Position numbers and translations under genes: made by a program
From: Candidatus Bathyarchaeota archaeon
GTDB taxonomy: Archaea; Thermoproteota; Bathyarchaeia; RBG-16-48-13; GCA-020355125
DNA: 30,763 bases
NCBI GenBank assembly: GCA_030670615.1
Contig: DAOVBJ010000001.1
Span: 1-30,763, forward strand
Direction of reading: 5' to 3'
Shown here: positions 1 to 30,763 of the stretch, piece after piece
Layout of the letters: each line of letters starts with the position of its first letter
Position numbering within the stretch: the stretch's first letter is position 1
The notes under the pieces: generated by a model
What the model was told of the DNA's origin: nothing
The model's input: the letters and a program-made list of their open reading frames with translations, nothing else
Database searches by the model: none

Positions 1-899
1 TGTTGGGGGTATCCTTCGTCGTCGAATTCCCGGGTGCCCAACCCCGCGTCTTTGATGCCCTCATCGAGTACGTAGACGTTTTCTGAGGCTATCGTCTCCC
101 CAATTTTTCCCATCCATGGGGAGCGCTCCTTTTGGATGGCGTCAGCAGAGAGGGTTCGTCCAAACATGATTCCGAGGATGTCAGCAAAGACCTCGTTTCT
201 CCAAACCACGCTGGTTCTTCCGCTTCCGATGGGCTTGGCATCCATCATATCAAGGGCGCGCTCAGACGCCTTTCGGGACAGTTCCAAGTCCTCGTTCTCC
301 TGCCACACCCTCCTTTGCCATGATTCGCTGCTCTGTCCCTTCTTTCCCGCCTCCTCCGCCGTGACCGTTACGCTGGCAGAGGCATACGTGCTCTTCCGCT
401 CGAGCTCGCAGTGGTAGCTGTTGCTGATAGCTACCCGCTCTTCGCTCACCACAATGGAGCCTCGGGTAATCGTCGTCCGTTTATCAAAGTCGTGAACTCC
501 ATCCATAACGTCGACGGCCTTCTCCGACAGCGTTCCCACCGTCACGCTCTCTATGTTCCTATCAAAAATGTTTGCAACAGTGGCCTCGCCAAACGTCGTG
601 GGAAAGGAAATCCAGTCCCGATCAGGTTGGGCTACCTTGGCCATGGTCAGTGCCCTCTTCACAGCCTGTTCAACCCCTCTCTCGGTGACTTGGGACGAAG
701 AGTAAAAGCCAAGTCTCTTGCCAAGGGCAAGCCTGATTCCAAGGCCTGCGAAGACAGCGGCTCTCGTGGACTCGATTTTATCCGTGAAATCCACCTCTCG
801 GACCGAGTTGAGGATACCGTAGGCTTCGACTTCGCTGGCCCCCATTTTTTCGCCCAGCTTAACCCCTAGTTCACAAAGGGAGAGTACTTCCATGCTCAT
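1..899 (-). CDS. pmbA: PmbA/TldE family protein, runs off the window edge (3' part missing)
   Basis: Not in the ORF track; translated by hand from ATG at 899: MSMEVLSLCELGVKLGEKMGASEVEAY...GLGIRLALGKRLGFYSS. Near position 1 it reads GKIGETIASENVYVLDEG...FDDEGYP, a TldD/PmbA motif. Start overlaps the tldD stop (ATGA). Confidence 0.9.
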   Translation of the reverse strand, partial: MSMEVLSLCELGVKLGEKMGASEVEAYGILNSVREVDFTDKIESTRAAVFAGLGIRLALGKRLGFYSSSQVTERGVEQAVKRALTMAKVAQPDRDWISFPTTFGEATVANIFDRNIESVTVGTLSEKAVDVMDGVHDFDKRTTITRGSIVVSEERVAISNSYHCELERKSTYASASVTVTAEEAGKKGQSSESWQRRVWQENEDLELSRKASERALDMMDAKPIGSGRTSVVWRNEVFADILGIMFGRTLSADAIQKERSPWMGKIGETIASENVYVLDEGIKDAGLGTREFDDEGYPQ

Positions 900-2290
900 C
901 CAACTCCACCCACCATCATACTCTTAATCCGCACATGGGGACCGCCATGTCCCACGCGAACCCGCTGTCCATCCTTTCCGCATCCGCCAAAAAGACTCGT
1001 ACTGACGGCGAAGTCCTCTCCAACAGCCACAACGTTTCGCAACGTCTCAAGAATCGTACCACTAATGGAGACGCCTCGAACCACCTCCCCCACCTCCCCC
1101 TTCGTAATGGTGTAGGACGGCCCCACCCGAAAGGTGAAAGTTCCGAGGGCCACATTAACTTGCCCACCTCGCGCGCCAGCACCGCAAAGGTACAAGCCGT
1201 CCTCAATGTCCTCAACTAATTCCTCACGGCTTTGATCACCACGCTCCATGAACAGGTTGGTCTGCCGGACAATGGGTTTACTCCCGAATCCCTGTGCCCT
1301 CGCATTCCCAGACGAAGGGACTCCCAGTTTATAGGCGGTCTCCCGCGAATGGAGGAAGCTCGTGAGGACACCCTCTTCCACAACGACCTGTCGTCTCTTC
1401 TCCACACCCTCGTCGTCGAAGGGAAGATAGTACCCCCCCTCAACAACACCCTCATCGACCAGAGTGACCTGAGGACTTGCGATTCGGTCTCCTCGTCGCC
1501 CCTCCAAAACCGATTCCTTGGTCGCGACTAAGTCTCCTTCCGAGGCGTGGCCGAAGGCTTCATGGAGGATTAGGCCGATGAGGTCGGAGTCAGCGATAAC
1601 TTCGTAGGCTCGTGGCTTGGGCGATCTGGCCTCTACCACTTGAAGGCTCAATCTAGAGATCTCCTCAGTGAAGCTACCCCAATCTTCTTCCAAGATGAAT
1701 TCGAAGCCTGCACACCTCGATCGACTATCGCTCACGTACTCCATCTGCCCCGAAGAAGCGGCTACCGAGGAGTGGGCTAGCCCCGTCATCGTTGTTTCCA
1801 AGGATACCTCTGCTCCCTCACTGGATCTAAACACACGTCGTTCCACGAACCAGCCTAGACGGGTAATTCGGTTCGTTATCCCCTTCAATGTGGCGGATTT
1901 ATTCGCATCCACGACTAAGGAAATCTTTTTCTCGTCCGATAGGGAGCCCGGTTTTTTGGTACATGGTGACCTCACCGATTTTCTGAGAGGCGTGGCGTCC
2001 GCTAAACGAATCGGGTTCGCCCTCTTCGCGATGGTCCTAGCGGCTTTAACCGCGTTTCCAACCTGTTCCGAGAGATGCTTGGGCTCGAGTATGGTTGATG
2101 AGGTGACGCCCAGGGCGTTGTCCACCAGCACCCTCACCCCGAGACCAATGAGCGCACTCTTACCATAATTCTTCAGACGACTGTTCTCAACCGTGATGAC
2201 GGACGATTCCACTTCTTGAAACCGAACGTCCGCGTAGGACGCGCCCAACTTCAAAGCCTCTTCAATCAATGACTCTAGCAAATCAATCAT
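896..2290 (-). CDS. tldD: TldD family metalloprotease
   Basis: HEAFGH zinc motif, FDDEG, RQTNLFM and C-terminal CGKDGQ motif; paired with pmbA. Confidence 0.95.
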   Translation of the reverse strand: MIDLLESLIEEALKLGASYADVRFQEVESSVITVENSRLKNYGKSALIGLGVRVLVDNALGVTSSTILEPKHLSEQVGNAVKAARTIAKRANPIRLADATPLRKSVRSPCTKKPGSLSDEKKISLVVDANKSATLKGITNRITRLGWFVERRVFRSSEGAEVSLETTMTGLAHSSVAASSGQMEYVSDSRSRCAGFEFILEEDWGSFTEEISRLSLQVVEARSPKPRAYEVIADSDLIGLILHEAFGHASEGDLVATKESVLEGRRGDRIASPQVTLVDEGVVEGGYYLPFDDEGVEKRRQVVVEEGVLTSFLHSRETAYKLGVPSSGNARAQGFGSKPIVRQTNLFMERGDQSREELVEDIEDGLYLCGAGARGGQVNVALGTFTFRVGPSYTITKGEVGEVVRGVSISGTILETLRNVVAVGEDFAVSTSLFGGCGKDGQRVRVGHGGPHVRIKSMMVGGVG

Positions 2291-2777
2291 TATCTCTCCC
2301 TTCTTTCGTCCATTTAATTAATATTCACCACGAGTGACTACGTAAGACGCTTACGTAAATAACTTGATGGGAACAGAATAAGGATTTTCCCTTCCCTGTT
2401 TCCTTTTATCACTTCTCTGTCGCGGCAGCTTAAAGAAAAGAATAGAATTGTAAGCAACATGGAGGGTGTTACATGAAGCATGCTGGTGTAGGTTATTCTA
2501 ATCTTCTCATTCGTGAATCCCATTCCTTCTGACGGCTTAGCAAGAGGCTTGAGAGGGTACAGCTTAAATCACTCCCGGGTTATCCGTGTTGGTTTTAGGA
2601 TAAACCTGAATACAAGTCGAGAGGACTCTGACTTCTTGAAGTGCCTGAGGAGCAGTCCTTTCCCCTCCCATCCATCTATCGAGGGACTCACGAGTGCTAA
2701 AATCTGATTGAACTGTATTGATTGAGGGGCCAAGATAGATCTCTCCGCCGTTTCTCAGGGCGTACGTATGTCTTTTC

Positions 2778-4244
2778 TTAAAGGTTGTCTAGCGGCCAGA
2801 TGGGGCGTGGAATCCTCTGATACTCAAATAGCGTCAGGTTTGGAGAGGTAAGTCCGGGCGCGTCCACCTCAATAACCTCCTTTGAGAAGGGCTCGTATGC
2901 CGCTCTAAAGTGCCCTCTCGATTTAAGCACCAGTATCTTCTTGTCAAAGGGGTCAATGCCATTCCGTCTGAAGATTTCGGGGTCGTTCGGTGCGTGACTC
3001 TTCTCGGTGAGGATGACCTCGATGCCCTTGATCTCTAGAACCGCAGTCCTCCCTACGTTGGCTGCCAAGCCTCTTCTAATCGCCTTGTGGATGAATCGGC
3101 CATCCGTTATGGTTCTGACCCGTCCACACACCTCCACGGGTTCGCCATGGAGCTTGTCTGTTTTTCCACCGATCTTCATCCTCAACAGCCCTCGAACCCC
3201 CGTCTCGATAGCTTTCTCCACAGCCTCGGGGTCCTTGATGATTGCGAACCCCACGTTTTCCACGCCCTTCTCGAGAAGAGCTCGTAAAATCACGGTTCCA
3301 TCTCCTGGAGCGCCGCCTCCCGGGTTGTCCGCCACATCTGCCAAGATGATTGGTCCCTCCGCTGCTCGAACCGCTCTATCCACCGCGTTCTCTACCGACA
3401 CGAGGTCTTTCAGAAACTCTTTCCGGAGACTCCAGAGCACTCCTCCGAGGTCTGTGCTCAACTGCTTCGCGAGGTTCATATCCCCATCCGTTACCACGAC
3501 CACGCTGGACCCCACTCTCTCAACATCAGCGTAGGGGAATCCTCCGAAGACAGAGACGTTTATCACTCCCTCCCACGCCTCCATCTTCCTTGCCTCATTA
3601 AACAGCTGTACCATGGGCCCCTCTGTCGTCCGCATGTTGATCGTGGGCGGCATCATGGGAAGCTTTTTCAAGGCGACTACGGGGTGAACCATTCCGTAAA
3701 GGGTGGACACCATCGTTCCAGCCGCCTCCACGCCTCTCTCATACTGGTCTATGTGCGGGTTTGTTTCGAAGCCAAAAACCGCGTTCACGTTTCTCGTCAT
3801 TGCCTCCGAAACCATGGCGTGGAGGTCAAGCGTGCAAATGACCGGAATTGATGAGCCCACCAGCTGTCTCACCTTCTGCAGCAGCGTACCCTCTGCTTCA
3901 GGAATTCCTTCAGCGACCATGGCCCCGTGTAAAGAGAGGAGAACTCCATCGATTTTTCCCGCTCCTTGAATACCCTTCAAAATCGTTTCCATCATAAACT
4001 CGAAGTCTCTGCGGTTGATGGGGCCTGACGGCGTTGCACTCGCCGCAATCGTTGGCACTATGTCCACGTCCTTCCCTCGTAGGACATCAATGAAGCCTCC
4101 GACCTCTGTCCGCGTTCCTCCATAGACTTGAAAGACGTCCTCACCGTAGCAAGGATCGTAGTCCTCAAGGGCTGTCTTGACGATGCTGAACGTATTCGTC
4201 TCATGACTTATCCTGGCGATAGCAACTCTCAACTTCAACACCAA
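2778..4244 (-). CDS. MlrC-like M81 family metallopeptidase
   Basis: ISHETNTF, LSLHGAM, TLDLHA, NPHID, DVADNPGGG and LKSRGHFRAAY motifs. The ORF track starts at 4316; the real start is more likely TTG/GTG at 4238-4244, just before KLRVAIA. Confidence 0.9.
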   Translation of the reverse strand: MVLKLRVAIARISHETNTFSIVKTALEDYDPCYGEDVFQVYGGTRTEVGGFIDVLRGKDVDIVPTIAASATPSGPINRRDFEFMMETILKGIQGAGKIDGVLLSLHGAMVAEGIPEAEGTLLQKVRQLVGSSIPVICTLDLHAMVSEAMTRNVNAVFGFETNPHIDQYERGVEAAGTMVSTLYGMVHPVVALKKLPMMPPTINMRTTEGPMVQLFNEARKMEAWEGVINVSVFGGFPYADVERVGSSVVVVTDGDMNLAKQLSTDLGGVLWSLRKEFLKDLVSVENAVDRAVRAAEGPIILADVADNPGGGAPGDGTVILRALLEKGVENVGFAIIKDPEAVEKAIETGVRGLLRMKIGGKTDKLHGEPVEVCGRVRTITDGRFIHKAIRRGLAANVGRTAVLEIKGIEVILTEKSHAPNDPEIFRRNGIDPFDKKILVLKSRGHFRAAYEPFSKEVIEVDAPGLTSPNLTLFEYQRIPRPIWPLDNL

Positions 4245-4414
4245 GATTGTATCTCTCCTTCCCAACCATTTAACGCTTTCGCGAGGGGCGGTGAGAATTC
4301 TTCCTTCACAAAGCACTCCCTTCTCACCCCACTCATATCGTGGGTTTGCCCTATATCTGCGGTTATTCGAGGATTAGTGCTCAACGAGGGATAGAAAATC
4401 GTTCAGAGTCTCCG

Positions 4415-6109
4415 TCAGGGTCTTCGCAAGATTTTTCCGGGCAGGGCTCCAGTGTAGTCGCCTTCGTCCACCACGACTTCTCCGTTTACAAGGACGTTTA
4501 GGATGCCCTTGGGGTACTGCCTTGGATCTCTGTAGGTCGCCTTGTTCGTGACTTGTTTAGGGTCGAAGATGACTAAATCCGCCCACATGCCGGGTCTGAT
4601 GAGGCCGCGGTCCATAAATCCCAGGAACTGTGCTGGAAGAGACGTCATCTTCCTGATAGCATCCTCCAGCCTTAGCACATTCAACTCTCTGACATATCTT
4701 TGGAGAACCTTGGGCCAGGACCCCCAAGCCCTTGGATGTGTGATGTAGAGGGAGGCGTCGGAGCTGACGATGGACTCAGGCATCCGATACGAGGCGATGA
4801 CGTGCTTCTCCCTCCTCCTACGGGGCTTAATGGACACGTTTACCACAAGAGTTTTACCCTTATCCGCGATGAAGAGCTCCCTAATGGCTTCCCAGACGTC
4901 TTTGGAGCCCAAAGCCTCCATGACTTCTCTGAGGGTAGCGGGTAGCTTCGCGTCGTCTCCCTCGAACTCGGGGTGAGATGGAGAATAAGCTATTCCAACC
5001 CTCTCTCTAACGTCCCATATCGGTGGGACTGTCAGATTTATGTCTCTCTCCTCCAGAATCCTCCGCCTCTCTTCATTCTCCTCCACCAGCACCCTCATCC
5101 GTTCGATGGATTCTGCCTTCACCACCCCCCACTCTGCATCGTCCTTCAGCCTCTCAGCAGTCTCCTCGAAGAAGGGATCATCCAAGTTCTTGATGTTCCA
5201 GAACCGCCAGGCCTTAGGTTCCCGTTTCTTCATCAACTGATGTCCGAAAAGCCAGAAGCCAAGGTTCTTACCGCTTCCATGTATCCATGGATATAAGTCG
5301 AAGAGTATTTCAACGCCCCTTTCCCTCGCATCACAGAATTGCGCCACAGATAAGTGGTTGGCCGCTAGAGTAGCGTGGGATAGGCATCCGGGTATGGGTG
5401 TCTCCTCACAGATCTCGATGAATTCTTGGGTCGACTTATCACCTCCTCTTGCGTGAGCCATGAATACGCCGCCATATCTCGCAACAAGCTTGTTGAGGGC
5501 GATGATCTCCTCCGTGGATGCGTTCCTCTGAACCTGATAGCTCAGTCCCACAGTGAGGCCGAAGGCTCTGTCCTCCATTCCCTCCACGACCAATGTCTTC
5601 ATCTGCTCCACCTCCTCCTTGGCAGGTTTAAAGCGTTCACCCCCCTCCCCCTCCTGTCCCATGACGCTCGCTCGGATGGTGCCAAAGCCCAGGAAGGGCG
5701 CTATGTTCAGCCCTATTCCACGAGCCTCCATCTTCTCCCGCCACTCCTCAAGAGTCAGCCAGTCTACGGGAGTGGCTTCAGAGAAGCCTTGGAGAAAACG
5801 CTTATACTCTTCACTCATGGTGTGAACAGTCATACCACAGTTGCCTGTACACTCCACCGTTACGCCTTGCATAACTGACTGGAGAACCACGTTATCCTCA
5901 TGGAGGAGTCTTCCTATGTGTCCATGAGGGTTTATGAAGCCTGGAGAGACCATCAATCCTTTTGCCTCGATCAAACGTTCACCATCTACAAGCCCTCTCC
6001 TGCTGACGGCTGCTATCTTACCGTCTTTGACTCCAACATCGGCTCTGTACCATGGGTTACCCGTGCCATCTATCAACCCACCATTCTTTACAATTAAATC
6101 AAATTTCAT
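4415..6109 (-). CDS. N-acyl-D-amino-acid deacylase (D-aminoacylase)-like amidohydrolase
   Basis: N-terminal IDGTGNPWYRADVG, HxH (NPHGH), GNCG, HPRAWGS, KMTSLPA and ADLVIFDP motifs. Confidence 0.88.
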   Translation of the reverse strand: MKFDLIVKNGGLIDGTGNPWYRADVGVKDGKIAAVSRRGLVDGERLIEAKGLMVSPGFINPHGHIGRLLHEDNVVLQSVMQGVTVECTGNCGMTVHTMSEEYKRFLQGFSEATPVDWLTLEEWREKMEARGIGLNIAPFLGFGTIRASVMGQEGEGGERFKPAKEEVEQMKTLVVEGMEDRAFGLTVGLSYQVQRNASTEEIIALNKLVARYGGVFMAHARGGDKSTQEFIEICEETPIPGCLSHATLAANHLSVAQFCDARERGVEILFDLYPWIHGSGKNLGFWLFGHQLMKKREPKAWRFWNIKNLDDPFFEETAERLKDDAEWGVVKAESIERMRVLVEENEERRRILEERDINLTVPPIWDVRERVGIAYSPSHPEFEGDDAKLPATLREVMEALGSKDVWEAIRELFIADKGKTLVVNVSIKPRRRREKHVIASYRMPESIVSSDASLYITHPRAWGSWPKVLQRYVRELNVLRLEDAIRKMTSLPAQFLGFMDRGLIRPGMWADLVIFDPKQVTNKATYRDPRQYPKGILNVLVNGEVVVDEGDYTGALPGKILRRP

Positions 6110-6217
6110 CTCATTTCATCTCCTATTTGACCATTCATGCTGTAACCCTTTAAATATCCCACCCTAGAAGGGATTGTTTATGAACTTTAAGGATCTGTCT
6201 TCAGGGATGTTTGAGAA

Positions 6218-7594
6218 ATGACCCGTTTCGACCTTGTCCTGAAGGGGGGACATGTAGTTGATCCAGCAAACGGGATAGACGCTATCTTGGATGTGGCCAT
6301 AGTAAAAAGTAGGGTTGCCGCCGTTGAGCCAGATATAAACCCTCGTCAAGCGGAGGCGTTGTTAGATCTCTCGGGAAAAGTGGTTATTCCTGGTATCATA
6401 GACCCTCACGTCCATATACGAAATGTTGGTCACAGGAATATGACGAAGGTGGGTGTTGTGACGGCCGTCGATGTCTTCGCACCTATGGATGATGTTCTTC
6501 AGGGTACAAAGGCCTTTGGGACCGGCATGAACATCGCGGACATAACCAGCATACACCATCAAATAAAGGAGCCTCGGCCCGTCAGGGCCGAGTTAGACGC
6601 TATGCTGGATGATTATTTGGCGTCAGGGGCGTTAGGCGTAAAGGTCATCCAAGAGCCGCTGCCTCATGAAACCATCCTCAATACAATAGTCGCTGCGAAC
6701 GAGAAAGGGGCTTACGTCAAGCTTGACTGCGGGGTCACCGAGGAAGGCAGTAACCTGTTAGGGTTGAAATGGATCGTTGGGGCAGCAGGGAGTGACCTGC
6801 ACTTGGACGTCGCTCACATCAACAGTTATTGCCGTGGGCAGGTCAAGGATCCAATTGAGGAGGCCTTAGACGCAATTCGCCTCTTAGAAGGTAAAGAGAA
6901 TATACAATCTGAATCATACTTAGGAGTTATAAATGGTACAAGCGGTAGAATCGTAGGTGGTGTACCTCTCAATGGATGTACACGAGACTGTCTTCGCCTT
7001 GGCGGATATCCCGAGACAGAGGAGGGAATGAAAAGGGCTTTGCTCGATGGATACTGCAAGGTACCAGAGCGCGTTGGCGGAGAGACCCTGCTCTTGGAGG
7101 GTACGGAAGCGTTTAAAGCATGGCTTAAAACGGATCAAAGGACTGTCTGCTTCCCCGTGAATCTCCCGAGCGTCGCCATACTCCTCGCGACTAGGAAAGA
7201 CTCTAAGAAGAGGTTTGTGGTCAACGCAATTTCGACGGATGGTGGCTCCACGCCACGAAACCTCATTGTTAACTCAGGACTGGCTCTGGTTAGGTATGGA
7301 GCTTTAACCCTCAATGAATTTGTGGTCAAAACATCCTTCAACCCATCACGGATGTATGGGATGCTAGAGAAAGGCGGGTTAGGCGTTGGTATGGATGATG
7401 ATGTAACAGTCTTAGACCTCGAAAGAGGCAGAGCAGGGATCGGCATAGCCTTCGGAACGGTGATAATGGTGGATGGTGTAGTCGTAGGTAGGGGTGGAAC
7501 AATAATTACAACTGAGAAAGGCGTAAAGACCGTGAAGGCGTCCGGCCTTTCCTATGACGTGATAGACTTGAACCAATGCGGGCTCTACACTTAA
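6218..7594 (+). CDS. Metal-dependent amidohydrolase (dihydroorotase/deacetylase-like N-terminus), substrate unknown
   Basis: LVLKGGHVVDPANGID, PGIIDPHVH, HINSYCRG, ISTDGG, NPSRMYG. Confidence 0.8.
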   Translation: MTRFDLVLKGGHVVDPANGIDAILDVAIVKSRVAAVEPDINPRQAEALLDLSGKVVIPGIIDPHVHIRNVGHRNMTKVGVVTAVDVFAPMDDVLQGTKAFGTGMNIADITSIHHQIKEPRPVRAELDAMLDDYLASGALGVKVIQEPLPHETILNTIVAANEKGAYVKLDCGVTEEGSNLLGLKWIVGAAGSDLHLDVAHINSYCRGQVKDPIEEALDAIRLLEGKENIQSESYLGVINGTSGRIVGGVPLNGCTRDCLRLGGYPETEEGMKRALLDGYCKVPERVGGETLLLEGTEAFKAWLKTDQRTVCFPVNLPSVAILLATRKDSKKRFVVNAISTDGGSTPRNLIVNSGLALVRYGALTLNEFVVKTSFNPSRMYGMLEKGGLGVGMDDDVTVLDLERGRAGIGIAFGTVIMVDGVVVGRGGTIITTEKGVKTVKASGLSYDVIDLNQCGLYT

Positions 7595-7767
7595 CTCCAC
7601 TTCATTCTTTTGAGCCTAAAGCATTTATGAGCTGATTCACAATAACAAGTAGCCTAAAAGCTAAAAGATGAACGCTCGGGAAATATACGTGTGAAACCGA
7701 GGTTCATAAAGAGTCTTTGCTTCGGCCGTTATTTCGATTGAAAAAGAGTTTGGAGTTTGAGAAGGGT

Positions 7768-9030
7768 TTACGTTATCTTTATCCCTCTAAGTATAACAGG
7801 TTTTCCACCCTTCATGACAAGCCTTATGTTCTCTTTCGGCGCCAAGACCATCACATCCTCTAGAGGATTCCCATCCACCACCATGATGTCCGCGATCTTA
7901 TTCCTCTCCAGAGTGCCGATCCTGTCACCGAGACCCATGACCTCAGACCCCGTCTTGGTACAGCAGGAGATCGCCTCCATAGCTGAGTATCCACCAAGCT
8001 CCATGAACGCCTTCATATTCTTGGGAATGACGTCGTAGGGCTCACAGCCAGTAACATCTGGGCCTATAGCCTGTTTACAACCCATCTCCCTACACAGCCT
8101 GACCGTAGTCTTGTTATGCTCGTAATTGATCTTGTGTCTCCTAAACGCCCACTCAGTGTAGTCGCCAATCTCAGTGAATCCCTTGGTCTCCTCATAGGCT
8201 TTGATGGGAGTATAACAGTTCCGAACAATGAACCTACCTGACTCCGCAGCCATCAGAGCCGCCTCCTCGTCGATGGCGGTTCCGTGCTCGATGGAATCGA
8301 CGCCACAAGCTAAGGCATGCCTTATTGGTGTCAGGCCATGGGCGTGAGCAGCGGTCATCTTACCGACGCAATGGGCTTCATAAACTATGGCCTTTAACTC
8401 TTCAGGGCTGAACTGGGGGTACTCAAGCTCATCCAGTTGGGATGATGTGCCCCCTCCAGCCATGACTTTTATGAAGTCAGCTCCATTGCGCAGTTGCTCC
8501 CTCACAGCCCTTCGGCACTCTGTGACCCCATCAGCTATCACACGTATGTCCCTCACCCATTCTAAGGGTAGGTGGTGGATATCTCCATGTCCAAACGTCT
8601 GCGAGATGAAGGCTCCTGAAGCCATGAATCTGGGGCCCTCTATTGTACTCTCCTCAATGGCCCTCTTAATCGAGGGCGTATACGGTGAGCCGCAGCACCG
8701 GGCGGCGGTGACTCCATGTTCTAGCATATTGTAGGCGTCTGAAATTGCCCGCGCAATACCTAGTGCTGTATCGTACCGTCCGGTAGTGTCCCCTCGTCTC
8801 CACCCAGTCAGGTGTACATGGGCGTCGATCAGACCTGGCATGATTGTCATGCCAGTTCCATCGAATATTTTTATCCCATGAGGGATGGTAACCTCATCCC
8901 TCTGCCCCACTTTTCTTATCCTGTCACCCTCTATAATAACGACTCCGTCTCTAAGAGCCTCCTTTTGAGTGCCATTGATGAGTAAACTACCGATAATGGC
9001 CTTAACGTCTTCACCCAATCCACACACCAC
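7768..9030 (-). CDS. Amidohydrolase, Xaa-Pro dipeptidase/prolidase-like subgroup
   Basis: MPGLIDAHVH, GADFIKVMAGGG, AAHAHG, DSIEHG, ADIMVVDGNPL. Confidence 0.88.
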   Translation of the reverse strand: MVCGLGEDVKAIIGSLLINGTQKEALRDGVVIIEGDRIRKVGQRDEVTIPHGIKIFDGTGMTIMPGLIDAHVHLTGWRRGDTTGRYDTALGIARAISDAYNMLEHGVTAARCCGSPYTPSIKRAIEESTIEGPRFMASGAFISQTFGHGDIHHLPLEWVRDIRVIADGVTECRRAVREQLRNGADFIKVMAGGGTSSQLDELEYPQFSPEELKAIVYEAHCVGKMTAAHAHGLTPIRHALACGVDSIEHGTAIDEEAALMAAESGRFIVRNCYTPIKAYEETKGFTEIGDYTEWAFRRHKINYEHNKTTVRLCREMGCKQAIGPDVTGCEPYDVIPKNMKAFMELGGYSAMEAISCCTKTGSEVMGLGDRIGTLERNKIADIMVVDGNPLEDVMVLAPKENIRLVMKGGKPVILRGIKIT

Positions 9031-9207
9031 CTTGAAGATTCTTTAGTCAAGCATGAATGAAAACCTTTTTCATTTATTTCCCTTTCTACACTCGTGAGTG
9101 AACGCAAATAAATTCCATTTCAAATGAGATCTCGGCCAATTTAAGGCTTCCAATGATCGAACACTTCTCTCTACAAGTCTAAGACGCAGCTAGATAGCTG
9201 TTTATGT

Positions 9208-10686
9208 CTAGATTTTCTGTTCATAGGCGTTTGTGAAGAAAAGTCGTGTTTCACCCATCGTCTTGACATTCAAAGGCTTGACCTCTATAATGATGGGGAA
9301 GTCGTTGGTTACCCTTCCCAAGGCTAGACAATAGTGTGGAGGCAGCTCTCGAGCGATCACATTAATGGTCTCCACGTCGACCATAGTCGCCTTTGACACG
9401 GCGGCTAAATCGTTTTCATTAGTGAAGTTGAAGAGGAAGACGTTGTCTGCCTGACGATAGATGCTGTCACTTATGCTGTCCGGCTGGTTGGTGATGAAGG
9501 TGCTAAAGACCCCGAGATGCCGCATGCGGGTGACTATGTCCTCCCAATAGGTCTTTCTCAGATAGAGGTGGGCTTCCTCTGCAAAGAGGAAGAGAGCTCT
9601 TAACACCCAGCGATCAAGCAAATTACACAGCTTACTCAACATAAACTCCACAACGATGTGACAAAATCTCGACGGCAACCCTCGGAGATTAACGATTAGA
9701 GCCCCTCCACTATTAAGCCCGAAAATTAGATCCTCCAACGTCGAGGCTTCCTGAGGGTTATCGGTCAAGAGGCCCGTGCTGACTAGACTATCGTATCGAC
9801 GGATAAGGGCATCTCTAACATAGTTATTTAATACTGATTCGATGGCTTTTCTAAGGTTCTTCAGGGTGAGTGTGCTTCTTTGTGACAGGGATGACCAGAT
9901 TCTTCGGATCTCCCAGGCTGAATTATCGGGAAGGTCGAGCACAGAGGACATGATCCGCAGAAAGACCCCGAGCCCCATGTATTCCAGGGTCACCTTGAAC
10001 CGTTTTCCCGGCGATAGAACGATGATTTTCTCGTGTGAAGCCGCTTTTTTGTAGTCTGCCCCATACCCTAAATTGACGTATTCCCCATTGACGTCGAAAA
10101 CGACGCAGATGCCTCCCTTCTCGATGAGGCTGAGGAGGAGCAGTTTTGAAAGATGGGATTTTCCAGTTCCCTTTTTGCCAGTAATGATGTTCAGCTTGCC
10201 ATCGATAGCCGTGAGGTTGACTGCGATTTCTGCACCCCCCTTCGTTGTTCCCAGGGTTATCGCGTTTTCTCCATGGAGCCCAATGAGTTCCAAGAATTCC
10301 CTGTCGGTCAAGTTTATGAGTTGGGAGGTTGAGCGGGAGGGTGTCCAGGAGATGTCGTGGTCGATTCTTCCATTCACTATGGCCTTGCGAATCTTGCAGC
10401 GGAAGACCTTCGCGTCTTTGATCACGTCGACGAAGGCCTTCACACCGAGGAAATCGAGGTTCCGTCCGTCAATGTTTTTGGTCGACGAATCCCTCAGAAT
10501 GTCCTCCAGCACCCCCGGGATATTCGCGTATCCGATGTTTGTAACCTGCACGATGAGGCTTCGGTTCACAGCGTTGTCCCTCACGATGATGTAGTCCCCC
10601 TTTTGGACACCCTGGGGTGGACAGGAAACGATATCCATGGTGTTTCCGTCAAGTTTATAGATGTGCATCATGGCCCTCACCATCAA
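9208..10686 (-). CDS. herA: HerA/FtsK-superfamily ATPase (DUF87/HerA-like helicase-translocase)
   Basis: N-terminal HAS-barrel-like region, Walker A GKKGTGKS, VFDVNGEY, Walker B AEEAH, R-H-L-G and TNQP motifs; start overlaps the nurA stop. Confidence 0.85.
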   Translation of the reverse strand: MMVRAMMHIYKLDGNTMDIVSCPPQGVQKGDYIIVRDNAVNRSLIVQVTNIGYANIPGVLEDILRDSSTKNIDGRNLDFLGVKAFVDVIKDAKVFRCKIRKAIVNGRIDHDISWTPSRSTSQLINLTDREFLELIGLHGENAITLGTTKGGAEIAVNLTAIDGKLNIITGKKGTGKSHLSKLLLLSLIEKGGICVVFDVNGEYVNLGYGADYKKAASHEKIIVLSPGKRFKVTLEYMGLGVFLRIMSSVLDLPDNSAWEIRRIWSSLSQRSTLTLKNLRKAIESVLNNYVRDALIRRYDSLVSTGLLTDNPQEASTLEDLIFGLNSGGALIVNLRGLPSRFCHIVVEFMLSKLCNLLDRWVLRALFLFAEEAHLYLRKTYWEDIVTRMRHLGVFSTFITNQPDSISDSIYRQADNVFLFNFTNENDLAAVSKATMVDVETINVIARELPPHYCLALGRVTNDFPIIIEVKPLNVKTMGETRLFFTNAYEQKI

Positions 10687-11741
10687 ATCCGTCTCGATGC
10701 GATGCCCCCGTAGGGTCCGAAGAGGATCTGCCGAACATTGGGTCGTCGGATGATCTTCAGATCGTAGTTTTCAGACACGTAGCGTTGCATGGCTAAGACT
10801 TCATTCGCTGAGAACCTTGACAGGATGTGTGCCAATCGAAGGGTCTCGGGGTAACTGTCAACGATCAAGTCGCTGCAGAGGAGATTTTCCACGGCCTGGA
10901 CGCCAGCTGCCTGCGAGACTTGTCGATCGATGTCCAAGCGAAAGCTCAGGGTTCCAGGCGAGAGCTTTACGGCGTATATTTTGCCGAAGAAGCGGAGGTA
11001 TTTCCCGTACTGGACGCGGACGACGTCGTCGATGTCGAGGAGGCAAGGGGCATTCCCAGAATCTAGTAACGAGTCCATCCTTCTTCCGAAGGCGGAGATG
11101 GAAGTCTTCTTGGATAAAGCTAGGATCACGTTTCGGGCATCCCTTGCTCGCTTGAGAAGGCTGCTTAAAATGGATATTGGGTTGTTAACCGTACGGGTGG
11201 TCAGCGAGCCGTCCCAGAGAAGGAGGGATTCTCGACGCGATTCACTAAGCTGTTTCTGAAGCCACCGCTCAAGGATGTTTCGGATGTGTTCAGGAATCCG
11301 CTCCAGAATAGGCGCTCCAACTCCCTCGTTCACGTCGAAACACCGTTGACGCAAGGCATTGTACAAGAAGTTTTTATTGGCTTCGGTGATGTGGAAGATG
11401 AAAGGGCCGTGGCGAACGTATTGATAGGCCTTATTCTCTCTCCAGACGATGCTGCCCCGAATTGCACAGAGAAATCCTTCCTTCGTTTCTCCTAAATCGA
11501 TGTTAGAGGCGTCCACTCCGAATACGGGAACCTCCTCTCCTGGATTTAACAGCGTGATCGGTTTGAGGAAGCTGTTTCCAATGGTGGGGTCTAACTCCAA
11601 CTCGTCCGCGAAGTCACCGCCGTCAAGCCCGGGCACTGCCATCGCCCTCGAAAGATTTAAGTCCACCACCTCCTTCAAGGAGGTGTATCCTATTTCGACG
11701 AAATTCTCTGGTGTTATCTGGCTGAATTCAGCTATTTCCAT
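10683..11741 (-). CDS. nurA: NurA-family nuclease
   Basis: FGVDAS (first catalytic Asp), LLWDGSL (second Asp), LALSKKT, and C-terminal YPETLRLAH, typical of NurA; coupled to herA. Confidence 0.82.
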   Translation of the reverse strand: MEIAEFSQITPENFVEIGYTSLKEVVDLNLSRAMAVPGLDGGDFADELELDPTIGNSFLKPITLLNPGEEVPVFGVDASNIDLGETKEGFLCAIRGSIVWRENKAYQYVRHGPFIFHITEANKNFLYNALRQRCFDVNEGVGAPILERIPEHIRNILERWLQKQLSESRRESLLLWDGSLTTRTVNNPISILSSLLKRARDARNVILALSKKTSISAFGRRMDSLLDSGNAPCLLDIDDVVRVQYGKYLRFFGKIYAVKLSPGTLSFRLDIDRQVSQAAGVQAVENLLCSDLIVDSYPETLRLAHILSRFSANEVLAMQRYVSENYDLKIIRRPNVRQILFGPYGGIASRRI

Positions 11742-11815
11742 ATAACCGCATCCCTTGATGTGTGAATCGTAGCCATTTGACGTGTAAAGCGGAGGCTGGG
11801 GATTGAGAGTAAACT

Positions 11816-11824
11816 ACTTATAAA
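11816..11824. promoter_or_regulatory. Putative bidirectional TATA box (CTTATAAA on +, TTTATAAG on -)
   Basis: Lies ~25-30 nt upstream of the structured element at 11849 (+) and ~75 nt upstream of the nurA ATG (-). Confidence 0.5.
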
Positions 11825-11848
11825 GAAGATACGACTATCTTTAGTCTT

Positions 11849-11936
11849 GGTGCAGTGGGGAATCGTCAATATACCTAACCTCCTTTGCGATCAGTCGCAT
11901 GGGGTTCCCTTAAAACCCGATGCGAACCGCTGCACC
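11849..11936 (+). ncRNA. Candidate structured small RNA (three-way junction), family unknown
   Basis: Closing stem GGTGCAGTGG (11849-58)/CCGCTGCACC (11927-36); a G-U pair favours the + strand. Hairpin TCGCATGGGGTT (11895-906)/AACCCGATGCGA (11914-25). Bulged hairpin ATCG-T-CAA/TTGCGAT with a 15-nt loop. Upstream TATA at a suitable distance; no credible ORF. Confidence 0.55.
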
Positions 11937-11956
11937 CTCCGTTTTAGCGGAGGGTG
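11933..11956. terminator. Perfect 9-bp hairpin CACCCTCCG-TTTTAG-CGGAGGGTG (terminator, processing signal or alternative fold)
   Basis: Read directly; lies between the candidate RNA 3' end and the end of the convergent four-gene operon. Confidence 0.4.
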
Positions 11957-11992
11957 ATCGTACTTGCTTTCTACCTTCGACCTCCTTTCAAC

Positions 11993-12418
11993 CTACTTAA
12001 CTCGAATGTAGCCATATTCTCTACCTTCCTTAACCCGCCTCAACGCGCCCTTTTTCGTCAGGTCTGTGAGTCGTCCCTTCACGGTTCCAACAGGATAGTG
12101 GATGGCATTCACCTTCATGACTTCAAGGAGTTCCCTCAGCTTCCTAGGTTTTTCTTTGCCCCATTCGGTGGAGAGAATTTTAAGGATTGCTTCGGGACAA
12201 GGGGTATCGGGCTCGACGGAGATTGAAGGTATGCTTGCTTGTCTTAGAATCGTTGGTTCCGCGATGGGTTTTATGAGCGTAATGTTGAAGGCCTGGGTTA
12301 GTTTATCCATAATGTTGGAAAAGTTGTTTATCGCTTCCAACACATCTTCCTTGGAGCCACTCACCTCAATTTCATTGTTTCCGAAACGGATTTTGATGGT
12401 GAAAGGCAGGCTACTCAT
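11993..12418 (-). CDS. Winged-helix protein, paralog 4 of 4
   Basis: N-terminal FTIKIRFGNNEIEVSGSKEDVLEAI; C-terminal wHTH-like TVKGRLTDLTKKGALRRVKEGREYGY; ATGA overlap with the upstream paralog. Confidence 0.8.
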   Translation of the reverse strand: MSSLPFTIKIRFGNNEIEVSGSKEDVLEAINNFSNIMDKLTQAFNITLIKPIAEPTILRQASIPSISVEPDTPCPEAILKILSTEWGKEKPRKLRELLEVMKVNAIHYPVGTVKGRLTDLTKKGALRRVKEGREYGYIRVK

Positions 12419-12921
12419 CGGTGTCCCCTCATTTTCACGTTTTGAAGCACTTTCTCGGCTTCTTTGATTCCCAGACTCTTGATTTTGTACTCGCCTCTTC
12501 CAACCCTTTCCACAAGACCGTCGTCGATCATCCCCTTCAACTTGTTAAGAATCGTCTTCAAAGCCTTGCCACTAACGGTTGCGATTTGAGTGACGGACAC
12601 GGACTCCTCAGCGGACAATCCGAGCTTGTTTCCAACGTAGACTCCGAGAAGAGAAAGCACTATCGCTTCTTCTGACGTCAGATCCCTCGGAGTGAGGATT
12701 AATCCTTCCGAAGAATACTCTATCACGCCCTCCAATGCCTGGGCAAGCTTGATCAAGTCGGGCTTGAAGACCAGTCTACTGGCTAGCTTGAACGCAGGAT
12801 ACACTTTGTTGAGGAAGTCTATGAACGCGATTGAAACAACTTCGGGACTCCCCTCAAAGTCCGCCTTGAACTCCCCGTATTCCGCATGCACTCGCAGCTT
12901 TCCCTCCACCATTCTTGACAC
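12415..12921 (-). CDS. Winged-helix protein, paralog 3 of 4
   Basis: LRVHAEYGEFKADFEGSPEVV...; LEGVIEYSSEGLIL; KLKGMIDDGLVERVGRGEYKI. Start may be ATG at 12912 (GAGGGAG 8 nt upstream). Confidence 0.8.
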   Translation of the reverse strand: MSRMVEGKLRVHAEYGEFKADFEGSPEVVSIAFIDFLNKVYPAFKLASRLVFKPDLIKLAQALEGVIEYSSEGLILTPRDLTSEEAIVLSLLGVYVGNKLGLSAEESVSVTQIATVSGKALKTILNKLKGMIDDGLVERVGRGEYKIKSLGIKEAEKVLQNVKMRGHR

Positions 12922-12925
12922 TCCC

Positions 12926-13429
12926 TCACATGAACGATTTAATCTTGGGGAGAACCTCTTCAGAAAAGGACTTTATCCCATACGTGGTGATCCGGTACTC
13001 TCCTCGACCCGCCCGTTCAACCCAATTCATCTGCACTAGCTCACTGAGCCTTGCCGCTGATGAACTCGGCTTTCCGCTAGTTATGGATATAATGTCGGAT
13101 ATCGACATGATGTCCAAGTCCAGTTTTCCCAACTGATAGCCGATGTACGTCTTCACTAGGTGGAGGAGAATAACCTCTCGCTCCCCAAGCAACTCTTGGG
13201 GGATAATCACGATCAACCCTTCAGGCGTTATGGCGATGATGCCCTCAACCCCCTTCACCAGCTTTTCCAGGTCGGTGGTGAGGGTCAGTCTGGAAACCAA
13301 TTCGTAAGTGGGCAACATCTTGTTCAAAAACTCAAGAAAGAACCTGACCACCTCGTTAATGTCGCCCGAAAATTTGACTTCGAGGCCCCGATACGTCACA
13401 ACGACTTCAACAACTTCGTCTCCACTCAT
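12926..13429 (-). CDS. Winged-helix protein, paralog 2 of 4
   Basis: VEVVVTYRGLEVKFSGDINEVV...; VEGIIAITPEGLIV; RLSELVQMNWVERAGRGEYRI; clearly similar to paralog 3. Confidence 0.8.
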   Translation of the reverse strand: MSGDEVVEVVVTYRGLEVKFSGDINEVVRFFLEFLNKMLPTYELVSRLTLTTDLEKLVKGVEGIIAITPEGLIVIIPQELLGEREVILLHLVKTYIGYQLGKLDLDIMSISDIISITSGKPSSSAARLSELVQMNWVERAGRGEYRITTYGIKSFSEEVLPKIKSFM

Positions 13430-13445
13430 CTTTTGCTCCCCTACC

Positions 13446-13895
13446 TTACGTCTTAAGTTTTAAAATCAACTCTTTAATCCACTTCTTCCCCGCGACTGAC
13501 AATCGATATCCGCTGCCTTCCTTGATTATGTTGCCTTCCCTCCTCATTTCACTTAAACGCGAACCGTACCCCGATGTACCGTGGCCGCTGAGTGATAGGA
13601 GAGCACCGACCTCTTTAGGCTCCAAGGGGTTCGGGTTCTGAGAGTAGAGAAGGAGGCCAATGCCTTCTTTACTGCTGACCCGGTTCTTGGGGATTATAAG
13701 TTGAGGGCCTTCGGAGGAGACTTCTATGATCCCGCCCAACTCCTCTTCTTGACCTGTGTCCGTGGTTGACATCATTTTGTCGATGACGACGAGCCACTCC
13801 GGAAAGGCCTCTAATCCCTGAACCACCTCGTCCAAGCTGTCCCCTTCGACTTCGATGTTTCCGTAAGGACGCTTCACCGTCACTCGAATTTTCAT
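13446..13895 (-). CDS. Winged-helix protein, paralog 1 of 4
   Basis: IRVTVKRPYGNIEVEGDSLDEVV...; LGGIIEVSSEGPQL; RLSEMRREGNIIKEGSGYRLS. Confidence 0.8.
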   Translation of the reverse strand: MKIRVTVKRPYGNIEVEGDSLDEVVQGLEAFPEWLVVIDKMMSTTDTGQEEELGGIIEVSSEGPQLIIPKNRVSSKEGIGLLLYSQNPNPLEPKEVGALLSLSGHGTSGYGSRLSEMRREGNIIKEGSGYRLSVAGKKWIKELILKLKT

Positions 13896-13918
13896 GAATA
13901 AAGTATTTTTATCATCAC

Positions 13919-13965
13919 ATTTAAAAGTCTTTCGATAACGTTAATTTAACGTTAAATAACGTTAA
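13919..13965 (-). promoter_or_regulatory. TATA box (TTTTAAAT, 13926-13919) with three upstream tandem TAACGTTA palindromes
   Basis: TATA is ~24 nt upstream of the ATG at 13895 (leaderless geometry). TAACGTTAA at 13936, 13947 and 13957 (spacing 11 and 10 nt). Confidence 0.65.
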
Positions 13966-14090
13966 AAGTTAAGATGGCTCGGAAACCTCCGTTCACTTCT
14001 ATTTCTTATTCCCAAAAGGCGAAGTTCTATTATAACCCTGATTTTCTAAATGAAATCCGTGCTTTGCTAAGGAAGGGTTTATTTTAGTGT

Positions 14091-14440
14091 GATTGTGGAA
14101 AGGGTGACTTTGCGGTATGTAAGGATTAGATGGTGGATAGCTTATTCTGTAAAGATGGATGAGAATGCTGTTACAATAAGGGTTGGAAGACATGCACACC
14201 TACTGCAACGGACAGTGGTGAAAGAATATTCGCTTTGTAATGCCTTGGGAGTGGAAACGTGTGGTGATTATTGCGGAGATTGTTTGGTGTAATGCACGTT
14301 CTGTAATGGAAGAGGATGGAACTCATGTCCTTTCTGTAATGGAACAGGAGGGGGAACATAACTTTGTACTACTCGTGCTAGGCGATATAATAGTAATGAT
14401 TAGGTTTCTCCTCGTATCAGCTACACTCATAGTGGGCTAA
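14091..14440 (+). pseudogene. Decayed CxxCxGxG (DnaJ-type zinc finger) repeat protein with C-terminal hydrophobic segment
   Basis: Pieces across all three frames: FCKDG*ECCYNKGWKTCT / YCNGQW / YSLCNALG..CGDYCGDCLV*CTFCNGRGWNSCPFCNGTG / hydrophobic tail LLVLGDIIVMIRFLLVSATLIVG. Confidence 0.5.
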
Positions 14441-14616
14441 GAGTAATTGAGCGCTAGCTGAAGTCAAGGAAAGGAAACCATGAGCGATGATGAAGAGAAA
14501 GGCTAAAGAATGAATAGCTAGCTGTTATGGTAGCTATGGATTAGGTAATTCTTTCTTCATCCATTATCTTCTTTGTCGACAGTTACCTTATGTGTTTTAT
14601 CTTTATTCCCTATCAT

Positions 14617-15093
14617 TTATGGTGTTGCTGCCCAATCATTGGTTAGAAGCCAGGCAACTGTCTCTCCCTGTTTAATGATGTGACTCTCTGCTCCAGTTTG
14701 GCCAGACATCCATCTATTTTCAGTCTCATCCCAACTGAACCACAGCCAGTATTCTGGGCCATTTCCCTGTACTTCATTTATTGAGGTTACAAAGACGCCA
14801 AAGTCACTCCAACTTCCTTCGACTTTGCCACCGGTAGTTTTTAATGTGGCATTATATAGAGACCAACCTATTGGGATGATGGTCTGGTTGTGCCATATTT
14901 TTGTTCCATTGTTGTAATCTATTAGAGTGTTAAATTTGTAGGAAACGCCATTAAGAGACAATAAAGTGTTTGAATATTTTTCTTCTGTTGTTACGTAGTT
15001 TGAATAGTAAAAGAAGGATAGTGCTGACGTTATGACTAAAGCCGAAACCAAAACTAAAGAGATTGTAAACCAAATGTTTCTACCTGCATTCAA
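14617..15093 (-). CDS. Membrane-anchored DUF4430 (transcobalamin C-terminal-like) protein
   Basis: N-terminal TM helix, then FGVFVTSINEV...YWLW...W...GAESHIIKQGETVAW, typical of DUF4430. Confidence 0.75.
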   Translation of the reverse strand: MNAGRNIWFTISLVLVSALVITSALSFFYYSNYVTTEEKYSNTLLSLNGVSYKFNTLIDYNNGTKIWHNQTIIPIGWSLYNATLKTTGGKVEGSWSDFGVFVTSINEVQGNGPEYWLWFSWDETENRWMSGQTGAESHIIKQGETVAWLLTNDWAATP

Positions 15094-15099
15094 ATTTAT

Positions 15100-15747
15100 C
15101 TACCTCCATATTCCATCTTGTGTAGATTGCGTCTTTTCTAGCACTCGAACTAGAATGGGTACAACAGTCGCGAAGAAGAAGAAGTTAGATGCTTCATGAA
15201 TTATCCCAAGTGGAATTGGTACATTCATGGTCAGTAATCCGATCCATACTGATTTGTAAACGACTAGACCAACGATGGCATTAGTAATGAGATCGTAGGC
15301 AAGGGTGGCGAACAAACCCGCTGTACCATAGATTATATTACGTTCGAGGCCTTTGAACTTGCTCTTCGGGCTCCTTGAGGATGTTTTTCGTACAAGATAT
15401 CCAGCTACGACATATATGCTCTCGCTTATAATAACTGTAATGAGAACCGGTAGGGATAGACCAAAAGGGTTTAGTGTACCATAGACCAGCCACGAGATGG
15501 TGGCTACTGCTGCACCGGGGATTACCCCGAAGAACAGGCTTGTGGTAAAAACGATAGCGTCCATCAGGTTCACATTTGGTAGAGGGAGCATGGCATAGTT
15601 GGTTCCGATGCAGAGCGCTGCTAGCGTAGCGATGAGAGCGGTTCGCCTAGTGTTAGAGATTTTTAGAGCATTTGTCTTCTTTATCGTTGCAGCTGGTTTA
15701 TTGTTTTTCAATGGGTCTTCATGGTCTTTGCTTTTGAGCACCGACAT
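15100..15747 (-). CDS. ECF transporter S component, CbrT-like (cobalamin candidate)
   Basis: About six hydrophobic helices, ALIATLAALC (AxxxA-type helix), LPNVNLMDAIVF, DLITN; adjacent to a DUF4430 gene. Confidence 0.75.
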   Translation of the reverse strand: MSVLKSKDHEDPLKNNKPAATIKKTNALKISNTRRTALIATLAALCIGTNYAMLPLPNVNLMDAIVFTTSLFFGVIPGAAVATISWLVYGTLNPFGLSLPVLITVIISESIYVVAGYLVRKTSSRSPKSKFKGLERNIIYGTAGLFATLAYDLITNAIVGLVVYKSVWIGLLTMNVPIPLGIIHEASNFFFFATVVPILVRVLEKTQSTQDGIWR

Positions 15748-16093
15748 AAAATATGTAGGATATTCATCCTACATATATGTTTTATCAATAGAGAGCGAGG
15801 GAAACAAGGTTATCACTTATTGAGTTATACGAAATATTGGCGTAGGAAGAATGATTGAGATAAAGAGCAAGCTTACTCTTTCTTAAATGCGCATAAGTTT
15901 AGATCAAAATAAACTAGATGAAAGAGCCAGATAAGATGGACATGCAAATGGTGCTATACTCAGTCGATCTGGCTGACCCTGCTTTTGAGATTTTCGCCAA
16001 TGCTTACGGAATTATCTAAAAATTATTTTCTAATTGGATTTATTATGGATTTGAAGCTGTCGAGATTTAGTGTTTTTACATGTATATTGAAGG

Positions 16094-16353
16094 GTGTTCC
16101 CTCTCGCTGATGAGGACTTAGCTCTCTACACGGCAGTCCTCAACGCCTTACAAGCTGTAGTAAATATCAATGCGGCTTATTGGGTAGTATATACTTCGCT
16201 CCTCGTCGATGCAATTAAGGATGTGTACAGCAACGAAAACGACAACAATCGGTGGAGGGTGTACGCTATAAATGGAGTACACGCCTATATAAGTGCAGAC
16301 CAATATACCTTAAGGATGGAGATCAGTTCGAGTGGACGTATCAAAAGTATTGA
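16094..16353 (+). pseudogene. Frameshifted, 5'-degraded second DUF4430 gene
   Basis: LLVDAIKDVYSN...W..YAINGVHAYISADQYTL continues in another frame as KDGDQFEWTYQKY* (one base missing at ~16311); no clean N-terminus. Confidence 0.6.
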
Positions 16354-16976
16354 TCCCGACACACCGCTCCAGACGAATTCGGAGTCGAGGGACAACGAGA
16401 TCCGATATCAAGGAGCTTCTACTGCTATTAATTGTCGACCGAGAGGGGCCCATAGGACGTTATCGCCTCAAAGATATGCTCGGTCTCTCAGGCCACGAGG
16501 GATCGGTGCGGCAGATGCTGGTCAACCTCCAGAGCCAAGGCTATCTTGCAGCAAGTCGATCTGGATGCACTCTCACCCCCACGGGAACAACGTTCTTAGA
16601 GGCATGTTTGACTTCCAAACACATAGCAGCCATCAAAAGGGTTGGTGCTCAACTCTTAACAGTGGGTCCCGTGACCCTCGGCGTCCACCTCCAGAATAAG
16701 GCTGACCACATCGAATCTGCCATGAGCCTTCGTGATTTAGCCGTTAGAGGTGGAGCGACGGGAGCGACGATCCTTCTCTTCAAAGAAGGAGTGTTAAGCA
16801 TCCCCTCTGTTCATCCAGATTTTCTGTCCGAGCACCCTAACCTAATCAAGGAACTCCAAGAAACCTTCACCTTGGAAGAGGATGATGTCATCGCTCTTAT
16901 CTCAGCCGAAGACGAGTGGATAGGCGTTGAAGCAGCAATAACCCTCGCCGACGCTCTCTCCGGGAGCAAACGTTAA
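16350..16976 (+). CDS. DUF4443-like protein (N-terminal HTH + DUF4443 domain)
   Basis: GPIGRYRLKDMLGL HTH; LRDLAVRGGATGATILLF. Start proposed at TTG 16350, overlapping the TGA of the preceding remnant (ORF track uses GTG 16332). Confidence 0.7.
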   Translation: MIPTHRSRRIRSRGTTRSDIKELLLLLIVDREGPIGRYRLKDMLGLSGHEGSVRQMLVNLQSQGYLAASRSGCTLTPTGTTFLEACLTSKHIAAIKRVGAQLLTVGPVTLGVHLQNKADHIESAMSLRDLAVRGGATGATILLFKEGVLSIPSVHPDFLSEHPNLIKELQETFTLEEDDVIALISAEDEWIGVEAAITLADALSGSKR

Positions 16977-17144
16977 TTCCCACTATTCGTCATCCTAAAC
17001 AACCCTGCCAGCCTCAGAAAATTGGGGGCTCCCGAATTCGAAGGGTTTCACATAAACTTTGTAAACGTCAACATTATTAATTTGCTTTACCTAAAGCAGA
17101 GGTAAATTGAACGGGTTTTTCTCTTCCTCAGGAGAACATCGACT

Positions 17145-19142
17145 TTGAGCGCTTTGAAACCAAAAGAGAGCATGTCCAGCTTTGATTTAGCCACAGTCGT
17201 CAGAGAGTTGAGAGATATAATTGTTGGCTTTAGGATTGATAATATCTATCAAACAAGTCCGCTAACGTTTCTCCTGGCGGTTCACCCCAAAAAAACCCTG
17301 CTCATCGAAATTGGACGGCGGCTTCATTTAACGAGATACGTCACGGAAAAGCCGAAGACGCCATCTCAATTCTGCATGCTTCTCAGGAAACACCTCCGAA
17401 GGGGCTTCATCGAAGGGGTGGAAATGCCCGGTTTTGAGCGCGTGATCATTCTCTCTGTTACGTCGAAAGGCGTCTCGTATAAACTCATGTTCGAACTTTT
17501 TGGCAAAGGAAACCTCATCCTGCTAGACAGCAAGGACATGATTCTCTACGCCTCCTCCTATCGTAAAATGCGTGACAGAGACCTCATTCGCGGCGAAGCT
17601 TTTAGGCTGCCGCCTCCTCGTGGACAAGACCCTGCCCAGATCAGCCGACAAGACTTAGAAGCATTGAAGGCATTCAAAGGCGATATCGTGCGAGCCTTAC
17701 CTCGAAGCCTCGCCATCGGGGGCAGATATGCTGAAGAAATCCTGAACCGAGCCCACATTGAAAAGAAGACACTGGCTAACAGCTTAAAAAGCGACGAATT
17801 GGACCGAATCTACAACGAAACAAAAAACTTGGCTTCCACCCTGTCCACCCCCAACCCCCACATAGTCGTCCATGTGGACGGCCGATTTATCGATGTCCTG
17901 CCCTTTCCCCTGACTATTTACCGCGATTACTCGCTTAAAGAATACCCGACGTTCAACGAAGCGGCTGATGACTATTTTACCAGGATGAGCTTTGAGGAGA
18001 AAAAAGGGGACGTCCAGGGGCGGATGTTTCAACGAACTGAAGTTCAACGCAGAATTCTGGATCAACAACGAAAAAGCCTTACGGACTTCGAGCGGATTTC
18101 CATAGAAAAACAGCACATTGGAAACATCATCTATTCCCACGTCCGAGAACTCGAGCTTTTATCACGATTTATCTTGAACGTCAGTAAGACGCGGAAGGGT
18201 AACAATGAACGGTTTTCGGAAGTCAAGAAGAGAGAGTCCGAAACACTTTCCACAGACCTCCTCAAATCCATCGACTTCGAAAGAGGCCGTTACACTGTAG
18301 AACTCGAGGATCTACTGTTTGACTTGAGCTTCCGAAAGAGCGTGTATGAAAATGCCTCCACGAACTATGGGGACGCCAAGAAGGCGCAAGAGAAGATCGA
18401 TGGCGTGAAAGAAGCGATGGCTCGAATCAAGAAGAAGATGAAAGTGCTTGAGCAGCTTGAAGTTCAAACAGAAAACGACTTGGAACAGCCGAAGCAGGAG
18501 CGGAAGCGAAGGTGGTTCGAAAAGTTTCGCTGGACTCATTCTCACGACGGCTTCCTCATCCTTGGGGGACGGGACGCGTCTAGCAACGAACTGCTCATAA
18601 AGAAGCACACGAATCCAGACGACGTAGTCCTCCACGCCGATACTCCCGGAGCCCCCTTCGTCATCATTAAAACAGAGGGCAAAACGCCATCCGAACAGAC
18701 TATCGACGAAGCTGCCAAGTGCGCAGTTTCCTATAGCAGCGCATGGCGAAGCGGGTACACTTCCATGGACGCGTACTGGGTGACACCGAAACAGGTCAGT
18801 AAGACCGCTCCAGCTGGTGAATATCTCACGAGAGGCGCGTTTATGATTTATGGACGTAAAAATTACCTTCGAAACGTCCCTCTTCAACTTTCAATAGGCA
18901 TCCTCCAAGTGAACGACCAATGGATGATTGTGGGCGGGCCACCTTCAGCGATAACGTCGCAGACTAAATACAGCGTGACACTAACGCCCGGAAGAATGAA
19001 AAGTGGTAGACTCGCTAAAGAGCTGCGGCGAATCCTCGCCAACAAGGCCCCCCTCACGTTTCGGAAGACACTTCTCAAGCTACCCCTCGAGGAAATCCAA
19101 CGGTTTATTCCCGCTGGAGGCGGAGCAATCGATAGTAGATAA
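17145..19142 (+). CDS. rqcH: Ribosome-associated quality control protein RqcH/Rqc2 (NFACT family)
   Basis: MSSFDL, IDNIYQ, ELFGKGNLIL, WFEKFRW, LILGGRDASSNELLIKKH, LHADTPGAP, WVTPKQVSKTAPAGEYLTRGAFMIYGRKNY. Confidence 0.93.
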   Translation: MSALKPKESMSSFDLATVVRELRDIIVGFRIDNIYQTSPLTFLLAVHPKKTLLIEIGRRLHLTRYVTEKPKTPSQFCMLLRKHLRRGFIEGVEMPGFERVIILSVTSKGVSYKLMFELFGKGNLILLDSKDMILYASSYRKMRDRDLIRGEAFRLPPPRGQDPAQISRQDLEALKAFKGDIVRALPRSLAIGGRYAEEILNRAHIEKKTLANSLKSDELDRIYNETKNLASTLSTPNPHIVVHVDGRFIDVLPFPLTIYRDYSLKEYPTFNEAADDYFTRMSFEEKKGDVQGRMFQRTEVQRRILDQQRKSLTDFERISIEKQHIGNIIYSHVRELELLSRFILNVSKTRKGNNERFSEVKKRESETLSTDLLKSIDFERGRYTVELEDLLFDLSFRKSVYENASTNYGDAKKAQEKIDGVKEAMARIKKKMKVLEQLEVQTENDLEQPKQERKRRWFEKFRWTHSHDGFLILGGRDASSNELLIKKHTNPDDVVLHADTPGAPFVIIKTEGKTPSEQTIDEAAKCAVSYSSAWRSGYTSMDAYWVTPKQVSKTAPAGEYLTRGAFMIYGRKNYLRNVPLQLSIGILQVNDQWMIVGGPPSAITSQTKYSVTLTPGRMKSGRLAKELRRILANKAPLTFRKTLLKLPLEEIQRFIPAGGGAIDSR

Positions 19143-19148
19143 CTATAA

Positions 19149-19760
19149 ATGCGAGAAAAAAGTGAGAACATGATTAGGGATGTAGCTATGCTCAACCATG
19201 CGAAGACCGGTGTCCAAGTAAAGGACGTAATGTCCCGTCCCGTGAAGACTGTCTTGGAACATGACTCCGTTGAACAGGCAGCCAAGAAAATGATCGCTAA
19301 CGACTTGGGCAGCATCATTGTCACGGACGCCCAAGGCAATCCCGTTGGCATCATCACGGAACGGGATATTGTCGACCGCGTTGTAGCCGAGAACCGCGTG
19401 CCACGAAAAGTTAAGGCAGAAGCCGCGATGAGTCGCCCCGTCCGTATCACCACTCCCGAAGCCGACATCAAAGAAGCTGCGGAATCTATGAGAGACCACA
19501 ACATTCGACGACTGGCCGTCATGGACGAGGGAAAAATGATTGGCATCGTCTCAAGTAAAGATATCGTAGAAATTACCCCCGCTCTCCTCGAACTGATTTC
19601 TGAAAAGACGAGGATTACCCATCAGCAGTTAATGCCCTCTCGAAGAGTTTTCACCTCCACCGGATATTGCGATCATTGCCGACAATGGTCAGACACCCTC
19701 ATGGAAGTAAGCGGCAACTTCATCTGCGAGGAATGTCAAGTTGACCTCGAGTCGGAATAA
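19149..19760 (+). CDS. Tandem CBS-domain protein with C-terminal zinc ribbon
   Basis: Two CBS repeats (VKDVMSRPV...GIITERDIV; AMSRPV...GIVSSKDI) and CDHC...CEEC. Start may be a downstream ATG. Confidence 0.88.
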   Translation: MREKSENMIRDVAMLNHAKTGVQVKDVMSRPVKTVLEHDSVEQAAKKMIANDLGSIIVTDAQGNPVGIITERDIVDRVVAENRVPRKVKAEAAMSRPVRITTPEADIKEAAESMRDHNIRRLAVMDEGKMIGIVSSKDIVEITPALLELISEKTRITHQQLMPSRRVFTSTGYCDHCRQWSDTLMEVSGNFICEECQVDLESE

Positions 19761-19805
19761 AATCGTCACTTTTCCTTCGGCTATACATCGCGTATCCTCC
19801 TAAAT

Positions 19806-21176
19806 ATGGGCTGTGATCACACATTGATCGACTTGGCACTCGTTAACGCCAGGATTCTCACCGATCATGGACTTATCAAGGGTGGAATCGCCATTAATGA
19901 TGGGAAAATCTGCTCCATCGACCCAGAAGAGCACTTGCCAAAGGCCTTCACAACCATCAACATGCAGGGCAACCTCGTGTTACCCGGCCTGATCGACGTG
20001 CACACTCATCTGCGAGACCTCAACTTGGAACATAAAGAGGATTTCTATTCAGGAACCTGTGCTGCCCTCGCCGGCGGATTCACAACGGTTTTAGATATGC
20101 CCAACACTGTGCCCCTAACTGATAGCGCTCTTCGTCTACAAGCGAAAATGGCGGTAGCCAGCGGGAGGATCGTAGCAAACACGGGGTTCTACACCTGTCT
20201 TCCAGCCGAGGTGACGGAGTTGAAACGGTTAAAAGACCTTGGTGCGATGGGTTGTAAAGTTTATCTCCATAACCCACATACCATGTTGGATGTTGACGAC
20301 GACAACGTCCTCCTTCACACCCTCCAGGTTCTTGAGGACCTTGACATGATTCTCACGATCCACGCAGAAGATCGATATCTAATTGAAGACCTAGTAGCAA
20401 AGTTCCAGGCTGCCGCCACTTCCTCCCCTCGTATTCGTTCAAAGACACATCCACCCCAAGCGGAAGTGAAAGCGGTTCAGCGCGTTCTTTCTCTCATCCG
20501 AGGAAGATGTCCTCGCCTTCATTTCTGCCACATTTCCACTGGGAAGGCCTCATCCCTGATTTCACAGGCGAAGGTCGAAGGATTATCCGTCACCTACGAG
20601 GTTACGCCCCACCACCTCTTTCTCTCTGAAACCCTTTTGGGTAAGGTGGGAAGCTTAGCCTTCGTGGAACCCCCTCTACGACGTTCCACGACGCGACGCG
20701 GTCTCTGGCGCGATCTCCTCACTGGAAGCATTGACGTAGTCGCTAGCGACCACGCGCCACACGCCCTCAAAGAAAAGAGGCATTCAGACTTGTGGGCTGT
20801 CCCCAGCGGCTTTCCAGGTTTAGAAACCACACTACCCCTTCTTCTGACGATGGTTGCTCGGGGTAAGTTATCGCTTGAGCGCCTAGTAGCGGTTCTGGCA
20901 CGAAATCCCGCGCGCATCTTTAGGCTGGATGGGAAGGGGGTCATCGCTGCGGGGTTTGACGCGGATTTGACCGTCGTTGACATGGACAAGGAGTTCATCA
21001 TTGACTCCTCTGCGTTCTATTCAAAAGCAAAATATTCTCCCTTCGATGGCATGAAGGTCGTTGGACAACCGGTCCAAGTGTTTCTCGGAGGAAACCTTGT
21101 CATGGATAAAGGTGAGGTCGTGTCCAAGCCTGGAAGCGGAACGATACTCCGTCCTTCTTTGCCAGCGGTGGGGTGA
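19806..21176 (+). CDS. pyrC: Dihydroorotase (cyclic amidohydrolase family)
   Basis: DVHTHLRD, GGFTTVLDMPNT, GCKVYL, HAED, HFCHIST, EVTPHHL, SDHAPH, KAKYSPFDG. Has EPPLR where NPPLR is usual. Confidence 0.8.
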   Translation: MGCDHTLIDLALVNARILTDHGLIKGGIAINDGKICSIDPEEHLPKAFTTINMQGNLVLPGLIDVHTHLRDLNLEHKEDFYSGTCAALAGGFTTVLDMPNTVPLTDSALRLQAKMAVASGRIVANTGFYTCLPAEVTELKRLKDLGAMGCKVYLHNPHTMLDVDDDNVLLHTLQVLEDLDMILTIHAEDRYLIEDLVAKFQAAATSSPRIRSKTHPPQAEVKAVQRVLSLIRGRCPRLHFCHISTGKASSLISQAKVEGLSVTYEVTPHHLFLSETLLGKVGSLAFVEPPLRRSTTRRGLWRDLLTGSIDVVASDHAPHALKEKRHSDLWAVPSGFPGLETTLPLLLTMVARGKLSLERLVAVLARNPARIFRLDGKGVIAAGFDADLTVVDMDKEFIIDSSAFYSKAKYSPFDGMKVVGQPVQVFLGGNLVMDKGEVVSKPGSGTILRPSLPAVG

Positions 21177-21180
21177 CATC

Positions 21181-21669
21181 ATGCATTACTTTGTTGTTGA
21201 TAGCATGCTTGGCCGTTTTACTCGTTGGCTTCGGTTGCTTGGATGCGACGTTACGTATTCTAATGACGCTTCTGATGACTGGCTGCTAGCGATCGCGGAG
21301 AAGGAGCTCCGTGTCTTGTTAACTCGGGACTTGGAGCTTTTTCAAAGGGCGAAGACCCGCGGGGTGGACGCGTTCTTTGTCGAGGAAGTGACTACTTCGG
21401 AAAAGATTGCTGCAGTAGCCAGGCGCTATCAGATACGACTCGACTTTGACACATCTCTTTCCCGCTGCCCGACCTGTGGCTCCGCGATTAGGACGGCCGA
21501 AAAATCGGAGGTATCAGGAAAAGTTCCTGAGGGAACCTTTGCGCACTACACTGAGTTCTGGATCTGCGTTGGCTGCAGTAAAGTCTACTGGCAGGGAAGT
21601 CACTGGACGAGCATCAGAGAAATCGTGGATAAAGCTAAAAAGCTAGTCATGGAACACAGTAATTCATAG
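21181..21669 (+). CDS. Mut7-C RNase domain protein (PIN-like + Zn ribbon)
   Basis: FVVDSMLGRFTRWLRLLGCD, LLTRD, SRCPTCG, FWICVGCSKVYWQGSHW. ATG at 21181 preferred over 21061, which overlaps pyrC. Confidence 0.9.
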   Translation: MHYFVVDSMLGRFTRWLRLLGCDVTYSNDASDDWLLAIAEKELRVLLTRDLELFQRAKTRGVDAFFVEEVTTSEKIAAVARRYQIRLDFDTSLSRCPTCGSAIRTAEKSEVSGKVPEGTFAHYTEFWICVGCSKVYWQGSHWTSIREIVDKAKKLVMEHSNS

Positions 21670-21692
21670 GAACGTTTTACGTAAACGCTAGG

Positions 21693-22337
21693 GTGACGTA
21701 CATGTCTTTCGAATTGACTGATGCTGAGGGACGATTCCTCGTCCAGCTTGCGAGACAATCGATTTCAGCCTTCTTGGACTCGGGTGAGAAAACTCCCGTC
21801 CCTCCGAACATCCCTGTAGTCCTCCGCCAAAAATGCGGGGTCTTCGTAACGCTAAGCGTTATGCATGGCGAGGCGAAAGCCTTGAGAGGCTGTATTGGTT
21901 ATCCGGAGCCCCGACTCCCCCTGGCGGAGGCCACTATTACCTCGGCCATCAACTCGGCCACTGGAGACCCCCGATTTCCCCTTCTGGCAACAGAGGAACT
22001 TGAGCGGGTGGTTATCGAGGTCAGCGTTCTCACGCCACCCACCTTGATCACTGTGAAGACGCCGATGGAGTACGTGACGCAGGTTGAGGTTGGGAAAGAA
22101 GGGTTAATCGTGGAGCGAGGAGTATTCAAGGGATTACTCTTACCCCAGGTTCCAGTTGAATGGGGGTGGAACGTCGAGGAATTTCTGACACACTGCTGTA
22201 TGAAAGCCGGGCTTTCCCCCGACGCGTGGTTGGTTGAGGGAACAAGAATCTACAAGTTTTCGTGTGTTATTGCACGTGAAACCAGTCCTAGCGGGCCTGT
22301 TGAGGTCATCGATATGCGAAACGGTGAACAACCTTAA
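21693..22337 (+). CDS. AMMECR1 domain protein (AmmeMemoRadiSam protein A type)
   Basis: GVFVTL, LRGCIGY, DPRFP, IEVSVLT, GLLLPQV, CMKAGL. Start GTG 21693 or ATG 21702. Confidence 0.92.
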   Translation: MTYMSFELTDAEGRFLVQLARQSISAFLDSGEKTPVPPNIPVVLRQKCGVFVTLSVMHGEAKALRGCIGYPEPRLPLAEATITSAINSATGDPRFPLLATEELERVVIEVSVLTPPTLITVKTPMEYVTQVEVGKEGLIVERGVFKGLLLPQVPVEWGWNVEEFLTHCCMKAGLSPDAWLVEGTRIYKFSCVIARETSPSGPVEVIDMRNGEQP

Positions 22338-22376
22338 AACCCTTTTTCTTAACTGGAAGAGATCGGATCTAGCTAG

Positions 22377-22547
22377 AAGGAAACTATAAAACCAGAAAAC
22401 CCTCTCCTTAAATTAGATAATGTAGTTCTCACACTCCACATTGGTGCTGGAACAAAAGACTGTGGAGAATGTGTTGTGATGACTGTTGTGGAAAACACCA
22501 TCAATGTTCTTAAAGACATGAAGCCTATGTATTCGGTTACTGCCTAA
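22377..22547 (+). pseudogene. C-terminal remnant of a D-isomer-specific 2-hydroxyacid dehydrogenase
   Basis: Hand translation: KETIKPENPLLKLDNVVLTLHIGAGTKDC...ENTINVLKDMKPMYSVTA*, matching the NPLL.LDNV.LTPHIG motif; no start codon. Confidence 0.8.
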
Positions 22548-22693
22548 AATTTTTCTTAGATATTTTGAAGCTGTATTCGATTTTCCTATGATTCGGAAAC
22601 GTTGTCTTTGACCATGATATGGGTTTTTAGGTCTTTATCTATAGTCGTAACACATATATTCAGTTATGGGAGAGACTTCTATGGGTTTGTATT

Positions 22694-23674
22694 ATGGTAA
22701 ATTTGTTAGATCCCCTAATAATAAAGGGACTTAAACTTAAGAACAGACTCGTCATGCCACCGATTGGAACCGACTTGGCAACAAACAAAGGAGAAGTGAC
22801 GGAGAAACACCTATCTTCTTATGAGCCTAGAGCAAGGGGGATGGGTCTCGTTATAGTTGAGCACACCTATGTTGACTTTGGTGGCAGATTCACAGCTACA
22901 CAACTCGGTATTCATAATGATAGCCTCATTCCAGGCCTTAAAAAACTAGTTGAAGTCATCCATGTGTCAGGCGCAGCAGCAGCCATACAGCTCAATCACT
23001 CAGGAGGTAAATGTGTTGAATCCGTCTGTGGTATGCAGTCAGTCGGTCCTTCTTCAATTAAGTATTGGAAGGAGCCTACAAGAGGACTTGACATCTCTGA
23101 GATCAACGATTTAGTCCATAAATTTGGCGATGGCGCTGCTCGAGCCGTTGTGGCTGGGTTTGATGCAGTGGAGATCCATGCAGCTCATGGCTTTCTATTG
23201 AATGAGTTTACCTCACCTCTGACGAATAAGAGGACTGATCTGTATGGTGGGAGCTTGGAGAACCGTTTCCGTTTTGCTTTAGAGGTGATTAGAGAAGTGA
23301 GGTCAAGGGTTGGTGACAACTTCCCTCTCCTCTTCCGTTTAGGAGCAGATGACTTCACATCAGGAGGCTTAACCATCACAGAGAGTAAGAAGATAGCGCC
23401 TTTTATCGTTGAAGAGGGGATCGATATCATGGATATATCTAGCGGAATCTGTGGTATTTATCACCCCACGAATAAGAAGCCAGGTTTCTTCGTCCAAATG
23501 GCAGAAGAGATAAAGAATGTAATCTCCGCCCCAGTTATTGGTGTGGGAGGAATAACCACAGTTGAACTTGCAAATAGATTTGTCTGCGAGGAGAAGGTGG
23601 ATCTAGTTGCTATTGGAAGGGCTTTGATGAAGGACCCTGAATGGGGAGTTAAAGCCATGAAGGCACTCAAGTAA
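22694..23674 (+). CDS. NADH:flavin oxidoreductase (Old Yellow Enzyme family)
   Basis: LKNRLVMPP, IQLNHSG, GFDAVEIHAAHGFLL, NKRTDLYGGSLENRFRF, DLVAIGRAL. Confidence 0.93.
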   Translation: MVNLLDPLIIKGLKLKNRLVMPPIGTDLATNKGEVTEKHLSSYEPRARGMGLVIVEHTYVDFGGRFTATQLGIHNDSLIPGLKKLVEVIHVSGAAAAIQLNHSGGKCVESVCGMQSVGPSSIKYWKEPTRGLDISEINDLVHKFGDGAARAVVAGFDAVEIHAAHGFLLNEFTSPLTNKRTDLYGGSLENRFRFALEVIREVRSRVGDNFPLLFRLGADDFTSGGLTITESKKIAPFIVEEGIDIMDISSGICGIYHPTNKKPGFFVQMAEEIKNVISAPVIGVGGITTVELANRFVCEEKVDLVAIGRALMKDPEWGVKAMKALK

Positions 23675-23885
23675 AAGAGTGTCGATGAGCCTTCATGAGC
23701 ATCATTAATCAAATAATATTATTCTAGCTAGCTATAGCTGCCGAGAGGATGAGAAGCATCCTGACCAATAAGCCCTAGAAGAATTAACTGCGATAAACCC
23801 CTCCCACAACAGGTTCGCCGATGAATGCTACACCAGCCTTGACAGCAGAACAAACTGAGGACTCCCTAGAAGCTCTAGCTAGCTG

Positions 23886-24470
23886 GTGTATCGCCGTCTT
23901 GTAGCGCCTCAGGGAGAGTGCTTTATCAGGAAAGGCATAGGGTTCTGCGCAACATGTGACGTTCCTCTCTATCGCGATAAGAGAGTGGTCGTTGTTGGTG
24001 GAGGCAACTCGGCTTTCTCTGCTGTACTTGACTTAATTTTTCTTCTGAAATTCACCTTATTCATCGCAAAAAAGAGTTCAAAGCAGATGACATATTGGTG
24101 CAAGAAGCCAGTCGAGGTAAAACGTCACTTTTCACACACAAATGGTCGTTCGCATCTTCTTGGGAAAAGACAAACTCACGGGGGTACGACTTGAATCAGT
24201 TGATGGAAAGGAATGGTTCGACTTGAATGTAGATGGGGTGTTTCTGGAAATCGGTCTCGCCCCAAATATAGGACCCTTGAAAGGGTTGGTTGAACTAAAC
24301 AACCGGGGAAAAGTCCAGATGAACACGGATCAATCCATAGCTATGGAAGGTCTCTTCGTAGATGGCGATGTCACCGACATCGAAAAGAAGCAAATATCTA
24401 TAGCAGTCAGTCAAGGGGCCTTACCGACCTTAACAGCCTACAAATATTTGATAGAAAATAGATTAACTAA
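23886..24470 (+). pseudogene. trxB: Frameshifted, 5'-truncated thioredoxin-disulfide reductase
   Basis: YRRL..QGE.FIRKGIGFCATCD...VVVVGGGNSA; then in another frame EIHLIHRKKEFKAD; then DGVFLEIGLAPN...GLFVDGDVTD...AYKYL. At least two frameshifts and no N-terminal FAD motif. Confidence 0.85.
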
Positions 24471-24616
24471 AACACTATATCTTCTGCTAGCTAGCGTCAT
24501 AGAGTTTAGACATTGCTTCTCCAAAAACACTAAAGTTTTAACCTACGGTTTTTAAGGAAAAGCATCTATTGGAGTACTTGAGTGGATGAAGCCTTCGTAG
24601 GGGAATCTGCAATAAC

Positions 24617-25792
24617 ATGAGGGTTTACTTCGGCGTCTGCGGTGTGGGCTTGGGCCATGTCGGCCGCTGTATGCCTGTTGCGAAAAAACTTCGTAAACGG
24701 GGAGACCACGTCCTCTTCTCTACCTACAAGGATGCTTGTGACTACGTGGAACGTGAGAACTTTCCCCTGTGTAAAGCGCCCCCTTTAAGTTACGCTGTTA
24801 GGCCTGATGGTGGTGTGGACTTCCGAAAGACGACGGCAGACCCTGGAATTTTTTCCACATACATCTTCCTCACCCAAGTCCGGGCTGAAATCGAGTTCAT
24901 GCGGAGCTTCAACCCCGACTTCGTGTTTTCTGATTCGCGACTTTCCTCTCTCGCCGCTGCAAAACTTTTAGGAATTCCCTCGGTGACTGTCCTCAACACG
25001 TATAAAGTGACCATTCCCCGGGAACGACGGTTTCTGACGCTGGCTCAAATCGCAGACGGTGGGATTCTCACCATCATCGGGGAGTCTTGGGCCTTAGGCA
25101 AAAAAATATTGATCCCTGACTTCCCCCTGCCCAACACGCTGTCCCTCGCGAATCTCGAGATTCCACCTCGCCGGCGGAGGAAAATCGAGTTCATCGGTCC
25201 TGTATTGCCGGTCAGACCTGAAGAATTGCCTGAAAAGAAGGAGATTCGACAGAAACTGGGGTACTCTGACGAAATCCTCATATTTGTTCCCATCAGCGGC
25301 TCAGCTCAAGACAAAGCGTATCTCTCTCTTGTGCTGAAGCGTCTGCTGAGGAAGCTGCCGACGAATTATCGGGTCGTGATGTCGCTGGGTCAACCTGGCT
25401 CGTCTGCGACACCCATTACCGAGGGAAACGTCACCGTGTACACATGGCTGGATAATCGCTTCGAGTACCTCAAGGCATGTGACTTAGTTATTTCCCGGGC
25501 GGGCTTGGGGACGCTGAGTCAGGCAATTTGTTACGGTAAACCCCTCATCGTCATTCCCACCCCGAGTCAAACCGAGCAGTTGAACAACGCCAAGCGAGCA
25601 ATGGAGATGGGTGTGGCAAAGGTGCTGAGTCAAAAAGAACTCGAGCACAAGCAGTTCACGTCAACGGTTCGGGAGATGTTTACTTCAGAGGCGTACGTGA
25701 AGACGGCCGAGGCGTTGAAAGCCGACGTTTCAAAGCTCAATGCCACCGAAACCATGGTTCGCGTGATAACCAGTCTTGGAAACGCGTTATAG
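24617..25792 (+). CDS. GT28/MurG-like GT-B glycosyltransferase (MJ1255-like)
   Basis: CGVGLGHVGR, DLVISRAGLGTLSQAICYGKPLIVIPTPSQTEQLNNA. Confidence 0.88.
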   Translation: MRVYFGVCGVGLGHVGRCMPVAKKLRKRGDHVLFSTYKDACDYVERENFPLCKAPPLSYAVRPDGGVDFRKTTADPGIFSTYIFLTQVRAEIEFMRSFNPDFVFSDSRLSSLAAAKLLGIPSVTVLNTYKVTIPRERRFLTLAQIADGGILTIIGESWALGKKILIPDFPLPNTLSLANLEIPPRRRRKIEFIGPVLPVRPEELPEKKEIRQKLGYSDEILIFVPISGSAQDKAYLSLVLKRLLRKLPTNYRVVMSLGQPGSSATPITEGNVTVYTWLDNRFEYLKACDLVISRAGLGTLSQAICYGKPLIVIPTPSQTEQLNNAKRAMEMGVAKVLSQKELEHKQFTSTVREMFTSEAYVKTAEALKADVSKLNATETMVRVITSLGNAL

Positions 25793-25973
25793 CGGGATCT
25801 AGCCCGCTCATGAACGTGTTAATATTCGCTCTTAACGTCTTTTCAGCCATCTCCATCGTAAAAAAGTTGAGTGAAGTGTATAATGCTTTTACAAAGAGAA
25901 AAACGAGGACGCCACATATCTAGTTAAGCTTATATAAGCGGTGAAAAATGAGTTAAACAAGGTGTAAATTATA

Positions 25974-26753
25974 ATGCCCTTTGAAAACAAACTTAGAAAA
26001 TTACTGGAGAAAGATCAGCCCACTGTTGGAACTCACATAGGGATTGCCTTTCCACTAGTAACTGAGTTGGTTGGTCTTTCTGGTCAATTTGACTATATTG
26101 AATTTGCAGGTGAATATCATCCATATACTGATTTTGACCTCATTAACATAGCCAGGACAGCTGAAATGTATGGGATGTCAACAATGATAAAGATTGATCA
26201 GAGCCCTAGAATTTCCATCGCTGAAAGAGCCATGGGTATTGCCGGTATACAAAACATGTTATTCGCAGACAGTAGGACGGTCGAGGACGTTAAACTCTGT
26301 GTTGACGCCGTAAGGTGCGATCCCAAGGGCATTGGAGGAGCACGATTCGGTAGAGTGATGACGAAGCTTGGAAGCTTACCTGCTTGGGTAAAATATTGTG
26401 ATGACGCAGTCGTGGCCATAATGATTGAGAAGAAGAAGGCTGTTGAAAACTTGGAGGAGCTCTTGTCGGTAGATGGAGTCGATATGGTGCAATGGGGTCC
26501 AGCAGACTTCACTGTTAGCTCAGGCATACCTGGACAATGGACCAATCCAAAGGTGAAAGAAGCGGAGCTTAAGGTCATAAAGACAGCGTTAAAGATGGAC
26601 ATACGGCCAAGAATAGAGTGTAGCGTAGAAGCTATGCAGGGATACATCGATCTAGGTGTCCGTGACTTCTGCATTGGCATGGATACATCGATCTTATCAA
26701 GTTGGTTTAATGACTCAGGTAAAAAGATAAGGGAAACCTTGGCTAAAATATGA
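25974..26753 (+). CDS. HpcH/HpaI family class II aldolase
   Basis: FDYIEFAGEY, VAIMIEKKKAVENLEELLSVDGVDMVQWGPADF. Confidence 0.88.
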   Translation: MPFENKLRKLLEKDQPTVGTHIGIAFPLVTELVGLSGQFDYIEFAGEYHPYTDFDLINIARTAEMYGMSTMIKIDQSPRISIAERAMGIAGIQNMLFADSRTVEDVKLCVDAVRCDPKGIGGARFGRVMTKLGSLPAWVKYCDDAVVAIMIEKKKAVENLEELLSVDGVDMVQWGPADFTVSSGIPGQWTNPKVKEAELKVIKTALKMDIRPRIECSVEAMQGYIDLGVRDFCIGMDTSILSSWFNDSGKKIRETLAKI

Positions 26754-26882
26754 GGGAACCCAACGTAAACCCTGTTTAAACCGTTTTTTCCACTACTTTT
26801 TTAGATGGGGTTTTGAAAACGGATACGCATTTCATTCTTCTGTTCTTCGCTCTTAGCCATTAAACCACACAGAGTTAGCTAG

Positions 26883-27041
26883 CTCGGTAAAGGAGTAACG
26901 GTGAACATGGGATTTCCCATTGTAATATCAATTCCTTCCCATGGCACTGCCTTTGATATCGTTGGTAAGGGAGTGGTAAATTCAAACGCATTAAAGGAAG
27001 CTGTCTTGTTAGCTGCGAAGATGGCTATTTGGCAATCCTAA
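26883..27041 (+). pseudogene. pdxA: C-terminal remnant of a PdxA-family dehydrogenase
   Basis: Hand translation: LGKGVTVNMGFPIVISIPSHGTAFDIVGKGVVNSNALKEAVLLAAKMA, matching GVN.TLGLPI.RTS.DHGTAFDIAGKG. Confidence 0.85.
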
Positions 27042-27076
27042 GCCTTATTATTGGATTGTAACATAGATGGTGTAAT

Positions 27077-28777
27077 ATGAGTAACTTGTCTTTTTCTCTA
27101 CATAAGCAAGAAGCCGTTTCGAGCCATGGAATGGTTGTTTCAAACCATCCTTTGGCTAGTTTGGCAGGGGCAGAGATGTTGATAAAGGGAGGGAACGCTA
27201 TGGACGCCTCTGTAGCAATTCTTTGTGCCCTCACGGTAGTTGAACCAATGATGGTGAGTGTGTTTGGTGCAGGGTTTTTCAATATAAGACTGGGTGAGAA
27301 AAGAGAAGTATTCACCATAGACAACTACGCTGTCGCTCCCAAGGCTGCTACGGAGGACCTGTATGAGCCTGTTGAAAGCTTGGGTCCAGGTCAGAGTATG
27401 TTTGAGACTATTGATAAGAAGAATACAGTTGGGTATCTCAGTGTCGCTGTCCCTGGAGCTATGAAGGCATGGGAGCATGTGGTTCAAAGGTTTGGTTCAT
27501 TAACCCTCAGGGAAGTGATGCAGCCTGCGATACGCTATGCTAGAGAGGGGTTTAAGGCTAGCAAATATCTAGTCTGGTGCATCAATGAATCCATGGAAGA
27601 CTTAGCACGATTTCCTGCGTCAGCTGAGGTCTTCCTCCCTCATGGAAAACTTCCAAAGCCCAACCAACTTATACTAAGAGAAGACTATGCAAAAACTCTT
27701 GAGAAAATCGCGCGAAAAGGCTCAGATGTCCTTTACAAAGGCGGGGTAGCCAGAACAGTTATTGATGATATCCAAGAAAATGGGGGCATCATGACTAGGG
27801 AAGACTTGAAAAGTTATACTATAAAGTATAGGGAGCCTGTTAGAGGAACTTACAGAGAACAATATGAAATCATATCTACGGCTCCAGTAAGCAGTGGCGG
27901 CGTCCACATCGTACAGATGCTTAACACTCTTGAACACTTCGATCTTTCAAGTCTTGGCTTTGGAAGCCCACAACACATCCACATCTTCGCTGAAGTCCTT
28001 AAAATGGCGTTTGCGGACCGCCAGAAGTTTATGGGAGATCCAGATAAGATTTCTGTGCCAATTAAAGGGCTTGTAGATAAGAGATACGCTGTTGAGAGGG
28101 TCAAGGAGATAAATCTAAGTAAAGCTCAAACCTACACGCCTGGTGAACCAACACTCTATGAAAACAACTCAGATAACACAACCCATGTTTGCGTTATTGA
28201 TGAGAAAGGCAATATGGTTACCACCACCCAGACCCTGAATTCTATTTTTGGGTCAAAGGTTACAATTCCGGGAACAGGCATGTTTCTCAATAACTGTATG
28301 GCATTATTCGACCCCCATCCAGGCTTTGCGAACTCTGTCACTGGAGGAAACCGTATGCTTAGCTCCATGGCGCCAACAATTGTCCTAAAAAAGGATAAAC
28401 CTTACATGTGCCTAGGCACCCCAGGAGGGACCCGCATCTTCGCTACCATATGTCAAGCCATAGTTAACGTCATTGATTACGGTATGACGATTCAAGAAGC
28501 TGTTGAGGCCCCACGATTTTGGACCACGGGTATACATAGTACCGGGGGTGAAAAACTCAACTTAGAGGCTGGCTTCTCTGACAAGTTACGCGAAGGATTG
28601 CATAAAATGGGTCATGAGATATTAATTGTGCCCAGGATAGCTGGTGGCATGAATGGCATTATGGTCGACCAGAAAACTGAAATGCTACATGGTGCATCTT
28701 GTTGGAGAGCTGACGGCGTTCCCATAGGTTTGTCTGGTGGCCCAGCACATCCTTACGCGATGAAAAAAGCTAACTAG
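27077..28777 (+). CDS. ggt: Gamma-glutamyltransferase
   Basis: GGNAMDA, VAVPG, AFADRQKFMGDP, catalytic NTTH, TTTQTLN..FGS, LNN, RMLSSMAPT, GTPGG. Confidence 0.95.
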   Translation: MSNLSFSLHKQEAVSSHGMVVSNHPLASLAGAEMLIKGGNAMDASVAILCALTVVEPMMVSVFGAGFFNIRLGEKREVFTIDNYAVAPKAATEDLYEPVESLGPGQSMFETIDKKNTVGYLSVAVPGAMKAWEHVVQRFGSLTLREVMQPAIRYAREGFKASKYLVWCINESMEDLARFPASAEVFLPHGKLPKPNQLILREDYAKTLEKIARKGSDVLYKGGVARTVIDDIQENGGIMTREDLKSYTIKYREPVRGTYREQYEIISTAPVSSGGVHIVQMLNTLEHFDLSSLGFGSPQHIHIFAEVLKMAFADRQKFMGDPDKISVPIKGLVDKRYAVERVKEINLSKAQTYTPGEPTLYENNSDNTTHVCVIDEKGNMVTTTQTLNSIFGSKVTIPGTGMFLNNCMALFDPHPGFANSVTGGNRMLSSMAPTIVLKKDKPYMCLGTPGGTRIFATICQAIVNVIDYGMTIQEAVEAPRFWTTGIHSTGGEKLNLEAGFSDKLREGLHKMGHEILIVPRIAGGMNGIMVDQKTEMLHGASCWRADGVPIGLSGGPAHPYAMKKAN

Positions 28778-28818
28778 CTAGTTTCAGATTGTATTTATTA
28801 TGTACTACTTTATGAGGG

Positions 28819-29652
28819 TTATTCCAGAGGCTTCGGGTATAGATGCTTTCCCGGTTGAGCTGCTGAGCCTACTGGCTGATACTTTATGAATTCTTCCAGC
28901 AACGCGACGGTTCCTTTGACGGCAGCTTTGATGAGTTTCTCGCCTTTTTCCTTACTAGCGACGCGCGCGTCATCTGTGTGACCATCGGGACTATACTCGT
29001 CTTGATACCAAGCCCTAAAGAATGGTGGTCTAGGTCTAGGCCTTGAATCGGGCGGTTTAACTAAGTCCATTCTGACCGCCTGCGGTGCGATTGCCAAGAG
29101 GATGCTTGTCTCTGCTTCACCACCGTGAGATATTTTCCGTTCGGGAGCAATCTCTAGCACCTCCCTCCAGTCTTCGTCGGGAATTGCATCCCAATAGGAA
29201 AGAGTGCCAACCTCCAAGTTCACCCCATATTCGTAAAAGATTTGCTCCCTTATCTCCCTGCAAATCGTTATGTTGGGTGCCTCATTTCCTCCATGTCCAT
29301 TGACAAACACTATACGCCTTACACCATGTTTTAGCAAGCTCTCAACAACTTCTTTTAGGACCCGCATATAAGTCTCAGCACTGAGGGTTATAGTACCGGG
29401 AAAAGGCGCGGTCATATTATGTGGGGCAACACCCACCCATAGGGCATTGACGACGAGGGCTCTGGGATACATGATTTTGGCTACATCCTCAGCAACCCTT
29501 GTGCAGCTAAGGATATCATTTCCAACACCCAGATGAGGCCCATGTATCTCAGTCGACCCTGTCGGTATTAGGGTGACCTCCAGTTTAGGTATAAGCTCCT
29601 TTAACTCCTCCTGCGTATGTTCATGCCAGTATACTTTCTTTACATCGATCAC
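28819..29652 (-). CDS. Creatininase / creatinine amidohydrolase family protein
   Basis: IPTGSTEIHGPHLGVGND, VNGHGGN, HGGEAETS. Confidence 0.92.
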   Translation of the reverse strand: MIDVKKVYWHEHTQEELKELIPKLEVTLIPTGSTEIHGPHLGVGNDILSCTRVAEDVAKIMYPRALVVNALWVGVAPHNMTAPFPGTITLSAETYMRVLKEVVESLLKHGVRRIVFVNGHGGNEAPNITICREIREQIFYEYGVNLEVGTLSYWDAIPDEDWREVLEIAPERKISHGGEAETSILLAIAPQAVRMDLVKPPDSRPRPRPPFFRAWYQDEYSPDGHTDDARVASKEKGEKLIKAAVKGTVALLEEFIKYQPVGSAAQPGKHLYPKPLE

Positions 29653-29779
29653 TCTACATACCTCTGAAGATTCTATTCAAAAGTTGAATAATTAAGAACT
29701 TAAGTTTAATGGTGCTGGCGCGACCTTATCCTGTATGAAGAAGAACATGCTATTGTAAGGTTGATGTAGAAAATGGTGT

Positions 29780-30141
29780 TTACATCTGCTTTCTGATCCA
29801 GACGCCTTGATTAGTGAGCTCTCTTTTGGGTAGTCTTATGTCAAGCTTTCTTACAGGAATATTTTGCTTCACTGTAAGGGCTGCGGTTGCACTAGTCCCC
29901 TGTCCCATCACTATACTGGTAGGCATCTCCATGAGGGCTCCTTTTAACGTCTGGTCCAGGCTGGAACCTAGCAACGAACCCTCCAGTAGCGTTTCCTCCT
30001 AGAAAACCATATTTTTCTATTGGGTAAACCTCTATACTTGCTCTAGCCACAGCCGCTGCTGTAAGCCCTGCTACTCTTCCACCAACAACGGTTAACATCG
30101 ATTTTAAACTCTTTTTGCTAGCTAGCCATTATCTTTTTCAT
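29780..30141 (-). pseudogene. FAD-dependent oxidoreductase remnant with large internal deletion
   Basis: N-terminal (DV)TVVGG..AGLTAAAVARA...IEKYGFLGGNATGG joined almost directly to C-terminal MPTSIVMGQG..A.AAL.VKQNIPVRKLDI...ELTNQG; in-frame TAG near the start. Confidence 0.75.
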
Positions 30142-30461
30142 GTTCTGAATGCCTTCTTCGATCTTACTTTCTTCGTCTTCTCGATGCGACTAGCCAGTCT
30201 GAAGGACCCTTCGTGTAAAAACCCTGTCCTCTGTAATTCCGTACACAAATAAATAACATTCATGTCCATGGTGTTTGTCAACGCATTCTATAGGTATTAC
30301 CCTAGGAATTGGTCGTTCTCCATTTTTTCAAGTTCCTGTCAAATAAGTTCTAGAATCACCTTTTTTTTTAATAAAACACAGCAATAACTTTTTTTTAAAA
30401 AAAAGTTATAACTGATGTCGTATCACGCTAAACAAATATTATGAGGTTGGTCATTATCAGC

Positions 30462-30572
30462 ATGAATGTGTCTATTACGGATGAAGATTGGAAACTTCTC
30501 GAACAAAAGATTAGGATCTTCCAAGAACACGTTAAAAGCTTTCAGCTAGAAGTGGAAGAACGATTAGGGTAA
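30462..30572 (+). CDS. Possible 36-aa small helical protein
   Basis: MNVSITDEDWKLLEQKIRIFQEHVKSFQLEVEERLG*; amphipathic pattern; AT-rich promoter-like region upstream; below the ORF track cutoff. Confidence 0.3.
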   Translation: MNVSITDEDWKLLEQKIRIFQEHVKSFQLEVEERLG

Positions 30573-30763
30573 CCGATAACAAAGACCGGAACATCGCCCA
30601 ACACACGGAACTTCTTCCCACGATTTAAACGAGTTATAATTTACGAAGCTTCTGCCTTCTTCGAATTAGCTTCCGCGAATGATGCATGGTCTCTGCTAGT
30701 TGCCTTTAATGACGCGTCGCGCCTGGCCTGCTCCCCGTTGGAACAAAACGCCTTTCGTTGTGG

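Follow-up and report, generated by a model that had tools for sequence, protein, structure and literature searches.

We found an 88-nt element on the plus strand of the window (11849–11936) that is almost certainly a real, conserved, structured RNA. The window is the whole stretch of 30,763 nt analysed here, one contig of a 1.2-Mb archaeal MAG. It belongs to the Bathyarchaeia, a lineage whose members are abundant in sediments and uncultured. On the minus strand, the same 88 bases hold a Shine-Dalgarno (SD) sequence, a start codon and an open frame, all of which the preliminary description of this DNA missed. On balance, we favour the reading that the element encodes a cis-antisense sRNA masking the translation start that feeds nurA. 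Regulators of this kind are known, whereas this particular RNA family is new, as are its host and its target. To our knowledge, the number of archaeal regulatory RNAs that are understood is small and, for the Bathyarchaeia, essentially zero, and our literature search found no report of an RNA at nurA–herA. Here, an RNA family absent from Rfam combines covariation, a recognisable candidate promoter and an obvious target, namely a leader that is coupled or fused to NurA. If the antisense reading is correct, this would be a rare archaeal case in which conserved antisense control of translation can be traced through evolution.

The plus strand of 11849–11936 has a minimum free energy (MFE) of −37.4 kcal/mol (z −4.77), and none of 200 shuffled sequences folds as well. 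The reverse strand gives a weaker fold (−35.0 kcal/mol, z −3.43). The sRNA body, delimited by its fold z-score, covariation and strand bias, consists of a closing stem of 10 bp (H1, 11849–11858 with 11927–11936), an open loop on the 5′ side (11859–11894) whose middle stretch is mostly unpaired, and a hairpin of 12 positions (H3, 11895–11925). H1 and H3 are each defined by both fold and covariation. A C-rich motif, CCTCC here (11879–11883) and CCCCC in other lineages, is predicted to lie unpaired in the loop. The preliminary description had already recognised the closing stem, with a G-U pair valid on the plus strand only, and the 12-position hairpin with one mismatch. We confirmed both: the U-G pair of H1 becomes an A-C mismatch on the other strand, and the mismatch in H3 is G-G.

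We compared the element with known RNA classes. Across the whole window, nothing in Rfam 15 reaches its gathering score; the best match at E ≤ 10 (minus strand, 17.7 bits, cut-off 39.1) is a meaningless chance match. ARAGORN finds no tRNA gene in the window, and Rfam gives no tRNA match even at E ≤ 10, in agreement with the earlier statement that the element does not fit a tRNA. Sec/Pyl-like, split and intron-bearing tRNAs were likewise ruled out by ARAGORN, Rfam and manual parsing, and a cloverleaf does not suit a family with two conserved helices only. The absence of C/D box features, also claimed before, was borne out by direct reading: 11849–11936 contains neither a C box (RUGAUGA) nor a D box (CUGA), and neither is conserved in the family alignment, so that an archaeal C/D box sRNA was rejected. 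An archaeal H/ACA sRNA was rejected as well, the internal loop having a single nucleotide on its 3′ side and H1 being followed by CUCCG, with no 3′ ACA. Direct reading found no K-turn or hammerhead motifs. A plus-strand riboswitch or cis-leader is excluded by the fact that the plus-strand DNA downstream is the antisense of par4, one of the neighbouring paralog genes, in every locus.

We then collected homologues of the RNA. Two congeners are 95% identical across the region and carry little information. A covariance model built from the congeners gave full-length matches in four more distant genomes. A two-helix model (H1 and H3) found one copy each in 13 of the 151 genomes of the class that were sampled, including 3/9 genomes of family f1, 5/5 of f2, 2/2 of f7 and 2/2 of f30. 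Unfiltered searches of the paralog loci revealed the RNA in three further genomes (G078, G377 and G397). By eye it is also present in G044, where a poly-C assembly run lies inside it: about 25 C residues stand in place of H3 (locus L029), probably an assembly artefact. The whole-genome model search scores a subset of candidates and missed the RNA-bearing G078, and the genome counts are therefore lower bounds. A pattern scan of metagenome contigs yielded at least 15 further true matches among the 80 loci listed. Altogether, the covariance-model and pattern searches give at least 31 copies (27 distinct), one per genome, from at least six Bathyarchaeia families plus metagenomes. Conservation in syntenic genomes, which the preliminary description had named as a check, is thus found, with the synteny kept. 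The model search found no RNA in 130 genomes from other classes of the same phylum, and viral contigs gave two pattern matches but no true model match. A NurA query against the genome contigs returned only two close relatives.

Covariation across related genomes, named as another check, is strong in both H1 and H3. Among the 31 sequences (27 distinct), 95.5% of the H1 and H3 cells are paired, and 13 of the 21 pairs show compensatory changes in the 27 distinct homologues. No column shuffle out of 500 matches the observed value, and partners slid out of register pair in only 32–48% of cells. The sequences of H3 are almost wholly different among families, and the helix is nonetheless retained. 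The two helices also tell the strands apart. Wobbles are G-U in 51 cells and A-C in 10; pairing falls from 95.5% on the plus strand to 88.0% on the minus strand; and the plus strand has the better fold in 20 of 26 loci. The wobble U8-G81 occurs in 23 of 27 sequences. Pair 5/84 runs through C-G, U-G and U-A, a series that is the pattern expected if selection acts on the plus strand.

The second, bulged hairpin of the preliminary description did not hold up as a family feature. It appears in the MFE structure of the present sequence; alone it reaches only −3.0 kcal/mol (z +0.15). Its pairing in the first seven homologues is 78%, with numerous breaks, and the hairpin is missing from the shortest members (73–74 nt). 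The middle stretch alone has a mean z of −0.27 over the 27 distinct homologues. The three-way junction proposed earlier finds no support in the family, since the second hairpin is not conserved. Because this hairpin is not a family feature, the family is better described as a single long stem with interruptions, in which H1 stacks on H3, with a 5′-side loop of 21–37 nt and a 3′-side gap of 1 nt. Within the loop, the columns of the C-rich motif have a mean unpaired probability of 0.7–0.9. The run CCYCC is present in 25 of 26 distinct loci, the exception being G002 with TCTCC.

We then investigated the opposite strand. The CCTCC motif consists of the same bases as a minus-strand SD sequence, GGAGG (11883–11879), and a TTG start codon (11869–11867) lies 9 nt downstream of it. 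The leader ORF of 45 codons (11869–11732, minus strand) starts in the sRNA gene, crosses the putative sRNA promoter and ends 10 nt inside nurA. An antisense sRNA of this kind should lie opposite the SD and start of its target, and in 25 of the 26 distinct loci it does: GGAGG or GGGGG occupies RNA positions 30–36, and the start codon follows 5–13 nt past the SD at RNA position 15, 18, 21 or 24, with a constant phase relative to H1. Most start codons are AUG, with UUG or GUG in some loci. The leader phase stays open for at least 42 codons from the start in 20 of 20 representatives, compared with medians of 0.5 and 9.5 codons for the other two minus-strand frames. The leader has 42–49 codons and ends 10–14 nt inside nurA in families f1 and f2, and in the other lineages its frame is fused in frame to NurA. 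Of the 22 ORFs of the window that were checked, only 2 are preceded by a full GGRGG, one being the leader (background, 4% of 20-nt windows). The 22 nt upstream of nurA contain no GGAG or GAGG, leaving nurA without an SD of its own.

The leader peptides themselves are poorly conserved. Only an H-x-T near the N-terminus is shared, which mirrors the sequence of H1, and the peptides of the congeners differ at 10 of 45 residues. Since the peptides are unconserved and the block upstream of the RNA is read in varying frames, the frame appears to matter as something translated, not as a protein sequence. For the NurA gene models in L008, L014, L028, L031, L099, L055, L016 and L017, the only SD-bearing in-frame start lies inside the sRNA gene. 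Such NurA proteins would therefore carry an N-terminal extension of 30–50 residues derived from the sRNA promoter region. If so, gene models need correction, with the NurA start in many MAGs placed inside an sRNA gene. The case also cautions that a conserved loop motif that seems free-standing can be the mirror image of a ribosome-binding site (RBS).

The region upstream of the RNA is conserved in a pattern that resembles a promoter. In archaeal promoters, the TATA box is centred near −26 and preceded by a purine-rich BRE. The box CTTATAAAG noted in the preliminary description is present at 11817–11825, ending 23 nt before the first G, and is TATA-like; a BRE-like AGTAAA lies at 11808–11813. 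Both are within a conserved block, and together they form a putative sRNA promoter (11808–11825, −41 to −24 from the first G). In an ungapped alignment of 20 representative loci anchored at the +1 G, the block aG.aaa..AcTTATTA at −42 to −24 holds 0.80 bits per column, against 0.21 farther upstream. An AT-rich proximal block (columns −12 to −1, here 11837–11848) holds 0.70 bits per column, and nearly all of these loci have a pyrimidine (T or C) at −1 and a G at +1. The BRE/TATA-like block stands at the right distance from the +1 G and shows directional asymmetry. We therefore read it, by inference, as a plus-strand promoter. Coding does not explain its conservation, because the minus-strand frame across it differs by lineage; its fixed spacing could partly mirror the coding frame that it occupies. 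A T-run follows H1 (11942–11945 here), with a modest enrichment (35% T in 12 nt), and is missing in some lineages. The preliminary proposal of an independently transcribed plus-strand sRNA thus stands in part: the conserved BRE/TATA-like and AT-rich blocks, the Y(−1)/G(+1) context and the G-U bias argue for it, and transcription itself is a prediction from these signals.

The gene neighbourhood is as the preliminary description placed it. To the left, on the minus strand, are nurA (10683–11741, ATG at 11741; Pfam NurA, 8.8e-8), the presumed regulated gene, and herA (9208–10686; Pfam DUF87/HerA, 5.6e-11), which overlaps the nurA stop. To the right lies an operon of four winged-helix paralogs (11993–13895, minus strand), convergent with the sRNA and found on this side of the RNA wherever sequence is available. 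The order herA, nurA, RNA (on the opposite strand), paralog operon is kept in 26 of 26 distinct loci wherever the flanks are available. This synteny extends to NurA identities below tblastn detection, and Pfam confirms NurA and HerA at the divergent loci. The unbroken linkage upholds the suggestion of a functional link to NurA-HerA. An RNA that is a physical partner of the proteins is unsupported, as the motif is the exact complement of the minus-strand RBS. With the loop motif complementary to the RBS and the 5′ part of the RNA covering the start that feeds nurA, the arrangement points to antisense control of nurA translation.

A partnership with the winged-helix proteins, the other suggestion of the preliminary description, gained no support either. 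An AlphaFold2 model of par4 (pLDDT 81.7) gives only generic DNA-binding winged-helix matches, of the Fur/MarR/ScpB type, with E ≥ 0.008. An RNA-binding role of the paralogs was considered on account of a weak KH-like match in Pfam (E 0.007), which the par4 model does not bear out. The paralog family is present in 204 of 401 genomes of the class, far more widely than the RNA, and has other surroundings in those other families. The first paralog (13446–13895, minus strand) has no SD-like motif in its upstream 22 nt, and the internal cistrons have GAGG or GGGG; the sequence fits a leaderless or short-leader first cistron.

In the antisense model, an sRNA of about 88–95 nt would be transcribed from the plus strand by its own BRE/TATA promoter, starting at G 11849. 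The stem of H1 on H3 would leave the loop of 21–37 nt open and put the C-rich motif on display. The loop would pair with the SD, and the 5′ end with the start codon and the codons right after it, in the leader or in NurA itself. This pairing would stop 30S binding and thereby leader translation; through coupling by overlapping stops and starts, the translation of nurA and probably of herA would also be switched off. As a result, the nuclease/motor pair would be uncoupled from the upstream winged-helix genes, which are probably on the same transcript. In archaea, a start codon led by an SD is typically that of an internal cistron. Since such starts mark internal cistrons and the first paralog lacks an SD, the mRNA that is targeted probably reads through from the paralog operon. 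If this is true, the nuclease/motor pair would be under tight control separate from its neighbours. A pure antisense RNA needs no covarying structure, and the strong conservation of H1 and H3 may therefore mean an added role in stability, protein binding or a trans target. One such dual role, in which the RNA would mask the nurA start and, by virtue of its rigid H1–H3 rod, its U-G wobble and its open loop, would also be the guide or a stable RNA subunit in a complex of NurA-HerA and winged-helix proteins, seems quite improbable to us; if true, it would amount to an RNA-containing DNA-processing or defence machine in archaea.

The minus strand has predicted structure of its own, which bears on whether a plus-strand RNA is needed at all. 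A hairpin (hairpin T, CACCCTCCG / CGGAGGGTG; 11933–11956, minus strand) lies just past the par4 stop, and one of its arms is formed by the last 4 H1 bases. In nearly all lineages, a hairpin reusing the last 4–10 bases of the 3′ strand of H1 is predicted, with differing sequences, and in 21 of 26 loci the segment has its better fold as the minus strand (summed energies −435 versus −378 kcal/mol). The preference of this 3′ flanking hairpin for the minus strand assigns part of the conserved structure to the mRNA, and we read hairpin T as a predicted 3′ or intercistronic element of the paralog/nurA mRNA. When 11800–11992 is folded as the minus strand, the MFE structure holds the H1 complement, and the centroid keeps T and the H3 complement without the H1 complement, with SD and start free. 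In these predictions, T competes with the H1 complement on the mRNA and may set the openness of the leader start. This could be all there is: an intercistronic translational operator in the minus-strand mRNA and no plus-strand RNA. The H1 complement would pair leader codons 2–5 with a segment about 75 nt upstream, T would compete for that segment, and the nurA start would open or close, for example with ribosomes finishing at par4. The SD and start do sit in a loop closed by the H1 complement, the MFE and centroid structures differ exactly by T versus the H1 complement, and so strong an SD suggests that the cistron is an internal one in a longer transcript. We nevertheless consider an operator without an sRNA unlikely. 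The excess of G-U over A-C wobbles in H1 and H3 speaks for the other strand, and, read on the minus strand, U8-G81 becomes an A-C mismatch that has been conserved. The operator would also leave unexplained the Y/G context and the AT-rich −10 and BRE/TATA-like blocks, none of which is conserved as protein. Such an operator is also compatible with the antisense model, in which it would be a structure of the target itself.

Conversely, the RNA may be real and act elsewhere, as a trans-acting or protein-bound molecule (a scaffold, decoy or guide of NurA-HerA or the winged-helix proteins, or a general SD-binder) for which the overlap with the nurA start is secondary. The covariation of H1 and H3 exceeds what plain antisense pairing needs, the U-G wobble recurs in 23 of 27 sequences, the open conserved loop could bind a protein or other mRNAs, and the RNA is strictly co-located with one protein set. 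There is also a precedent in sRNA162, an archaeal cis-antisense RNA that also acts in trans (PMC3510493). The SD and start on the opposite strand, however, account base for base for the conserved letters of the loop, and no second target is consistently placed in the neighbouring mRNAs: RNAduplex searches of the loop against them in 15 loci, a crude comparison without an accessibility term, gave no consistent site. The generic DNA-binding character of the par4 model and the distribution of the paralogs far beyond the RNA also argue against such a role, which we regard as decidedly unlikely. Finally, the minus-strand frame could encode a real small protein or an N-terminal extension of NurA, with the conservation being a by-product of coding and the RNA having no function. 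One frame is open in all lineages and the H-x-T is conserved; past this motif, however, the peptides are unlike one another, and the promoter-like block is read in different frames. Moreover, compensatory changes tie codons 2–5 to bases 70–80 nt away. Only RNA pairing explains such long-range changes, so that a pure coding constraint is excluded, and we give the coding explanation as a whole hardly any credence.

The antisense reading can be compared with several known systems. In hok/mok/sok of plasmid R1, an antisense RNA lies over the start of the mok leader, which overlaps hok and is needed for hok translation. The leader-coupling layout is similar here, but the product is the 352-aa NurA together with HerA instead of a small membrane toxin, and most lineages have their leader joined to NurA. 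A type I toxin-antitoxin system was rejected: the leader peptides are neither conserved nor membrane-like and are mostly NurA-fused, and the regulated product would be NurA. Conserved antisense sRNAs are also found in Pyrobaculum and other archaea, where they are chromosomal, overlap a protein gene or converge with one, and are shared by related species. The Bathyarchaeia RNA resembles them in being archaeal, chromosomal, overlapping with a protein gene and conserved among relatives. Those sRNAs are defined by RNA-seq, whereas the present RNA is defined by comparative sequence analysis only, but with helix covariation.

Two other sRNAs have been described as acting on an RBS or start codon. 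The art200 RNA of IS200 in Enterobacteriaceae is a sRNA of about 90 nt, encoded opposite the 5′UTR of tnpA, that pairs over the SD and start codon and blocks initiation; the tnpA leader has its own repressing secondary structure too (PMC4513863). The sRNA proposed here is similar in size and is encoded opposite the start of its target, with a proposed block of initiation. The two differ in setting, art200 belonging to a bacterial transposon and being linked to Hfq, whereas the present locus is an archaeal chromosomal nuclease/ATPase locus, and in that the putative promoter of the proposed sRNA lies within the reading frame of the target. In Methanosarcina mazei, an unstructured single-stranded stretch of sRNA162 masks the RBS of an internal cistron, so that the operon is expressed in a dis-coordinated manner, and the 5′ end of sRNA162 targets a cis-encoded mRNA as well (PMC3510493). 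The proposed mechanism shares with it an archaeal host and the use of a single-stranded stretch against an internal-cistron RBS. However, sRNA162 masks that RBS in trans, whereas here the RBS is the perfectly complementary opposite strand, and the two RNAs have no sequence or structural similarity.

We also examined relatives that have NurA without detectable RNA. In G005 (L183, 2520–2598), par4 is followed by a spacer of about 80 nt in which GGAGG stands 7 nt before the GTG of nurA, and there is neither a leader nor the RNA. This counter-example fits the antisense reading. G005 is a relative from the same family, and its layout may represent a simpler ancestral or a derived form of the operon. 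Three genomes of f3 and one of f5 have NurA without detectable RNA and an AT-rich spacer of about 500–620 nt with repeated CAATTCAACAAT-like words. In G012 (f4), NurA is present, and we found neither detectable RNA nor an adjoining paralog operon. In G004 (L181), about 100 bases at the NurA N-terminus are masked as N, and the presence of the RNA there cannot be judged. The genomes with NurA and no detectable RNA thus indicate that the RNA and the leader or N-terminal extension come as a package. This package is one of several modes of organising nurA expression in the cluster. In f3, the spacers of L184, L185 and L186 (G011, G020 and G017) are 560–620 nt long and AT-rich, with several CAATTCAACAAT / TTGTTCAATAG-like repeats, which are plausible candidate operator sites for the winged-helix proteins. 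The minus strand of one metagenomic sub-lineage carries a gene for a NUDIX hydrolase (Pfam, 1.2e-21) just upstream of the paralogs (L099, 5268–5708; L055, 10376–10816).

Follow-up and report, generated by a model that had tools for sequence, protein, structure and literature searches.

The DNA analyzed here, called the window, is a stretch of 30,763 nucleotides from a Candidatus Bathyarchaeota genome. It carries four small paralogous genes, A to D, directly ahead of a sequence-divergent nurA-herA pair. We put the probability at about 0.5 that proteins A–D are an autoregulated, probably hetero-oligomeric DNA-binding module which serves to control or target the NurA-HerA machine of this locus, the second such machine in the genome.

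Features of the paralog and nurA-herA locus. Coordinates are positions in the window.
Feature	Position	Strand	Details
Divergent HerA-type ATPase	9208..10686	-	492 aa; Pfam DUF87 5.6e-11, 43 bits vs cut-off of 23
Divergent NurA nuclease	10683..11741	-	352 aa; Pfam NurA 8.8e-8, 32.4 bits vs cut-off of 21
Near-palindromic TATA box	11817..11824		TTTATAAG / CTTATAAA; seen in sequence; conserved in the alignment of relatives
Structured RNA candidate	11849..11936	+	between D and nurA, on the opposite strand; 85-91 nt
GC-rich hairpin	11933..11956	-	CACCCTCCG ... CGGAGGGTG; directly past the D stop; seen in sequence
Paralog D	11993..12418	-	141 aa; strand-strand-helix module followed by a variable linker and the winged helix
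Paralog C	12415..12921	-	168 aa from GTG 12921; 165 aa from ATG 12912
Paralog B	12926..13429	-	167 aa; complete N-terminal domain and winged helix
Paralog A	13446..13895	-	149 aa; strand-strand-helix module, then a short central part carrying GIIEVSSEG, then the winged helix
Promoter of the paralog operon	13919..13934	-	BRE-like CGAAAGA 13928-13934; TATA box TTTTAAAT 13919-13926; by consensus only
Operator-like array	13936..13964	-	three TAACGTTA palindromes, 13957-13964, 13947-13954 and 13936-13943; seen in sequence

The original prediction described four co-oriented open reading frames of 141-168 aa and an ATGA stop/start overlap. All four lie exactly where it placed them, all on the minus strand, and the sequence bears out the C-D overlap at 12415-12418. 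A and B are separated by 16 nt containing a GGGGAG ribosome-binding site, and B and C by 4 nt when GTG 12921 is taken as the start of C; ATG 12912, with GAGGGAG upstream, is the likelier start. The genes are tightly coupled: across loci, the median junctions A>B, B>C and C>D are 0-3 nt, similar to that of NurA>HerA. In the window herA overlaps nurA by 4 nt, and both lie downstream of the paralogs.

Proteins A–D are divergent paralogs, as had been proposed; pairwise blastp, iterated profiles and profile-profile comparison agree on this well beyond chance. Pairwise blastp gave 6e-28 for B-C, 1e-4 for A-B, 3e-4 for A-C and 0.014 for A-D, the last over the N-terminus only. Seeded with any single paralog, jackhmmer reached all four types at 60+ loci, and hhalign matched the D-type profile to the B/C profile (90.7%, E 1.3e-6, 128 columns). 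In the tree the proteins fall into four orthogroups, the clades A, B, C and D/D-rev, with 99% support for the clade of D and D-rev. The family is ancient, and each locus holds 2-5 copies. The central G[IV]I..[ST].EG motif occurs in A, B and C and is missing from D, as claimed. The N-terminal pattern that all four were said to share stood only in part: the literal expression matches 0/4, but the looser pattern beneath it is real, with an alternating hydrophobic strand, [YF]G/R, a second strand, a glycine and an acidic helix start (E/D)V.

Searches of Pfam, NCBIfam, PADLOC and PDB assigned the four proteins to no characterized family, which agrees with the original prediction, and gave them no family name; all sources call them hypothetical. 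A literature search found no description of them. The Pfam MarR models (PF01047/PF12802) reported none of A–D at E<=1, and the ArsR/SmtB model (HTH_5) did not match them; only distant relatives come near the MarR model, P0102 for example with 24.3 bits, where the cut-off is 24.6. One distant member of the family is fused to a nuclease-like domain and sits beside an XPB-type helicase in an island-like setting, and a second is a DUF488 fusion. Natural fusions of two paralogs were considered and rejected, the candidate "open frames" of 326-358 aa being stop-to-stop frames or containing stops. One protein, P0047, which joins a kinase to a truncated B and a truncated C, comes from a 2-kb contig where an assembly error is possible, and was given no weight.

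The C-terminal winged helix of the original prediction was borne out by structure prediction, fold search and PDB profile search. In the AlphaFold2 model of C (pLDDT 88), the winged helix spans residues 77-168 and follows an N-terminal part of two strands, three helices and two further strands (E9-15, E18-24, H26-40, H44-50, H56-63, E67-70 and E73-76). Paralog D is without the middle helices and the second hairpin. The fold search matched residues 77-168 of C to MarR/ArsR/PadR-type chains, many of them DNA-bound, at Z 9-11 and rmsd 1.5-3 A, and to SmtB at Z 9.8, a likeness at the level of the fold. In the PDB profile search the matches were CooA (2.4e-5) and ArsR 6J0E (E 0.01). The C-terminal halves of the four proteins are basic (pI 8.3-10) and the N-terminal modules acidic (pI 4.4-5.6). 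When the N-terminal domain was modeled alone, no compact fold was predicted (pTM 0.48), and it had no match above Z 3.0 among 48,161 chains. In the B/C group the wing (R..G.Y) is conserved and the recognition helix is not strongly so; the conserved wing could as well be a protein interface as a DNA contact.

These proteins share two features with MarR, ArsR-SmtB and PadR regulators such as BldR (3F3X), AF1382 (2QVO), SmtB (8QKF) and AspA (5K5O), namely the helix-helix-helix-wing-helix order of the C-terminal 90 residues and palindromic or repeated sites beside their own promoter. The C model has the three helices and two-strand wing of the MarR winged helix-turn-helix core, with Z 9-10 to MarR chains. 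Its N-terminal half runs hairpin-helix-helix-helix-hairpin and matches no MarR arms, so that MarR-type dimerization helices are not seen in it. The proteins differ from these regulators in that unmatched N-terminal half, in that no Pfam model of the regulators reaches its cut-off for A–D, and in being encoded as three to five coupled paralogs instead of one homodimer gene. A second comparison is with PafBC, which is encoded by two adjacent paralogous genes, and with BrxR and CapW. These too are winged-helix proteins encoded with DNA-processing genes that they presumably control, but A–D are without a WYL or other sensor domain, have another N-terminal module, come in up to five paralogs, and stand in the context of an archaeal BRE/TATA promoter. 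Four paralogs go far beyond the needs of a simple repressor, an observation that speaks against a regulator reading.

The promoter of the paralog operon is placed some 27 nt ahead of the A start codon (ATG), which would make the A-D transcript near-leaderless; a GAAA(G/A)nTTTTAAA element is also found at orthologous loci. The three TAACGTTA palindromes have centers 10 and 11 bp apart, and the array ends 2 nt upstream of the BRE. It is the sole cluster of three AACGTT sites in the 1.2-Mb genome, which otherwise has four two-site clusters, and it holds 3/20 of the genomic TAACGTTA copies. Because this cluster is unique, nothing points to a wider regulon. Across loci, ACGT-core repeats with ~11 bp spacing, abutting BRE/TATA, stand before 25/28 A-led operons and 0/28 B-led blocks, a contrast drawn from related genomes, whose events are not independent. 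The repeats persist at loci whose C proteins share only 32-47% identity with the C of the window. The operator-like footprints thus track gene content, and in these sequences the presence of an A type goes with the repeats. Since the repeats are conserved, sequence-specific autoregulation is the best-supported function of the paralogs. The reader of the candidate operator could be an unrelated factor.

A synteny survey found that the four-gene array and its link to nurA-herA recur in relatives, as the original prediction expected. The orders "A B C D NurA HerA", "A B C NurA HerA" and "B C d(rev) NurA HerA" occur at 60+ Bathyarchaeia loci with differing flanks, and the same array stands beside NurA-HerA in at least eight other families of Thermoproteota. 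Within the class, 153/219 high-quality genomes carry the system, most of them with a single tandem B-C pair. Housekeeping gatD-gatE genes are repeatedly among its neighbors. At the one locus inspected in family f20, gatD-gatE, a D-like gene and an A-like gene are followed by NurA-HerA. A joint loss of paralog and NurA in that family was suggested by a C-type query and the NurA of the window, which found no match, and was rejected when a Pfam NurA search found a divergent version.

Type D stands apart from A, B and C in its behavior: by gene order it is the copy that keeps its place beside nurA. In one clade A/B/C are relocated beside gatDE, which indicates that they can be retained without adjacency to nurA-herA, and a D-type gene remains directly upstream of nurA there. 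D-type genes are often oriented divergently from nurA and then have their own conserved palindrome, shared with the nurA TATA box. Some lineages have an overlap of 4-17 nt between the last paralog and nurA.

NurA-HerA is viewed as the minimal machine by which archaea resect DNA ends in partnership with Mre11-Rad50, and canonical herA-mre11-rad50-nurA operons are found in Sulfolobus and Pyrococcus. The window has the same overlapping pair of genes for a NurA-domain nuclease and a DUF87/HerA ATPase. That these are the neighbors of the paralogs was confirmed with Pfam models above cut-off for both, the genes lying directly downstream of D. The locus differs from the canonical ones in that it is without mre11/rad50, that winged-helix paralogs stand in front, and that its NurA and HerA are very divergent in sequence. 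NurA had no significant match among PDB sequences, and HerA had only distant matches among solved HerA proteins (4D2I, 8.7e-5; 8J4U, 6.6e-6). In the window no mre11 or rad50 partner was seen, and an amidohydrolase gene lies downstream of herA. A separate, more canonical NurA-HerA-Mre11 cluster is present on another contig (C110) of the same genome, and the pair in the window is a divergent second system beside that set. The idea that the paralogs replace Mre11-Rad50 was ruled out by this cluster and by Rad50-hook ORFs elsewhere in relatives. Winged-helix partners of NurA-HerA are not mentioned in a 2026 review of NurA or in a 2026 genomics paper on NurA-HerA-Mre11 in Nitrososphaera (PMC13748450, PMC13707971).

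In the model that we favor, A–D would be made in fixed proportion from a single near-leaderless transcript and would join one another through their N-terminal modules. That they form a hetero-oligomer is probable, given junctions as tight as those of nurA-herA, four ancient orthogroups and an N-terminal module that is not compact. The assembly would bind DNA sequence-specifically and would control its own promoter through the three helically phased TAACGTTA sites abutting BRE/TATA, with the A type as the likely reader of these sites. It may then either control the adjacent divergent NurA-HerA or deliver NurA-HerA to DNA, and the D type may be the subunit dedicated to nurA-herA. We infer DNA binding at the operator-like sites, hetero-oligomerization and an effect on NurA-HerA. 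Within the window, nurA-herA also has a candidate promoter of its own 250 nt downstream, a point that weakens the case for co-regulation.

The paralogs may instead be stoichiometric subunits of NurA-HerA, acting as a loading factor that recognizes DNA ends, lesions or sites and is assembled through the N-terminal modules, with the promoter repeats as ordinary autoregulation or a loading site. This is possible, though on balance we think it somewhat unlikely. It fits an operon coupling as tight as that of the known NurA-HerA complex, the overlap of the last paralog with nurA in some lineages, a linkage kept at the level of the phylum, the retention of three to five paralogs, a NurA and HerA far from the canonical ones that co-exist with Mre11 elsewhere in the genome, and the relative with a nuclease-like fusion beside an XPB helicase. 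It fits less well with a D type that is often divergent from nurA across a common palindromic control region, the classic layout of a regulator, with the separation of A/B/C from nurA-herA in one clade, and with a winged helix that best matches sequence-specific regulators. The more specific claim that an A–D hetero-oligomer is the DNA-recognition or loading subunit of a second, Mre11/Rad50-independent NurA-HerA machine is unlikely; if true, archaea would have a new type of DNA-processing complex, one whose winged helices guide a HerA motor to specific sites, a logic comparable to FtsK-gamma reading KOPS. The regulator-like winged helix, the autoregulatory footprints at the operon promoter, the separate A/B/C genes of one clade and the candidate promoter of nurA would also suit independent transcription factors that act on other targets or on their own genes and lie next to nurA-herA through a frozen accident of gene order. 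That reading seems improbable, since the adjacency outlasts rearrangements, inversions of D and changes of flank over phylum-level divergence, the D type follows nurA when the other paralogs move, stop/start overlaps with nurA exist, and the operator cluster, unique in the genome, gives no sign of a wider regulon.

Anti-virus or anti-plasmid defense, in which a HerA-type ATPase and nuclease effector is armed or restrained by winged-helix sensors or repressors, is modeled on Sir2-HerA, DUF4297-HerA or control of the BrxR/CapW type. HerA does match the PADLOC HerA and mad8 models, weakly (1e-13 to 1e-8), among solved HerA proteins the Sir2-HerA defense ATPase 8J4U is nearest in sequence, operons of defense genes are commonly headed by winged-helix regulators, and the nuclease-fused relative adjoins an XPB helicase in an apparent island. 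We nonetheless consider defense quite improbable. A single tandem B-C pair is usual in the 153/219 high-quality class genomes that have the system, which also occurs in several other families of the phylum; its orthogroups are vertically inherited, housekeeping gatD-gatE recurs in the neighborhood, and mobile-element genes were not seen at the loci examined. Against PADLOC-DB 2.0 neither the four paralogs nor NurA had a convincing match: the paralogs matched only the winged-helix ends of AbiEi/CasR/CARF3 models (5e-5 to 0.04), and NurA matched no model. The original prediction had also likened the paralogs to Lsr2, ESCRT-II and KITE subunits, and polymerizing nucleoid or scaffold proteins of such a kind now look far-fetched. 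The N-terminal hairpin and helix recall the topology of the Lsr2 oligomerization domain, and the N-terminal domain is not predicted to be compact in isolation. The likeness to Lsr2, a small DNA-binding protein that also begins with a beta-hairpin and a helix, is one of topology only; the N-terminal module has no structural match, Lsr2 ends in an AT-hook-like domain instead of a winged helix, and it acts genome-wide, whereas the candidate site of A–D is unique in the genome and argues for specific binding. Each protein has one winged helix and no tandem pair, and the Foldseek and VIA searches gave no Lsr2, ESCRT-II or kleisin-interacting winged-helix match, with no Vps25/ScpB/MukE-type chains among the top matches.

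Bathyarchaeia are uncultured sediment archaea of global abundance. Across this whole class, and in several further lineages of Thermoproteota, the NurA-HerA pair found most widely is a divergent subtype, accompanied by an undescribed set of winged-helix proteins of its own and by a conserved control element. Canonical NurA-HerA-Mre11 can be present alongside it. If the paralogs regulate, they would be the first candidates for regulators dedicated to archaeal break processing in such sediment archaea; if they are subunits, they would be a new DNA-recognition part for the NurA-HerA machine. The locus is readily testable, with small expressible proteins, a defined 29-bp candidate site and a defined partner pair.

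Between D and nurA, the GC-rich hairpin is kept in close relatives and is possibly the end of the A-D transcript. The structured RNA candidate on the opposite strand is predicted to fold into a three-way junction with a conserved ACCUCC-containing loop (MFE -37.4 kcal/mol, z -4.8). It is single-copy in the genome, was seen in seven distinct orthologous sequences, and matched nothing in Rfam or in a tRNA search with ARAGORN. Its closing stem of 10-11 bp is kept through G-U pairs that are valid on the + strand only, and its second hairpin has compensatory changes in the alignment of orthologous sequences. An antisense structured RNA candidate lies inside the locus in some lineages. On the + strand the TATA box at 11817..11824 precedes the RNA start by ~29 nt, and on the - strand it precedes the nurA ATG by ~80 nt; it may be a bidirectional promoter.

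Four small genes on the minus strand, called A, B, C and D, are followed by nurA and herA, which encode a nuclease and a HerA-type ATPase (see table). The short or overlapping junctions described in the original prediction are present: C and D overlap in ATGA, and A and B are spaced by 16 nt with a GGGGAG site. The start of C is more likely ATG 12912 (165 aa, as in the close homologue P0005) than GTG 12921. In the loci of relatives the A>B, B>C and C>D junctions have medians of 0-3 nt and are at most 20 nt in 85-95%; the NurA>HerA junctions, which belong to a known complex, are equally tight, and some lineages have an overlap of 4-17 nt between the last paralog and nurA. The other neighbours in the window, namely a DUF4443 protein, an S component and an amidohydrolase, are ordinary, and the surroundings of the locus showed no mobile-element genes.

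Coordinates of the genes, control elements and related loci (L numbers are fetched loci; C110 is another contig of the same genome)
Feature	Location	Strand	Detail
A	13446-13895	-	149 aa
B	12926-13429	-	167 aa
C	12415-12921	-	168 aa
D	11993-12418	-	141 aa
nurA	10683-11741	-	after a 251-nt gap from D
herA	9208-10686	-	overlaps nurA by 4 nt
Three TAACGTTA palindromes	13957-13964, 13947-13954, 13936-13943		upstream of A; 10 and 11 bp apart
BRE/TATA of A	~27 nt before ATG		CGAAAGA, TTTTAAAT
Near-palindromic TATA box	11817-11824		TTTATAAG/CTTATAAA
Structured RNA candidate	11849-11936	+	85-91 nt; between D and nurA, antisense to the operon
DUF4443 protein	16332-16976	+	CggR_N-like DNA-binding end
ECF riboflavin-type S component	15100-15747	-
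Amidohydrolase	7768-9030	-
Second NurA-HerA cluster	C110, L046:10-3179		NurA 3' part, HerA, Mre11-type phosphoesterase
TTGTxCA ... TGCGCATGCGCAAC	L033, L040, L062, L066, L072, L078-L081, L084, L087		between nurA and a divergent D-type gene
Reverse gene of gatD-gatE loci	L064:4580-5275	-	equivalents in L059, L065, L068, L070, L074, L076, L077
Distant variant	L133:2546-4689 and 10.5-kb ENA contig

The four proteins had been proposed to be divergent paralogs, and four kinds of sequence comparison confirm it. B and C align by blastp over their full length (6e-28, 36% identity), A matches B at 1e-4 and C at 3e-4, and A matches D only at the N-terminus (0.014); the B-D and C-D pairs are not significant by pairwise blastp. 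Whichever of the four is used as the query, a jackhmmer search of the ORFs of related loci recovers all four types, and the D-type profile aligns with the B/C profile over 128 columns (90.7% probability, E 1.3e-6). In a maximum-likelihood tree built from 207 members of the family, the D-type genes, including those divergent from nurA, form a clade (99% support) apart from groups of A, B and C genes. Each of the window's genes falls among its own orthologues, and the duplications therefore predate the radiation of the class Bathyarchaeia.

No characterised family could be assigned to these proteins, as had been anticipated. Pfam and NCBIfam give no match above cut-off (the best in Pfam is Penicillinase_R to D, 1e-3), and the weak PADLOC matches are limited to the winged-helix ends of other models. 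Where the source gives a name, all but two of 169 homologues are hypothetical, the exceptions being isolated automatic labels. Of 1.84 billion cluster representatives searched with a profile, only 434 match at E<=1e-3, and the Atlas clusters, from Bathyarchaeota and Nitrososphaerota, are nearly all named "hypothetical protein". The literature searched, including 2026 papers on NurA, does not mention the family.

The AlphaFold2 model of C (25 homologues, pLDDT 88, pTM 0.71) bears out the predicted N-terminal hairpin/helix module and winged helix. Its N-terminal half has a hairpin (9-24), a helix (26-40), two short helices and a second hairpin (67-76), and its C-terminal half has a helix (83-99), a helix-turn-helix (110-133), a wing (137-147) and a last helix (149-167). 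Residues 77-168 superpose at Z 9-11 on dozens of MarR, ArsR/SmtB, PadR, HxlR and AspA chains, and a PDB profile search matched the CooA DNA-binding domain at 2.4e-5. A separate model of the N-terminal 79 residues, built with 98 homologues, has pLDDT 81 and a pTM of just 0.48. These residues match nothing in the PDB by Foldseek (best E 0.55), nothing in an exhaustive VIA comparison with 48,161 chains (best Z 3.0), and nothing beyond the paralog family itself in the AlphaFold DB clusters. D-type proteins retain the first hairpin and helix and the winged helix, with a variable linker for the middle part, so the strand-strand-helix unit is what all four have in common. With a pI of 4.4-5.6 the N-terminal modules are acidic; the C-terminal halves, at 8.3-10, are basic.

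Relatives of the paralogs belong to Bathyarchaeia, where the C type occurs in 253 of 401 genomes (153 of the 219 of high quality), mostly in a tandem B-C pair. The four-gene array is kept, as the original prediction would have it: "A B C D NurA HerA" is among the commonest layouts in 66 loci, together with "A B C NurA HerA" and "B C d(rev) NurA HerA", where d(rev) is a D-type gene divergent from nurA, and the flanks of these layouts are unrelated between loci. In one clade an A-like gene, a reverse gene and (A) B C adjoin gatD-gatE, away from nurA-herA, and a divergent D-type gene is still directly upstream of nurA-herA; D is therefore the copy with the closest tie to nurA. The gene between the A-like gene and the B-C pair in this version is conserved, 230-255 aa long, always reverse and without a Pfam match. 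One family of genomes (f20) at first seemed to have neither the paralogs nor this NurA; this was rejected because a divergent version was found, laid out as gatD-gatE, D-like, A-like and then NurA-HerA. Across the phylum Thermoproteota, a search with the D-type profile detects members in 78 of 201 genomes. Of fifteen loci examined outside the class, 12, representing eight families, have HerA within a few kb of a D-type gene and of B and/or C types; the usual layout is "B C d(rev) NurA HerA" or the variant of it that includes A.

The best functional evidence comes from two promoter footprints read from sequence. The TAACGTTA palindromes upstream of A stop 2 nt short of the BRE/TATA. TAACGTTA occurs 20 times in the 1.2-Mb genome, which is the chance expectation, and this array is the genome's single triple cluster. 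Elsewhere, ACGT-core repeats abut the TATA box upstream of A-type genes in sets of two to four, spaced by about 11 bp or arranged as ACGTTACGT, including at loci whose C proteins are just 32-47% identical to the window's. At least two ACGT within 100 nt were found in 25 of 28 non-identical promoters of operons headed by A, versus 0 of 28 headed by B, in related genomes whose events are not independent. At every locus where nurA and a D-type gene are divergent, the two genes share a conserved palindromic element, TTGTxCA ... TGCGCATGCGCAAC, which adjoins the nurA TATA box on its upstream side; it is a predicted operator different from the ACGT repeats. Together these footprints point to proteins of the family binding their own promoters in a sequence-specific way, the A and D types probably reading different sites.

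The best-supported reading, to which we give a probability of about 0.5, is that the paralogs form an autoregulated, probably hetero-oligomeric winged-helix module whose role is to control or target this NurA-HerA pair. The chief alternative, that they are physical subunits of the NurA-HerA machine, is possible and about half as probable; the two readings are compatible, and the data do not separate them. It is unlikely that the paralogs are regulators unrelated to NurA-HerA, as the adjacency outlasts inversions and relocations across the phylum. A defence system is just as doubtful, given the class-wide, vertically inherited presence and the housekeeping neighbours. The nucleoid or ESCRT-II/KITE-like scaffolds raised by the original prediction found no structural support and seem very improbable.

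The window's NurA and HerA score above Pfam cut-offs yet are only distantly similar to proteins of solved structure. On contig C110 of the same genome lie a second NurA, truncated by the contig end so that just its 3' part is present, a HerA that matches DUF87 much more strongly (1e-31) than the window's does, and an Mre11-type phosphoesterase. This is a canonical NurA-HerA-Mre11 set, so the genome has two NurA-HerA systems. In a set of 26 close relatives that counts the window's own genome, 17 have the window-type HerA and 10 the patchier C110-type, with both in several, and Rad50-hook ORFs sit elsewhere in relatives. The paralogs are therefore part of a distinct, widely kept NurA-HerA subtype. 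The idea that they stand in for Mre11-Rad50 was rejected, given the canonical set on C110 and the Rad50-hook ORFs.

Among distant members of the family, one is fused to DUF488 (Pfam 2e-26) and two have an N-terminal PD-(D/E)xK-like motif, read from sequence and not confirmed by Pfam. One of these two, a 376-aa fusion in which a PD-(D/E)xK-like N-domain is joined to a full family domain, belongs to the distant-variant gene set. That set also encodes a truncated member (141 aa) and a 173-aa protein whose E-x-K motif is nuclease-like, and it is followed by genes for an XPB/Rad25-type helicase and a 258-aa protein. A nuclease-like fusion beside such a helicase is in keeping with a general association between the family and helicase-nuclease machinery.

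The RNA candidate between D and nurA is predicted to fold into a three-way junction with a conserved ACCUCC-containing loop (MFE -37.4 kcal/mol, z -4.8). Across seven distinct orthologous sequences its closing stem of 10-11 bp is maintained by G-U pairs which are valid on the plus strand only, and the candidate is assigned to that strand for this reason; the second hairpin has compensatory changes. It has one copy in the genome, has no Rfam or tRNA match, and is restricted to loci where the D gene is co-oriented and the D-nurA gap measures 200-250 nt. The near-palindromic TATA box in the same gap is kept in relatives, and could serve both nurA on the minus strand and the antisense RNA candidate on the plus strand.
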